A stretch of 64,000 nucleotides of DNA from Candidatus Poribacteria bacterium. GTDB lineage: Bacteria > Poribacteria > WGA-4E > WGA-3G. The position numbers and the translations under genes were made by a program. Numbering within the stretch: position 1 is the first letter of the stretch; each line of letters begins with the position of its first letter. Shown here piece after piece: positions 1 to 64,000 of this stretch. A model generated the notes under the pieces. It was not told the origin of the DNA. It ran no database searches and worked only from the letters and a program-made list of their open reading frames with translations. The stretch lies in the NCBI GenBank assembly GCA_965197475.1, contig CBDANF010000003.1, positions 2,400,001-2,464,000 of the forward strand, in the 5' to 3' direction.

Positions 1-45
1 TATGCGTCAACCTATCACCGTATTAACCAGAATGAGGGAAAAATT

Positions 46-1929
46 TTGAAAGCACTTCCGTTTACAGATGTTACAATTACTGACCGTTTTTGGGCACCAC
101 GACAGGCGACGAATTCAGAGAAAACTATTCCACATGAACTTGAGCAGTGCCGAAATACCGGTAGGATAAATAACTTTGCGAAAGCCGCTGGCTTGATGTC
201 TGGCAACTTTGAAGGCATCTTTTTTAACGACTCGGATGTTCACAAATTAGTGGAAGCAGCGTCTTATACCCTAAAGACACATCCTAATCCTGAATGGGAA
301 GCAGAACTGGACGAAGTTATTGACACAATCGCCAAAAGCCAACAAGTAGATGGCTATCTGAATTCTTATTTTACGTTAGTTGAACCGCAAAAGAGATGGC
401 AAAACCTTGGTATGATGCACGAGTTGTATTGTGCTGGACATCTATTTGAAGCAGGTGTAGCGCATTATCAAGCGACAGGAAAACAAAAGTTGCTTGATGT
501 TGCGTGTCGATTCGCAGATCTCATTGATAGCACTTTCGGACACGGGAAACGTGACGGTTTGCCAGGACACCAAGGAATTGAACTTGCGTTAGTGAAATTG
601 GCGCGTGTGACAGGCGAAGCACGTTACATGTCTCTCGCTGAATACTTTGTCACGAAGCGCGGACATTCTCCGTCAGTGTTTGAGAAGGAATTGGAAAATC
701 CTGACCTACCCGGCGGACTTGGGGCGTATCAGCATCACTACACACGTGATGATAAATTTGAAGGCACCTATTCACAGGCACATCTGCCGATACAGGAACA
801 GACAGAATGCGTTGGGCATGCAGTCCGTGCGATGTATCTCTATGGCGGTGCTGCCGATATCGCTTATGATACCGGTGACACCGGTATCACAAACGCATTG
901 GACGCACTTTGGCAGAATGTAGAGAAGCGATTGTACGTTACAGGTGGCGTAGGTCCGTCTGGACATAACGAAGGGTTCACCCAGGATTACGAATTGCCGA
1001 ATTTCTCCGCGTATGCTGAGACGTGTGCATCGATCGGATTGATATTTTGGGCACATCGGATGTTTCTATTGAAAGGTGAGTCACGTTTTATTGATGTCCT
1101 GGAAACCGCACTCTACAACGGTGCGCTCTCCGGTATTTCACTTGATGGCACAGATTTTTTCTATCAGAATCCGTTGGCGAGTCGCGGTGGAAGACATCGG
1201 CACGCTTGGTTCGGGTGTGCGTGTTGTCCACCGAATATTGCTCGTCTGCTCGGTTCCCTCGGGCAGTATATCTATGCACAATCTGAAAAAGAACTATGGG
1301 TTAACCTATATGTTGGCGGCACCGCTTCCGCTAAAGTAGCAGGAGATGTCTCTCTGAAATTAACACTGGAGACAGATTATCCATGGTCGGGAGATGTCAA
1401 GATAACTGTTAATCCTGAGAGATCTACAAAGTTTACATTGAATTTGCGGATTCCGAGTTGGTGTAACAATTTTGACGTGAGCATCAACGGTGAATCTTAT
1501 AATGCTAAGACTACATCTGATGGATATCTTCCAATTGATAGACAGTGGCATGCTAACGACACAGTGGAATTGAACTTGGATATGCCGGTCGAACGAATTC
1601 ACGCGCATCCTTATGTGAGAGATAATCTTGGACGGTCAGCATTAAGCCGCGGTCCTTTAGTCTACTGTTTTGAGGATACTGACAATCCCGATGGTGCTTT
1701 TGAGACGTTGTCGCTTGTTAATGATGCAGCTGTGAAAGCCGTGTTTGACAGTGAACTCCTCGGTGGTATTACACTGCTCCATGGTACTGGCACGGTGTAT
1801 GATGCCACTGATTGGGAAAATAATCTCTATCTTCAGAAACCGGACTTGAAACGGATGGGAGTTACGGCGATTCCGTATTACGCATGGTGTAACCGTGGAG
1901 CAGGACAGATGGCAGTGTGGGTTCTTTAG
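46..1929 (+). CDS. GH127 family glycoside hydrolase (beta-L-arabinofuranosidase-like, DUF1680)
   Basis: Motifs HELYCAGH, GHQGIELAL, GHAVRAMY, YAETCAS, CACCPPN and C-terminal IPYYAWxNRG; TTG start preceded by GAGGG. Confidence 0.92.
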   Translation: MKALPFTDVTITDRFWAPRQATNSEKTIPHELEQCRNTGRINNFAKAAGLMSGNFEGIFFNDSDVHKLVEAASYTLKTHPNPEWEAELDEVIDTIAKSQQVDGYLNSYFTLVEPQKRWQNLGMMHELYCAGHLFEAGVAHYQATGKQKLLDVACRFADLIDSTFGHGKRDGLPGHQGIELALVKLARVTGEARYMSLAEYFVTKRGHSPSVFEKELENPDLPGGLGAYQHHYTRDDKFEGTYSQAHLPIQEQTECVGHAVRAMYLYGGAADIAYDTGDTGITNALDALWQNVEKRLYVTGGVGPSGHNEGFTQDYELPNFSAYAETCASIGLIFWAHRMFLLKGESRFIDVLETALYNGALSGISLDGTDFFYQNPLASRGGRHRHAWFGCACCPPNIARLLGSLGQYIYAQSEKELWVNLYVGGTASAKVAGDVSLKLTLETDYPWSGDVKITVNPERSTKFTLNLRIPSWCNNFDVSINGESYNAKTTSDGYLPIDRQWHANDTVELNLDMPVERIHAHPYVRDNLGRSALSRGPLVYCFEDTDNPDGAFETLSLVNDAAVKAVFDSELLGGITLLHGTGTVYDATDWENNLYLQKPDLKRMGVTAIPYYAWCNRGAGQMAVWVL

Positions 1930-2011
1930 TCTGCTTACTGCTAAAAGAACAATTGAATTTCCGGAAAGTAAATCGAATTATATTAACAATTCTTCATAAA
2001 AGGAGTTAAAA

Positions 2012-2560
2012 ATGAAGCGAATTGTGCAATTAATTGTATTGATATTTTGTGTATCCACACTTTTCGCCGGTTGCGACCAGATGACTAAACCGGTTATGAA
2101 TGTCATGCCCCCTACCCAGACCAATATAGAAAGGGCACGAGCGGCGATGGAGAGAGTCAATCAGAGACGGACAGAAGCACATCAAAAGGCTGAAGAAACA
2201 GGTGATTTTTTAACATTATTTATCGATTCTGAAGCCATTTTCAAAGAAGAACTCGGATTCCGAAAAGGATTGTTGGCCGATTTAGTTGAGATATATCGCG
2301 AAGAGAATTCTGAAGATCCTGAAGTATTAGAAGGTTATAGCAAGATGCAGGATGCTTTCACTGAAAAATTGGAAGAAGGCACACTTCCCCCATTTGGAAT
2401 GGTCTACTTTGAATACATCAGAACTTTTGATCCGTTAATTGTTGAATATCTTCGGTTATCATACGTATTTCCGCAAATGGAGGAGGCAGGTCTACTTGAA
2501 CGATTCAGAGGGTCTATAAGAGAAGGTAAAGTGACTATAGTATTCCCCGAAAATTTTTGA
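2012..2560 (+). CDS. Hypothetical lipoprotein
   Basis: AGGAG RBS; signal peptide ending in lipobox FAG-C; helical body. Confidence 0.75.
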   Translation: MKRIVQLIVLIFCVSTLFAGCDQMTKPVMNVMPPTQTNIERARAAMERVNQRRTEAHQKAEETGDFLTLFIDSEAIFKEELGFRKGLLADLVEIYREENSEDPEVLEGYSKMQDAFTEKLEEGTLPPFGMVYFEYIRTFDPLIVEYLRLSYVFPQMEEAGLLERFRGSIREGKVTIVFPENF

Positions 2561-2595
2561 TTTTCTCTGTTAATGTTGCTGACTCTGTGATGCAA

Positions 2596-5352
2596 CTAAC
2601 GTATCTCCCATAGGAGGATTGTGCCATCCTCACTCCCACTGGCGAGCGTGTTTCCATCTGGAGAAAATGCTACGAAAATGTCATCATTTCTATGATGTCC
2701 AGTGAGTGTGGTTATATGCGTCCCCGTTTGTGTTTGCCACAAACGTACTGTGCTATCTCTACCTCCAGTAGCGAGTATGGTGCCATCTGGAGAAAACGCA
2801 ATGGAAGTGATAGAATTAGTATGTCCACTGAGTGGTTCAATTATCTTTCCTGTGTGTGCGTCCCATAGGATTAGACTTTTGCTTGACCCTGCACTGGCGA
2901 TTGTAGTGCTATTCGGTGAAAATGCAACTGAAGAAACAGTCGAAGCATGATAACCTTCAAGCGTGGCAATGTGTTTCCCTGAGGGTATATCCCACAACCG
3001 TACAGTCTTATCATAACTTCCGCTTGCAAGTGTATTTCCGTCTGGAGAAAACGAAACAGACGTGACATGTCGCGTATGTCCTGCAATTGTTGCTATGTGT
3101 TCTCTTGTGTGAATGTTCCACAATCGAACTGTTTTATCATCACTTCCGCTTGCAAGGATGTTTCCATCCGGAGAAAATGCTGCAGAAGTGACCCGACCAT
3201 TATGTCCTATGAGAGTGTGTATATGTTTTCCTGTTTGTGCTTCCCATAAGCATATCGCCTTTTGTGCAGTTGTGGTAGCAATAGTTTTTCCATCCGGTGA
3301 ATATGCGACGGAATCAATACCGTATGAATGTCCTTTCAGTGTGGCTTTGAGTTGTCTGGTGTGAACGTCCCATAAGTATCCCTCCTTGTCCCACCTTGTG
3401 GTAGCAATAGTTTTTCCATCCGGTGAATATGTTAAAGCAGTGACTTTTGACTTATGTTCAGTAATTGTAGTTCTGAGTTCTCCGGTTTGTGTGTTCCACA
3501 ATTTCACTGTACTGTCATCCTGACTACCAGTAACAACGGTATTTCCATCTGGAGAAAACGCTACAGAAGTAACAGCGTGAGTGTGACCTTTGAGTGCGGT
3601 TTTTTGTTCTCCAGTATGTGCATTCCGCAGCTGCATGACTCCATAGCTTCCAGTTGCGATAGTCGTACCATCAGGTGAAAACGCTAAAGAATAGATACCT
3701 CCATTAGGTTCTGCGATTATATTTCTGAGTTCACCAGTTTGTGCGTTCCACAATCGCAATCTATTATCCAAACATGCGGTAGCGATGGTTTTTCCATCAG
3801 GAGAATACGCGATAGAAGAGACTGTTGAGAAATGGCCTTTTTGTTTAGATGGTCTTGTGAGTGTTGCTATATGCTGCCCTGTGCGTGCGTTCCATAGGTG
3901 TGCTGTCTTGTCGGCACTTCCGCTGGCAATTGTCTTGCCATCCGGAGAATATGTGATGCATGTAATACCGTCCGTATGTCCTTTGAATGTCGTTATGAGT
4001 TCTCCTGTTTGTTTATTCCACACCCGTACTTCTGGTTCTATTTCTTCAAAGACCTTAAAAGTCCCATTGCCGGTCGCCAGCGTGTTTCCATCTGGGGAAA
4101 ATGCTATTGCAGTTATATCCCACTGATGTCCTACAAGTGTAGCTAAGTGTGTTGCTGTACGTGCGTCCCACAATCGGACAGTTCTATCTCGACTTCCACT
4201 GGCGAGAGTGGCACCATCCGGAGAAAATGCAATGGCAGTGACATCGGACGGCTTTCCTGCTATTAGGTTAAGTTCTTTTTCTTTGCCAGGTCGCACATCA
4301 TAAATCCATATCCCGATGGAGCTTGCAACTGCAAGACGATTGCCATCAGGTGAGAAAGCGATATTTCCAGTTATCTCACCCTTACCGAGTCGTGCTTTTG
4401 CGCCTTTGGGCAGTGCCCATTGCGTGTAGTCTCCTGGGTCTGATAAAACTTGATTTGATTGCTGTTCAGTGCCACTACCTGTGCCGGAAGTATCGGAATT
4501 ATTTCTTTGCAGATTTCTGACATCCGGTTTTGCCTCAATATCCTGGACTATAGGTGTATCAATAAGTTCTACCGTCATCTCAGACTGCGTGTCCAAGCTA
4601 TAGGGTTGCTGGAAACGCGCTAATTTCTGGCTGCCCATGCCAAGTATCAACACAATTAAAATGATACCGGATGCAGCCAGTACCCACGGCACGAATGGCG
4701 TACTTCCAGAAGGCGCAGCTGGATTAAGGTGTGCTACCTCTCTTATTATATTCTCAGTTAAGTTTGCAGAAATTTGAAAATTACTCAGTGCTTCTCGAAT
4801 CATCGGTTCCTCCTTTTTTAAACGTTGTCTGGCACGGCTGAGCCGACTCTTAATTGCACTGGGAGATACCCCTAAAAATCGACTAATCTCTTCACACGTC
4901 ATCTCACCAAAATAGTGGAGTATCATTACCGTGCGTTCACTCTCTTTTAGTTTCGCAAGCAGCTTCTTTACAACCTCGCGTTGTGCCTCTGTCGTAGTTT
5001 TTGCCTTTTCCCTTGCAACATATTGGGAATACGCGGTTTCCTCACCTATCTCAGTGTCAATGTCTTCCAGGGGTTCAGTTTCCAAGCGTCTCTTACGGAG
5101 CCAGGCAAGGCAACGGCGCGTCGCAATTACATACAACCACCCAGAAAACTGATTTGGGTTTTGCAAAGTTCCCAGTTTTTGATAGACTTTGAGGAATGTG
5201 TCCTGCGTAATCTCTTCAGCGATATGGAAATCACCTATTTTCCGCCAAGCGAGTGCGTGCACCTGCTTTTGATATTTTTCGACTAAACTTGCAAAGGCAG
5301 TATCATCACCCTCAAGGAAACGGTAAATTAGTTCAACATTATTATTTTTCAT
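2596..5352 (-). CDS. ECF sigma factor fused via a TM helix to a WD40 beta-propeller region
   Basis: Region 2 (AEEITQDTFLKVY...FSGWLYVIA), region 4 (MTCEEISRFLGVSPSAIKSRLSRAR), hydrophobic WVLAASGIILIVLILG, then about 14 WD40 repeats. Start moved to ATG 5352 (GGAG RBS); the ORF track starts at 5457. Confidence 0.9.
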   Translation of the reverse strand: MKNNNVELIYRFLEGDDTAFASLVEKYQKQVHALAWRKIGDFHIAEEITQDTFLKVYQKLGTLQNPNQFSGWLYVIATRRCLAWLRKRRLETEPLEDIDTEIGEETAYSQYVAREKAKTTTEAQREVVKKLLAKLKESERTVMILHYFGEMTCEEISRFLGVSPSAIKSRLSRARQRLKKEEPMIREALSNFQISANLTENIIREVAHLNPAAPSGSTPFVPWVLAASGIILIVLILGMGSQKLARFQQPYSLDTQSEMTVELIDTPIVQDIEAKPDVRNLQRNNSDTSGTGSGTEQQSNQVLSDPGDYTQWALPKGAKARLGKGEITGNIAFSPDGNRLAVASSIGIWIYDVRPGKEKELNLIAGKPSDVTAIAFSPDGATLASGSRDRTVRLWDARTATHLATLVGHQWDITAIAFSPDGNTLATGNGTFKVFEEIEPEVRVWNKQTGELITTFKGHTDGITCITYSPDGKTIASGSADKTAHLWNARTGQHIATLTRPSKQKGHFSTVSSIAYSPDGKTIATACLDNRLRLWNAQTGELRNIIAEPNGGIYSLAFSPDGTTIATGSYGVMQLRNAHTGEQKTALKGHTHAVTSVAFSPDGNTVVTGSQDDSTVKLWNTQTGELRTTITEHKSKVTALTYSPDGKTIATTRWDKEGYLWDVHTRQLKATLKGHSYGIDSVAYSPDGKTIATTTAQKAICLWEAQTGKHIHTLIGHNGRVTSAAFSPDGNILASGSDDKTVRLWNIHTREHIATIAGHTRHVTSVSFSPDGNTLASGSYDKTVRLWDIPSGKHIATLEGYHASTVSSVAFSPNSTTIASAGSSKSLILWDAHTGKIIEPLSGHTNSITSIAFSPDGTILATGGRDSTVRLWQTQTGTHITTLTGHHRNDDIFVAFSPDGNTLASGSEDGTILLWEIR

Positions 5353-5402
5353 TAGACATCTCCAGAAAGAAGTAGCTGCATTGAAAGTCGCTTCAATATA
5401 TA

Positions 5403-5431
5403 GTGACGCGGGTAGGAGGTAAAACGGTCGC
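5403..5431 (-). promoter_or_regulatory. Putative ECF-type autoregulatory promoter
   Basis: Minus strand GCGACC-N17-CGTCAC about 50 nt upstream of the ECF start; resembles the ECF -35/CGTC -10 pattern. Confidence 0.5.
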
Positions 5432-5617
5432 TTAATTCTAAAAAAATTGTAATTCAAATAAATTTTTTATGAAATGGTAGGATTGTGTGGAATAACATTC
5501 ACAAGCAAATTGAGATATCAATATGTTAGATTATTGGTTAATTCCACGAGAGAAGTGTTTGTAAAATAAATTGAACAAAGGAAAAGTAGTGAGGTAATTA
5601 CTTGATTGGCACGGAAT

Positions 5618-5963
5618 TAACGCAATTTCCATAGGAGGATTGTGCCATCGTAACTTCCACTCACAATCGTGTCTCCATTCGGTGAAAACACAACATTCTT
5701 GACACCTCCTGTATGACCATTGAATGTGGCGATGTGGTTTCCAGTATGTGTATCCACAACTGCACCATATTGTCCCTACTACTCGTAACGATAATTACCC
5801 CGTTCGGTGAGAAAGCGATATTTCCAGTTATCTTGCCTTTACCGAGACGCGCGGTGGCACGGTCGGGTAAACCCCATTTTATGTAATCTTGAGCAAATGC
5901 GTTGGGTGGCAATAAGGTAAAAGTTAAAAATAAGGTGATGATAGATAACAGAGTATTTTTCAT
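5618..5963 (-). pseudogene. Internally deleted, frameshifted WD40 gene remnant
   Basis: Signal peptide plus QDYIKWGLPDRATARLGKGKITGNIAFSP, one repeat, a frameshift near 5755, then a terminal repeat DGTILLWKLR* nearly identical to the 6016 gene end. Confidence 0.85.
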
Positions 5964-6015
5964 TGATCAGATTTTCCCTTCAAAAACATAAATTTTGCTT
6001 GATAGAAGGCTGCAA

Positions 6016-8766
6016 CTAACGCAGTTTCCATAGGAGGATTGTCCCATCGTCACTGCCAGAAGCAATTGTAGCACCATCTGGGGAAAACGCTACAAAAATG
6101 CGATGCCCCTTATGCGCGTTGGTGAGTGTTGCTATGTTCTGTCCTGTGGCTGCATCCCACAACCGGACCGTCTTGTCTGAACTTCCACTCGCGATAATGT
6201 TGCCATCCGGAGAATACGCTATAGAATAGACAGTTGACTGGTGCCCGATGAGTGTGGTTTTGTGTTTTGCTGTGTGCGCGTCCCACAGGCGTATTGTCTT
6301 GTCATAACTTGCGGTAGCAATAGTATTTCCATCCGGAGAATATACCACAGAAAGGACAGCGTCCTTATGTCCAGCGAGTGTTGCGATGTTTTGTCGCGTT
6401 GCTGCATCCCACAGCTGCACGGTCCGATCCTTACTTCCTGTGGCGATCGTATTTCCATCCGGAGAATATACCACAGAAGTGACATTGTCTCTATGTCCTG
6501 TGAGTGTTCCTATGTGCGTTTCTGTGCGTGTATCCCACAACCGCGCTGTCATGCTTCTACCTCCACTCCCACTTGCGAGTTTCGTGCCATCCGGTGAAAA
6601 CGCCAAGGAATTGATAAGATATTTATGTCCTGTAAGTGTTGCCATGTGCTGCCTTGTAGATGTATCCCATAACCGTATTGTACTATCCCAACTTCCCGTA
6701 GCGATAATTTTGCCATCCGGGGAATACGCGATGGCATATACAAATGACTTATGTCCTTTAAGTGTGGTAATGTGTTTTCCCGAGTGTGCGTCCCATAAGT
6801 GCACTGTATCGTCGGTACTGCCGTTAGCAATAGTATTTCCATCCGGTGAAAATACAACGGAAGTGACACTCTCTGTATATCTTGTGAGTGTGGAAAATTT
6901 GTGTCCTTTTGTTTTTGTGTCCCACAATCGCACTGTTCTGTCCGAACTTCCAGAAGCAATAGTAGTATTATCCGGGGAATACGCGACAGAAAAAACAGTC
7001 CCCGCATGTCCTGTGAGTATAACTTTGTGTTGCCCTGTGTGTGCGTCCCATAAACGTACCGTCTCGTCCCAACTTACGCTAGCGATAGTATTTCCATCCG
7101 GGGAATACGCAAGGGATCTAATCTGCCCCGTATGCCCTATGAGTGTGTTTTTGTGTTTTCCTGTTTGTGCGTTCCACAACCGCACCGTTTTGTCCCAACT
7201 TGCGCTTGCAATCGTTTTTCCATCCGGGGAATACGCTACGGAATAGACCTCTCCTGTATGCCCTATGAGTGTAGTTCTGTGTTTTCCCGTGTGCGCGTCC
7301 CTCACCTGCACGGTCTTGTCCGCGCTACCAATAGCGATAGTTCTTCCATCAGGGGAATACGCGATGGAATGGATTCCTGGTGTATCCCTCGTGATTGTAG
7401 ATTTATGTTTTCCTGTGTGTGCGTCCAATAATAGCACCTTGTCCCAACATGCTGCAGCGATAGTGTTCCCATCCGGGGAATACACTACGGATAAGAGATT
7501 CTGCGTATGCCCCGTAATTGTGATTTTGTGTTTTCCTGTATGCGCGTCCCATAACCATACTTTGTCCCAACTTGCACAAGCGATAGTATTTCCATCCGGG
7601 GAATACGCTAAGGAATCAACTCTCAACGGATGTTCAGCGAATATGATGTTTTCGCCTGTGTGTACGTCCCATAAACGCACCGTCTTGTCCGAACTACCCG
7701 TAGCGATAGTTTTTCCATCAGGAGAGAACGCAATGGATAAGATAATCCCTATATGTCCTTTGAGTACGGCTTTGTGTTGCTCAGTGTCTGCATCCCACAG
7801 TTTTACTGTCCCATCCCCACTTGCACTTGCAATTATGTCTCCACCTGGAGAAAACGCGACAGCACCGACTCCTGAGATATGTCCTATCAGTATGGTTTTA
7901 CGCTCCGCTGTGCCAGCGTCCCACAGTCTCACTATCCCATCCCAACTACCCGTAGCGATAGTTTTTCCATCAGGAGAAAATACTACGGATCTAACTCTGC
8001 CCGTATAAACGCTGATTGAGGCAACTTTCTGTTTCCCTGTGTGAGCATCCCACAGTCGTAATGTGCTGTCCGAACTTCCTGTAGCGATCATGTTTCCATC
8101 AGGAGAAAATGCGACGGAAGTGACATAGCCCGTATGCCCTGTAAGAGTGATATTATGTTTTCCAATGTGAGTATCCCATAAGCGCACTGTCTTATCTGAA
8201 CTTCCGCTGGCGATAGTCTTTCCATCCGGGGAAAATGCGACGGACCTGACACCCTCCGTGTGCCCTATGAGTGTAGTTTTGTGTTTCCCAGTCTGTGTGT
8301 CCCATAGGCGCACTGTATTGTTTGAACTGCCACTAGCAATAGTGTTTCCATCCGGAGAATAAACTACGGAAGTGACATAGCCCGTATGCCCCGTGAGTGT
8401 TGTTATGTGTTGTCCCGTTACTGTATCCGACAACCGGACAGTTTCGTCCAGACTTCCACTCACAATAGTGTTCCCGTCTGGTGAAAACGCTACGGAAGTT
8501 ACCCAACCTTTATGTCCCGTAAGCAAATCAAGCTCTTTTTCTTTACCGGGACGCACATCGTAAATCCAAACACCGATCAAACTTGCAACAGCAAGCCGAG
8601 TGCCGCTTGGTGAGAAAGCGATATTTCCAGTTATCTTGCCTTTACCGAGACGCGCGGCGGCACCGTCAGGTAAACCCCATGTGGTATAATCTTGGGCAAA
8701 TACGTATGGCAGCAATAGGGAAAAAGTTAAAAACAGGGAGATAAGAAACAATGACACTGTTTTCAT
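6016..8766 (-). CDS. Secreted WD40 repeat protein (about 20 repeats)
   Basis: Signal peptide (VFA-QD); regular GH...SPDG...LWD repeats. Confidence 0.93.
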   Translation of the reverse strand: MKTVSLFLISLFLTFSLLLPYVFAQDYTTWGLPDGAAARLGKGKITGNIAFSPSGTRLAVASLIGVWIYDVRPGKEKELDLLTGHKGWVTSVAFSPDGNTIVSGSLDETVRLSDTVTGQHITTLTGHTGYVTSVVYSPDGNTIASGSSNNTVRLWDTQTGKHKTTLIGHTEGVRSVAFSPDGKTIASGSSDKTVRLWDTHIGKHNITLTGHTGYVTSVAFSPDGNMIATGSSDSTLRLWDAHTGKQKVASISVYTGRVRSVVFSPDGKTIATGSWDGIVRLWDAGTAERKTILIGHISGVGAVAFSPGGDIIASASGDGTVKLWDADTEQHKAVLKGHIGIILSIAFSPDGKTIATGSSDKTVRLWDVHTGENIIFAEHPLRVDSLAYSPDGNTIACASWDKVWLWDAHTGKHKITITGHTQNLLSVVYSPDGNTIAAACWDKVLLLDAHTGKHKSTITRDTPGIHSIAYSPDGRTIAIGSADKTVQVRDAHTGKHRTTLIGHTGEVYSVAYSPDGKTIASASWDKTVRLWNAQTGKHKNTLIGHTGQIRSLAYSPDGNTIASVSWDETVRLWDAHTGQHKVILTGHAGTVFSVAYSPDNTTIASGSSDRTVRLWDTKTKGHKFSTLTRYTESVTSVVFSPDGNTIANGSTDDTVHLWDAHSGKHITTLKGHKSFVYAIAYSPDGKIIATGSWDSTIRLWDTSTRQHMATLTGHKYLINSLAFSPDGTKLASGSGGRSMTARLWDTRTETHIGTLTGHRDNVTSVVYSPDGNTIATGSKDRTVQLWDAATRQNIATLAGHKDAVLSVVYSPDGNTIATASYDKTIRLWDAHTAKHKTTLIGHQSTVYSIAYSPDGNIIASGSSDKTVRLWDAATGQNIATLTNAHKGHRIFVAFSPDGATIASGSDDGTILLWKLR

Positions 8767-8806
8767 GGATCAATCTCTCCTCAGAAGTCAACTATTCACT
8801 GGATAA

Positions 8807-10699
8807 TTATTGCCGATGAAACCGGCGTTCCAATTCATCGCGCCCCATCTCAATGATGATAGGTCTTGAATGCGGACAATTGAACGGTAGTTTCGCCTCA
8901 GACAACTCGCGAACGAGGTTAATCATCTCTTTAGTATCTAATGTGTCCCCAGCTTTAACAGCAGAACGACAGGCGAGCGTAATCAAAGCGTTGTCAAGTG
9001 CTTCGGGTATTTCCACTTCGGTATGAGGTTGTTCGGGGAGTTTGTCAAGCAGGTCACTGACAGCTTGTGCTGCTGTTCGGGTTGGCAGTGGCGATGGTAT
9101 TGCCCGTATCAATATCGTGTTACCACCAAATTCTTCTAACTCAAACCCGATTTTTTTGAAGAGGTCCTCATGGACTTTGAGGATAGCAATCTGTTGCGCT
9201 GTGGCTTCAAGCGTAACAGGAAGCAGCAGCCCTTGCACAGGGATACCGTCAGTTTTTATCTGATTCACATACCTTTCATAAAGCACCCGTTCGGCGGCGA
9301 CGTGCTGGTCAATGAAGAATATCTTGTCTTGTCCCTCAGCAACAATATAGGTTTTAAAGAGATTTGTTTTCAGTTCAACATTTTCAAAATCGAGCAGTTT
9401 TAGGCTCGCGCCTTCAGGTATGGATTGTCGTGGAGGTTGCACAACAGTTTTGGTGACCTGAGGGGGGCGTTTAGTGCTTTTATCAACTGTGGGTCGTGTC
9501 TCAACCTGTTTAGTCTGTTTAGTCTCAAGATTTTCCGCAGGTACGTCCTCAAGTTGCGTAGTTTCAGTAGCATCTGCAGTTTCTTCTGCGGGAATTGTTG
9601 CCTGCCTGCGGTGTTGTGGTGTTGAGATTGGTTGCGTAGTGCCGGTGGTTTCGGTTTCAACTCTGTTTTCTTGAGACGTTTCTATAGGTGTTTCAATTTT
9701 CGGAATGAACTTTTCTTTGTGGATAACGTTGCGGATCATCCGAACAATGCCGCTGAAAATCGTCCGCTCATTCCGGAACCGCACCTCAACTTTGGCGGGG
9801 TGGACGTTTACATCAACGGTATCAGGTTCAAGTGTCAGGAAAAGCAGTGCTATGGCGTGTCTATTTTTCTGGATTGTTGCGCCGAGTGCTTCTTTTAGGG
9901 CTGCACCAATGATTTGACTTCGGATCGGCCGCTGATTCATAAAAAAGAGTTGATATTCGCGGTTCGGCTTGGTAAAATCGGGTTTTCCGAGTAGACCGGA
10001 GAGCTGAAAGTCAGGCAATTCTTCCGCAAATTCAATCAGATTATCAGCAAATTCTTTGCCATACAAGAGGCGCGCACGCTCCATGTTTGAATCACAAGCG
10101 CGGACATCCAAAATTGATCTGCCGTTGTGAGATAACGAAAAATGTATTTTCGGGTGTGCAAGTGCTGCCCACGTCACCTGTTTTGTGATGTGGTTCACCT
10201 CGGTAGTATCAGTTTTGAGGAACTTGAGGCGTGCGGGGACATTGTGGAAGAGATTGTTAATTGAAATGTGGGTGCCAGGGGAACATCCACTCTCTTCGAC
10301 AGAACGAAAGACACCACCCTCAACGTCAATCTTGGTCCCCTGTATGGCATCCGCAGTTCTGGTAAGAAGTTCAAACTGAGATACAGAGGCGATACTCGCT
10401 AACGCCTCCCCACGAAATCCGAAGGTGTGGATATTTTCAAGGTCTTCAATGCGGCTTACTTTGCTTGTTGCGTGGCGTTCTAAAGCAAGGAGCGCGTCCT
10501 CACGTTCCATGCCGACACCGTTATCTGAGACTCGGATGAGTCGTTTTCCGCCTGCGCGAATTTCGACACGAATGCTTGTGCTTTCAGCGTCAAGTGCATT
10601 TTCTATGAGTTCTTTAACAACAGATGCAGGACGTTCAACAACTTCACCTGCGGCGATTTTATTGGCTACATCTGCTGAGAGTATTTTGATTTTTGGCAT
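8807..10699 (-). CDS. mutL: DNA mismatch repair endonuclease MutL
   Basis: NKIAAGEVVERPASVVKELIEN, GFRGEALASI, DVNVHPAK, endonuclease motifs DQHVAAERVLYE, ACR and CPHSRP. Confidence 0.97.
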   Translation of the reverse strand: MPKIKILSADVANKIAAGEVVERPASVVKELIENALDAESTSIRVEIRAGGKRLIRVSDNGVGMEREDALLALERHATSKVSRIEDLENIHTFGFRGEALASIASVSQFELLTRTADAIQGTKIDVEGGVFRSVEESGCSPGTHISINNLFHNVPARLKFLKTDTTEVNHITKQVTWAALAHPKIHFSLSHNGRSILDVRACDSNMERARLLYGKEFADNLIEFAEELPDFQLSGLLGKPDFTKPNREYQLFFMNQRPIRSQIIGAALKEALGATIQKNRHAIALLFLTLEPDTVDVNVHPAKVEVRFRNERTIFSGIVRMIRNVIHKEKFIPKIETPIETSQENRVETETTGTTQPISTPQHRRQATIPAEETADATETTQLEDVPAENLETKQTKQVETRPTVDKSTKRPPQVTKTVVQPPRQSIPEGASLKLLDFENVELKTNLFKTYIVAEGQDKIFFIDQHVAAERVLYERYVNQIKTDGIPVQGLLLPVTLEATAQQIAILKVHEDLFKKIGFELEEFGGNTILIRAIPSPLPTRTAAQAVSDLLDKLPEQPHTEVEIPEALDNALITLACRSAVKAGDTLDTKEMINLVRELSEAKLPFNCPHSRPIIIEMGRDELERRFHRQ

Positions 10700-10761
10700 G
10701 TGTTCTTGAAACCCCGTTTTTTCAAACGCGAGTCGTCTCCATTATGTTAAATTTTGCGTTT

Positions 10762-10790
10762 AATTTAGCATATTCAGAGGCGGAAGTCAA
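10762..10790 (-). promoter_or_regulatory. Sigma70-type promoter for mutL
   Basis: Minus strand TTGACT-N17-TAAATT with TG extension. Confidence 0.55.
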
Positions 10791-10832
10791 GTAAAATAAA
10801 TTCGCTGTTCAATTGGAAATAGGTTGTAAAAC

Positions 10833-10862
10833 TTGACAGACAGATAGCATCGCGCTTATGAT
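10833..10862 (+). promoter_or_regulatory. Sigma70-type promoter for truD
   Basis: TTGACA-N18-TATGAT. Confidence 0.6.
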
Positions 10863-10869
10863 GATGCAG

Positions 10870-11952
10870 ATGAAACAGATAAAACTTGAACCTGAAGATT
10901 TTATTGTTGAAGAATTACCGCTTTATGCCCCTTCGCGGACAGGCACCCACACGTTTTTCGCTATCCGTAAACGAAATCTCAGTACGTTGGAAGCGATTAA
11001 TCAAATCGCATGGGTACTGCATGTGAACGCCAGAAATTTCGGGTACGCTGGTCTGAAGGATAAACGTGCAATCACAACGCAGGTGTTGTCTGTGGAAGGC
11101 GTTCCGCCTGAACAGGTTTTGGAGATGGAACTACCCGGAGTTGAGGTTTTGTGGGCTGAGCGGCATGGGCATAAATTGCGTGTCGGGCATCTTCGTGGCA
11201 ATCGGTTTGAGATAACGTTACGTGATATTTCACAGACAGCACACATGGTTGTTGAAGAAAAGATGGCTCAGTTGGCAACTGAGGGGGTGCCGAATCGGTT
11301 TGGTGCACAAAGGTTTGGCAATAAACAGGACTCGCACCTAATTGGAAAAGCATTGGTAAAGGGAGAATGGGAAAAAGCATTAGGGTACCTGCTTGATGAT
11401 GAAGCAACACGATTCAGCGAATACGCTAAGCGGATAGAACGGAAGAAAGAACAGGAATCGTTGGAAAACGCAGTGACATGCATTCCACATCGTCTTCGGA
11501 AGTTGTATTTGTCGGCATATCAGGCATCTCTGTTTAATTCTATTCTGGAGAAGCGACTGCCAAATTTAGGTAAACTTCTGGATGGCGATATTGCGGTGAA
11601 GCATAGCAACGGTGCTCCGTTCCTCGTTGAAAGTGCTACGGTAGAACAACCGCGGGCAGATGTATTTGAGATTAGTCCTTCCGGTCCTATCTTTGGGTAC
11701 AAGATGCGACATCCCACTGGAGCGGTTCAGGTGTTGGAGGCGGAACTTCTTGCTGAAGAAGAAGTGAAACCCACAGCGTTTCGCAAAGTTGCAGGAATTC
11801 GGCTACCGGGAACACGGCGACCACTACGTATGCAGATGGAATTGCATCGGGTTATGACCGTTCAAGCGGGATTACGTCTCTGTTTTACGTTACCTGCGGG
11901 TGGTTATGCCACGGTGGTGTTGGATGAACTCAAAGATTATCTTGTTGACTGA
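10870..11952 (+). CDS. truD: tRNA pseudouridine(13) synthase TruD
   Basis: PEDFIVEE, GYAGLKDKRAITTQ, GHLRGNRF, PNRFGAQRFG, FTLPAGGYAT. Start ambiguous among ATGs at 10858-10870. Confidence 0.95.
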   Translation: MKQIKLEPEDFIVEELPLYAPSRTGTHTFFAIRKRNLSTLEAINQIAWVLHVNARNFGYAGLKDKRAITTQVLSVEGVPPEQVLEMELPGVEVLWAERHGHKLRVGHLRGNRFEITLRDISQTAHMVVEEKMAQLATEGVPNRFGAQRFGNKQDSHLIGKALVKGEWEKALGYLLDDEATRFSEYAKRIERKKEQESLENAVTCIPHRLRKLYLSAYQASLFNSILEKRLPNLGKLLDGDIAVKHSNGAPFLVESATVEQPRADVFEISPSGPIFGYKMRHPTGAVQVLEAELLAEEEVKPTAFRKVAGIRLPGTRRPLRMQMELHRVMTVQAGLRLCFTLPAGGYATVVLDELKDYLVD

Positions 11953-13406
11953 AGAATTTTATCCCAATCCCAGATAAGAATAGTGCCATCGGAACTCCCT
12001 GTGGCAAGTGTTTTACCATCATAGGAAAATGACAACGTGTTGATTCTTGCGGAGTGTCCTGTCATTGATGCAAGATGTTTGCCAGTAAAAGGGTCCCATA
12101 ATCGGAGTATACCGTCCTCATCGGCACTGACAAGGATGTGTCCATCTGGTGAAAATGCTGCTACATAGACAGTTTCGGTATGCCCCACCAGAGTGGAAAG
12201 ATGTTGGCAGTTAATCGGATCCCAAAGTCTGATGGTTTTATCCGTACTCCCATTTGCAAGCGTCCGTCCATCCGGTGAAAACGCAACTGTTTCAACACTA
12301 TCGGTATGTCCTGTGAGGCAGGCGATCTGATGACCCGTAGTGCCATTCCATAAGCGAATTGTATCGTCAACACTCGCGCTGGCAAGGGTTCTACCATCCG
12401 GTGAAAATGCCACCGCCCCTACCCGTTCTGTATGTCCAGTTAGAACTGCAAATTGGTTTCCTGTATCAATATCCCACAATCGGATAGTGTTATCCTGATC
12501 TCCACCAGCAAGAATGGTGTTGTTCGGTGAAAACGCCAAAGATGTGACCGAATCTGTATGTTCTTGCAAGATTAACCGCTCAGTCCTGGTATCCACATCC
12601 CACAACCTTATGGTATCATCAACACTCGCGCTGGCAAGCGTTGTGCCATCTGGCGAGAATGCGACAGCTTCAATCATATACTCATGTCCTTCAAGCGTTG
12701 CGTGTAGCGTGTGTGTATTTAAGTCCCACAATCGAAGTGTTTCATCATCGCTGCCGCTAGCAAGTAGAGTTCCATCAGGAGAAATTGCCACTGAACTGAT
12801 CCATTCGGCATGTCCCATAATTACTGACTTTTCGTTGCCCAAGGTGATATCCCAGAAACGGATGGTCTGGTCGCCACTTGCGCTTGCGATCGTTTTGCCA
12901 TCAGGTGCAAAAGAGATGGCAGAGATGTAATCTTTGTGATCTGTGAAGGTTTTACGTTCGACACCTGTATCAGCATCCCAGAGTCTAACGGTATTGTCAT
13001 TGCTTCCACTCGCAAGCGTTCTACCATCCGGTGAAAATTCCAAATTGCCGATGGTGCCGACGTCTTCAATGAGGGTAACCCTCTTTACTCCGGTAGTGGC
13101 ATCCCATAGGCAGAGCGTCTCGTCCGAACTTCCACTGGCAAGAAGGACACCGTTGGGAGAATATGCAAGTGCTTTTACCGCGTCTGTATGTCCATTGAGT
13201 GTGGCGAGGTGTCTACCATTGCGTGCATCCCAGAGCCGGATGGTTTCATCACGACTTGCACTGGCGATGGTTGCCCCATCCGGTGAGAACGCTAAATCAC
13301 AGATTTCCCATTCATGTCCAGTAGCATTGAAAAGATGGCGGCGTGTACGGATATCCCAAAAGCGGATTGTCTTGTCCCATCCTGCAGCGACAAGTATATT
13401 AGACAT
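11937..13406 (-). CDS. WD40 repeat protein; 3' part of a MITE-split gene
   Basis: About 11 WD40 repeats; begins mid-repeat at an ATG that lies in the MITE terminal repeat. Confidence 0.8.
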   Translation of the reverse strand: MSNILVAAGWDKTIRFWDIRTRRHLFNATGHEWEICDLAFSPDGATIASASRDETIRLWDARNGRHLATLNGHTDAVKALAYSPNGVLLASGSSDETLCLWDATTGVKRVTLIEDVGTIGNLEFSPDGRTLASGSNDNTVRLWDADTGVERKTFTDHKDYISAISFAPDGKTIASASGDQTIRFWDITLGNEKSVIMGHAEWISSVAISPDGTLLASGSDDETLRLWDLNTHTLHATLEGHEYMIEAVAFSPDGTTLASASVDDTIRLWDVDTRTERLILQEHTDSVTSLAFSPNNTILAGGDQDNTIRLWDIDTGNQFAVLTGHTERVGAVAFSPDGRTLASASVDDTIRLWNGTTGHQIACLTGHTDSVETVAFSPDGRTLANGSTDKTIRLWDPINCQHLSTLVGHTETVYVAAFSPDGHILVSADEDGILRLWDPFTGKHLASMTGHSARINTLSFSYDGKTLATGSSDGTILIWDWDKILQSTR

Positions 13407-13684
13407 TATAATGATTTAATCGTCCGTCCCTGATATCACTAAGACCGAAATATAGTCTAAACGCTAATGGCTTGTCCGTCGGGTAGAGCGCAGCGAAACC
13501 CGACCTGTTTGTTCTGAATGTCAAGTGTTCAGATGGTGGAAGTTACCGTTTTATAGATTGCGAAATCTGCTATATTATCTCTGGAACCCTGATATTGTCG
13601 GGTTTCGCTGCGCTCTACCCGACCTACGAACTTTAGATTTTATTATAGACCAGTAACAACACACAATTAAAACGTTATAATGTC
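13402..13684. mobile_element. 283-bp MITE with GACATTATAA TIRs and 5-bp target duplication
   Basis: TIR gacattataatgatttaat vs gacattataacgttttaat (17/19); TATTA at 13397-13401 and 13685-13689; internal perfect 27-bp inverted pair at 13478-13504 and 13597-13623. Confidence 0.9.
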
Positions 13685-14030
13685 TATTACCATCCGGCGA
13701 GACTACCAACGCGTTTATATCGTTTTCATCTGCGCCCATTATAGTGGTGATCTGCTCTCCAGTACGAATATCCCAAAGCCGAATCGTTTCATCTCCGCCA
13801 GCACTGGCGAGAGTGAAAAAATGTGAGTGAATAGACCGGTTCCGTATGCCCTGTAAGGAATGCGATTTCGGCGCATGTGTGTACATTGTATATCCAAATG
13901 CCGATATAAGTAGCGGCAGCAAGACGGCTACCATCTGGCGAATACTTAATATCTCTTAATGCGCCTTTACCGAATCGAGCTATGGTACACGGGGGAAGTC
14001 CCCATTGGATATAGGGTTTTTGTATGTTCA
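13685..14030 (-). pseudogene. 5' part of the split WD40 gene, with a further deletion/frameshift
   Basis: MNIQKPYIQWGLPPCTIARFGKG N-cap; frameshift near 13815 where SPDG is missing; continues TLASAGGDETIRLWD...VSPDGN up to the MITE. Confidence 0.85.
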
Positions 14031-14242
14031 TGGGTCCTATCTCTGATTTTAAGATGAATACATCTGCTTTATATGATACGCGTGTTTTGTGAATACCGAT
14101 GTTGGCAAATTGCTTGTATTTTTGTGTTAAATAAGATATACTAAACTCCATGAAGGTTGATTTTACCCTGACGTGATATTGTGCCACATTAAACCTTGAA
14201 AAACAATACAAATTCCTTTCCGAGAACATTGAGGCGAAAGAG

Positions 14243-17200
14243 ATGAACATTCTCCACGATTTGAATAAAAAACAGGTGGAAGCTGTAATCCATAAAAACG
14301 GTCCTATGCTTGTTATTGCGGGTCCTGGCACTGGCAAGACAAAAGTCATCACACACCGTATCGCCTACCTAATTCGTCAGCACGGAATTAAGCCCTACAA
14401 CATTCTTGCGATTACCTTTACCAATAAAGCCGCACAAGAGATGCGCGAACGCGTTAACAACGAGATTGGCGAACCGCACGGTTCTAACATTAAGGTCAGT
14501 ACCTTCCACGCCTTTTGTGTTAAAGTTCTCCGCAAGTATGCCCATCATATAGGATTAAGCGAAAATTTCACTATTTTCGACAAGGAAATCCAAGATGAAA
14601 TCTTTGCGGAAGTGGTCCGCGAACTAAATCTCAATCCTTACAATTACCCGCCGTGGAGGTTGCGGAATATCATCAGCGATGCTAAATGCAAATTGGACAA
14701 TTTGATGGATGACCCATATATTGATCCGGATGCTATTGCTGACATAGACGATACGGACGCGGAAACGAATATCGAAAATGCGTTGAATGCCTATCAGAGC
14801 AAACTTGCCGAATACAACGCCCTCGATTTTGATGATCTTCTGGTCCAAACGGTTGTGTTGTTTGAACAAGTGCCAGAGGTACAACAGGACTACCATAAGC
14901 AAATATCACATATCCTTGTAGACGAATACCATGATGTGAACAGCGCGCAATACGCACTACTCAAACTAATTTGCGCGTCTCCAGAACATAATCTCATGGT
15001 TGTTGCCGATGCAGATCAATCTATCTACAGTTGGCGTGGGTCAAATCCGCAGTATATTGATAATTTTATCACCGATTTCACACCGCAAACCGTAGAATTA
15101 GATGAGCATTATCGGTGTAGTGAGAAAATCTTACGCGCTGCAGAGAAGGTTATTGACAAAAATAGTGAACGCCAGAAACAACACACACTCAAAACACATA
15201 AAGATGTGGGACGTAATATCTTTCACTATACCTTTAATACCGCCCCAGAGGAAGCACGTAGTATTATTCGGATTATCCAAAAATTGATAAAAGAACGCAG
15301 CTACTCTTATCGTGATATCGCGGTCTTCTACCGTACACATAAACTCGCCGATGTTTTGACAGAAGAGTTGCTACGATCAAAAATAAAATTTCAGCGTATT
15401 CGTCCTACCAATTCCTTTGATGAGGAAAATAGCAAAGGTGTCCTCTCTTACCTCCGTTTTATCCAATGGCAACTCCCGCACGATCTTGAATATGCTATCA
15501 ATTTTCCTGAAAAACGGATTGACGATTTGACCTGGGTTCGCCTCAGATGGTTAGCACAACGTAAAGCGTTAACGTTGGTTGATCTTTTGAAAAACATTGA
15601 GGAGTATCCAGAAGATGTCGGTCCATTGACACGGCGAAACATTCAACGGTTTTGGACACAACTTGAGAGATTATCGGGCGAAATTGAGGGCGAAAAGATC
15701 GATAAAATCGCTCAAAAACTCTTTGCAACTTTGGATCTTTTCCGTTCTCCCTACCGCACTAAAGAATTGACGGTCATTGAAAAACAACCTGAGATGCAGA
15801 ATCTTGCTCTCGCGCAGGATGTACTATACAGCGCACTTGATCGTAATGAACCGATTCAGATTACTGCCAGTTATGAGATCGATGAGTATTGTGCTGCAGA
15901 GATTATCCATCAGACGCTTAAAACCTATCTGGATAAGAATGTCCACATCCGATTTTTGCCCAAAGAGTTACAAACTGATAAACAAGAATCTCAACCTACG
16001 AGTAGTAGTGTCAGTAAAAGTGCACCGATACGGAACGGAAATGGAATCAATCTGTTAATTGGAGACTTTGGGGAACTTGGTGAAATGGCAGCAGAATCGC
16101 GAACAATCCTTATCGGCACGACAATTTCTGGGGAGATAGGTGTGATTCAGCTGCAACTCGATGGAATTCGGAGTATCGCTGCGCTCAAACTATGTCAACG
16201 TCTTTTGAGTCGTTTTGAAACGCCTAACATGGCAGATATGGTTATCTACGACTTGGAAACAACAGGTGTCAATACAAAAAATGCAAACATTGTTGAGATT
16301 GCTGCACAACGACTAAATGTAATTGGGAATGAGGTTGAACGTTATTATCGGTTAGTGAAACCTCCGGGCGGATACATACCGAGGGAAACCACCCGTATAC
16401 ACGGAATTGACGAAGACACAGTCAAAGATTGCCCCAGTATAGAAATTGTCCTTCCCGAATTTTGTGGGTTCATCCAAGACCGCATCCTAATTGGACATAA
16501 TGTGGCACAGTATGATAATCCTATTCTGGAACGTGACTTACGAAGATATCTTAAGCGAGGGTTACCGAATCCCCATTATGACACGCTTACGACTGCCCGC
16601 AGACTTTTTCCGCGTCAACGGCGCGGCATCGGGACACTCGCTGAAAAATTCGGCATTGAACATGATCGTCTCCATAGAGCGATGGAAGATGTTGAAGCTA
16701 ACCGCAAAATCTTCAAGGAATTAATCAAGATTGATGCGCAAAAGCAGGAAGTGAAGTCCCTCACAGAATTTCTGCCACTTGTCGGGGTAGGTATCCTTGC
16801 CAAAACAGTTGACCCTGACGAACGCGACGTATTGAACGATGTCAGTGCGTTTCTAAATGCTTCAAAACGTTATGTCCAAGCGAATCATTCCAGATTATCT
16901 GACGATCTGCCCTTTGATTCCACTGAGAAAGAACAAGCAGAAGAATTCATCAATCAGTTGCAGCAATCTGATATCCCAATTTTTCGAGAAGATACGGAAT
17001 GGATTGAACACAAGTCGAAGTTCCTAAACGTCATCGTCCATTTTGAAAAAATGGGACAAGGGCATTTTCTTACCGACTTTTTAGATTATCAGAAATTGCT
17101 TACCAGTTTTGATGAAATTGACGATAAGACGGAGCAACTCACATTGATGACGCTGCACGCTGCGAAAGGGACAGAATTTCCGGTTGTGATTATCATCGGT

Positions 17201-17422
17201 ATGGAGGAGGGGAGTTTTCCGATGTGGAAACAGGGTATCACGCAAGCGGAACTTGAAGAGGAACGCCGTCTCTTCTATGTTGGTATGACGCGTGCACAGG
17301 ATCAGCTCTATCTATCTTCTGCTGTCTATCGTTTTGGTGACCGTCAGCGTTCTACGTCTATGTTTATTCACGAGATGCCGCCTGATTATATGATAAAGTG
17401 GAGTCCGTTTAGAGATAGGTAA
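14243..17422 (+). CDS. UvrD/PcrA-family helicase with inserted degenerate DHH-like region and DEDDh 3'-5' exonuclease
   Basis: AGPGTGKT, AITFTNKAA, DEYHD, DQSIYSWRG, TLHAAKGTEF, EEERRLFYVGMTRA; insert with DLETTG, GHNVAQYD, HRAMED. Confidence 0.92.
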   Translation: MNILHDLNKKQVEAVIHKNGPMLVIAGPGTGKTKVITHRIAYLIRQHGIKPYNILAITFTNKAAQEMRERVNNEIGEPHGSNIKVSTFHAFCVKVLRKYAHHIGLSENFTIFDKEIQDEIFAEVVRELNLNPYNYPPWRLRNIISDAKCKLDNLMDDPYIDPDAIADIDDTDAETNIENALNAYQSKLAEYNALDFDDLLVQTVVLFEQVPEVQQDYHKQISHILVDEYHDVNSAQYALLKLICASPEHNLMVVADADQSIYSWRGSNPQYIDNFITDFTPQTVELDEHYRCSEKILRAAEKVIDKNSERQKQHTLKTHKDVGRNIFHYTFNTAPEEARSIIRIIQKLIKERSYSYRDIAVFYRTHKLADVLTEELLRSKIKFQRIRPTNSFDEENSKGVLSYLRFIQWQLPHDLEYAINFPEKRIDDLTWVRLRWLAQRKALTLVDLLKNIEEYPEDVGPLTRRNIQRFWTQLERLSGEIEGEKIDKIAQKLFATLDLFRSPYRTKELTVIEKQPEMQNLALAQDVLYSALDRNEPIQITASYEIDEYCAAEIIHQTLKTYLDKNVHIRFLPKELQTDKQESQPTSSSVSKSAPIRNGNGINLLIGDFGELGEMAAESRTILIGTTISGEIGVIQLQLDGIRSIAALKLCQRLLSRFETPNMADMVIYDLETTGVNTKNANIVEIAAQRLNVIGNEVERYYRLVKPPGGYIPRETTRIHGIDEDTVKDCPSIEIVLPEFCGFIQDRILIGHNVAQYDNPILERDLRRYLKRGLPNPHYDTLTTARRLFPRQRRGIGTLAEKFGIEHDRLHRAMEDVEANRKIFKELIKIDAQKQEVKSLTEFLPLVGVGILAKTVDPDERDVLNDVSAFLNASKRYVQANHSRLSDDLPFDSTEKEQAEEFINQLQQSDIPIFREDTEWIEHKSKFLNVIVHFEKMGQGHFLTDFLDYQKLLTSFDEIDDKTEQLTLMTLHAAKGTEFPVVIIIGMEEGSFPMWKQGITQAELEEERRLFYVGMTRAQDQLYLSSAVYRFGDRQRSTSMFIHEMPPDYMIKWSPFRDR

Positions 17423-17498
17423 CAATTCACAATGCAGTGCGTCAACCTCAATCCAAAATTTCAGCTAATAGACTGCAACTGAGATTGAAGTTAACTTA

Positions 17499-17799
17499 TA
17501 CCATACCTAATTGACAAAATATCATAATAGCTTGTTTTATACCATACACCTTTCGCACCGCTGGTGCTGAGATGCGATTGACTATAGCCTCGGAGAGGCA
17601 GCATGCGCGTATGGCATGCTGCATGAGGTGTCCAGCAGCTGATGTCTGTTTTACCAAGCCCCAGAGGGCAGCATGCGCGTATAGCATGCTGCATGAGGTG
17701 TCCATTTTTCCACGGCATAACACTAAAATTGACGCATAAGGGTATCGCAAGCTCTACCCGACCTACGAAATAATGCAATACAATCTCTTAGAAATGGTA
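17499..17799. mobile_element. MITE-like composite repeat with TACCAT termini (copy 1)
   Basis: TACCAT...ATGGTA ends (13 of 16 bp inverted match in copy 2); TTA on both sides; highly similar to 41472-41822 in inverted orientation; internal gcagcatg...catgctgc palindromes. Confidence 0.85.
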
Positions 17800-19677
17800 T
17801 TATTTTTGAATTGCGCGAACTTTGTCCCAGTCCCATAATAGAATAGTGCCATCATCACTCCAACTCGCGAGGGTTTTGCCATCCGGTGAAAACTCAACCA
17901 CATTGACTGACTCTGTGTGTCCTGTGAGCGTTAAAAGGAGGGTAGCAGTCGCAACATCCCATAACTGTATCCCCCTACCCATTCCACCGCTTATCAATGT
18001 CCCTCCATCTGGTGAAAATACCAAAGATTCTATAAAAGTATTTTTCTCTATGAAAACTTGTAACTTTCGGTTTTTGTTAATATCCCACAACAAAAGTTCG
18101 TTCCAACTTACACTCGCTAAGTGGCTTCCATCCGGTGAAAATGCGATTGCTAAAATGTCGTTTTTATGTCCAGTAATAGTAGATAGCAGCTTGCCGTTAA
18201 TTGTATCCCATAAGCGAATTGTGTTATCCCGATCCACATTTACGAGGGATGTACCGTCTAGCGAAAACTTTACCATCTTGGAGTCCGCTTCATCAATTTT
18301 AAGAGTAGCGTGCAATTCGCCACTCCTTACATCCCACCGCCATATTTTCTGAAACAACCCTGCGCTGGTGAGTGTGGTGCTGTCAGGTGAGAAAGCTAAT
18401 GTCATTTGCGTTTTCATGCTGTCATGACGAATTAACAATGCTTCTCTGGTTCCGATGTTCCACAAATAGATTGTATTGTCAGAATTCCCACTAGCAAGTG
18501 TCTGGCCGTCAGGTGAGAACGCTAAAGCCTTCGATGTTCTCATATTTTCATGACGAATCAGCACCGTTTTTCCTGTCTCAATGTCCAACAACTGGATTGT
18601 ATCGTCAGCGTTCCCACTGGCGAGTGTCGTGCCGTCCGGTGAAAACGCTAACCCAGTTCCAACATGTTTATGTGCTACGGCGGGAAAGCGTTGATCCCCG
18701 TTGATCGTATCCCAAACCCGAATTGTGCCATTTCGACTCACCGTCGTAAGTGTTTTTCCGTCAGGTGAGAACGCCAACCCATCAACCCAACCAGGATGTT
18801 CCTTCGGTAACACAGTGGTGTCAATATCGTTGGAATTCATTTCCAACCATTCAACTGCATCTGAATCTCCTCCAACAGCGAGTTTAGTGCCATCTGGTGA
18901 GAATGCTAACGCGTCAACCGACCAGTTATGTGAATGATGATTCTCCCGAATTTTACGGGTCTTTACATCCCACACATAAAGCGTTGGCCACTCAGTTCCA
19001 CCACTGGCAATCATTTTCCCATCCGGTGAAAATGTTAACTCAGTTACAATATAATCATGTTCAAAGAAGGTGTCCTGCAGTTTACCCGTTTCTGGGTTCC
19101 ATAAACACACCGTCTTGTCTGAACTTCCGCTTGCGAGCGTTTTGCCATCCGGTGAAAACGCAACTATGTTGACAGCACCTGTATGTCCAGTGAGTTGTCT
19201 ACTACTCTTACCTGTCTCTGTATCCCACAACCCGATTGTTCCATCACGACTTCCGCTGGCGAGTGTTTTGCCATCCGGTGAAAACGCAACTGAATAAATC
19301 TTTTGTGTGTGCATGGGAGAAAAATGCCTAATTTCACCTGTTTCTAAATGTTGTAGCCAGATTGCCCCCTTATTACTACCGCTAACAAGCATTTTGCCTG
19401 CTGGCGAGAATGCGATCGCTGAAACATCAAACGGGGTTGCAGGTGCCAAAGCAGTTTCAGTACCATTAGCTGAATCATAAATCCAAACGCCGATATTACT
19501 GGCTATTGCAAGTCGTGTCCCATCTGGTGAGAACGCCGTGTCACTTACGTTCCCTTTATTGATACCGAATCGGACTTTGGCACCGAAAGGTAATTCCGTT
19601 TGGGCTTCAGCATTTTGATAGACCACAATGCACATTGATAAGAAAATGAGGGCAATGAAATGTGTCTGAATCTTCAC
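17800..19677 (-). CDS. Secreted WD40 repeat protein (about 14 repeats)
   Basis: Signal peptide AEA-Q; WD40 repeats; GTG start with AAGGAG RBS. Confidence 0.92.
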   Translation of the reverse strand: MKIQTHFIALIFLSMCIVVYQNAEAQTELPFGAKVRFGINKGNVSDTAFSPDGTRLAIASNIGVWIYDSANGTETALAPATPFDVSAIAFSPAGKMLVSGSNKGAIWLQHLETGEIRHFSPMHTQKIYSVAFSPDGKTLASGSRDGTIGLWDTETGKSSRQLTGHTGAVNIVAFSPDGKTLASGSSDKTVCLWNPETGKLQDTFFEHDYIVTELTFSPDGKMIASGGTEWPTLYVWDVKTRKIRENHHSHNWSVDALAFSPDGTKLAVGGDSDAVEWLEMNSNDIDTTVLPKEHPGWVDGLAFSPDGKTLTTVSRNGTIRVWDTINGDQRFPAVAHKHVGTGLAFSPDGTTLASGNADDTIQLLDIETGKTVLIRHENMRTSKALAFSPDGQTLASGNSDNTIYLWNIGTREALLIRHDSMKTQMTLAFSPDSTTLTSAGLFQKIWRWDVRSGELHATLKIDEADSKMVKFSLDGTSLVNVDRDNTIRLWDTINGKLLSTITGHKNDILAIAFSPDGSHLASVSWNELLLWDINKNRKLQVFIEKNTFIESLVFSPDGGTLISGGMGRGIQLWDVATATLLLTLTGHTESVNVVEFSPDGKTLASWSDDGTILLWDWDKVRAIQK

Positions 19678-19760
19678 ATTCTCTCTCCTTCAAACTACTT
19701 GACTTGTCTGGAATTAGTTCTTCGTTTTAGCTACTCAGCAAACTGTAGCAAAGAATATTA

Positions 19761-20292
19761 TAACGTGAGCTCGGTATAAGCAATCTTTTGTAGTACAAAC
19801 TGTTAGTTTGCGTTCCAGGATGCACAAACTAAATGAAGATTAACTTATTCTTTCGGTAATTCTTATTTTCTCCGTTACCGGTAGGTGCGGTTTCCTAATC
19901 ACACCATAAGCGTCAATTTAGTGTGTTTTTTATGCAAAAAAGGTGTAGATTTATGAAGAAAGCAGCACCAGCGGTGCGGAATGTGTATAGAAAACGGTGT
20001 TAAACACACTCTTGAACCTCAGCGGGGTGACAGGTGCCTGACAACAGGTGCACATGGACACCTTTCGCCCCGCTGGGGCTTAGATATCCGAATATAGGTT
20101 TATTTCCTTAAATTGATGCCTATGGTGCGGTTTCCCAGTTGCACTGGAGCTGGTTATGAAATTACCGATTTTATTTGTTAATCTTCATACAGTTTGTGCT
20201 ACAAAGTGCGGTTAGAAACCGCACCTACCGCGGTTATGAGAGTAAGATTCAAGCATTAAGAACTTCATATCTCTTATACCGAGCTCACGTTA
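19761..20292. mobile_element. Nested miniature elements (outer perfect 20-bp TIR)
   Basis: taacgtgagctcggtataag / cttataccgagctcacgtta flanked by TTA; inner TIR pairs at 19833-20188 and 19904-20125; REP-like palindromes. Confidence 0.88.
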
Positions 20293-20453
20293 TTATAAGT
20301 AAAGAATGTAAATTCACAAAAATAGTTACATAAAAACGTAAGTTTGTCTTGATTTACTTTTATGAAGTCTTCTCTTGAAAGAGTTATTGAAAAAAATGAC
20401 TAAGCATGGCATACTAACAGATATACCGAAATCAAACATTTTACATCAAATAA

Positions 20454-21425
20454 ATGCGAATTGATTGCCAAAGCCACATATTCCCAAAAGCCTATATTGA
20501 AATCCTCGCGCAAAACCCACATCCGCCCCAGGTAATTCGCAGCGGCAGTGAGGCGATTGTCACCTATGGTGATGTGCAGACATTTCGGTTACAGGACGAG
20601 GTTTACGACCCGAAACGCAAACTGAAGGACATGGATGAAGCAGGTGTAGACATGGCACTGCTCAGCACTAATATACCGCCCCCGTGCATGCTTTCACCTG
20701 AATTGGGAAACAAGGGCGCGCAAGCGATTAACAACGCTATCGCAGAACTTGTGGATACGTACCCACACCGATTTGCGGGCTTGGCATGCCTTCCGTGGCA
20801 AAATCCTGAAGAAGCGATAACGGAAATGGATCGGGTTAAGAGAATGGGGTTTCGCGGGATAATGCTCTATTCACATATCGGAGGCAAACCTGTTGATGCA
20901 CCACACTTTGAACCTGTTTACACGTATGCCGAATCACTGGGGATGCCGATTGTCATGCATCCCACGGTTCCAACGTGGGGTGAGGCAATCAAAGATCACT
21001 GGATGATTGGGATGATGGGATTTCAGGTAGATAATAGTTTTGCGTTGTTACGATTGATTTTAAGTGGTATACTTGAACGCCACCCAAACTTACAACTTGT
21101 GATGCCGCACGTCGGAGGCATTTTGCCCTATATGAGTGGTCGTATAGACCATCAAACCGAAGTGTTGGGCAGAGCAAGAGAACACATCACACAACCACCG
21201 AGTGCGTATCTACGACGTATCTATTTGGATACTGTGTCGCCATCACTACAGGCACTGCGATACGCATACGAGTTTGTTGGCGAGCATCGTCTGCTATTTG
21301 GGACAGACCACCCGTGGGTTGATATGCCCCGGTTTGTTCGTTTAATCGAAAAGATGGATATTCCCGATACCGCCCGTTCGCGCATCTTTGGAGAAAACGC
21401 TGTAACACTTTTTGGTTTAAAATGA
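20454..21425 (+). CDS. Amidohydrolase_2 family protein (ACMSD-like)
   Basis: IDCQSH, MHP, PHVGG, YLDT, LLFGTDHPW, ENA motifs. Confidence 0.9.
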   Translation: MRIDCQSHIFPKAYIEILAQNPHPPQVIRSGSEAIVTYGDVQTFRLQDEVYDPKRKLKDMDEAGVDMALLSTNIPPPCMLSPELGNKGAQAINNAIAELVDTYPHRFAGLACLPWQNPEEAITEMDRVKRMGFRGIMLYSHIGGKPVDAPHFEPVYTYAESLGMPIVMHPTVPTWGEAIKDHWMIGMMGFQVDNSFALLRLILSGILERHPNLQLVMPHVGGILPYMSGRIDHQTEVLGRAREHITQPPSAYLRRIYLDTVSPSLQALRYAYEFVGEHRLLFGTDHPWVDMPRFVRLIEKMDIPDTARSRIFGENAVTLFGLK

Positions 21426-21474
21426 AAAGAGAATAGGAAACATCACCATTACTACAAAACAAGGACGTTAATAT

Positions 21475-22353
21475 ATGCGTTTAACTCAATCTGAAGTTTC
21501 GTTTTTCCACAACAACGGGTATCTGCTGCTTGAAAATGTACTGGATGAGAATGACCTTGGTCCTGTGATTACGGAGTACTCAGGTATTATCGCTGAACGC
21601 GCGGAAAAATTGCACAAGGAAGGAAAGGTTACCTCAACCTACCCCGATAAGTCGTTCACGGAGCGGTTGTTTCATCTCGCTGCTGAGGCACCAGAGGTGA
21701 CCGCAAACTTGGACATTATGCGTGCGCGAGGTGAAGCGACATTTAATTTTCTCAAAAACCCTAAAATCCTTGATCTTGCTGAATCTTTTGTCGGTTCTGA
21801 GATTGTGTGCAATCCTATCCAACATATCCGCGCGGTCCTGCCGAAACAGAGTTCAGAGCGCGAACCGACACCGTGGCATCAGGACGCAGGTGTCTGTTGG
21901 CCCGATACAGACCCTTACTTTATGCTAACCATCTGGATACCGATTGTGGATGCGACTTTGGAAAACGGATGCTTACAAGTGCTTCCGGGCAGCCATAAGA
22001 TGGGACTGTTTACACATGATTGGGGTGAGGCGGGATTGTTGGTTCCACCTAAACATCAGCCACCGAATCTTACACCGAAAGTGTTACCGATACAGGCAGG
22101 CGGTGTTATCCTGTTCCACAATTACACGCTCCACAGCGCAAAATCGAATGAATCCGAGACCGTTCGGTGGAGTTTTGATCTGCGATATCACGATGTTTAT
22201 CAGCCAACAGGAAGACCCTACTATCCTGCGTTTTTGATGCGGAGCCGTTTACGTCCAGAAGCGTGCCAAACCGATTATGAAACGTGGTGTAAACGGTGGG
22301 AATTTGCGTTGGAAAACTCCAGAGGTGTGCAGGCATACCGGTGGCCGTGGTAG
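21475..22353 (+). CDS. PhyH-family 2OG-Fe(II) dioxygenase
   Basis: TPWHQD, ENGCLQVLPGSH, TLHSA, RWSFDLRY. Confidence 0.92.
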   Translation: MRLTQSEVSFFHNNGYLLLENVLDENDLGPVITEYSGIIAERAEKLHKEGKVTSTYPDKSFTERLFHLAAEAPEVTANLDIMRARGEATFNFLKNPKILDLAESFVGSEIVCNPIQHIRAVLPKQSSEREPTPWHQDAGVCWPDTDPYFMLTIWIPIVDATLENGCLQVLPGSHKMGLFTHDWGEAGLLVPPKHQPPNLTPKVLPIQAGGVILFHNYTLHSAKSNESETVRWSFDLRYHDVYQPTGRPYYPAFLMRSRLRPEACQTDYETWCKRWEFALENSRGVQAYRWPW

Positions 22354-22368
22354 AAACGAGGAGAAAAC

Positions 22369-22788
22369 GTGCTTGAGATTTCAGATTTGCCAACTATCAA
22401 TGCAACCTTAAATACGATAAGTGCTATCTTGTTGACAGTAGGATATGTCCTAATTCGGCAGCGGAAAATTGCGGCACACAAAAAATGTATGCTTGCGGCA
22501 TTCACTGTGTCTGTGCTTTTCCTTATCTGCTATGTTTTTTATCACGCTAACGCTGGGTCAAAATCTTTTACACAGCAGGGATGGATACGTCCTGTCTATT
22601 TTACAATTCTGATTTCGCACATAATTTTGGCGTTTGCGATAGTGCCGTTGGCGTTACGCACCCTCTACTTGGCATGGCGTGAAAAGTTTGACAAACACCG
22701 CCGCATCGCAAAAATCACACTTCCGATCTGGCTATATGTGTCCGTAACAGGTGTGATTATCTATCTGATGCTGTATCAGATGGGGTAA
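22369..22788 (+). CDS. DUF420 membrane protein
   Basis: LPTINATLN, HKKCML, FLICY, HRRIAK, WLYVSVTG; four TM helices. Confidence 0.9.
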   Translation: MLEISDLPTINATLNTISAILLTVGYVLIRQRKIAAHKKCMLAAFTVSVLFLICYVFYHANAGSKSFTQQGWIRPVYFTILISHIILAFAIVPLALRTLYLAWREKFDKHRRIAKITLPIWLYVSVTGVIIYLMLYQMG

Positions 22789-22803
22789 AAAGGAGATTTA
22801 CTT

Positions 22804-24951
22804 ATGAGAGCAACACGCGTTTTTATTTTTACAATTCTGTTTTTCAGCGTGCTTTTTCTTCCACAGACCTTCGCGGACGACTACACACGGTGGGAATTGC
22901 CTGAAGGGGCGCAGTCAAGGCTTGGCAAGGGAAAAATCAAAAACATTGTAGGGAGATTTCCATATCAGTTCTCACCGGATAATAGTCAACTTGTTGTATT
23001 CAGTTCAATAGGAATTTGGGTATACGATGCCCAAACAGGAAAAGAGCTTACATTAACTACAAAATACATGGAAAAAGGATATGACAACGTTGTTCTTAGT
23101 CCTGACTGTAAGACATTCGCTGATGTCAGTAATAGAGCCGAACGTCACGAGATTGAGTTATGGGATTTACAGACAAGTAAACTTAGAACTACCTTTGATA
23201 ATCATGCTGCGACGGTCAATTCTGTTGCGTTTCATCCAGGTGGACAGATGCTTGCGAGTGGTGATTCAGAGGGGGTGATTCGGTTATGGAACATTGAGAC
23301 AGAAGATAGTAGACCACTTCTGAAGCTAAATATAGCTGTTGGCGTGGTAACGTTCAGTCCTGATGGGCGGATAATTATGAATTGGAACAGAGAAGGTGTT
23401 TGGTTATGGGACACCCAAACTGGAAAACTCATAACGAAATTAGATGATACAGAAGATATTATTCGCATTTCCTTTGGTCCCAATAGAAAATTTTTCGTAG
23501 GTGAAAGTAATAAAGAGATTAGAATATGGGATACTGAAAACGGGAAAATCAAAATTAAATTAGAGCAGCCCGGATTGATAAAAAAGTTCACATTATCACC
23601 CGACGGTACAACTATCGCGAACGTTACTGGAAACACTTCTACGGTTAAGTTATGGGATGTCCACACAGGAAAACTGAAAAATACGTTCACAGGAGATTAT
23701 GCAACCAAGCGCGTTGAATCTATAACATTCAGTCCTGATGGGCGGACTATAGCAGTTGCGAGCTATGGTGAGATTCGATTGTGGGATATAAACTCAGGAA
23801 TTCATAAGGCTACACTAAAAGGACCAGGATTTTTCCATCACCTTATGTTCAGTCCTGATGGACGTACCCTTGCTGCGTATAGCTATCCCTCGCGAAGTGA
23901 AGTCGGTATCTATTTATGGGAGATAAACGCAACAAATCTTCAAAAATCCACAGTCCGACACGTTATCACAGGACACAAACTTGAGGTAAATTCAATCGCG
24001 TTCAGTCCTGATGGACAATCAATCGCGAGTGGACATAGACACAAAAACATCAGATTGTGGGATGTTTCGACTGGAGAACTCAAAAAGATATTTAAAGGAC
24101 ATCCCTCTCCATTATGGTATCCAGCGATCGCGTTTTCTCCAAATGGAAAAACACTTGCCAGTTTGAGCAACATAACTCTGGATAAGGACGAAATCTTTCT
24201 GTGGGATGTAGGTAAGGGTGAATATATAACTACTCTCGGAAGACATGGTAAAGCTCTTGGTAACAGCTATGCTTTTCGCCCAAGCGGACTTGCTTTCAGT
24301 CCGGATGGAAAGTTACTTGCCAGTGGAAGTTTGGATGGAACGATTCGGTTCTGGAATGCCAACGCCGCAGTAAGCGATTCGCTATTTCATAATCTATGGG
24401 GCGGAATTTTTGGCTACAAGAAAGGTACTATAAAGAGGTATAAAGATTACGTACTCTCTGTTGCATTTAGTCCAGATGGACGCACCCTCGCAAGCGGAAG
24501 TGCTGACAAAACTATCAGACTGTGGAATGCGCGGAATCGGAAACAGAAAGCGATCTTAACAAAAGAAGGTATGGGCAGCGTAAACTGTGTTACTTTTAGT
24601 CCAGATGGACATACCTTAGCAAATGGAGATAGCAGAGGAAGGATTTTCCTATGGGATCCTATCACTATGAAACATAAAGCTACTCTCGAAAACGATTCAC
24701 ATGTCATTTGTGATATTTTTTCCATCTCGTTTAGCCCTGATAGTAGTACACTTGCATGCGGAAGTATTGCCCGCTCAGAAGAAATTAAAAAAAATGTAGT
24801 TTTTCTATGGGATATAAAAACGCGTGAACTTAAAACAACACTCATAGGACATACTGAGTATGTCATTTCTGTTACATTTAGTCCTGATGGACGCACCCTT
24901 GCAAGTGGAAGTTCAGATGGGACGGTGCTCATCTGGGAACTGGAGCAGTAA
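22804..24951 (+). CDS. Secreted WD40 repeat protein
   Basis: Signal peptide TFA-DDYTRWELPEGA; WD40 repeats. Confidence 0.92.
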   Translation: MRATRVFIFTILFFSVLFLPQTFADDYTRWELPEGAQSRLGKGKIKNIVGRFPYQFSPDNSQLVVFSSIGIWVYDAQTGKELTLTTKYMEKGYDNVVLSPDCKTFADVSNRAERHEIELWDLQTSKLRTTFDNHAATVNSVAFHPGGQMLASGDSEGVIRLWNIETEDSRPLLKLNIAVGVVTFSPDGRIIMNWNREGVWLWDTQTGKLITKLDDTEDIIRISFGPNRKFFVGESNKEIRIWDTENGKIKIKLEQPGLIKKFTLSPDGTTIANVTGNTSTVKLWDVHTGKLKNTFTGDYATKRVESITFSPDGRTIAVASYGEIRLWDINSGIHKATLKGPGFFHHLMFSPDGRTLAAYSYPSRSEVGIYLWEINATNLQKSTVRHVITGHKLEVNSIAFSPDGQSIASGHRHKNIRLWDVSTGELKKIFKGHPSPLWYPAIAFSPNGKTLASLSNITLDKDEIFLWDVGKGEYITTLGRHGKALGNSYAFRPSGLAFSPDGKLLASGSLDGTIRFWNANAAVSDSLFHNLWGGIFGYKKGTIKRYKDYVLSVAFSPDGRTLASGSADKTIRLWNARNRKQKAILTKEGMGSVNCVTFSPDGHTLANGDSRGRIFLWDPITMKHKATLENDSHVICDIFSISFSPDSSTLACGSIARSEEIKKNVVFLWDIKTRELKTTLIGHTEYVISVTFSPDGRTLASGSSDGTVLIWELEQ

Positions 24952-24973
24952 TTTCACAAGGAGAATTCAACCC

Positions 24974-27148
24974 ATGAAAAAGATATGGATTTTTATTCTA
25001 ACACTGTTTTTCATCAATATAATTATTTTTTCCTCCACTTTCGCGGATGACTACACTCGATGGGAATTGCCGGAAGGAGCAAAATTAAGGCTTGGAAAGG
25101 GGCAGATTAGGAATGTTGCAAGAAAACCCTCATTTCAGTTCTCGCCCGACAGTAGCCAATTCATGGTGTTCAGTTCTATAGGAATTTGGGTATACGATGC
25201 CCAAACCGGGGAAGCACTAAGGTTATTAACAGGAAACAAGGAAGGAAGTCCTGACGACATAATCATTAGCCCTGATTGGAGCACATTCGCAAGTCCGATA
25301 GATAATTGGAATAATCCTGGGATTCAATTATGGGATTTTCACACCGGCCAACTTCAAACCACTTTTGAAGGTCATGTAAGAGGGGTAACATCCATCGCGT
25401 TTAGCCCCAATGGAGAGATGCTCGTAAGTGGTGATTTTGAGGGTGTAATGCGATTATGGGATATTGGCAGTGGACAACACAAACGTATTCCAACACCACA
25501 TAATATTGTGAGTGATGTCGTATTCAGTCCTGACGGGCGAACGATTATGAGTTGGCGGAGTGGGGATTATCGGTTGTGGGATGTGAAAACCGGAAAAATA
25601 AAAGCAAAGTTGGAGGGCACAGATGGAATTAGAAAGATCGATTTTAGTCCCGATGGGCAACTACTTGTTGGTGCTAATGACTGGGAGATTCGATTGTGGA
25701 ATGCTGACACAGGTAAAATCAAAATGAGATTCAAAGTCAAAAAGCCGCGTTGGAGAACAATATTAGCATTTACACCCGATGGAAAGACTCTTGCCAGTGT
25801 TGGTGTGAACAACGATAAGGTTCGACTATGGGACCTACACGCTGGACAACTCAATAAAACGCTCACAGGAAAACCTAAGCATGTTAAAAAGATACAAGTT
25901 GAAGAAAACAGTGTAATATTCTTTGAACTCTCTGGAAGGCGTGTTGATTCTATGGCGTTTAGTCCTGATGGACAAACACTTGCGGTCTCAAGTCGTAGCG
26001 AAATCCAGTTGTGGGATACAGTTACTGGAATACATAAGGTGACGCTCAAAGGACAAGGATCTTTCAATCGTCTTGTGTTCAGTCCCGATGGACGCACCCT
26101 TGCTGCAAAAGGGGAGGTTTGGCGGAATGAGTCCGGCATCTTTTTGCTGAATATAGACACCACAGATGTTCAAAAATGCGGTATTCGGTACTTCTTACCG
26201 GCGCACAGACCGGAAGTAAATTCTGTAGCGTTCAGCCCAGATGGACAGACACTTGCCAGTGGGTATAAGCGCGAAAACATAAGACTGTGGGATGTTTCCA
26301 CTGGAAAACTCAAACAGGTTTTCAAAGGACATTCATATCCGTTATGGGTTCAGTCTGTTGCCTTTTTTCCAAACGGGAAAACACTCGCGAGTTTGAGTAT
26401 ACAGAGTTCATCTTCAAAAGCCGAGATTCTTTTATGGGATGTGGCTACAGGAAAATACCAGGTGACCTATAAAGGTCACGGCAAGATGATCGGCAACAGT
26501 TTATCCAGTCATACAAACAGCATCGCTTTTAGCTCAGATGGTAAAACGCTGGTGAGTGGGAGTTTGGATGGGACGGTTCGGTTATGGAATATCAAAACTA
26601 CAATGAGCGACTCACCTATAGAAAAATTACAAGGAGTTTTCTCTGGTTACCGAAAAGGAACTCTAAAAGGGCATACAGACCAAGTGCTTTCTGTCGCCTT
26701 AAGTCCTGATGGAGATACTATTGCAAGTGCATGTTTGGACAAAACCATTCGGTTATGGGATATGCACACTCAAGAACTAAAAGCGATTCTTGATAAACAT
26801 CCAGCAGGTGTTGAAAGTGTTACTTTCAGTCATGACGGGCAAACTATAGCAAGTTGTGATGTGAACGGAACAATCTTTTTATGGAATCCCATCACCTACG
26901 ACCGTACGACTATCCTTTTATTGAGTGACAATCCCAATCGTACTACTACTTCACTTGCGTTTAGTCCTGATGATAATTATCTCGCAAGTGCAATTGGAAG
27001 AAATATTTTTATCTGGGATATGAACACACACCAACTTAAAAAGACACTCACAGAACATAGAGGGTCTGTCTATTCGGTTAAGTTCAGTCCTGATGGCACC
27101 TTGCTTGCGAGTGGCGGATCGGACGGGACGGTTCTTATCTGGGGATAA
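24974..27148 (+). CDS. Secreted WD40 repeat protein, tandem paralogue of 22804
   Basis: ATG 24974 with AAGGAG RBS; same N-cap and collinear repeats. Confidence 0.92.
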   Translation: MKKIWIFILTLFFINIIIFSSTFADDYTRWELPEGAKLRLGKGQIRNVARKPSFQFSPDSSQFMVFSSIGIWVYDAQTGEALRLLTGNKEGSPDDIIISPDWSTFASPIDNWNNPGIQLWDFHTGQLQTTFEGHVRGVTSIAFSPNGEMLVSGDFEGVMRLWDIGSGQHKRIPTPHNIVSDVVFSPDGRTIMSWRSGDYRLWDVKTGKIKAKLEGTDGIRKIDFSPDGQLLVGANDWEIRLWNADTGKIKMRFKVKKPRWRTILAFTPDGKTLASVGVNNDKVRLWDLHAGQLNKTLTGKPKHVKKIQVEENSVIFFELSGRRVDSMAFSPDGQTLAVSSRSEIQLWDTVTGIHKVTLKGQGSFNRLVFSPDGRTLAAKGEVWRNESGIFLLNIDTTDVQKCGIRYFLPAHRPEVNSVAFSPDGQTLASGYKRENIRLWDVSTGKLKQVFKGHSYPLWVQSVAFFPNGKTLASLSIQSSSSKAEILLWDVATGKYQVTYKGHGKMIGNSLSSHTNSIAFSSDGKTLVSGSLDGTVRLWNIKTTMSDSPIEKLQGVFSGYRKGTLKGHTDQVLSVALSPDGDTIASACLDKTIRLWDMHTQELKAILDKHPAGVESVTFSHDGQTIASCDVNGTIFLWNPITYDRTTILLLSDNPNRTTTSLAFSPDDNYLASAIGRNIFIWDMNTHQLKKTLTEHRGSVYSVKFSPDGTLLASGGSDGTVLIWG

Positions 27149-27214
27149 AACCGTAGAGAATACAATAAAAAACCGCCTCTACAAAGGAGTGGTTATGTGT
27201 ATTGATCTGTCTCT

Positions 27215-28111
27215 CTATGTTGAATAAGGACGGAAACCTCGTACCATCAAACCACGATCACTATTGGATTTCTTTGCTTCTTCTGCTGCCGCTGCACGTT
27301 TCTCTGCCTCTGCTCGATTTGCTGTGGTCGTTCCCCCAATTATCACATAGTCATCTGTCCGACGGTAACGATTGATAAAAACCGGGCGCGGTTTGCCTGA
27401 CATATTCTGTTTGGAACCGTGTACCGTCTTGACATTAAAGAAGATTGAATCACCTGCTTTACCTGAAACGGGGAGCGCGCTTTCCCAGGGCCACTTATCC
27501 TCTTCTAAACCGAGGTGCGAAAAAGTGTCAATATGCTTGAGTTGTCCAAGGCGATGCGAACCCGGCACGACGTGTAATGCACCGTTCACAAGGTCAGTGT
27601 CTACAACGTAGTTCAAAGTACCGACAGGTCCCTGATAGCGATGTTCAAAGTAAGCAGAGTCTTGATGTAGGTGCTTCGGATGTCCGCCTACCGGCTCTTT
27701 ATAGAGACACTGTCCATTGCCAAAAATCTCAACATTCGGACCCAATATCGCCTCTACGATTTTGACTGCATTTTCATCGAAAGCGGAGTGGAAAAACGCG
27801 GCACTCGTCTGATAGTTCACCGCCAACACCATGATCTGCTTATCCCGTTCGTAGCCTTGTGGTGATGGCAGGAAAAGCATTCCATTTGGTGTGCGCCACC
27901 CTTCAACGATCTGTTGTGCCTCGTCAAGGAGTACTATAGATTCTGCTGCTGCAGCCTCAATATCCTGATGAATTGCCTCAATGTAGGGGTTCATCAGACC
28001 GCGCACGACAAGACATCCATGTTCCTCGAAAATGCTCGCGGCTTTTTCAACATCTAAAGCATCAACCGACACTTCAATATCTTCAACTGTTACTTTATGT
28101 TCCTGATTCAC
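27215..28111 (-). CDS. PhyH-family dioxygenase
   Basis: LHQDSAYF, NGALHVVPGSH, TVHGS, RPVFINRY. Confidence 0.9.
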   Translation of the reverse strand: MNQEHKVTVEDIEVSVDALDVEKAASIFEEHGCLVVRGLMNPYIEAIHQDIEAAAAESIVLLDEAQQIVEGWRTPNGMLFLPSPQGYERDKQIMVLAVNYQTSAAFFHSAFDENAVKIVEAILGPNVEIFGNGQCLYKEPVGGHPKHLHQDSAYFEHRYQGPVGTLNYVVDTDLVNGALHVVPGSHRLGQLKHIDTFSHLGLEEDKWPWESALPVSGKAGDSIFFNVKTVHGSKQNMSGKPRPVFINRYRRTDDYVIIGGTTTANRAEAEKRAAAAEEAKKSNSDRGLMVRGFRPYST

Positions 28112-28319
28112 GAAATTTACTCCTTGGAAGTCGTATCATAATAATATGTGGGGACAAAGTCATTCCCCACAACAGCATGCGTTTTCAATAAAAAGTGAAA
28201 GTTACTAACCTGATATTTCTTACAATCGTGCAGAACCTAATAATCAACACAAAGCAGGCATAACGCCATGAAAATGCGTTTTCGTTTGAAGATTTTGCTT
28301 GACATTTAGCGCATGGATA

Positions 28320-28438
28320 CAAAGCCATTCAATTCTCTTGTACTTTCACTTCCTATTCAAAGCATCTCTTCTGTAGGAGTGACCTCCTGGTCGCGACCCT
28401 TTAAGAATGCAGAGAAAACTTGAAACTGAATACCTCTG
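28320..28438. mobile_element. ISAs1-type MITE
   Basis: Left end caaagccattcaattctc matches the TIR at 58857 (16/18); degenerate right end ...ctgaatacctctg; flanks gcatggata / gcatgagata (about 10-bp duplication with one indel); internal GTAG REP-like motif. Confidence 0.7.
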
Positions 28439-28500
28439 GCATGAGATACCATCCTAATTGACAATAAATCTACCCTAATTGAAGATTAGGAGGACCTCTC

Positions 28501-28707
28501 ATGCAACAGCAGCTTATCAGATGTGTCAAGTTTTTTCAACTACTTCTTTATTCAAACTTTCGGCAACTGCGACCGAAATTGGTTTGGAACCTTACTTTTG
28601 CTTTCAACCGGGCATCTGTTCGTCTCTATAACCCGAATCAAGTGGCAGGTGCGTTGGCAATCCCAAAAGCGAACCTTTACCGACATCTGAAATCTGATAT
28701 CTATTGA
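28501..28707 (+). other. Small ORF ending in a Fis/NtrC-type HTH-like segment (possible regulator relic)
   Basis: AGGAGG RBS; C-terminus NQVAGALAIPKANLYRHLK resembles HTH_8. Confidence 0.4.
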
Positions 28708-28837
28708 CATCAGGGTGATTTTGAGAAATATCAGTTAATTATGTCTTTTCCATGTATTCAACTGTCCAGTTTCTGGACAGTGTTGACCAAATTGTGACCA
28801 AATTTGGTTGAAAAACGCTGAATTTTACTGGTTTTTG

Positions 28838-28854
28838 TTGGCATACAATTTGCG
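28838..28854 (+). promoter_or_regulatory. Sigma54 -24/-12 promoter of the TonB receptor gene
   Basis: TTGGCATACAATTTGC (GG-N10-GC); upstream palindromes at 28694-28713 and 28761-28781 as candidate activator sites. Confidence 0.75.
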
Positions 28855-28949
28855 TATAAGATAACATGCAGGTTGCAGATGAGTGTCTGCTAAACAAATA
28901 TGACAACCGCAAGACATGCCGAAAAGACAAATTCAAAAGGAACATGACA

Positions 28950-31298
28950 ATGCAAAAAGCAATTTATCTATTTTTAGTAATAAGTTTCGGTTTATTAGTA
29001 AGTTGGATGCCAAGTGTGTGTGCGGATGGCCATACTGACTGTGAGGTTATGAGTTGTGGTGAGATCGTGGAACTGCCAGAGGTAACAGTGACCGCCACAC
29101 GTGCCGAAAAAGACCCATTTAAAACACCAAGCTCTATTACTGTTCTTAATCTAAAACAACTTGAACGGAGCAACGCAGATATCGCGTCTAATCTACTACG
29201 GGATGTCGTTGGCGTTATAGCACAACAGACGACAGTCGGACAAGGTTCGCCGATGCTCAGAAGTCTAACTGGCTATCAGACGTTGGTACAAGTCGATTGG
29301 GTCCGCCTTAATAACTCAACATTTCGCTCAGGACCGAATCAGTACACAGCAACCATTGTGCCAGAAAACCTCTACCGAGCAGAGGTGCTACTCGGATCAA
29401 GTTCTATGTTGTATGGTAGCGGCGCGATGGGGGGCGTTGTCAGTTTCTTTACGAAACCGATACTGCTCAATCCATCACAGGAAACCTGGGAGGTACACCC
29501 ACGACTCTTTGCCCGCTACACGACTGCCACACAAGAACGACTCGGTAGATTAGAGGTAACAGGGAGCCAAGGGCAATTTGGATTCAGTGTTGGGGGCGGC
29601 GTGCGATACTACGGTGACATAAACCCCGGCAGCGGGTACGATCTGCATAATAAAAATCGGAAGTTTGAAATTGTCAACGAAATACCAAGCGGCGTGGAAC
29701 TTTATGACTATAATAAAGTGCGTGAGTTGTCAAGAGAAAGTATCCCTGATAAATGGCTCATTGACAACGAGGGACCTTTGGGTTGGACCGCCTTTGATGG
29801 TGATGCAAAAATTGCGTATCAACTCAACGACACAAGTACTATCAATGTTGCATACCAGATGTGGCGGCAGCCGCAAACACCGCGCTATGATAAAATCGCA
29901 CCACAAGAGTTTGATGAATTCTTTTTTGAGCCGCAAAATCGGGACCTCGTCTATGTTGACTATCAAACAAATCCTGAGAGCAGCATTGACCTATTCCGTC
30001 TGACCGCTTCCTATCACCGCCAAAATGAGGGACGCAACGAGGTGAAGCGTGATGCGACTTCTCGAAGGCAACGATATGATACGGTTAACACCATCGGTTT
30101 AAGTACACAAGCAGTCAGTTCTGTCCTTCCTCGACAACGCATCGTCGGAGGGGGTGAATTCTACTTAGATATGTTGCAGAGTCGGACTGTCAAAACTGAT
30201 CTTGAGACAGGCAAAGAAGATGTTGACGAAAACCTTGGACGTTTCATCAACGGTTCGCAGTTTTGGGATGCGAGTCTATACCTTCAAGATGAAATTACGG
30301 TGCACGAACGACTTGAATTGACCCTCGGTGGTCGTGCAACGCTTTATCAAACCAATGCTGACCTTTCCATCCGGGATGAGACTTTTGATGAATTTAATGA
30401 ATTCGACAGCAGTTTGACAGGAAGTGCTGGGGTAGTTATCGGTTTGACAGACTCGCTGAACTTTGTTGGTAGTATTGCCACAGCGTTTCGCGCCCCTTCG
30501 TTGAATGATACTACAGCAGTGGAAGTTACAAATGAGGGTGTTACGGCACCGAGTCCAAACCTTGAAGCGGAGACTTCATGGACAGTTGAGGGCGGTCTCA
30601 AGATGAAACATACCTACTTCCGTGGTGCGGTTACATTATTCCACAGCCGGGTCAACGGTTTAGTTACGCGCAGACCTGTCCAAGAGGCGTATGAAGATGG
30701 TGAAATCCCTCAACTCCATCAAGACCTTATTAAAGAATATGAGGGAATTGACGTGCTCGTGTTTGACAACGTTGATGAAGCACAGCTTCAAGGGGTTGAA
30801 GTAGCAGGTTTAGTTCCGATTGATCCTGCTTGGTCAGTTTACGGAAATGCAGCGTTGCTGCGCGGGGAAGTCTTGTTGATTAACGGTGTAGCCCCTGATC
30901 CGGATAAGCCTTGGGAGGCACGCACTCGTAGAGAACCGCCTTTGAACGGAATCGTTGGAATCCAGTGGGAACCGGCAAATACGCAGTTTTGGGCAAGTCT
31001 GTTTGTGCGGGGTGCTGCTGAACAGAGGCGTTTGAATCGGAGCGACATCCGCGACCCGCGGATACCGGGGAAAACGCGTGATCCAGCGGAAGTTGAATTT
31101 GACTCTAACGGCAATGCAGTAGATGCTGGTACGCCAGGGTGGTGGACACTTAATGTGCGGGGTGGTGTCAAACTGTTTGAATACACGCGTTTGACGTTAT
31201 CACTTGAAAACCTGCTTGATCGTCGCTATCGACCACACGGGTCAGGCGTGAATTCACCGGGCTTTAATGTGAGTTTGAGTTTAGATAATCGGTTTTAA
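28950..31298 (+). CDS. TonB-dependent receptor
   Basis: Signal peptide, TonB box EVTVTATR, plug region (RLNNSTFRSG, LYGSGAMGGVV), AFRAPSL, ENLLDRRY, terminal F. Start at 28944 or 28950. Confidence 0.93.
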   Translation: MQKAIYLFLVISFGLLVSWMPSVCADGHTDCEVMSCGEIVELPEVTVTATRAEKDPFKTPSSITVLNLKQLERSNADIASNLLRDVVGVIAQQTTVGQGSPMLRSLTGYQTLVQVDWVRLNNSTFRSGPNQYTATIVPENLYRAEVLLGSSSMLYGSGAMGGVVSFFTKPILLNPSQETWEVHPRLFARYTTATQERLGRLEVTGSQGQFGFSVGGGVRYYGDINPGSGYDLHNKNRKFEIVNEIPSGVELYDYNKVRELSRESIPDKWLIDNEGPLGWTAFDGDAKIAYQLNDTSTINVAYQMWRQPQTPRYDKIAPQEFDEFFFEPQNRDLVYVDYQTNPESSIDLFRLTASYHRQNEGRNEVKRDATSRRQRYDTVNTIGLSTQAVSSVLPRQRIVGGGEFYLDMLQSRTVKTDLETGKEDVDENLGRFINGSQFWDASLYLQDEITVHERLELTLGGRATLYQTNADLSIRDETFDEFNEFDSSLTGSAGVVIGLTDSLNFVGSIATAFRAPSLNDTTAVEVTNEGVTAPSPNLEAETSWTVEGGLKMKHTYFRGAVTLFHSRVNGLVTRRPVQEAYEDGEIPQLHQDLIKEYEGIDVLVFDNVDEAQLQGVEVAGLVPIDPAWSVYGNAALLRGEVLLINGVAPDPDKPWEARTRREPPLNGIVGIQWEPANTQFWASLFVRGAAEQRRLNRSDIRDPRIPGKTRDPAEVEFDSNGNAVDAGTPGWWTLNVRGGVKLFEYTRLTLSLENLLDRRYRPHGSGVNSPGFNVSLSLDNRF

Positions 31299-31337
31299 AG
31301 TCTATATTGGCAGGCGCGGTTAAAACCCGTCTGCAAA

Positions 31338-31850
31338 TTACTTTACCTCAAATTTCCGCTTGATGAATTCCACAACAACCGGCGGCACCATTTCCAGCAA
31401 CTTTTCTTCACTAACTTGCCCTTGTCCCATCTCAACAACCTCCATCACGAGCGTTGAGCTGATATGTGCGTATTGTGTACTTGCCACCATAAAGAGCGTA
31501 TCAATTTCTGGGGCAATCTGCTGATTCATCCGTGCGTACTTGAATTCCCATTCAAAATCAGAGATTTCACGTAGTCCACGAATGATTGTACATGCACCGC
31601 GTGCTTGTGCGTAATACACCATCAGTCCGGCATCGCCATCAATAGTTGCTTTCGGATAGGGTTTAATGACCTCTTCAAGCATTTGGATACGTTCCTCAAT
31701 CGTGAAGCGCTCTGGCTTTGCTGGGTTCACACCGATAACGACTACAAGTTCATCGAAAACATCAAGCTTGCAAACCCGATCAATCAAGTCTGCATGACCG
31801 AGAGTAATCGGATCGAAACTTGCTGGGAAGATTGCAATTTTTTTGGACAT
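31338..31850 (-). CDS. coaD: Phosphopantetheine adenylyltransferase
   Basis: IAIFPASFDPITLGH, IIRGLR..DFEWE, ISST; start at ATG 31850 with AAGGAG RBS. Confidence 0.93.
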   Translation of the reverse strand: MSKKIAIFPASFDPITLGHADLIDRVCKLDVFDELVVVIGVNPAKPERFTIEERIQMLEEVIKPYPKATIDGDAGLMVYYAQARGACTIIRGLREISDFEWEFKYARMNQQIAPEIDTLFMVASTQYAHISSTLVMEVVEMGQGQVSEEKLLEMVPPVVVEFIKRKFEVK

Positions 31851-31872
31851 TTTTACTCCTTTCATGTATAAA

Positions 31873-33879
31873 TTAAGGCTCTTTAGACGGTTCTGATGTT
31901 TTCTCCTTAATATGGAATTCTCGTGATGCGATGTTTCCATGCATGTCAATCATCCGAAGTTTAACAATCTTTATTTCAGGATATGTTATTTCAAAAGCAA
32001 CGGTTGCCTTTTCTTTGCCGTTTAGTGCTTGGCAATCGTGAAACTTCTTTCTCCACCTTTGATTTTTAATGTCTATCGGGACAAACAGTTGTACTTGATG
32101 CATGCCATCCTCATCTGCAATCGCAAATTGGAAAAGTCGTTGGTCTGAAGTATCCACCTGTGACACCTTCATCTCCATCTTGGGTCGTTTGTCAAAGAAA
32201 GGTTGAGTTGGGTTAAAGAAACGACTCTTATCTAACCATTCTGCCTCACATCTGGACAATTTTGCCCACTTTTTTTTCCATGGCATCATATTGTTAACAC
32301 GGTAGAAAAGACGTTTCAAAACGCTTGGTTCATACTGAGGCGGAAAATAAGGTAAACCGAAGGCATCTCTAAAAGTATATGCAACAGATTGCCGATCAAG
32401 ATATTTAACGGAAGCATAGACAAGTCTACCATGGGTAATTCCTACAATTTCATTGTGCCAGATATTGTCTTTGATTCCTTCCTTGGCAGGGTACCAAAAT
32501 GTTCCATTATTGCCCGTATGGAATAATTTCGGAACTGCCTGCCAAACTGCTGATATATCATCTACAACTGCAAGCCAGATATCGTTTGACAAATCAAAAT
32601 TATTGATTTGATTTTCTTTTACAAGATATATCTTGGCTTTTCCGTTTTCATCGGTTTCAAACTTGAATGTTTTTCTACCGAAACCGTGGCGTTCCATCTC
32701 ATCAGCGTAGAAGTCTTGAACCTCTCTTATTGATTTATCTAATTTTTCTGTTATGTTTGGGAAAGGTTCTTTATCTTTTGAAAGGAAGTAAATTATTCGG
32801 ATAACATCGGAAGGGGGAGTAGCAGACTCTAATTGCTGAGAATTAAGTTGCCACACTTGGATAACACCATCCTCATTGCCACTGACGAGCAGACTTCCGT
32901 CTTGCGTAAACGAAACATCCCGCGCTTCCGTTGGTATTGAGGTGATTGGTGCTCCATTTATAGTTGACCAGAGTTCTACGCCTCTTCCTGAATAGGATTG
33001 ATGATTCGCAGTGGCGCATGTCTTTCCATCTGGAGAAAACACCAAATTTTCAACATGTCCGCGTAGCACCTCACCCTTCCGTTGCCAACTTGGTAACTCC
33101 CACATGATATACCCCTTCACAGACGCAGAACTATACATGTCTTTCTCATGACCACCACTTACCATATATTTGTTGTTAGGTGAAAACTTTAGGAAATTCA
33201 TTTCTAACAGAGCTGTTTCCAGAGTCTTGACAAGTTTTTTGGTTTTTAGATTCCAAACGTTTACGTTTCCATTTGCATATCCAGTGGCAATCAATTTGCC
33301 ATCAGGTGAAATGTCTACAGCACGTGCCCAACTTCCGATTTTATGTGCTTCATCAAACGGTAGCGTGTCTATTTCCTTTATCTGCTTTGGATTCCGTATA
33401 TCCCACAGTTTTACTCCATTACGAACTGTCACGAGTTGATGTCCATCTGGCGAAAAAGCGAATTCACGCGAAGTCTCAAGAGAATTGAGTTTCCTTTCTG
33501 AAGCGACATCCCATAATATAAGCGTTCCAAAACCAGCACTTGCAAGCAATTCTCCTGTGGGTGAGAAACCAATGTGCGCAAACTGTCCGGGATGGCTAAG
33601 AATTTTCACTGGATCTATTGTGTTGTTTCTGTCCCACAACTTTATGGTGCCGTTTTGATCTGCACTTGCAATAAGGTTTCGATCCGATGGTGAAAATGCC
33701 ACAGAATATATTTCAGTGTTCTGATGGAATTCAGCTATGATCTTAGGTTTTTCAGGAAGTTGTGCAAATTCTTGTGGACTCAATTCATGAGGTTGTGAAC
33801 GTAAATTTAAAAACACCACTATTCCAATAACGATTATTACTAAAATGATGGACAGCACTACTATCTTTTTATTTTTCAT
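31873..33879 (-). CDS. Membrane-anchored WD40 propeller plus degenerate zincin-like domain
   Basis: N-terminal TM; about 7 WD40 repeats; C-terminal IRIIYF...VQDFYADEMERHGFGRKTF...AYTFRDAFGL. Confidence 0.8.
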   Translation of the reverse strand: MKNKKIVVLSIILVIIVIGIVVFLNLRSQPHELSPQEFAQLPEKPKIIAEFHQNTEIYSVAFSPSDRNLIASADQNGTIKLWDRNNTIDPVKILSHPGQFAHIGFSPTGELLASAGFGTLILWDVASERKLNSLETSREFAFSPDGHQLVTVRNGVKLWDIRNPKQIKEIDTLPFDEAHKIGSWARAVDISPDGKLIATGYANGNVNVWNLKTKKLVKTLETALLEMNFLKFSPNNKYMVSGGHEKDMYSSASVKGYIMWELPSWQRKGEVLRGHVENLVFSPDGKTCATANHQSYSGRGVELWSTINGAPITSIPTEARDVSFTQDGSLLVSGNEDGVIQVWQLNSQQLESATPPSDVIRIIYFLSKDKEPFPNITEKLDKSIREVQDFYADEMERHGFGRKTFKFETDENGKAKIYLVKENQINNFDLSNDIWLAVVDDISAVWQAVPKLFHTGNNGTFWYPAKEGIKDNIWHNEIVGITHGRLVYASVKYLDRQSVAYTFRDAFGLPYFPPQYEPSVLKRLFYRVNNMMPWKKKWAKLSRCEAEWLDKSRFFNPTQPFFDKRPKMEMKVSQVDTSDQRLFQFAIADEDGMHQVQLFVPIDIKNQRWRKKFHDCQALNGKEKATVAFEITYPEIKIVKLRMIDMHGNIASREFHIKEKTSEPSKEP

Positions 33880-33929
33880 TTTTCCTCTTTATTCGAAATG
33901 CTAAATGGAATTTGACATATCAATGAACC

Positions 33930-35936
33930 TTATGGCTTTTCTGAAGGTTCTGGTGTTTTCTCAGTAATACTGAATTTTCGTGATGCGATGTTTCCATGCA
34001 TGTCAATCATCCGAAGTTTAACAATCTTTATTTCAGGATATGTTATTTCAAAAGCAACGGTTGCCTTTTCTTTGCCGTTTAGTGCTTGGCAATCGTGAAA
34101 CTTCTTTCTCCACCTTTGATTTTTAATGTCTATCGGGACAAACAGTTGTACTTGATGCATGCCATCCTCATCTGCAACCTCAAATGTGAAGTGCCGCAAA
34201 CCGCTGTCTTTAGGGACGGATACACGCATATCCATTTTTGGGGCTTTGTCAAAGAAAGGTTGGTTTGGGTTAAAGAAACGACTCCTATCTAACCATTCAG
34301 CTTCACACCTTGACAATTTTGTCCATTGTTTTCCCCAAGGCATCTTGTTATTAATATGGGAGAAAAGACGTTTCAATGAGTTTCGCTCATATTCAGATTG
34401 AACATAAGGCACACCAAAGACACCTCTTAGAACATACGCGACAGACTCCCGATCAAGGGATTTAACGAAAACTTGGACATTTTTTCCAGGGGCGATTCCT
34501 TCAATATATCCTCTCCACACATTGTCTTTGGTAGAATAGGCATCATTGCTGGTGTACCGAAATGTATGAAAACGACTCATAACGTTGTATAATTGAAGAA
34601 CAGGCTGAAAAGTCCCTGATATGTCATCTATAATTGAGAGCCAGATGCCGTTTGGTAAAACAGTATTGGTTTGATAATATTTACCAAGATATATCTTGGC
34701 TTTTCCATTTTCATCGGTTTCAAAATTAAATGTTTTTCTGCCAAATCCGTGTCGTTCCATCTCATCCGCGTAGAAGTCTTGGACTTCTCTAATTGATTTA
34801 TCCAATTTTTCTGTAATGTTTGGGAAAGGTTCTTTATCTTTCGGAAGGAAGTAAACTATCCTGACAACATCAGCAGGGGGAGTGGCTAACGCTAATTGCT
34901 GATAATTCAGTTGCCACACTTGGATAACACCATCCTGATTGCCACTGACGAGCAGACTTCCGTCTTGCGTAAACGAAACATCCCGCGCTTCCGTTGGTAT
35001 TGAGGTGATTGGTGCTCCATTCTCAACTGACCAAAGCTCTACTCCCCTCCCTGAAAAAGACATCTGATTCGCACCCACGCATACCTTTTCATCTGGAGAG
35101 AACACTAAATTTTCGATGTGTCCCCGTTGCACCTCCCCGTAGCGTTGCCAACTTGGTAATTTCCACATGATATAACCTCCCGGATTCATCATTTTGAACT
35201 CCTGATCTCCACTTACCAAGTAATTGTTTTTAGGTGAAAACTTAAGATATCCCATCTTTATAAAGGGTGATCTTAAAAGTCTTACATGTTGTTTAGTACG
35301 AAGATCCCAAACGTTCACGTCTCCATTAGCGTATCCTGCAGCAATCAGTTTGCCATCTGTTGAGATGGTTACTGCACATGCCCAACTTCCGATTTTATGT
35401 GCTTCATCAAACGGTAGCGTGCCTATTTCCCTTATCTGCTTTGGATTCCGGATGTCCCACAGTTTAGCTCCATTACGAACTGTCGCGAGTTGATTTCCAT
35501 CCGGTGAAAAAGCGAATTCATTTCTGGAGGTGTCAAGTGTATTGATTTTGTTTCCTGAAGCGACATCCCATAATATAAGCGTTCCAAAACCAGCACTTGC
35601 AAGCAATTCTCCTGTGGGTGAGAAACCAATGTGCGCAAACTGTCCGGGATGGCTAAGAATTTTCACTGGATCTATTGTGTTGTTTCTGTCCCACAACTTT
35701 ATGGTACCGTTTTGATCTACACTTGCAATAAGGTTTTGATCCGATGGTGAAAACGCGACAGAATAAATACTTGGACCGTAGTTAAATTCGTCTATGAGTT
35801 TAGGTTTTTCAGGCAGCTGCGCGAATTTTGGTGGAATCAATTCCTGCTGCTGTGGACGTGAGATGAAATACGCTGTGGTGCTAACAACTGCTATTACCAC
35901 AACAATGAATAAAGCAAAAATTATTTTAGTTTTCAT
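33930..35936 (-). CDS. Tandem paralogue: WD40 propeller plus degenerate zincin-like domain
   Basis: Same length (668 aa) and architecture as 31873-33879. Confidence 0.8.
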   Translation of the reverse strand: MKTKIIFALFIVVVIAVVSTTAYFISRPQQQELIPPKFAQLPEKPKLIDEFNYGPSIYSVAFSPSDQNLIASVDQNGTIKLWDRNNTIDPVKILSHPGQFAHIGFSPTGELLASAGFGTLILWDVASGNKINTLDTSRNEFAFSPDGNQLATVRNGAKLWDIRNPKQIREIGTLPFDEAHKIGSWACAVTISTDGKLIAAGYANGDVNVWDLRTKQHVRLLRSPFIKMGYLKFSPKNNYLVSGDQEFKMMNPGGYIMWKLPSWQRYGEVQRGHIENLVFSPDEKVCVGANQMSFSGRGVELWSVENGAPITSIPTEARDVSFTQDGSLLVSGNQDGVIQVWQLNYQQLALATPPADVVRIVYFLPKDKEPFPNITEKLDKSIREVQDFYADEMERHGFGRKTFNFETDENGKAKIYLGKYYQTNTVLPNGIWLSIIDDISGTFQPVLQLYNVMSRFHTFRYTSNDAYSTKDNVWRGYIEGIAPGKNVQVFVKSLDRESVAYVLRGVFGVPYVQSEYERNSLKRLFSHINNKMPWGKQWTKLSRCEAEWLDRSRFFNPNQPFFDKAPKMDMRVSVPKDSGLRHFTFEVADEDGMHQVQLFVPIDIKNQRWRKKFHDCQALNGKEKATVAFEITYPEIKIVKLRMIDMHGNIASRKFSITEKTPEPSEKP

Positions 35937-37102
35937 TTTAGTTTCTCCATGTCCCAGAGTCGAAGAACACCACCATAACCCCCACCTGCAAGCATGCTAC
36001 TATCTTGTGAAAATGTAATTGCCATTGCTCCACCTAAATATCCTTTACCTTTCAGCAAGGCGATAGGCGTAAGACTTTCAATAGTCAAGAGAGTTACCTC
36101 GCCAACATCTGAAATGGCAAGAATCTTTCCATCAGGCGAAAATGCAAGATCGCTGATGTATCGATCACTCACATCATGGTAGATTTGCACTTCCGGTAAG
36201 CTCCATATAGTAAATCCCTTCCATTTACCATAGGTTTTAATACCGATAAATCTTCCGTCACAAGAAAACTTTACATCTCGGAGAAAACCCATGTGAGTAT
36301 CCTCCAATAACTTTATACGTCGATTATGCTGTACATCCCATAATATCAAACTAAAGTGTTCAGCAGCAGCAATCCAACGTCCATCAGGGGAAAAGATTAT
36401 ATCTTTCAACCATTCGTGGCTATCATGTGGAACCGATAATGTCTTGACAAATTGCTTTTGTTCTAAATCCCAAAATTTAATGTCGCCGTTCTCATATCTA
36501 ATAGCAAGCCATTTACCGTTAGGTGAAAAGTCAGCACATTGCATAGAATTGTGATATCTGGTATGATGAATCTCCGTTATCTCCGTTATTTCCGTTATTT
36601 CATTTGGATTCCGAATGTCCCACAACTTCATACGTTCCCGATAAACGGTTGCAAGGCTATCCGCAGTTGGAGAAATAACAGCTGCCTGCTGGTATCTTTC
36701 CTTAGGCACTTTTATTTTCGCACCTGAAAACGTATCCCACAATATTGTTTTTCCATGCAGCCCTTTACTGACAAGCAATTTACCTGTGTGTAAAAAATCT
36801 ATTGATACGAGCTTCTCTTCATTGTCGATTAGGGTTGTTGTTGCGGTATCCGGGTTATTTCTGTTCCATAGTTTTATGTTATTGTCATCACCTGCACTTG
36901 CAATGATATCTGGATTAGATGGAGAAAATTCAACGTCTTGAATCTGGGCACCATGATTGAATTCCGCAAGCGGTGCAATAGGTCTCATGCGTTCCAGTAT
37001 CGTTTTTTGATTATCGTTCCACTGTTGCCACGTTGAAAACGCTAAAACCCCTACGACTATTAGAATAGCGATGAATAGGAACACTATTTTTTGCGGTTTC
37101 AT
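35933..37102 (-). CDS. Membrane-anchored single-propeller WD40 protein
   Basis: N-terminal TM; WD40 repeats; 4-bp overlap with the next gene; contains a 9-bp tandem repeat (EITEITEITEI) at 36570-36601. Confidence 0.87.
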   Translation of the reverse strand: MKPQKIVFLFIAILIVVGVLAFSTWQQWNDNQKTILERMRPIAPLAEFNHGAQIQDVEFSPSNPDIIASAGDDNNIKLWNRNNPDTATTTLIDNEEKLVSIDFLHTGKLLVSKGLHGKTILWDTFSGAKIKVPKERYQQAAVISPTADSLATVYRERMKLWDIRNPNEITEITEITEIHHTRYHNSMQCADFSPNGKWLAIRYENGDIKFWDLEQKQFVKTLSVPHDSHEWLKDIIFSPDGRWIAAAEHFSLILWDVQHNRRIKLLEDTHMGFLRDVKFSCDGRFIGIKTYGKWKGFTIWSLPEVQIYHDVSDRYISDLAFSPDGKILAISDVGEVTLLTIESLTPIALLKGKGYLGGAMAITFSQDSSMLAGGGYGGVLRLWDMEKLK

Positions 37103-37152
37103 TTGTGTGTCTCCAGAAACTTATGAGTAAGTTATAGAGCAAGATTCTTCTG

Positions 37153-37974
37153 TTATTCCACGGCAACAATTGCAATCTTCCAGCGGTCTGCTTGTTGGAA
37201 TAGGTTCTCCGGAGCCATCACGAAGGTGCGCTTTGCCTCAACTGCCAAAACGCTGCCTCTGACAGCATGCAATGTCTGGAGCGTTTGCATGCCTACCGTC
37301 GGAACGTCAATACGGAAATCGTGGTTTTCAGCGGCAGCTTTGGCAACCACAACTCCTTTTCCTCCCAAATTTCCACCCCTCTCAATTGTGGTGTCTGTTC
37401 CCTCAATAGCTTCAATAGCGAGGATAATCTGATTTTTGATAACAACAGTCTGACCGATATCAAGGTTCGCTATCTGTCGAGCGGTTTCTATTCCAACTTT
37501 TATATCTGCCCACTGTGCAGTATTCGGTTTGCGTTTTGTGAGAACACCGGATTCTGGTAATAAATGCGATAGAAAAAGATCTTGTTTGAGGACAGAAAGT
37601 CCTTTGGTTTGAAAGTGTTCAAGGACAGCCGCAACAATTGCGGAAGGTTTTTGGCTACGATTCTGTGCCAAAATCTTGATTGCTGTCGCATCAACTTGAA
37701 AGGGACGCAGTAGAATACTTGGTTCAATTTTTCCAATAATGACAAGTTCTTTTACGTTTAAATCAAGTAGTTTTTGCGTGATTTTCTGAATTTGTCCGAC
37801 ACCGTAAGTATAGAGTTCACAAGGTATATCAGTGAAACGTTGTTCATCTGTTTTAGTGATTTGTATGATTATCGGTTTTCGACCTTGTGCAGCAGCACTT
37901 TGTGCCACAAGAATTGGAAGTTCTCCTGCTCCTGCGATAATACCGAGTTTTTCCACGTCATTTGTTCCGTTCAT
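37153..37974 (-). CDS. lpxI: UDP-2,3-diacylglucosamine diphosphatase LpxI
   Basis: LGIIAGAGELP, LDIGQTVV, AIEAIEGTD, DFRIDVPTVG, LAVEA. Confidence 0.92.
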   Translation of the reverse strand: MNGTNDVEKLGIIAGAGELPILVAQSAAAQGRKPIIIQITKTDEQRFTDIPCELYTYGVGQIQKITQKLLDLNVKELVIIGKIEPSILLRPFQVDATAIKILAQNRSQKPSAIVAAVLEHFQTKGLSVLKQDLFLSHLLPESGVLTKRKPNTAQWADIKVGIETARQIANLDIGQTVVIKNQIILAIEAIEGTDTTIERGGNLGGKGVVVAKAAAENHDFRIDVPTVGMQTLQTLHAVRGSVLAVEAKRTFVMAPENLFQQADRWKIAIVAVE

Positions 37975-38019
37975 ACAACTTTTGTGAAGAGGGTAGTTAT
38001 CAACTTCCGGATGTTTTTA

Positions 38020-39261
38020 CTATGTGTGGCGAATTGCATCAATTGGACTTAATTTTGCTGCTTGGCTGGCGGGGTAATAACCGAAAAAGATCCCAACAGC
38101 TGTTCCTGCTGCAACAGAAGTGAGCACAGATTTTATGGTAATCACCGAAGGCCATCCGATCATTCCCTTCATGAATTTGCCGACTGCCCACGCAAACCCT
38201 TGTCCGACTAACGCCCCTAATGCGATACCGAGCAGACTTCCGATGAGACACAAAAGTATCGATTCAGTTAGAAATTGGAACCGAATTTGATAGCTTTTGG
38301 CACCTACAGCTTTCCGCAATCCAATCTCCGGTATCCGTTCTGTTACTGAAACAAGCATAATATTCAGAATACCGATGCCGCCTACAATCAACGAAACTGA
38401 AGCGATGATGACTAACACCAGCTCTATGATAAAAATAGTTTTTTTCGCGCTTTCAATGCCTTTCTGTGCTTGCCATGTTCTAAAAAACGTGTCATCCCCG
38501 CCGTGGTTGCGTCTAATTACGGTTTGCACCTCTTTAACTGCTTGGTCTACAACAAGAGGGCTTTTAGCACGCACCATAATATGTCCGACGTTGTCGTGTC
38601 CCCAAAACCTCGTTTGGGCGGTAGTAATCGGAATAAAGATCATATTGTCATCACTTTTGCCTGCCTCTAACCCGGGGCCACGACTTTCCATAATGCCGAT
38701 AACAGTAAAACGTTTGTTATTGATCCCGACTTCCTTTCCGATCGGATCCATCCCCTTGAACTGTTCTTTCCAGACTTGTGAACCAATCACACAGACCTTA
38801 TTCCAGAGGTCCATGTCGGTATCCGCAAGGAATCTGCCATATTCGGCATGCCACTGTCGGACTCCTTGATATTCAACTGTGGTTGCTCGCATATAGGTCG
38901 GTCGGTGTCTTCCCTCAGCTTCAAAGTTGATGTAGTAACTTCCTTCTACGGTGGCTATTTCAACGGATGGGCACTGTTGTAGAATATCACGTAGATCCGT
39001 CATATTTAGATAATGTGGACTTGTGTTTCGTTGCCACCGATGATTGCGCCTAATCATTCCCGGGCGGTAGACTCCAAACATACTGGGTCCACCAATCTTT
39101 TCAAATTCTAACATCACGAGTTTTTCTGCACCCGCACCTAACGACATCATAGCGATTACGCCTGCAATTCCGATCGTGATCCCTAAAAGTGTCAGAATTG
39201 TGCGGAGCTTGCTTGCACGAAGTGCTGAAAACGCTGTGAGTAGGTTCTCTATAATTCTCAT
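38020..39261 (-). CDS. MacB/FtsX-type ABC transporter permease
   Basis: LRTILTLLGITIG, GGIGILNIMLVSVTERIPEIGLRKAVGA, FGYYPA..AAKLSPIDA. Confidence 0.93.
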   Translation of the reverse strand: MRIIENLLTAFSALRASKLRTILTLLGITIGIAGVIAMMSLGAGAEKLVMLEFEKIGGPSMFGVYRPGMIRRNHRWQRNTSPHYLNMTDLRDILQQCPSVEIATVEGSYYINFEAEGRHRPTYMRATTVEYQGVRQWHAEYGRFLADTDMDLWNKVCVIGSQVWKEQFKGMDPIGKEVGINNKRFTVIGIMESRGPGLEAGKSDDNMIFIPITTAQTRFWGHDNVGHIMVRAKSPLVVDQAVKEVQTVIRRNHGGDDTFFRTWQAQKGIESAKKTIFIIELVLVIIASVSLIVGGIGILNIMLVSVTERIPEIGLRKAVGAKSYQIRFQFLTESILLCLIGSLLGIALGALVGQGFAWAVGKFMKGMIGWPSVITIKSVLTSVAAGTAVGIFFGYYPASQAAKLSPIDAIRHT

Positions 39262-39447
39262 TTTCCCCCATTCGTGATGAATACCTGACTACAAGACGCT
39301 AAACGGAATTTCGCAGATGGATAACTAACTTATTGCGTCTGTTTACGAAACGTGTTAAAATGGCAAAACGAATTTATCCAACTAATGTATATTCACAGTA
39401 TACTACAAAACAAATAAACATGCAAATTTCTTGGAGACAGATTAGTT

Positions 39448-41283
39448 GTGGAAACGAATTTTTCCTATATTCCAAATGGTTCCCTGCTAACCTATCCAGG
39501 TATACAAGGGTTTACAGCACATCAAGCTGAATTAGACAAACTTGCCCGGTTTAAAAAGCAAGCTTGGATTCATTTGGATTCTGCAACCATTCAGACGCGC
39601 TACCGACTCAAGGTTGTAGAGTTGCATTTCACAGTATCAGAAACAGCTGAGTCTATTCAGGAGAATTTGCGAAAAGTTTTTTCTGACAAAAAATTGGCAG
39701 GTGGTGAGGAATCATTTAATCAATTCTATCTTATTGCCCAAGTACCTACAGACGCGTTATTCTATAACATCACGGATTACGTTCAACGTTGTATGATGGG
39801 CGATCTTTCAATTGCAGAGCGGTTACATGATAGAGCAGTGCTTTACATCTATCAGTCTGAAGAAGACGCTGATGACTTACTAAGTGATTCTGGTGTTAGT
39901 GCCTTTATTAACAGGGTTTTGGCGAGTTATGTAGCGTCTTATGGTACAGATGCGATTATCGGTTTTGCTGTTGATCTACCGCACTTTCTGTCTGTATTTG
40001 AAGCGGATGGCGCATCAATACCGTGGAGTAGTGTGTTGTTGAAGCAAATTCGGGAAGAAAACTTTAAGGATAGCCGTAAGTCTTCAACAGATGCTCGTGG
40101 AAGTTTTTTGCCTTTTCTTTTTTATGAAAAGTATAATTCGCCGGTAATCAGAAGTTTTTTCTGGCAGGCTTTGACATCGCAGTTCGCGCAAAGTTTCCTT
40201 GGTGGGTTAAGAAATTTCTGTCACCAGCACCACTTAAGATTAGCGGTAACACTACAGGAAAGTGCAAGGTCATTGCAGTATGAATTGGGGACGCTTTTGG
40301 AGCAGGTGGATTGTCCAATTCTCATCTCTGCAGAGTCGGATACGCCGCGCCGCTTTGTTGTTGCTAAGTCTGTGTGTAGCAATGCGCGGCATGCTGGGAT
40401 TTTGCGGAAGGAGACATACACATTTAATCAATGCGTCAAAGATGCTATCCTCGGTTTCAATCAGTGGATATCAAACAGAATAACGAATAACTATTCTGAT
40501 TCCGACGCGTATCAATCTCTTGGTCAATTACTACAAGTTGGGCATCCGAAGCGGTCGATTTTAATGTTAGCACCCACACAGAGCTTATGGATGAAACCAG
40601 ATGAGAAGCAGTGGAATAACATAACAAAAGCATGGGGATGGTTGTGTGAAACAGTATGGAACATGGGCTATGATTTTGATATTGTCTCTGAAGCACAAAT
40701 CTTTGGTGCTACAGTAGATAAGAAAAAAGGAGAGATATGTTTAAATGAAAACAAATATGGCTTGATATTACTGCCAAGTTGTTTATCGCTGCATCAAACG
40801 ACTGTAAAACGATTAGCGGAATTATTGAAGGCGAAAGGAAGACTCATTGTCAATGCACCGGTTCCTTATCTGCTAAATGGAAAAATTGGACTTGCCCCGT
40901 ATCTACTGGAACACCTAATTTACAGTCGGCGGACCACTATTTTAGATGGACCGCAGAGTGAAAGGGAAACGGATCTCAGAAAATATATCAGAAAATGGGT
41001 CTATCCTGATATTTCCGTTTTTACAGGACAAGAAAATCAACTAACAGAAGTCGTGCAAGTACTTCACAGAAAACATGGGGATTATCATACGTTCTATCTG
41101 TTCAATACGGCAGAGAGACCGATTGAAACATTAGTTGAGATAACGGGTGAAGCAGAAGTCGTTGATGAACGTCTTTTGCAGACGGGGGAACAGGTGTCGT
41201 TAACCTTTTGGCATGCGAATGGAAAGACGTATCTGAATTGCACGTTTGACCCAGAACAAGGTAGGCTTTTTGTCGTTTCTTAA
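39448..41283 (+). CDS. Divergent GH106-like (alpha-L-rhamnosidase-like) protein
   Basis: Weak resemblance: YGTDAIIGFAVDLP, IPWS, GYDFDIVSE, YGLILLP, YLFN. Confidence 0.45.
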   Translation: METNFSYIPNGSLLTYPGIQGFTAHQAELDKLARFKKQAWIHLDSATIQTRYRLKVVELHFTVSETAESIQENLRKVFSDKKLAGGEESFNQFYLIAQVPTDALFYNITDYVQRCMMGDLSIAERLHDRAVLYIYQSEEDADDLLSDSGVSAFINRVLASYVASYGTDAIIGFAVDLPHFLSVFEADGASIPWSSVLLKQIREENFKDSRKSSTDARGSFLPFLFYEKYNSPVIRSFFWQALTSQFAQSFLGGLRNFCHQHHLRLAVTLQESARSLQYELGTLLEQVDCPILISAESDTPRRFVVAKSVCSNARHAGILRKETYTFNQCVKDAILGFNQWISNRITNNYSDSDAYQSLGQLLQVGHPKRSILMLAPTQSLWMKPDEKQWNNITKAWGWLCETVWNMGYDFDIVSEAQIFGATVDKKKGEICLNENKYGLILLPSCLSLHQTTVKRLAELLKAKGRLIVNAPVPYLLNGKIGLAPYLLEHLIYSRRTTILDGPQSERETDLRKYIRKWVYPDISVFTGQENQLTEVVQVLHRKHGDYHTFYLFNTAERPIETLVEITGEAEVVDERLLQTGEQVSLTFWHANGKTYLNCTFDPEQGRLFVVS

Positions 41284-41286
41284 AAC

Positions 41287-41462
41287 CAGGACTTACGCAT
41301 TTTCTCTTAAAGTCCCCCTGATAAGGGGGACTTAGGGGGTTAAAAACACGGAAATAACGACTTTGAACTGCGGGATGGACGCATAAGTGGTAGACTCCTT
41401 GATGGCATCTGCCAGTTTAACCCCCCTAACCCCCCTTATCAAGGGGGAATGCGTAAGTCCTG
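41287..41462. mobile_element. MITE with CAGGACTTACGCA TIRs (solo copy)
   Basis: Perfect 13-bp TIR; 5-bp duplication AAAAC at 41282-41286 and 41463-41467; internal CCCCC..GGGGG palindromes. Confidence 0.92.
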
Positions 41463-41471
41463 AAAACATTA

Positions 41472-41822
41472 TACCATTTCTAAGAGATTGTATTGCATTA
41501 TTCGTCCGTCGGGTAGCACTTGCGATACCCTTATGCGTCAAGTTTAGTGTTATGCGGTGGAAAAAATGGGCACCTCATGCAGCATGCCATAAGCGCATGC
41601 TGCCCCTCTGGGGCTTGGTAAACACAGACATCAGCTGCTGGACACCTCATGCAGCATGCCATAAGCGCATGCTGCCTCTCCGAAGCTATAGTCAATCGTA
41701 TTCAGCACCAGCGGTGCGGAAGGTGTATAGAAAAGTATACCACAAGAAACCAAGCACCAGCGGTGCGAAAGGTGTATGGTATAAAACAAGCTATTATGAT
41801 ATTTTGTCAATTAGATATGGTA
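41472..41822. mobile_element. MITE-like composite repeat with TACCAT termini (copy 2)
   Basis: Inverted homologue of 17499-17799 with one extra agcaccagcggtgcg unit; TTA at 41469-41471 and 41823-41825. Confidence 0.85.
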
Positions 41823-43043
41823 TTAGTTCCTTGTTACGCTAATAATGATAGATGTTATTGTAAGAGCAGTTGAGGACAGAGTGCCGATTAATCCCCAATT
41901 TATCTGAAACCGCTTGTGGACCTCTAAGATATCTCCAGGATAGAGTAAAATCGTGTCTGTGCCAGGTTTAAAAAGATGTTCTATAGTTGTGCCATCCTTG
42001 CGATGGATATGAAACTTCTCTCGGTTCGCTGCTTCCTCTAAACCGCCTGCCAAGGCGATAGTTTTCTGCAACGTCAGGGGACCACGAACGCGGTGTGCTC
42101 CCGGTATGCGAACATATCCAGTAACATAGATAGGCTCCACCTTGAAAGCGTTGGGAATAAACAGCACATCACCATCGGATAGAGAAATTTCTGTCCCGTT
42201 TTTATCAGTTGGTTTCCAAAATTGTTCGGTGACACTTAATTCAGTAAGGGTGCCATCTTTGTCAATCTTTACAAGAGCAGTCATATCAGCTTCTTCAGTG
42301 AATCCGCCTGCTCTTGCTAATGCGTTGGCAATGCTAATTTTTTTGCGGATAAATAGTTTTCCTGGTCCCTTTACTTCTCCTTGAACTTCAATCACACTGA
42401 GCGGCATTACAAACACTAAATCGTTAGCATTTACGCGGATATCCGGATAAGGTTGGTTTTTTAATAAATCGTAAGTTTCAACCTGCGTGGTTGGTTTTTT
42501 TGATGTGGAAGCACTTGATTTAGTCTGTTTTGATGAATCATCTGACTGCGTAGTAGCATTATATCGGATCAATTGGACCTGTTGGACATCAGCGTTTTCA
42601 GTCATTCCACCAGCAAGAGCAATTGCGCGATCTAAATCAATATCAGTTTCTGGAGATATAACGTAGCGACCAGGAGTGGTTACCGCGCCACCGACAAAAA
42701 CACCATTCTCTTTTGATGCTACAGACACCATGATCACAGGATTATTGACAAGTTTCTCGTTCAACAAAAATTCACGAATAACCTTGTTGATCTCTTCAGA
42801 TGTCTTACCTACTACCTCAAGATCACCACCAAAGTAGCTAATTCTACCATCATCGCGCACCTGCACAGAATGTGTGTACTCCGGTTGTCCTATCACAGCT
42901 ATGAGTAGCCTATCTCCCTTTTTGATGTGGTAGACTTCAGCAAAGAGCGTTGTGCTTAATATCAATAATAAGAAAATTGTAGCAGCTTGCAAGCAACGCG
43001 AAGTGATATAGGAAACTTGTAAGCTTCGCAAAAAACTATTCAT
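41823..43043 (-). CDS. Polysaccharide export/SLBB-domain protein (Wza-like)
   Basis: GDRL.I.V.GQPE...VRDDGRIS, three SLBB repeats (AIALAGG, ALARAGG, TIALAGG), C-terminal helix. Confidence 0.88.
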   Translation of the reverse strand: MNSFLRSLQVSYITSRCLQAATIFLLLILSTTLFAEVYHIKKGDRLLIAVIGQPEYTHSVQVRDDGRISYFGGDLEVVGKTSEEINKVIREFLLNEKLVNNPVIMVSVASKENGVFVGGAVTTPGRYVISPETDIDLDRAIALAGGMTENADVQQVQLIRYNATTQSDDSSKQTKSSASTSKKPTTQVETYDLLKNQPYPDIRVNANDLVFVMPLSVIEVQGEVKGPGKLFIRKKISIANALARAGGFTEEADMTALVKIDKDGTLTELSVTEQFWKPTDKNGTEISLSDGDVLFIPNAFKVEPIYVTGYVRIPGAHRVRGPLTLQKTIALAGGLEEAANREKFHIHRKDGTTIEHLFKPGTDTILLYPGDILEVHKRFQINWGLIGTLSSTALTITSIIISVTRN

Positions 43044-43074
43044 ATAGGAAATCCAAAAAATGTTGACATATCTG

Positions 43075-43098
43075 TGTAGGCGCGCTTTGTTAGCGCGC
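43075..43098 (+). repeat. GTAG-type REP-like palindrome
   Basis: tgtaggcgcgctttgttagcgcgc; inverted near-copy at 61384-61407. Confidence 0.65.
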
Positions 43099-43139
43099 TG
43101 TCAATAGTGTTCACGTGATTATGGGTCTTACTATGATGT

Positions 43140-43340
43140 TTAATCATAGTCAAAGAGCGAAAGCTGCCCCTTTTTCGCAGAAATATGTCTACGATTACCG
43201 ATTGGTCTGATCGGCTGTTTTCGCCAATACGGTTTGACGTAAGTACCGTTACAGCGGCGGTATCCGTTAACAAGAATTTTTCCGCTCGTGTCAATATGCG
43301 TTTTCATCGGCTTAAAAAGGTAGATTTGCTTTGCCTTCAT
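43140..43340 (-). CDS. Small basic protein with VxGYxRxxGxYVxP motif and C-terminal QLSLF
   Basis: 66 aa, co-oriented with neighbours, patterned sequence. Confidence 0.6.
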   Translation of the reverse strand: MKAKQIYLFKPMKTHIDTSGKILVNGYRRCNGTYVKPYWRKQPIRPIGNRRHISAKKGQLSLFDYD

Positions 43341-43359
43341 GGCAGCCGACCTGTGAATC

Positions 43360-43707
43360 CTAATCTTCTTTTAGCGAATCGAGATAGGCTTTGAGACAAT
43401 CCCGTGCAAGTTGGACACTATAAGTAGGTACCAGAATATCTCCCCATTCGGATTTTGTAGCGTTTCCTTTTATTCCACCGCAGGCAGGCATCTCATGAGA
43501 TCGCAAATAGACTTCAATTCCATCATCCTCTAACACACTTTTGAGGATAAGTCCGGCGACTTCATTCGGCACAGACTTAACGACGTACCAATCAACCGAT
43601 TCCGGTACTTGGGTCGGTGCTAAGCCAGGAAGAAGGTCTTCCTGACATTTTGGACAGGTTAAGACACCATCTTTATGGTTTGTGTTGCATTCTGGACAAA
43701 ACGGCAT
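43360..43707 (-). CDS. Zinc-ribbon plus DUF2007-like protein
   Basis: MPFCPEC...CPKC; A..LKSVLEDDGI; ILVP...AR; GAGGAGG RBS. Confidence 0.8.
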   Translation of the reverse strand: MPFCPECNTNHKDGVLTCPKCQEDLLPGLAPTQVPESVDWYVVKSVPNEVAGLILKSVLEDDGIEVYLRSHEMPACGGIKGNATKSEWGDILVPTYSVQLARDCLKAYLDSLKED

Positions 43708-43764
43708 AATCTTTTCCTCCTCATAGATTGTGTTAATAATTGTAGTATAACAGATGCGAAAAAA

Positions 43765-44196
43765 TTAATCAAGACAAGGAAATTGCCAAAGTTGTAGCGC
43801 AGTTTTTCCTAACACCCACTCCTTATCTTCCGGTGTAAAGAAATCCATTTCATCACGGACAACAGATAGCGTTTGTGCGTAAGTTGCGCGACTTAAACAG
43901 ACCGGCCAATCTGTGCCCCACATTATTCTGGAACCACCGAAGGCATGATACACTTTCTTAACCTGTTCATGTGTATCAGTCCACGGATACCTTTTCATTG
44001 CGTCTGCAGCATAGCTATTATCCCAAAGATAGTGGATAACCTGAACAAGCACGGTTTTTTCAACGCCGTTCGCTTCCATTAACTCAAGTAACATTTCCGG
44101 CGTTGCATCCTCTTTGGGTGCTCTACGTTCATCACGTCCCCACGGGTACTTTGGATCGTTCTTCCAGACATGAACATGTGGGTCGATAATTCTCAT
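43765..44196 (-). pseudogene. Amidohydrolase_2 gene with large in-frame internal deletion
   Basis: N-terminal IIDPHVH...VLVQ...DNSY joined at KRYP|WTD to C-terminal RIMWGTDWP...LGKTA; 143 aa versus about 280 typical. Confidence 0.8.
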
Positions 44197-44197
44197 A

Positions 44198-45214
44198 TTA
44201 TTGCTCCTTCGGTTTTCTCAAGAATCCGTAAACGCCTAAAGGCAGACAGTAAAGTAGAATAAGGATGTGTAAACTGAACCCCGTAACAGTGGCAATCTCC
44301 ATTGATGTGCCGAAATAATTCAAGAACCATGCAAACGGAAATTCCGTTGTTCCGAAGTTACCGACGGTCTGTATAGGCAAGAGGTTGAACCCGTTTGTAA
44401 ATGCAAGCGCGAAAAGCACTTCTATCAAAGGAATATCAACACCCATTTCGGCAATAAGATAACACTGAAACCCGAAGCGGATTGTGAGACAGAATAAAGA
44501 ATATCCCCAGACTTTCAGAAAGCGTAGATTGAACCGAAACGAGGTGATTTCATCAACGATTGTTACGCATTTGTTGACAAACCATGTAATTGGCGGTTTC
44601 TCCAGACGCAATAGTGGTTTGGCACAATTCTGGGCAAGGGATGCACAAAAATTTGGTGCGACGCACGCCAAAACTATTACCAATATTAGTCCTGATCCGA
44701 TGAGCAATGGCGTTAGGTAAAGCACTGTCCAAGAAAACTTACCACCCAGTTTCGGGAGCAGTAGCGTAGCCGTGGCAACCATCAAAGCGATTAACAACAC
44801 TAAGTCAATGACACTTGCCACCATTAGTGAGGCAATGCCCTGCGTTGCATCAACTTTTTGCCGCCGTTGCATTAGATATACATAAGAAATATCACCTGTC
44901 CGCATCGGTAGAAAATTGCCCCAAAAAGTGTGCAAGGCAAGGATAGGAAATATTTGATACACACTGGAATCTAAACCGAGTAATGTTCGGAACCGCAGTG
45001 TTTTTGCCAACACCAATAGACAATAACAACCGAACCCTATTAAAACCGCTTTAATTGAGAGCCTGCTAAGCGTTTCAGGTATCGCTTTAAGATCAATCTC
45101 TTTTAAAAGGAAAAATGAGATAACAACTGCTAAGCCGGTTGGTAAAGCAATTCTGAGAATCCGCTGGAGTCGCTTTTTGTTCAAAATATCCCTACCGTTG
45201 CGACTGAACATCAA
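44198..45214 (-). CDS. Lysylphosphatidylglycerol synthase TM-region (UPF0104 flippase-like) protein
   Basis: Multiple TM helices; GNFLPMRTGD; LLPIQTVGNFGTTE. Confidence 0.85.
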   Translation of the reverse strand: MMFSRNGRDILNKKRLQRILRIALPTGLAVVISFFLLKEIDLKAIPETLSRLSIKAVLIGFGCYCLLVLAKTLRFRTLLGLDSSVYQIFPILALHTFWGNFLPMRTGDISYVYLMQRRQKVDATQGIASLMVASVIDLVLLIALMVATATLLLPKLGGKFSWTVLYLTPLLIGSGLILVIVLACVAPNFCASLAQNCAKPLLRLEKPPITWFVNKCVTIVDEITSFRFNLRFLKVWGYSLFCLTIRFGFQCYLIAEMGVDIPLIEVLFALAFTNGFNLLPIQTVGNFGTTEFPFAWFLNYFGTSMEIATVTGFSLHILILLYCLPLGVYGFLRKPKEQ

Positions 45215-46061
45215 AATGATCTGAATAAACTTTCACGAGATCCCCTTTTCGAAAACCGGGTACAGCAGTGCCGCATTCCCTCGCTAAGCCTTCATAATCA
45301 ATATGCATCAACTTTTCTAATACACCAGTATTGTTCGCCTTCAAAAGAATCCACTGCTTATTTCGTTCACACTGTCTCTCATTAGCCTCTCTGCGGGAAT
45401 AATCTTGCCATCCTTGACAAGGGACAGCAAAATCAAAACTGTTTTGAAAGACTTTAAGTGCTGCTTGTGTATTGTTATACTGCCATATTTGAAAATCCTG
45501 ATGCCGTATAGGTAATGGTTTATGTTCACGCATATCTTGATGTTTGCTCGGTAAACGTGTCCATATCTGAAACTCAGTATTCACCGAAAATGATTTGCCA
45601 GAATCGAGATGGAAAGCATCTCTCGGCAACGCCAATTTGCTAATAAATCGCATGCTTTTTTCAAGCTGCTTATGGACGATATATTTTCTAAAGTTCACCG
45701 GGACAATAAAAGCGACAATATTCGCCAAAATAGCAGCATGGTTAAAGAAGGCTATCGCCATCTTCCCGCGTTTGCCAAATGGGGGATTGCCGACAATGAC
45801 GGTGCCTGTCGGCGGATATGGAAGGCTGGTAACCTCAAAAAAGTCTTGTGCGATTACATTTCTGCATTTAGGAAAAACGTCTATGCCCAATCTGCGGTGC
45901 TGGGGCAAGCATTTGAAAAACGCACCTGTGCCAGCAGAAGGTTCTACAAAGAACATATCGCTGGCAGTGCGGTTGACAGATGGAAGCGTTTCCAATAAGT
46001 ATTTCCAACACGATGCCGCGACTTCTTGCTTGGTATAAAATGGATTTAATGATCTTTCCAC
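45192..46061 (-). CDS. Amino (likely N6-adenine) DNA methyltransferase-like protein
   Basis: FYT, motif I VEPSAGTGAF, QDFF, motif IV GNPPFG, VAFIVP. Confidence 0.82.
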   Translation of the reverse strand: MERSLNPFYTKQEVAASCWKYLLETLPSVNRTASDMFFVEPSAGTGAFFKCLPQHRRLGIDVFPKCRNVIAQDFFEVTSLPYPPTGTVIVGNPPFGKRGKMAIAFFNHAAILANIVAFIVPVNFRKYIVHKQLEKSMRFISKLALPRDAFHLDSGKSFSVNTEFQIWTRLPSKHQDMREHKPLPIRHQDFQIWQYNNTQAALKVFQNSFDFAVPCQGWQDYSRREANERQCERNKQWILLKANNTGVLEKLMHIDYEGLARECGTAVPGFRKGDLVKVYSDHFDVQSQR

Positions 46062-46089
46062 GATTCAGTTTCCTTGATGAATTGATTTT

Positions 46090-46118
46090 ATCATACTCGC
46101 AAAAGAATAAATTGTCAA
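46090..46118 (-). promoter_or_regulatory. Sigma70 promoter for the MTase operon
   Basis: Minus strand TTGACA-N17-TATGAT, about 30 nt before GTG 46061. Confidence 0.7.
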
Positions 46119-46340
46119 GGAAAAAGGTGGGTTTAGTAGAGATATTCAGTTTTCAAGTTTTTCTAATCCAGAAGCGTGAGATTAAACTTCAAACAGGTTA
46201 AAAGAGGCGCAATGAATTGCGATTAAAAGCGTTTTCCATTAAATGGTACAAGGCAGGGCACAGGGACCCCGCCTTACAATGTTAAGAAGTCTATACCAAG
46301 TACGCGTGAGGCATCACCGGCAATGTCTATGTATTTCTAT

Positions 46341-46460
46341 CAGGACTTACGCAAATTGGGAGAAAAAGGAAGTATTGGACTTAAAAAGTCGTTATTTCGG
46401 TGTTTTTAACCCCTAAGTCCCCTTATCAAGGAGACTTTTGAACCTATTGCGTAAGTCCTA
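46341..46460. mobile_element. CAGGACTTACGCA-family MITE, left arm of the composite element
   Basis: caggacttacgca...tgcgtaagtccta (inner terminal base G>A); inverted homologue of 50493-50634. Confidence 0.88.
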
Positions 46461-46466
46461 TTTAAT

Positions 46467-46495
46467 TTGACTTTTTAGTCAAAACATGGTATTAT
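46467..46495 (+). promoter_or_regulatory. Sigma70 promoter
   Basis: TTGACT-N17-TATTAT, followed by AGGTGG and a mini-ORF MKTETH*. Confidence 0.6.
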
Positions 46496-46698
46496 GCAAT
46501 ATTAAACGGTAGGTGGATTTATGAAAACAGAAACACACTAAATGTGTGAAACATAATATTACATAAAAAGAACCTGCTAGCACAAGTCGTTACTATAGCA
46601 TTTTTTAGCATTTTTTGCGGAATTGTCCTGCTGATTTACGCATTTTTGGCGTTGAGTTATGCTAAATATGCTGATTCGGATCCTGATTCATTTTTTTA

Positions 46699-46727
46699 TT
46701 GCACAAATTTTGTATAATTGCTACAAT
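46699..46727 (+). promoter_or_regulatory. Sigma70 promoter ahead of the long leader
   Basis: TTGCAC-N17-TACAAT with TG extension. Confidence 0.6.
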
Positions 46728-46732
46728 ATATG

Positions 46733-47230
46733 TGACGTTAAAAATTCACGAAGGGCGCGTGGGTTACGTCAGGGCAGCTTCCTAATCTATTTAGGTGCGC
46801 CGCCGGTGCAGACACACCAAGCGACGCTTAGCACTGCCATAGAACCAGTATGACAGTGCTGGTTTCTATTATAGCAGAAAGCCACGCTTTTTGTTAGTTT
46901 AAAGTGGAAACCAGCTCCCTATAGGGACGAGTTGCCTGAAAATTCTTCTCTTTCGTTGACAGATGTGTTTGTCAACCCTTCCTGTAGACTGTCAAGTATA
47001 CACAACCCTGGTGTTATTTTAATTAACAGTCTAAATTTGAAATACACCCATAAATTATTATATATCACAACGAGTAGTAACTTATGCGTTTACATAAGTT
47101 AACAGAAACTTGTTGTTGCTACAGACAAAGCAATAACGATTCCACAGCATTTTGCTGTGGTTGCAACTTAACTACGGTATATTTTTGAATTACTCGGACA
47201 CTCGCCTACCAGGGACGAAAGTGTTTATTT
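46733..47230 (+). ncRNA. Candidate structured 5' leader or ncRNA
   Basis: Dense hairpins and long-range complementarities; no credible ORF; no Rfam family recognised by eye. Confidence 0.4.
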
Positions 47231-47274
47231 ATTCTTATAATTCACCGTAAAAACAGGAGGAAGCAAATTCTGCT

Positions 47275-48579
47275 ATGAAGTTACACAAATTTGGATTAAT
47301 GTGCATCGCGTTACTCGTTCTAATTCACAATGGAGTGGCGCAAGATTTTGAGATACAATATTTTGGGATACACGATCTTAATATATCAGGAATATTAGCA
47401 CCAAGCAGGGAAATTATTGAGACAGTATATGACAACAGAAGCATTGCTATGGGTAAGACAGCTATTACGACTGCAAATAGTAGTGCTGCAATCTTTTCAA
47501 ATCCATCTATTCTCGGTACGTTTTCCGATGGCCACGTCCATGTAGGTGGAAAACTCTTGTACGGAACAACCACGGATGAAGTTCTGAGTGAAAATGAGCG
47601 CGTTGAGTCCTATGAAGCTAGTTACTCACCGTTTCCAAATCGGTCATACCTGGGGTTTGCATTCCCTTATAAGTATGATAACCAATTCAAACTTGTGTTT
47701 GGTCTTGGGTATCAGCGGAATGAGGAACATAGGGGTGAAGTGGAAGCAATCGTGTTGGATGATCAGTGGTCGGACCAAAGGGGTACCATCGTGAAAACGC
47801 GTAAAACAATAACTGGAATCGCACAGACCCGTGGTGCATTGAGCACACTCACTCCAGGAGTCGCGCTTAATATCCATGATAGATATTTCTTTGGTGTAAC
47901 GCTCAATCGGACCGTTGGTGCAATTTTAGAAACGTTGGAATTGAAAAGTTCTAATCAACAAGAAAAAAGAGAGGCAGAGATAGAACAATCGGCTTTGTTC
48001 TTAAGAATTGGTGCTCTGGCTGAGGTAACTCCTGAACTCTCTATTGGGTTGACATACCGCCCAGAATTTGAATGGGAATTTGGAGAGGCTATCACGAAAA
48101 ACTATGTGAACGGTGAACTCGTTGATACGGATAGGGATCAAGACATTCGTGAGTTAACTATACCCGGTATGTGGGGAATCGGTGCGAAATATAAGGTTTC
48201 TCCAAAATTGGTATTAGCTGCGGAATTACAATCACGTCCGTATTCGGAACTTCAATGGAGCAGGGGTATTGAATATCAACAAATTATAGACGACGGGTAC
48301 AATGTTTCCGTTGGGGCAGAATTCCTTGAGCTCGGTTTTCCTATTCGGATTGGTGCATTTCGCGATGTGATTCCGTTCGTAGATGAGAACGACACTAACC
48401 CAATGGGCTTTGCCGGACTCACTGCGGGAATCGGTTCGCGCAGCGGAGAAAACTTCTCTTGGGATGCTTCGGTACTTTGGGGTAGATGGGAGCAAACGGT
48501 CAACGATAATGGCCAAAAATATTCTGAGAATCTCTTCCGTGTCGGTGTTTCTGGCACTTATCACTTCAAAGCGTTTTGA
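47275..48579 (+). CDS. Outer-membrane beta-barrel protein (FadL/PorV-like)
   Basis: Signal peptide; RSIAMG...AIFSNPS.L plug-like motif; amphipathic strands; terminal F; AGGAGG RBS. Confidence 0.75.
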   Translation: MKLHKFGLMCIALLVLIHNGVAQDFEIQYFGIHDLNISGILAPSREIIETVYDNRSIAMGKTAITTANSSAAIFSNPSILGTFSDGHVHVGGKLLYGTTTDEVLSENERVESYEASYSPFPNRSYLGFAFPYKYDNQFKLVFGLGYQRNEEHRGEVEAIVLDDQWSDQRGTIVKTRKTITGIAQTRGALSTLTPGVALNIHDRYFFGVTLNRTVGAILETLELKSSNQQEKREAEIEQSALFLRIGALAEVTPELSIGLTYRPEFEWEFGEAITKNYVNGELVDTDRDQDIRELTIPGMWGIGAKYKVSPKLVLAAELQSRPYSELQWSRGIEYQQIIDDGYNVSVGAEFLELGFPIRIGAFRDVIPFVDENDTNPMGFAGLTAGIGSRSGENFSWDASVLWGRWEQTVNDNGQKYSENLFRVGVSGTYHFKAF

Positions 48580-48656
48580 GGTGTAAGTATTAAAAGTTAA
48601 TGCGAGAGATGTTATCACACTGATAAACATTTTAAAATTTTTATGGAGGATTTAGA

Positions 48657-49712
48657 ATGAAAATTGGGTTGCCTTGGAAAATATCGACAATTATGTTAAT
48701 TCTCTGCTGTTTTTACGGATGCGGCGGTGATGATGGAGAGGATGGTAGTATCTCCGATTCAGGAGTGCAGACTGAGGACATCATTTCGACTATCACAATT
48801 GAGATAGTCAATAGCAAAGAATTAGAAGTAGGGAAAGAGGTGCAATGGCGGCTAAAAGCTGAACCTGCACCTACAACTGATTTAGCGATTTTGCTGGATG
48901 CTGGCGATTGGGTAATCATCCCTAAATCTGAGAATTACTCGAAAACGTTCATTTTTACGTTTTTGAGAAATAGTAACATCAGAGTTGAGCCGCTACCTGT
49001 GATATTTATCGTCGGTGAAGGTTCGGTGTTGGACCTTGACGAACTTCAAAAGTTTTTACCTACTGAGTCAATCGGCGGCACTACAATCCCGGAACACTAT
49101 GATTTCACTACATATAAAGTAGGAGAACCGTCACACATTTCTGTGGAAGTAAAGCGTGCAGCGTTTCTAAGTGCTACCCCCGCAGATGGACATCTCCCAG
49201 CTAACGGTAGTATCACCGTCAGCTTTACTGAGAACCCTGGTGGAGTAACAGCCAGTGTTGGGGATGTTACAGGCTCTGGTAAGACGCGGAAAATCACGGC
49301 ACCCGCTGATGGTTTCCCAATTGGTGCCCTTGCCCTTAATCTTACTTGGGAAAATGGGGGTGCTGATGGACATACGCTAAACTATACTGTCGTTGCCGCA
49401 GATCAAACACCGCCGGAAGTAATCGATAGTGATCCTAAAAACGGTGCTAAAAACTTAAACCCAGACAATGTGTTTGATGACGGTATTACGGTTACCTTCA
49501 GTGAACCTGTCACCGGAGATCTCATGCTAATGGATGGTGATGATGATGTCGGTTGGACATCCGTGGCTGATGGAAATACAATCATCCTCATAGGGAATGC
49601 TGGTCAAGAACTCAGCAACGAAACCGAATACAGAGTTGCTGGTGAAGTTATGGATGATGCTGGTAACGAAACTGAAGTCAGCATCACTTTTGTCACCGAA
49701 GCCAAGGAATGA
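48657..49712 (+). CDS. Lipoprotein with C-terminal Ig-like (SbsA/Big_5-like) domains
   Basis: Lipobox FYG-C; DQTPPEVIDSDPKNGA...ITVTFSEPV...DDAGN...ITFVT. Confidence 0.8.
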   Translation: MKIGLPWKISTIMLILCCFYGCGGDDGEDGSISDSGVQTEDIISTITIEIVNSKELEVGKEVQWRLKAEPAPTTDLAILLDAGDWVIIPKSENYSKTFIFTFLRNSNIRVEPLPVIFIVGEGSVLDLDELQKFLPTESIGGTTIPEHYDFTTYKVGEPSHISVEVKRAAFLSATPADGHLPANGSITVSFTENPGGVTASVGDVTGSGKTRKITAPADGFPIGALALNLTWENGGADGHTLNYTVVAADQTPPEVIDSDPKNGAKNLNPDNVFDDGITVTFSEPVTGDLMLMDGDDDVGWTSVADGNTIILIGNAGQELSNETEYRVAGEVMDDAGNETEVSITFVTEAKE

Positions 49713-49755
49713 TCAAATTCACAATATCTCACTTTATTTTTAGGAGGAAACTAAC

Positions 49756-50361
49756 ATGATACAACGATTCAGCAATTCAATTATCTGCATTGTCATCTTC
49801 GTAACGTTAATCAGTCTCATAATGAGTTGCGGAAGTGATGACGATCAGGTAATTATAACTGAAAACCATCTTCCGATTGCAGTCGGAAACTTTTGGACCT
49901 TCATAGATATAGATCCTGGATACTTCAATGATGATTCAGGATCTATCTTCATCACAGGGACAACAAAGTTGTCCAATGGCAAAACTGCATTCATTGCCGA
50001 GGTAACAGATGAATATGGAAATGATAGAGGTTATCTGTCCCGGGCAGCTAACGATCTTTTGCTGTTCCATAAAGCGTTAAACGATCTTCAAGGAGAGTTG
50101 ATTTATAGCCCACCGATTAAGGTTGGCACAACGTGGCAAGGACGTGAAGGTGAGGCAGAAGTTATAGTTCAAGAAACTGTCAACACACCCGCAGGAATTT
50201 TTCAAAACTGCTTTCGTATCAATGTACGCGTTGTTGATGATAATGACTATTACTCAATCTGGCTTGCCAAAGATGTTGGTCCCGTCAAATTAGCGGTGAT
50301 TGATACTCGAGATGGAGAAATTGAGTCAACCATTGTTCTTGAGAAATTCAACGCAAAATAA
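49756..50361 (+). CDS. Lipoprotein, beta-rich (DUF3108/TapB-like)
   Basis: Lipobox IMS-C; PIAVGNFW, ETVNTPAGIF..C, WLAKDVGPVK. Confidence 0.75.
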   Translation: MIQRFSNSIICIVIFVTLISLIMSCGSDDDQVIITENHLPIAVGNFWTFIDIDPGYFNDDSGSIFITGTTKLSNGKTAFIAEVTDEYGNDRGYLSRAANDLLLFHKALNDLQGELIYSPPIKVGTTWQGREGEAEVIVQETVNTPAGIFQNCFRINVRVVDDNDYYSIWLAKDVGPVKLAVIDTRDGEIESTIVLEKFNAK

Positions 50362-50365
50362 TCTT

Positions 50366-50413
50366 TTGTAAAGCTCAGAGTCTCTTGAGGTTCTGAGCTT
50401 TACAACGTTGTTT
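50366..50413 (+). terminator. Rho-independent terminator-like hairpin
   Basis: 14-bp stem ttgtaaagctcaga / tctgagctttacaa right after the stop, with a T-rich tail. Confidence 0.7.
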
Positions 50414-50492
50414 TGTTAACTCTTGCAAGGTGATGATTTCTCTCAACTTAATCTAAGGGAGATATACAATGCACAAAGTAATCCAATACAGC

Positions 50493-50634
50493 CAGGACTT
50501 ACGCAATAGGTTCAAAAATCCCCTTGATAAAGGGAAGGGTCCCCATAGCGTATGGGGTGAGGGGGTTAAAATACCGAAATAACGACTTTTTAAATCCAAT
50601 ATTTCCTTTTTCTACTCAATTTGTGTAAGTCCTG
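50493..50634. mobile_element. CAGGACTTACGCA-family MITE, right arm of the composite element
   Basis: caggacttacgca...tgtgtaagtcctg. Confidence 0.88.
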
Positions 50635-50635
50635 T

Positions 50636-51373
50636 CTATGAAAGCCCATCCCAATATTTCCACATATCTTCAGGGGTTTCAAACTTAATCTCATGTAAAT
50701 CTCTCCTACTGTACCTACCGATGAGCGCGATTCTGACGTTGCGTCCGCAATTCGGACCGGCGGTATGACTCATCTGATGATGCCAGAAACAGACATCACC
50801 TGCCTCACCCGTGAATTCATAACTCGGTCCCAAATCAAACGGAGCAACGCCACCGGGAAGGCTATCAAGGTCGTGGTATCTGAAGTATTCTGCCCAGATA
50901 CGATGGCTTCCAGGCCAGATTGTAAACCCGCCACCTTGTTTCTCAACTGTGTCAAGATATACGGTCGCGCCAAGCGTGAATGCACCGACAGTGCCTTTAG
51001 GAACACCGTTATGAGGGGTGTGGTAGCCGTCTAAGTGTCCAAGCGGTTCGCGCCATTCTCTGTCGGGGTCAGGAAAATTGAGATGCGGCCCCGCACCGCC
51101 GCCCGTATTCAGTTTTCCTTCACCGACCATCTCCTCTGCCATTGCGAAGACATTGTTACCATAGATTGTTCCCTTGATAACACCCTCACCGCCGATAGGA
51201 GCGGTGCGATATCCCTTGCGAGTCCAAGATTCAGGATCGTTCCTATCTTCGTCAATTGACTCCCAAACTCTATCCAATGCGGCATCAATTTCTTGCTGAC
51301 TAAGCGCGCCGCGCACAACCAGATAGCCGTTCTCTTTGAAAAATTCTTTGTCTGTGTCTGTTAACAAAGACAT
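50636..51373 (-). CDS. PhyH-family dioxygenase-like protein
   Basis: FFKENGYLV, GHLDG, GGFTIWPGSH, GDVCFWH..MSH; start probably ATG 51373. Confidence 0.85.
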   Translation of the reverse strand: MSLLTDTDKEFFKENGYLVVRGALSQQEIDAALDRVWESIDEDRNDPESWTRKGYRTAPIGGEGVIKGTIYGNNVFAMAEEMVGEGKLNTGGGAGPHLNFPDPDREWREPLGHLDGYHTPHNGVPKGTVGAFTLGATVYLDTVEKQGGGFTIWPGSHRIWAEYFRYHDLDSLPGGVAPFDLGPSYEFTGEAGDVCFWHHQMSHTAGPNCGRNVRIALIGRYSRRDLHEIKFETPEDMWKYWDGLS

Positions 51374-51536
51374 AATTTTTGTTCCTTTTATTATATGGGG
51401 AAATTCCATTATATCTTGAAATAATTTTAGTTCTATATAACGAAATATTTACTGCAGTCTGATGTTTCACATCTTTTGGTCTTATCTTAGTGTAAATCAA
51501 TACGTCGATTAGACTGGTATATGAGGTATAGGTCTT

Positions 51537-52508
51537 TCATTCCAATTCAAATAATAACAATTGTTCAGGATCATGCTGCTTTGCAAGAGAGATAACATCC
51601 ACCGTTTTACTCGAAATCTGTTCATCAATCTGTTCTGCACCATTAACTGGGTCAAGGCTAATACCATCTAACTCAATCAGCGAGGTATTACCCTTTGGTG
51701 GATTGTCAAGATAGCTTGGATCAAGTACGAAGAGTGGTAGACCCATCTTGAGAGCCGTTTTTGCGGCATTGAAAGTCCCACTCATTTTACCTTGTTCGTC
51801 TCGCTCAGGTCCTGATTCAATTACAACGACTGCTTTGGAGAGAGCACACACCAATTTATTCCGAATCATTGCGTTGCGCGCAAGCCATTTCACAGATGGA
51901 TTAAATTGTGACACTGCCAAAATATTTTGTTTCCAGTTGAATTCCTTGAATGCCTTTTTCTGATGTAATTCTTTGATGCCGTAAGGCAGCACGATTGTAG
52001 TTGTTCCTTCTGCTTCTAAAGCTCCTAAGTGTGCTTCTGAGTCAACCCCTTTAGCATATCCGGAAACTACATTTCTACCTAATCGCGCAAGATCACCAGC
52101 AAGTTTTCTCGCAATACCAATTCCTTTATTGGACACATTCCTTGATCCAATAATTGCTACACTATCCGAATTAAGATATTTTCTTTGTCCTTTGATGAAC
52201 AAAATCGGGGTTATTTCAAGAATATTTGATGGGAAATTAGGATGTCCTGGGTAGATAATTTCTACTTCCAATCTTTTTAGTTGCTTATACTCCCCTAACA
52301 CCTCCTCTCTGTCCTCTTCACGGATTTTACTATTCAAGATTTTAGCCAAATCGGGAAAATGAACAGATAGGTCGTTTTGGTTACACGGCAACATTTCAGG
52401 ATCAAGTTGCTGTGTTTCCAATATCTTGGAAATTGATACGAGAAGTTTCGGACCTACGCCGCGTGTCTTAAAGAGTCGGAACCAAAAATAATCTATGTCA
52501 ATTCTCAT
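51537..52508 (-). CDS. DprA/Smf-family protein
   Basis: VAIIGSR, VVSGYAKGVDSEAH, RNKLVCALS, SGTFNAA; no C-terminal wHTH visible. Confidence 0.92.
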   Translation of the reverse strand: MRIDIDYFWFRLFKTRGVGPKLLVSISKILETQQLDPEMLPCNQNDLSVHFPDLAKILNSKIREEDREEVLGEYKQLKRLEVEIIYPGHPNFPSNILEITPILFIKGQRKYLNSDSVAIIGSRNVSNKGIGIARKLAGDLARLGRNVVSGYAKGVDSEAHLGALEAEGTTTIVLPYGIKELHQKKAFKEFNWKQNILAVSQFNPSVKWLARNAMIRNKLVCALSKAVVVIESGPERDEQGKMSGTFNAAKTALKMGLPLFVLDPSYLDNPPKGNTSLIELDGISLDPVNGAEQIDEQISSKTVDVISLAKQHDPEQLLLFELE

Positions 52509-52557
52509 CTTTATGTCCTTCTGTTAGTGAGCGTTAGGATTTCTAAAATTTGCAACT

Positions 52558-53199
52558 TTAACTTCCACTTGTCCGCGTCCGCGTGAGTGTTAGAACAAGC
52601 ACATGCCGAACACTACCCTGATCATAAAGGGCGTTGGTGACTTCGGTTAAAGTTGTTCCAGAATCAAAGAGATCATCAAACAGCAACACACACTGATCTT
52701 TGAACTCTTGGTTGTGAACAACAAACACCCCTTGAAGTTGTTCACGTTTTCTTTCTACGTCCGGAATATTTTTAAGGGGTAGCGTCTGTTTTACTTTCTT
52801 CAGATAATCAGTGTGAACCGGCAGCCCAAGCAGTTTTCCTACCTCTCGTGCGATTTCGGTAACAGGTTGAAAATCCCTATTTGTGTCTGAGATCGGGATG
52901 GGAATAATTGCCTTCAAATATGGGAGAACAGGATACCCATCAACGGCAAATTCTTGTATAACAAATTGAGCTGCGGTTTCAGCTATCGGTTGGATCTTGC
53001 TTCTATCATTGTTGTACTTTACCTGATAAACCAATTCACCAAGTTCAGTCCGATCCGTGTCATATCCTCCATCTGGTAAAGGACGACTTGATATCGTGTG
53101 AATATCCAAAGCCCATCCAGATCGCCAATTTCCGTGAATTTTTTGCGGATTGATATTCAAGAATTGATCAATAGAGTTTGGGACTTCACAAAGAAACAC
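52558..53199 (-). CDS. ComF-like phosphoribosyltransferase-domain protein
   Basis: GWALDIHT, ELGELVYQVKY, IIPIP, PRPP loop VLLFDDLFDSGTT. Confidence 0.88.
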   Translation of the reverse strand: MFLCEVPNSIDQFLNINPQKIHGNWRSGWALDIHTISSRPLPDGGYDTDRTELGELVYQVKYNNDRSKIQPIAETAAQFVIQEFAVDGYPVLPYLKAIIPIPISDTNRDFQPVTEIAREVGKLLGLPVHTDYLKKVKQTLPLKNIPDVERKREQLQGVFVVHNQEFKDQCVLLFDDLFDSGTTLTEVTNALYDQGSVRHVLVLTLTRTRTSGS

Positions 53200-53284
53200 T
53201 GTGCTATCCTAACTTACACATCATTTATCATTTTCTGTAGGGTACCACAAAGTGGCTATGAAGTCAACTTTTTTATATTAATTG

Positions 53285-53485
53285 GGAGTGTAGATTTTAT
53301 GTCATGAAGCGTAAGGTTGCCCTTTGTCTGACCAGGATTTCATATCAACGCGGTATCTCCAACCGAATCAACGCTAAATGCGCGTACGGTATTTAGCGTT
53401 GATTCGGTTGGACAAATTACCGTTTCTGTTTCCAGTCCATAATCCGCGTAAAACCACGATTCAGATTACAAAATATCTACATTCC
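53285..53485. repeat. Palindromic miniature element with a 22-bp perfect hairpin
   Basis: Stem 53358-53379 / 53391-53412; outer ggagtgtagat / atctacattcc. Confidence 0.6.
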
Positions 53486-53495
53486 ACTTTTATAT

Positions 53496-54641
53496 TTAAG
53501 CGTTGACTATAAATCCGTTCTCTTCAAGTGCTTTTTGATAGGGACCTTCATCTATTCTCAACCCAAAACCGGGGAGATCGGGGACATTTACATATCCATT
53601 TGAAATAGAATAGCTGGAATCGTCTACCCCCGGTGTTGTTGCATGATCCCATTCAACAAACTCAAACCGCTCTACCTTAGCAGCGAGGTGACATGTGGCA
53701 AAATTACCGTAGTATCCACCGTAATGATGTGGTGCTGTGCCCACGTTAGCAGCATCCAATTCGGGTCCCAATTCAAGCCATCGTGAGAAACCAGGATGGA
53801 AAATATCATATTGAACTATGTCAATAAGTCCTTGTTTTGCCCAGCTGATTAGATTCGGAGAGGCACCACCTTCGCCATCGGCGATTTTGGTCTGTATTCC
53901 TTCAGCATTCAACCATTCCTTTAGTAGACTATAAACCCGTGCATCCTCGTGAAACGCTTCCTCCATCCAATAGACATTAGCATCTGCTGTTCCACCTAAT
54001 ACCTGCTTGGTAATATTGAGATTGTAGCCGTTGTTTGCGTCAATTAGAATTGTAGCATCAGATCCCACTGCCTCACGCACAGCATGGATAACATCAATAT
54101 CGCGTTGCGTACCTTTTTCAAGGGGCATGTGCATTGCACCACGACCAACCTTAATCTTGTATGCGTTATGCCCACGTGCCTTACCCTCAAGTGCTTCAGA
54201 AGCGATAAAGGCTGCAGCTTCAGCATTGTCATCAAGATGTAGGTCATCAATGTAGAGAGAAGTATCGTAACACGGTGCTTGAAAGTCACCATCTTCACCA
54301 GATAACATTGCATAGACAGGTTTCTGATGCAACTGTCCGACCAGGTCCCAGAGAGGATATTCAAGGAATTGAAATTCCTCTTTCACACCGTTTTCTATGT
54401 CAAACGCATCGCTCAGTTGAAACCCAACAATCGCTTTGGCTTTTTCACGAGAAATTGACGAAAACCCGATGCCGCTGGCACCGTCAGCGGTTGTTATACG
54501 TGCAATGGGAGGTCGCACATGTAATCCGTGTTCACCGAGCCGCGAGTTGCAACCGGCTTTGCGCGGGCGTTCGCCTGTCAAGCGCGCCCACTCAATCCGT
54601 TCTATTTTTACATTTTCCAAAGTTATTCTCCTTATCAACAC
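53496..54641 (-). CDS. Mandelate racemase/enolase superfamily protein
   Basis: LWDLVG..KPVY, KIKVG, IDANNG, WMEE, ADGE, PHH, VPDLPGFG. Confidence 0.9.
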   Translation of the reverse strand: MLIRRITLENVKIERIEWARLTGERPRKAGCNSRLGEHGLHVRPPIARITTADGASGIGFSSISREKAKAIVGFQLSDAFDIENGVKEEFQFLEYPLWDLVGQLHQKPVYAMLSGEDGDFQAPCYDTSLYIDDLHLDDNAEAAAFIASEALEGKARGHNAYKIKVGRGAMHMPLEKGTQRDIDVIHAVREAVGSDATILIDANNGYNLNITKQVLGGTADANVYWMEEAFHEDARVYSLLKEWLNAEGIQTKIADGEGGASPNLISWAKQGLIDIVQYDIFHPGFSRWLELGPELDAANVGTAPHHYGGYYGNFATCHLAAKVERFEFVEWDHATTPGVDDSSYSISNGYVNVPDLPGFGLRIDEGPYQKALEENGFIVNA

Positions 54642-54649
54642 TAATTAAC

Positions 54650-55159
54650 CTACATTTGCGTCTGAAGTAAAGCAATACTTTTCTGATCTAATTTATTATA
54701 GTTTTCAATTTCATATCGGTTGCCATCAACATCTTTAATGAGTACGCGCCCATTTTCAAGAGTGACGACATCGTATCGGGTACGCATACCGAACTCTACA
54801 TCACCTTGGCTGGTTTCAACATCCCACAGCGTGACACCGAATTGTCCATCAAGCGAATTGATTTTGGTGATTTTCGGCATAAAGTATCGTTTTTGTAACT
54901 CGTCCATGAGGACATCGCGAGATTGGGATGTAAGCTTTCTTACATCCTCCACAATGCCTATTTCGTTACCCTCGCTATCCAATAGGGCTATGTACCGGAC
55001 CGTTTCATTTATAGGAAAACTACGCACAGGTTCAACCTTCGTATGTGTTGTTCCGTCAGGAAGTTGGACAACAAGTTCTCCAAACGCGTTCCGAGCGATG
55101 CTGAGCTTGCTTGCGTCAAGAAATTCTAATTCGTCAGTAACTTTTATCGGTTCATACAT
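54650..55159 (-). CDS. DUF1854 family protein
   Basis: VRSFP...YIAL...EIG; ELQKRYFMPKI; WDVET..G; DVDGNRY.I; typical partner of the upstream ABC exporter. Confidence 0.85.
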   Translation of the reverse strand: MYEPIKVTDELEFLDASKLSIARNAFGELVVQLPDGTTHTKVEPVRSFPINETVRYIALLDSEGNEIGIVEDVRKLTSQSRDVLMDELQKRYFMPKITKINSLDGQFGVTLWDVETSQGDVEFGMRTRYDVVTLENGRVLIKDVDGNRYEIENYNKLDQKSIALLQTQM

Positions 55160-55190
55160 TAGTCTGTCTCCTACAACCTACTCCATAATA

Positions 55191-57569
55191 CTACCATGCG
55201 CGAATCTTGGATAATTCGGTCTGTTTTTGACACAGATTTGCATAAGTGCCATCTTTAGCAATTAATTCCTCATGTGTCCCGATTTCGTCTACTTCACCCT
55301 CTTTCAAAACAACGAGTCGATTCGCATATTTTAGGGTTGACAATCTATGCGCGATTGCGAACACTGTCCTCCCTCGGACAAGCCGCTGCAACGCCTCTTG
55401 GATTTTAGATTCCGTTTCAGTATCTATGGAAGAGGTGGCTTCGTCTAAGATGAGAATGCGGGGGTTTTTTAAGATTGCGCGTGCGATAGAGATTCGTTGC
55501 CGTTCACCACCAGAGACGCGCGCACCTCGTTCGCCGACCATCGTATCGTAACCGTCAGGAAATTTGATAATAAAATCGTGTGCATTTGCGGCTTTGGCAG
55601 CAGCGATAATCTCATACCGAGATGATCCAGGTTTTGAGTAACCGATATTTTCAGCAATCGTGCCTTCAAACAGGAATGGGTCTTGTAGCACAACGCCAAC
55701 TTGTTGCCGGAGTGCCTTTATCCGAATATCTCGGCTGTCGTGCCCATCTATAACGATTGCCCCTCGGTTTGGGTCATAGAAACGGGTGATGAGATTGACA
55801 AGCGTACTTTTTCCTGCGCCACTATGTCCAACTAAACCAATCATCTCACCAGCATCAACTTGGAAACTGATCCCGTTGAGAGCATTCTTTTCGTTATCGT
55901 AAGAGAAATAGACATCTTTGAATTCAATGTCACCCGTGATATTGGCAAGTGCTATTGCATCCTTTTTATCTGCAACGGTGGGTGGCGTATCTAATATTTC
56001 AAACACACGTTCTGCGGAGGTGCCTGCGCGGATGAACCTTTCATTCATTTGGCAGAGAGTAGACACAGGACCAAAGAATTGCATCATGTAAGATTGAAAC
56101 ATAACCAGAGTGCCAAGGGTTAGATCGCCTTGGAAGATCTGCCATCCGCCAACTAACCAAATCAGGATAGAGCCGGAAAAGGTGATTAATTGCATGATTG
56201 GACGATAAAGTGTCCCAAGTTTTGCTGCGTTCATTTCTCCATCAAACACTTGATACGTCAGATCGCTAAACCGGCTAATCTCATACCGTTCTCGTGCGAA
56301 TGCCTTGACAACTCTCACTCCGGGAATAGTGCTTGCGAGGATCGTGCTAATTTGGGAGTACCGTTTCCATAAAACCTGATACACTTTGCTCATCTTTTTA
56401 CCAAAAAAGATTGTGAAAAAGATTAGACAGGGGATCGGAATTAGAGTCCAAAGTGCAAGTTTCCAACTGAAAATGAACATGATAATACACATATTAATGA
56501 GGGTAAGAGAATCACCGATAATATCCTGTAGTCCATTTGCTATGAAATCCCGAAGTCTTGATACATCGTGCGTGATCCTGGACATCAGATTACCAGTGTC
56601 ACGTTCATGGAAAAAGTCAATGGAGAGCGTGTTCAGATGTTCGTAAGTCTCGTTTTGGAGTCGTCGGGTGATATTCTGACCTACCCATGCCATCATATAC
56701 CCACGAACAGAAGAGAGTGCCATGGAAAAGACTCTAATACCTGCCATGAGTAGAACAATCCATATTAAGTGTCCAAAACTTCCACCGAGTGGCATACTAC
56801 CGAACCATCCGCTAAACGTATCTGCTATACCTCGCAGTTGTCCCCAAGATGTTTCAGGTAAGGGTTGTCCATTATTGACAGCAGTTCCGACTGGATCCAG
56901 AATATTGTCGATCAACTCTCTGCTTAGAATAGGTGGGAGCACATTGATAAACCGAATTACCAACATCATTAGGAAAGCAGGAATCATGACATGTAAAAAT
57001 GGGATTGCATATTTGAACAGACGGAAAATGAGTTTGCTGTTTTGAACACAGTTTACACACACACCAGTCCAACTCGGGATTGGATGACCGCACTTTTCAC
57101 ATCGACTTTTGTCTCCACCTCGTTGTAACCCCGTAGTACTCCCAATTCCGGGACCTCGTCTGCCACGTCGTCCACCAGGTCCGGGCCCTCGGTGTCTCCG
57201 TCCTTCCCTTGCACCGCTACCGTTTGATGAAGATAATCTTTCTAATTCTGATACAGTAAGGTTGAATTTTGGCGTTAACTTTTTAGAATAGCGCGCCAAT
57301 TCAACAGCATTTTCCGATGTCGTTACCTTGAGTATGGTATTACCGTACATCTCAAGGACTTCAATGTCTTCAACAGAGTTTAGATCCATCTCTCGAATGT
57401 TGTGTCCGAGAACACCTTCCTGATTAAAAGCAATGAGTCGTTTATCAGTAGCTAATAGCCAATCTTTTCCATAAGTGCCATCAAACCGCAGATCGGTTGA
57501 AACAGCAACCTTGATTTCCTCCCCTTTTTCAAGCAGTTCTTGTGCCCGTTTTTCAAGGAGTTCAGGCAC
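55191..57569 (-). CDS. ABC exporter (permease plus ATPase) with N-terminal PH-like and Zn-ribbon extension
   Basis: GHSGAGKS, VSGGERQR, ILILDEATS, IAHRLST; CEKC...CVNC. The true start may be the out-of-frame ATG 57688. Confidence 0.92.
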   Translation of the reverse strand: MPELLEKRAQELLEKGEEIKVAVSTDLRFDGTYGKDWLLATDKRLIAFNQEGVLGHNIREMDLNSVEDIEVLEMYGNTILKVTTSENAVELARYSKKLTPKFNLTVSELERLSSSNGSGAREGRRHRGPGPGGRRGRRGPGIGSTTGLQRGGDKSRCEKCGHPIPSWTGVCVNCVQNSKLIFRLFKYAIPFLHVMIPAFLMMLVIRFINVLPPILSRELIDNILDPVGTAVNNGQPLPETSWGQLRGIADTFSGWFGSMPLGGSFGHLIWIVLLMAGIRVFSMALSSVRGYMMAWVGQNITRRLQNETYEHLNTLSIDFFHERDTGNLMSRITHDVSRLRDFIANGLQDIIGDSLTLINMCIIMFIFSWKLALWTLIPIPCLIFFTIFFGKKMSKVYQVLWKRYSQISTILASTIPGVRVVKAFARERYEISRFSDLTYQVFDGEMNAAKLGTLYRPIMQLITFSGSILIWLVGGWQIFQGDLTLGTLVMFQSYMMQFFGPVSTLCQMNERFIRAGTSAERVFEILDTPPTVADKKDAIALANITGDIEFKDVYFSYDNEKNALNGISFQVDAGEMIGLVGHSGAGKSTLVNLITRFYDPNRGAIVIDGHDSRDIRIKALRQQVGVVLQDPFLFEGTIAENIGYSKPGSSRYEIIAAAKAANAHDFIIKFPDGYDTMVGERGARVSGGERQRISIARAILKNPRILILDEATSSIDTETESKIQEALQRLVRGRTVFAIAHRLSTLKYANRLVVLKEGEVDEIGTHEELIAKDGTYANLCQKQTELSKIRAW

Positions 57570-57820
57570 TTCTTCCTTCGTCGTTAACTCTGTATTACCT
57601 TTTTCCGGAAACGCGCTTTGTCACCAAAAGACCCCATTCCCATCCGGCGTGAGCTGCCGCGCCCTGAACCTGGCATCGGACCGTGCATAGGTTAAACTCC
57701 GCTAAATCAAATTATATTTTCTTTTTAACGAATTTTCAGCGGAAAGGTTGAATAAATTTGTGGTGGTCACGGAAAAGCACGCTAATTCTGTGGGTATACT
57801 TCTGTAAAAAACTACACACT

Positions 57821-57870
57821 GGTAGGTGCGGTTTCCTAACCGCACCTTATGCGCCAATTTAGTGGTTTTT
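57821..57870 (+). repeat. GTAG-type REP joined to one end of the CC(A/T)TA..GCG.CAATTTAG element
   Basis: ggtaggtgcggtttcctaaccgcacc-ttatgcgccaatttagtg; same junction as 19880-19923. Confidence 0.7.
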
Positions 57871-57970
57871 CAAATATGCGAAACTTTCTTCAGTCCCGTA
57901 GGGACGCAATGTTTATAGCAACTCAGGTTTAACAGAAATTTCGCGCACCCTTGAATCTGAGCATTTCAGA

Positions 57971-58732
57971 TTAATTCGCGATTACTTCTAACGCTTGCAT
58001 CCGCTCAAGTGCGAATACCCGAGTATCTTGGCGCAATTCGCAAAATCCCTCTACACACAACGTTTGTCCAGACTCACGACTGTTCGGGATATTAAGAAAC
58101 CGCTCCGGTACAACTACACGCGTCATCCATGTTTTAGCATTCGGTTTTTTATAATCAAACCGAATCTTCTGATTATTGTCAATTGCGAGTTGGATTTCTG
58201 AAAATTGCTCCGAGAACTCTGATTGTGAAGGGGGTAGCGTAAAACTGCCAAGAACATCGCCTTTTCCGTACATACTTTCATGACACGGTTTGCAAATCAA
58301 TTCAAGATTATCCAACGTGTTCGTCCCATCTTCACACAAAGGAATCTCATGTATCAGATAAACGTTCCGTTCTTCTCCACAACTTGAACAGACAGAACCG
58401 TTCTGTTGGATAAAGTGACGTTTTCGTTCACTCCAATCTGGAGGCCAACTTGGGAAATAGTTATAAATTGAGGTCAAAACGGATTTTAACTTCGCGAGTT
58501 CAGCGGATAAACTTTTGACCTTAGACTCAGATAACACGCTTGCTTGTTCTATATCGCTCAACACAAAGATAGACAGTATAAGTTGTGAACTCTGTTGACG
58601 CAGAACAGCCTCAACTTCATCTTCCCGCATTTGCAGCTTGACCAGACAGGAAGGATGAAGAAACTCGCCATTGGACAGTGACATGTCGTATTCATAGTCG
58701 ACATACTGCTTGCACACGGTACAATAAGGCAT
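57971..58732 (-). CDS. HNH endonuclease-WYL domain fusion protein
   Basis: CSSCG...IHEIP...GTNTLDNL..ICKPCH; C-terminal AI...IRFDY...R.V.P...VEGFCELRQDTRVFALERM; start MPYC at 58732. Confidence 0.8.
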   Translation of the reverse strand: MPYCTVCKQYVDYEYDMSLSNGEFLHPSCLVKLQMREDEVEAVLRQQSSQLILSIFVLSDIEQASVLSESKVKSLSAELAKLKSVLTSIYNYFPSWPPDWSERKRHFIQQNGSVCSSCGEERNVYLIHEIPLCEDGTNTLDNLELICKPCHESMYGKGDVLGSFTLPPSQSEFSEQFSEIQLAIDNNQKIRFDYKKPNAKTWMTRVVVPERFLNIPNSRESGQTLCVEGFCELRQDTRVFALERMQALEVIAN

Positions 58733-58856
58733 TTTCTTTTCCTTGCACTTAGGTGCGGCTTGAAGGGAAATTGCACGAACCCAATTTCTCATACATAATT
58801 AACAAAATCAGTATATCATGTTTAACGGAAATTAGCAAAACTTCCAAAGTTAAAAT

Positions 58857-59537
58857 CAGAGCCATTCAATTTTCGAAATACATATTGTTGTATAGGTTAT
58901 CATTATGTGGCCTGACTTTTCACGCCACACATAATGGACTTCACCTTAGAGATTAGTCTAAAATCATTTGAGGTGAAAATGACAAAACAAAAGTCTCGTC
59001 ATCTACTTGAAATGTTAGCAGAAGTTCCTGATTCTCTCAAGTCACAAGGCAACGCCATCCGCTCCCAGTCATTTTAGGTCTCAAGGTTGTCGCAATGCTG
59101 TGTGGGTATCGCAGTTATAGTGCTGTTGAAAAAGGACACGGTTGGATACAAACACGCACGCTTACTGCCAGCACCGCTTTCACAGACTATTTGGCATGGC
59201 CGGGGGCTTGCAAAGTGTATCAATACTGATGCGAACGCACGCAAACCCGCCTAGGAAAAACAACACATTGGATACAATATGGGATAACAAGTTTGCCACC
59301 AGAAGACGACTCCGCAGCACGACTTTTGACACTACGGCGTGGACATTGGGCAATAGAGAACTTGGCGCATCACAGTGGTAGTATTCCACAAGTAATATGT
59401 GCATTACGAAATGCGGTGATCAGTCTTTTGCGCACATCTGGATACACTGAATAGCATATTCACTCCGATATTTTGCCGCACATCCAGAGCAAGCACTCAA
59501 ACTCATCGGGAGAGATACCGAAAATTGAATGGCTCTG
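58857..59537 (+). mobile_element. Internally deleted ISAs1-family element
   Basis: Perfect 19-bp TIR cagagccattcaattttcg; broken transposase pieces LAEVPD..., RHPL.VIL..VVAMLCG, EKGHG, GHWAIEN, NAVISLLR. Confidence 0.88.
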
Positions 59538-59626
59538 GATGATAAAAACCTTCCATTCCATAGCCTTAAAAGGTGCATCCGTTTCAGTGTATTAAATGAA
59601 AACAATTTGCAAATCAAAGGAGACAC

Positions 59627-60510
59627 ATGCGTAATACAATTGCTTATAGGTATTGGCAGACTGGTGATGACAACGCTATTCTGAAGTTGTTAGTGCCAGC
59701 TGAACAATGCAGGGAAGGCCATTATTGAAGAAAGTTTAACAGTCCATCTCTTGAACCAGAAGGCATTCGTATAGCGTTAGTTGGTGAAAGAGTTGTTGGA
59801 CATGTATTTGGTTCTCAAACTTCGCTATTTATTGAGGGGAAAGCTCAAGATTTCGGGATGGTGACACTTGTGTTTGTTGCTCCAGACATGCGTCGTCAAG
59901 GTATCGCAACCCGCTTGACGCAGGACCTAAATGCATACTTTGAAAGGAAAGGCTATCGCGGAAGCATTCTTTTTGTCGAGACTGCGGGAGCCTATCAATT
60001 GTATCAGAAAATTGGATATCAAGAGGCTTATAGGGAGTTGCGGACGCAACTCCCACCACGTTCAAATTCTGCTCGACTCAAATGGGCGGAGGTGAAACCT
60101 GAAGATTTGGGTAGTTTACATCAACTAAAAAAGAGATGGGCAAGTCAGAATTTTCCTGTTTTGTGGAATCCTCAAGGTTCAGAGTTACATCAATATAATA
60201 TGAAGCAGTATCGTATGTTACAACGCGGCGCAAGTATCATCAGCTATGCCAAATGGGATGACCCATCAGAACACCGTCCACAAGGGTTAATATGTGACCC
60301 AATGGTACCAGACGAGGCCCGATGGAAATTATCCAATCGGTGCAGGCAGCAATTCCCACCCCACGCGCATGGCAAACAGCCGAAAGGAGTAGATATAAAG
60401 ATTCGCTTCGATCTCTCGGTTACGCACTCCACCCGACAAAGATAGTCAATATGTTGGCATCTTTTGGTCAAGAGATTAATTGGACGGAAATCCCTCGAAC
60501 CTTATGGTGA
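59627..60510 (+). pseudogene. GNAT (Eis-like) acetyltransferase pseudogene
   Basis: AAGGAG RBS plus ATG 59627; in-frame TGA at 59726; VFVAPDMRRQGIA and LYQKIGY motifs; frameshift near 60320. Confidence 0.8.
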
Positions 60511-60550
60511 AGTGACGAAACCTTTACAACAGCAATATATGTACACACAA

Positions 60551-61321
60551 TTAGATTTCTTTAAAATAATTCAGAACTGTGTTATGCAGGATTCCATTGG
60601 TTGCTACCAGTGAAGCAGTGTCTTTCGAAATGGCTTGTCCCTGTATATCCGTCACCTTCCCACCAGCTTCCCGCACAATAACAGTAATCGCCGCAATGTC
60701 CCAGATACTAATCGCCGCTTCAATCACTGCATCCACTCTGCCAGAAGCCACGAGGTGATACATATAGAAATCTCCGAATCCTCTGGAGCGAGCAGCAGCA
60801 TTGATAAGATTACATATCCCTCCAAGCATATCTTTTTCGGCAAACCATTTCAATCCGCCGTGGCAGATCATTGCATCTGCAGGCTGCGAAACATAGGAAA
60901 CCTTGATCAGTTCGCCATTTAGAAATGCCCCTTTGCCGACCTCAGCATAGAGAAGTTCGTTCAATAATGGCGCGTTGGAAACACCAAGGATGAGTTCTTC
61001 ATCTTTCATCAGTGCGATCTGTGTCCCGAAGATAGGGATTTTCCGAATATAGTTCTTAGTAGCATCAATCGGGTCAATAATCCACATATAAGGTGATGTG
61101 CCTTCTTGTGTTCCATATTCTTCGCCTAAGAATCCGTGGTCGGGAAATGCTTGCTTGATGGTCTCGCGGATAGCTTTTTCTGCTTCGGTATCGGCGCGGG
61201 TGACCGGTGTTTCATCTGCTTTAAGTTCAACTTTTAATACATCGCTTTTGTAGTATGATGTGATGATCTCTTCTGCATTTTTGACTGCCGCTAACGCGAC
61301 AGTTAAAAAATCACTTGTCAT
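60551..61321 (-). CDS. Inositol monophosphatase family protein (HisN-like)
   Basis: KADETPVTRAD, GEE, WIIDPIDATKNY, GD...Y..VASG, WDIAA. Confidence 0.9.
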   Translation of the reverse strand: MTSDFLTVALAAVKNAEEIITSYYKSDVLKVELKADETPVTRADTEAEKAIRETIKQAFPDHGFLGEEYGTQEGTSPYMWIIDPIDATKNYIRKIPIFGTQIALMKDEELILGVSNAPLLNELLYAEVGKGAFLNGELIKVSYVSQPADAMICHGGLKWFAEKDMLGGICNLINAAARSRGFGDFYMYHLVASGRVDAVIEAAISIWDIAAITVIVREAGGKVTDIQGQAISKDTASLVATNGILHNTVLNYFKEI

Positions 61322-61436
61322 GAATTCTCCTATTGGCTGGTGGTATTTATAGTAGATGTTCAATTAACGATACACCTTGATCAGCGCGCTTACAAAACGC
61401 GCCTACAGAGAAGAAGCTGTTAGTTTTCCCATAATA

Positions 61437-61811
61437 CTATTCTGAATGTGTTTTCCAAAACCACCGCGTCACTTTTGAGAAAAACGGACGATGCTTAGCA
61501 ACAAACTGATAGACAGCTTCTGATAAGAGGGCAAACCCAGGCAGATTGTTGTAAGACCACAGGAGAAAACGGTTATCTAAGGCTCGTAGAACTGCCTCGG
61601 CACCCGAAAAAATCTGTCCGTTTTCTAAAATTAACTTCACTGAGGTTTGGAATACGGAAATTGGTATCTCTGGAAATTCCGCGGTCACCTGTTGATAAGA
61701 GGCATAATCTATACGATCTTGGGTGACGTGTTGCCATCGAGCAATCCAATATCTGCAGAAATCGCAGGCACCATCGTAAACAAGGAGTGGTTTGTTAATT
61801 TGTGATCCCAT
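61437..61811 (-). CDS. DCC1/DUF393-like thiol-disulfide oxidoreductase
   Basis: LVYDGACDFC; GAEAV; YQFVAKHR. Confidence 0.85.
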   Translation of the reverse strand: MGSQINKPLLVYDGACDFCRYWIARWQHVTQDRIDYASYQQVTAEFPEIPISVFQTSVKLILENGQIFSGAEAVLRALDNRFLLWSYNNLPGFALLSEAVYQFVAKHRPFFSKVTRWFWKTHSE

Positions 61812-61889
61812 TAGAAATTACCAAGATACTTGTCAATCCGCGAAAGGTGTTTGCATGTCCGGGTGTATTGAAAAATTTCCATGTATTTC

Positions 61890-63698
61890 CTATCTCTTTT
61901 GTGGAACGTTCCACAGCAGAATAGTTCCATCCCAACTTCCACTTGCAAGAGTTTTACTATCTGGAGAGAATGCTATTGACTTGATACTCCATTTATGGCC
62001 GGAATAGGTTCGCTTTAGCTTCCCAGTTTTTGCATCCCACAAACGGATCCGTTCATCATCACCTACACCAGCAAGGGTTTTGCCATCTGGAGAATACGCT
62101 ATGAAATCAGCAACATCGTCATGCCATTCAAGATTACGTCTGTTTCGTCCGAGACTTAAAATAGACTTAAAAACTTCAAACTTTGTTGAATGTTGTTCAA
62201 ACGTCTGCTTATTTTCTCCTGTCTTTGCATCCCATAACTGAATACGCCGCCCTGCAGTCGCAAGCAATTTCCCATCCGAGGAATATGCTATTGAAAATCC
62301 ACTGCCTGTATCAGGTAGAGTCAGTTTGAGTTCTCCTGTAATAACATCCCACAAGCGGATTGTGTGGTCATTACCTGCACTCGCTAACATTTTACCGTCA
62401 GGAGAAAATGTCACAGAACGGATATCATCTGTATGCCCTTTGAGTGTCAATATTTGTTTTCCGGTATCTGTATCCCACAATCGGAGCTCACCGTCCCAAC
62501 TTCCACTCGCTAATGTGCGATTGTTTGGTGAAAATGCCACAGAATTTATACCATTTTTATGTCCTTCAAGAGTCAACTTGTGCTGTTTGGTATCTACATC
62601 CCATAACAGAATCGCGTAGCCACTTGCACTTGCTAACGTTTTACCGTCTGGAGAATACGTAACGGAACCAATTGTTCCTCTATGTCCTTTAATGGTTAAC
62701 TTGTGTTTTGCTGTACCAACGTCCCATAAAAGAATTGTTCCATCCCAATTCATACTGACAAGCGTTTTACCATCTGGAGAATATGTAACCTCTTGAACCG
62801 AACTCCCATACGGGAAAAGTGTCTGCTCCAGTTCCTCTGTCGCTACATTCCACAACTGGATGTTCGCGCCATTACCACTTCCACCTGCAACGAGGGTTTG
62901 ACCATCAGGACTAAATGCTACAGAATTGACACGGCCTTTGTATCCAGAAATAGTATGTTTGAGTTGTCCGGTGTTAGCATCCCATAAACGAACCGTCTGG
63001 TCCCTACTTCCGCTCGCAACAACATTGCTATTTGGTGAAAACGCTATTGAATTAACCCGATGTGCATGTCCTAAAGCGGTTGCTTTGAGTTGTCCGGTGT
63101 TAGCATCCCACAAACGAACCGTGTGGTCCCAACTTCCACTCGCGATCGTATTGCTGTCTGGAGAAATAGCAACTGTATAAATTTTTTCTGTATGTCCTGT
63201 AAAAGTTCTTTTGAGTTTCCCAGTCCCTAAATCCCACAAACGAATAGTTCGCTCATCACCTGCACTGACAAGTGTGTTCCCATCCGGAGAAAACACTATA
63301 GAGCGAATATTACTTGTATGACCGAAAAGTATTTTCTCCTGTTTCCCTGTCCTGATATTCCAAAGCCGAATCGTATACTCATCTCCCAAGCCACTGCCGC
63401 CAGCAACTGTTATCCCATCCGGAGAGAAAGCAACACAATGAACGGCATTCGCGTGTCCAGTAAGCAGATTCACTTCCGCGCCAGTATGTGCATTATAAAT
63501 CCACACTCCAATACTACTTGCGACTGCCAACAGAGTGCCATTGGGAGAATACGCTATATCTTCTGCATCCCCTTTACCGAGACGCGCTTTTGCACCGTTA
63601 GGTAAACTGAACAAAGTATAGTCCTGGGCAGATGTATTTGGTAAGAATAACAGAAAAAGCAAGGATAGGGTGATGAGAAATTGATAGATTGTTTTCAT
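61890..63698 (-). CDS. Secreted WD40 repeat protein
   Basis: Signal peptide TSA-QDY..LPNGAKARLGKG; about 13 repeats. Confidence 0.93.
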   Translation of the reverse strand: MKTIYQFLITLSLLFLLFLPNTSAQDYTLFSLPNGAKARLGKGDAEDIAYSPNGTLLAVASSIGVWIYNAHTGAEVNLLTGHANAVHCVAFSPDGITVAGGSGLGDEYTIRLWNIRTGKQEKILFGHTSNIRSIVFSPDGNTLVSAGDERTIRLWDLGTGKLKRTFTGHTEKIYTVAISPDSNTIASGSWDHTVRLWDANTGQLKATALGHAHRVNSIAFSPNSNVVASGSRDQTVRLWDANTGQLKHTISGYKGRVNSVAFSPDGQTLVAGGSGNGANIQLWNVATEELEQTLFPYGSSVQEVTYSPDGKTLVSMNWDGTILLWDVGTAKHKLTIKGHRGTIGSVTYSPDGKTLASASGYAILLWDVDTKQHKLTLEGHKNGINSVAFSPNNRTLASGSWDGELRLWDTDTGKQILTLKGHTDDIRSVTFSPDGKMLASAGNDHTIRLWDVITGELKLTLPDTGSGFSIAYSSDGKLLATAGRRIQLWDAKTGENKQTFEQHSTKFEVFKSILSLGRNRRNLEWHDDVADFIAYSPDGKTLAGVGDDERIRLWDAKTGKLKRTYSGHKWSIKSIAFSPDSKTLASGSWDGTILLWNVPQKR

Positions 63699-63775
63699 CT
63701 TGCATATTTCCTTTTATTGTAAAATCTAAAGGGTTGTATGTCGGACGTATATTGGAATATTTCCATCTAATTGTT

Positions 63776-64000
63776 CTATTCATTTTTTGGAACGTCCCAC
63801 AGCAGAATTGTGCCATCATCACTGCCACTGGCGAGGGTTTTACCATCTGGACTGAACGCCACCGAACTAATCCCACCTGTATGTCCAGAGAGTGTTTTCA
63901 AGTGTTTGCCCGTACTGGTATTCCATAAGCGGACGGTTTTGTCATAACTACCGGAAGCAATAGTTTCTCCATTGGCGGAAAAGCGTACAGTTGTGATAGT
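63776..64000 (-). CDS. 3' end of a WD40 repeat protein (runs off the window)
   Basis: [13 protein letters not shown]...[36 protein letters not shown]. Confidence 0.88.

Follow-up and report, generated by a model that had tools for sequence, protein, structure and literature searches.

In Tn5 and Tn10, inverted terminal elements bracket the unit, the outermost ends are used and the target duplication lies around the whole unit, with at least one arm encoding the transposase. The mobile insertion cassettes (MICs) of Bacillus are transposase-less and are moved in trans; a single inverted-repeat pair lies directly around their passenger genes. A general description of composite transposons bounded by insertion sequences (ISs) is available (PMC10969869). 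In Pseudomonas, the units TIME-COMP1 and TIME-COMP2, as Szuplewska et al. (2014, PMC4133298) describe them, consist of two miniature elements in the same or opposite orientation around 2–4 kb of non-transposition genes; they transpose whole with a transposase acting in trans and generate a 5-bp AT-rich duplication. According to the same account, the 262-bp arms derive from the Tn3 family and carry 38-bp inverted repeats, and movement was captured on trap plasmids. Class 1 integrons of Acinetobacter are reported to be flanked by 439-bp MITEs (PMC3934969; review PMC10969869), an identical pair around a gene block that apparently inserted as a unit. The block is an integron carrying resistance cassettes, and it resides on plasmids or chromosomes of bacteria from clinical and sewage settings.

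We analyzed a 64,000-nt stretch of a Candidatus Poribacteria genome, hereafter the window, in which the segment 46336..50639 is very probably a MITE-bounded composite transposon that has IS701-type arms and moved in trans. As in TIME-COMP, two non-autonomous elements bracket unrelated genes, a trans-acting transposase is proposed and the duplication is 5 bp long. In contrast to the TIME-COMP arms, those of the window unit measure 120–142 bp and carry 13-bp ends. Its partner is of the IS701 family and its host belongs to the uncultured Poribacteria; whereas TIME-COMP movement was caught on trap plasmids, movement here is read from a single insertion together with the empty site in relatives. 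Membership in the Tn3-derived TIME elements themselves was considered and rejected, since the 13-bp ends are shared with an IS701-family IS and are not of the 38-bp Tn3 type, although the two systems work alike. The MITE pair around an apparently co-inserted block also resembles the Acinetobacter integrons as published, but the cargo here comprises envelope-protein genes on a symbiont chromosome and includes no resistance gene. Like Tn5 and Tn10, the unit is bounded by inverted terminal elements, employs the outermost ends and has its duplication around the whole, but neither arm encodes a transposase; the MICs are likewise transposase-less, whereas each end here is a complete two-ended MITE. 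Because TIME-COMP and the MITE-flanked integrons precede it, the window unit is a further case of a known class. The features of the locus are as follows.

41287..41462, no strand assigned: solo MITE belonging to this family, with AAAAC on each side as a 5-bp duplication of its own
45192..46061, minus strand: type II DNA methyltransferase-like gene, left flank
46336..46340, no strand assigned: left TCTAT copy of the 5-bp target-site duplication; single copy in relatives
46341..46460, no strand assigned: MITE_L, 120 bp; outer end a perfect CAGGACTTACGCA, inner end TAGGACTTACGCA
46467..46495, plus strand: promoter-like TTGACT-17-TATTAT with TG at the very start of the cargo, a consensus match only
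46512..46597, no strand assigned: 85-bp repeat of another family; at most 11 matches per genome in the genus
46606..47134, plus strand: ~530-bp repeat; 4 copies in the window genome
47275..48579, plus strand: outer-membrane beta-barrel protein, 434 aa, signal peptide
48657..49712, plus strand: lipoprotein, 351 aa, lipobox ...FYGC, Big_5 Ig-like domain
49756..50361, plus strand: lipoprotein, 201 aa, lipobox ...IMSC, weak DUF3108-like match
50366..50405, plus strand: terminator-like hairpin with an 18-pair stem, 3' of the last cargo gene
50455..50492, plus strand: RBS-like AAGGGAG and ATG; open reading frame (ORF) cut by MITE_R after 8 codons
50493..50634, no strand assigned: MITE_R, 142 bp; inverted relative to MITE_L, outer end CAGGACTTACACA
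50536-50519, minus strand: predicted terminator-like hairpin inside MITE_R
50635..50639, no strand assigned: right TCTAT duplication copy, which includes the PhyH stop codon (CTA, 50636-50638, minus strand)
50636..51409, minus strand: PhyH-family dioxygenase gene, right flank; ORF intact

The unit spans 4,294 bp, including 4,032 bp of cargo between two two-ended MITEs of one family in opposite orientation. Over its full length MITE_L aligns with MITE_R read in reverse complement; 109 of the 120 positions agree, and MITE_R holds about 22 additional internal bases. The family termini read CAGGACTTACGCA, from which one outer end of the unit, that of MITE_R, departs by a mismatch; with up to two mismatches allowed, the terminus pattern occurs seven times in the window against 0.99 expected. 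The arrangement of the flanks also agrees with the original prediction: the outer flanks are both TCTAT, while the inner flanks, TTTAA and ACAGC, give neither MITE a duplication of its own, so that a duplication of the family's usual length surrounds the unit and not the single elements. The inner flanks also exclude an inversion by recombination between the two MITEs, since that event would place ATAGA, the outer flank in reverse complement, on each inner side. The left inner terminus, said to be mutated, does read TAGGACTTACGCA. At least one such T-variant terminus is found in 24 of the 89 two-ended family members and 10 of these 24 retain a duplication, which makes the variant weak evidence for a dead inner end.

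The family has about 100 copies in the genome. Among the 89 two-ended elements, 67 have an exact duplication (57 of 5 bp and 10 of 6 bp) and 22 have none; an exact 5-bp duplication is present in four of the five full-length IS copies and in 53 of the 84 MITE-size elements. When the left flank of one member was compared with the right flank of another, all five bases matched in 28 of 7,832 non-self pairs (0.36%), a genome-wide rate below the chance of a coincidental match at this locus, where the sequence is TCTAT-rich and a further TCTAT (46326-46330) lies beside the left border. Among the 42 pairs of neighboring elements no more than 30 kb apart, three share the outer 5-mer. The other two are tandemly duplicated loci in which every element is flanked by a duplication of its own, which leaves the window pair as the sole case without individual duplications. 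No second unit of the same kind was found in the genome for this MITE family.

No transposase domain was detected in the four ORFs tested, namely the three cargo genes and the adjacent PhyH gene. An IS with the same 13-bp ends was found elsewhere in the genome, as the original prediction had anticipated. It is 1.09 kb long and present in five copies that are 99.6–100% identical to each other; the transposase ORF is uninterrupted in two of them and frameshifted in three. The intact ORFs, one of which occupies 1074877-1075848 of contig 2, score 360.9 bits against NF049921 (IS701 family; cut-off 250), cover profile positions 4–317 of 318 and also match Pfam DDE_5. The IS, and by its ends the MITE, belongs to the IS701 family. 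Members of this family produce a short target duplication of 4–5 bp (ISfinder descriptions), a length that the 5-bp duplications counted above fit.

To define the site before insertion, we used 20 orthologous PhyH loci from the same genus but other species, with PhyH genes 83–92% identical. Five of them (G022, G017, G014, G012 and G002) preserve an empty site in which the right flank, one ATAGA and the left flank follow each other directly, and the PhyH gene ends in CTTTC[A/G]TAGA[A/G]ACACATA.... G022 reads ATAGA AACACATAGACATT where the window reads ATAGA-[unit]-ATAGA AATACATAGACATT, and removing the unit together with exactly one ATAGA restores the sequence of the relatives. The predicted single TCTAT is thus present in five genomes, which represent other species and not strains; at the other 15 loci, the sequence directly after the PhyH stop is not alignable. 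The cargo genes are absent from all 20 loci, so that no relative was seen to carry the three genes here without MITEs. Left-flank genes follow PhyH in ten loci. The methyltransferase-like gene lies on the PhyH stop-codon side in five of the 20 relatives, and its distance to the PhyH stop in relatives ranges from ~130 bp (G021) to ~4.2 kb (G005). A terminator hairpin resembling the one now left of MITE_L follows the PhyH stop in G024 and G021, and three copies of TCTAT are located nearby in G024. In G013, a MITE end of the same family occupies the same position after the PhyH stop.

The cargo was described as self-contained, and it does contain promoter-like sites and a terminator; however, the three genes are unlinked in the representative genomes examined. 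The barrel protein matches FadL/TodX (Toluene_X) and BamG-like profiles weakly, with no score reaching a curated cut-off. Its homologues occur in 9 of 40 genus genomes and are at most 72% identical, and none of these nine places both lipoprotein genes beside the barrel gene. In G045 and G016, a MITE end abuts the stop codon of such a homologue. For the lipoprotein, seven loci were found in the species-representative collection, none with a barrel gene near the homologue; the sole exception to the unlinked arrangement is L059, where a Big_5-like gene follows the lipoprotein gene. The best homologue (79% identical, G020) lies between a T9SS-tail-like gene and tRNA/serS genes, and the window genome has no lipoprotein homologue at the syntenic place. 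All of these barrel and lipoprotein homologues lie in other genomic contexts.

The strong RBS and ATG running into the right MITE, which the original prediction took as a sign of DNA captured elsewhere, are present: AAGGGAGATATACAATG occupies 50455-50471, and MITE_R begins after 8 codons. The 93 bases before MITE_R (50400-50492) gave no convincing match in the 39 other genus genomes, the one hit being 30 bases long with an E value of 0.0096. A blastn search of the cargo against the whole genome returned only repeat pieces and distant paralogues, with no second copy or donor site, and no copy of the unit was found in the 39 other genus genomes or the species-representative collection. With a single copy and no donor site, movement of the unit is read from one insertion. 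In JGI metagenome contigs, 171 pattern matches to the lipoprotein query came up, none of them a relative, and an exact 26-mer of the left flank gave no match. In runs X1-X4, four contigs are ~92–94% identical to the cargo with the same gene order and represent a more abundant related population. Their matches end at 50491, two bases before MITE_R, and the contigs continue for 37 to 958 bases in sequence unlike the window. Together with the 79% homologue in G020, this break points to a cargo of outside origin. The X1-X4 assemblies are stored as contigs that break at repeats; among those listed, none joins across the unit or bridges either junction. Several Poribacteria species share these samples.

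These data are best explained by one transposition of the entire MITE-cargo-MITE block. A transposase from one of the two intact IS copies would act in trans and, in place of the two ends of a single MITE, bring together the outermost ends of two copies separated by ~4 kb. The whole 4,294-bp unit, comprising MITE_L, the repeat-rich upstream region, the barrel and two lipoprotein genes, the terminator, the cut 8-codon gene and MITE_R, would then have landed on the PhyH stop codon, where repair of a 5-bp staggered cut would produce the TCTAT duplication. The data show how the unit is built, that the duplication encloses it and neither MITE singly, that relatives have an empty site, that family members commonly carry 5-bp duplications and that a matching transposase gene lies intact elsewhere in the genome; catalysis by that transposase is what we infer from sequence. 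The wider proposal of envelope modules moved throughout the lineage by pairs of MITEs draws on one event; as a lineage-wide claim it is unproven, since only one event was found for this MITE family.

It is highly improbable that the block was inserted by another route and that two MITEs later landed independently at its borders, with TCTAT shared by coincidence in TCTAT-rich sequence. In its favor, 22 of 89 family members lack an exact duplication, further TCTAT copies lie close to the site both in the window and in G024, and the MITE end in G013 marks the position after the PhyH stop as a hot spot. However, two insertions exactly at the borders of a foreign block would be needed, both without duplication, in addition to the five-base match; restoration of the relatives' sequence by removal of the unit with exactly one ATAGA argues against this history, and no integrase or other insertion signature was found in the block. 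An assembly artefact, with a MITE-flanked segment threaded through a single real MITE at the PhyH stop, is scarcely credible, even though the repeat has ~100 copies, the genome is metagenome-assembled with 6.97% estimated contamination and the junctions are known from the assembly alone. A single MITE would give two different ends, whereas the unit shows one and the same type of MITE end on both outer sides, since MITE_L corresponds to the reverse complement of MITE_R. The assembly has only three contigs, which suggests long reads spanning the 142-bp repeats, and an exact duplication is not expected from a mis-join.

The composite could also have transposed in another strain or species, and homologous recombination across the conserved flanks could then have brought the allele into the window genome. 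The abundant X1-X4 population with its ~92–94% identical cargo, the PhyH contigs of similar depth in X2 that are only ~90–91% identical, and the coexistence of several Poribacteria species in the same samples are compatible with such an import. We nevertheless consider it very unlikely, since the right junction of X1-X4 differs at 50491 and marks a population without this composite allele. The additional step is not required, and it would alter the place of transposition but not the identity of the element. Under the preferred reading of a composite transposon moved in trans, the window unit extends a mechanism documented mostly for clinical resistance genes and plasmid-borne Tn3-derived elements to an IS701-family MITE, surface-protein genes and the chromosome of an uncultured sponge symbiont. 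It supplies a specific mechanism by which envelope genes become patchily distributed among Poribacteria, together with a defined substrate for IS701-family transposition in trans, for which the ends, the duplication and an intact transposase gene are known; the general understanding of such elements is unchanged.

A broader idea is that pairs of IS701-type MITEs are a regular vehicle for envelope-gene capture that prefers sites just after stop codons, with the ~530-bp repeat as a portable expression module of a promoter and a ~330-nt structured RNA-like region. We regard this as unlikely as a whole; the suggested landing preference draws on the independent hit after the PhyH stop in G013 and on the MITE ends at the stops of barrel homologues. 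The stretch upstream of the barrel gene (46461-47274), previously taken for a long leader, turned out to be a mosaic of the 85-bp and ~530-bp repeat families and not a plain 5' UTR. Copies of the 85-bp repeat are frequently located at contig ends, which suggests that it is possibly an IS end. Nothing in 46200-50700, including the ~530-bp repeat, matched Rfam above chance. The ~530-bp repeat is confined to this bacterial family, with several copies per genome, and contains a promoter-like box (46700-46727) and a hairpin-rich stretch of ~330 nt (46720-47065), both of them conserved.

The window (contig 3, 2400001–2464000, of a 5.7-Mb genome in three contigs) contains two MITEs, MITE_L and MITE_R, that bound 4,032 bp of cargo. 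The unit is composed, from left to right, as follows.

46341–46460: MITE_L, with both terminal repeats
46461–47274: first part of the cargo, an 814-bp, repeat-rich stretch
Cargo: outer-membrane barrel gene (OMP), 434 aa; its FadL/TodX and BamG-like matches are weak and fall short of the curated cut-offs
Cargo: lipoprotein gene, 351 aa, with a Big_5 domain
Cargo: lipoprotein gene, 201 aa
Cargo: terminator-like hairpin of 18 pairs
Right end of the cargo: ribosome-binding site and ATG, whose frame enters MITE_R after eight codons
50493–50634: MITE_R, with both terminal repeats and ~22 extra internal bases relative to MITE_L

The terminal repeats of both MITEs read CAGGACTTACGCA or a one-base variant. 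The two elements align in inverted orientation over their full length, and 109 of the 120 positions of MITE_L are identical. The outer flanks are TCTAT on both sides (5 bases each). With inner flanks of TTTAA and ACAGC, neither MITE is itself enclosed by a duplication. The flanks and the alignment thus confirm the arrangement proposed in the original prediction, an inverted pair with a shared outer TCTAT and no single-MITE duplication. The stop codon of the PhyH-family gene (minus strand) falls inside the right TCTAT.

To place the unit within its family, the genome was searched with the 13-base terminus, allowing up to two mismatches. The 331 matches yielded 89 two-ended elements, 84 of MITE size and five of 1,090–1,092 bp. 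An exact 5-bp duplication flanks 57 of the 89 and an exact 6-bp duplication flanks 10, which leaves 22 without any; the 5-mers that are duplicated are rich in A and T. Between different elements, left and right flanks agree at all five bases by chance in 28 of 7,832 pairs (0.36%). Among 42 pairs of neighbouring elements (<30 kb apart), three have an outer 5-mer common to both members. In two of these three, the loci are tandem copies of one another, and each element carries its own duplication; MITE_L and MITE_R form the only pair in which both members lack one. Just beyond the right end of the family's solo MITE (41287–41462) lies a short tandem duplication (49-nt units 72 bp apart, 41567–41687) that includes the palindrome GCAGCATGC...GCATGCTGC; a second one (25-nt units 49 bp apart) is located at 41704–41777.

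The five long elements are 99.6–100% identical among themselves and have termini in common with the MITEs. The protein that they encode gives IS701-family matches (Pfam DDE_5 and NCBIfam NF049921). The transposase frame is uninterrupted in two of the five copies (contig 2, 1074877–1075848; contig 3, 1971128–1972099), which score 360.9 bits against a cut-off of 250. In the three 1,092-bp copies the frame is split in two, with the break at the same place in all. These broken copies (contig 3, 74118–75209, 2306928–2308019 and 2856427–2857518) are 100% identical, and each occupies a separate site with its own 5-bp duplication; the intact copies are near-identical to them, at 1,090–1,091 bp. The broken form may be moved in trans, or its frame may be recoded.

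A PhyH orthologue is present in all 40 relatives searched. In 14 kb around this gene, fetched from 20 same-genus genomes and assessed for gene content by tblastn, all three cargo genes are absent from each of the 20 loci. In 10 of the 20, PhyH is followed by the lysyl-phosphatidylglycerol-synthase-like gene that the window has in its left flank, and in five of these the methyltransferase-like gene (45192–46061 in the window) lies between the two, as in the window. Read in the PhyH direction, the window has the sequence ...GGGCTTTC ATAGA [unit] ATAGA AATACATAGACATTGCC..., and the relative G022 has ...GGGCTTTC ATAGA AACACATAGACATTCGG...; G017, G014, G012 and G002 are similar to G022 (TC[A/G]TAGA[A/G]ACACATA). 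Removing the unit together with exactly one copy of the 5-mer therefore restores the sequence of the relatives. The empty site described in the original prediction, a single TCTAT (ATAGA in the PhyH direction) without the unit, is thus found in five of the 20 loci; the bases past the PhyH stop codon are not alignable in the other 15. In G024 and G021, a terminator hairpin within ~40–80 bases of this stop resembles the hairpin now left of MITE_L.

The simplest account, with the junctions as assembled, is a single transposition in which the outer ends of the two MITEs would have moved the whole unit. Four alternatives were weighed. In a mis-assembly through a single MITE, that MITE would offer two different outer ends, and the outer ends of the unit are both of the same kind. 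Two independent MITE insertions at the borders of an island would need three coincidences. Inversion between the two MITEs, which was rejected, predicts ATAGA on the inner sides, which read otherwise, and integration of a circle by recombination predicts direct arms, whereas the arms here are inverted. Transposition of MITE, cargo and MITE as one unit by a transposase acting in trans, as initially proposed, is supported by the duplication, the empty site and the two intact IS701-family frames. Lineage-wide movement of envelope modules by MITE pairs is not established.

Units assembled from two miniature elements are an established kind of composite: TIME-COMP1 and TIME-COMP2 of Pseudomonas transpose, generate AT-rich duplications of 5 bp and occur with arms in the same or opposite orientation (PMC4133298). 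The window unit works alike. It is not a Tn3-derived element; its ends and partner belong to the IS701 family. Class 1 integrons flanked by MITE pairs are described for Acinetobacter (PMC3934969; review PMC10969869). Among the papers listed by a limited literature search on MITEs, transposases or insertion sequences in Poribacteria, none dealt with Poribacteria.

The window genome contains no second copy of the cargo and no recognisable donor site. OMP homologues occur in nine of 40 genus genomes, at ≤72% identity and without the two lipoprotein genes. G020 has a 79% homologue of the last lipoprotein gene, with a T9SS-tail-like gene on one side and tRNA/serS genes on the other; the homologous DNA (85%) starts at the stop of the Big_5 gene and ends shortly beyond the terminator. 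The window genome has different genes at the syntenic place. The homologues are scattered in separate contexts, and the three cargo genes are therefore not a conserved module among the representative genomes. In four public runs (two studies), a more abundant relative has the same gene order from 47078 on at ~92–94% identity. Four of its contigs extend to the right end, and each of them ceases to match at 50491, two bases before MITE_R, with non-matching tails of 37, 715, 958 and 958 bases (both 958-base tails from one sample). Such a break is expected if the native segment continues into other DNA and MITE_R is the border of the captured part. In G045 and G016, the OMP homologues have MITE ends no more than ~15 bases from their stop. 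The place syntenic to the G020 lipoprotein homologue (contig 3, 1737216–1738990, outside the window) is occupied in the window genome by a tandem pair of small paralogous ORFs and by a MITE-like palindrome, adjoined by two tRNA genes and serS.

At 10 of the 20 loci (L017, L019–L023, L025, L030, L031 and L034) the genes that follow PhyH differ altogether, which makes this site a hot spot of rearrangement. At L027 (G005), ~4.2 kb between PhyH and the methyltransferase-like gene contain three genes whose products have signal-peptide-like starts. At L019 (G013 contig 15), a truncated MITE of the unit's family abuts the same post-stop position, TCATAAA being followed directly by TAGGACTTACGCA; as the MITE end next to PhyH is of the other kind, this seems to be a separate insertion at the same spot. 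On the other side of PhyH, a DprA-like gene and a phosphoribosyltransferase gene (51537–53199, minus strand) match the PsyrA/ShosA and PsyrT/ShosT models of the PsyrTA/Shosta anti-phage toxin-antitoxin systems. This pair (within ~2.1 kb, 51391–53487) separates PhyH from an enolase-superfamily gene only in the window genome; the enolase-family gene adjoins PhyH in 19 of 20 relatives, and the pair is there in none of the 20. Palindromic elements of a second MITE-like family (ends like TGTCTGAACCAGGATT) occur at the edge of this insertion (~53320–53480) as well as in the PhyH–methyltransferase spacer of G020 (L018, 10907–11659) and at the serS-side variable site of the window genome.

The stretch upstream of the OMP gene contains a ~530 bp repeat (46606–47134, core 46720–47065), present in four copies in the window genome that are 91–95% identical (the others at contig 3, 72282–72810 and 1198501–1198962, and contig 2, 4318–4843). 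Matches were found in 37 of 40 genus genomes and 57 of 73 sampled same-family genomes, and in none of 47 genomes belonging to three further families in the order. A near-invariant promoter-like box is followed by ~330 nt in which hairpins are conserved and their loops vary; 96.7% of cells are paired there versus 33–42% with slid partners; only three pairs covary. Rfam gave no match. Several copies lie upstream of exported-protein genes, and others precede a methylase-like or transposase-like gene; the repeat could represent a mobile promoter module or a structured RNA not yet described. Genomes of the genus contain up to 11 matches each to an 85-bp repeat (46512–46597), which probably represents one end of a further insertion sequence, because its copies are often found at contig ends.
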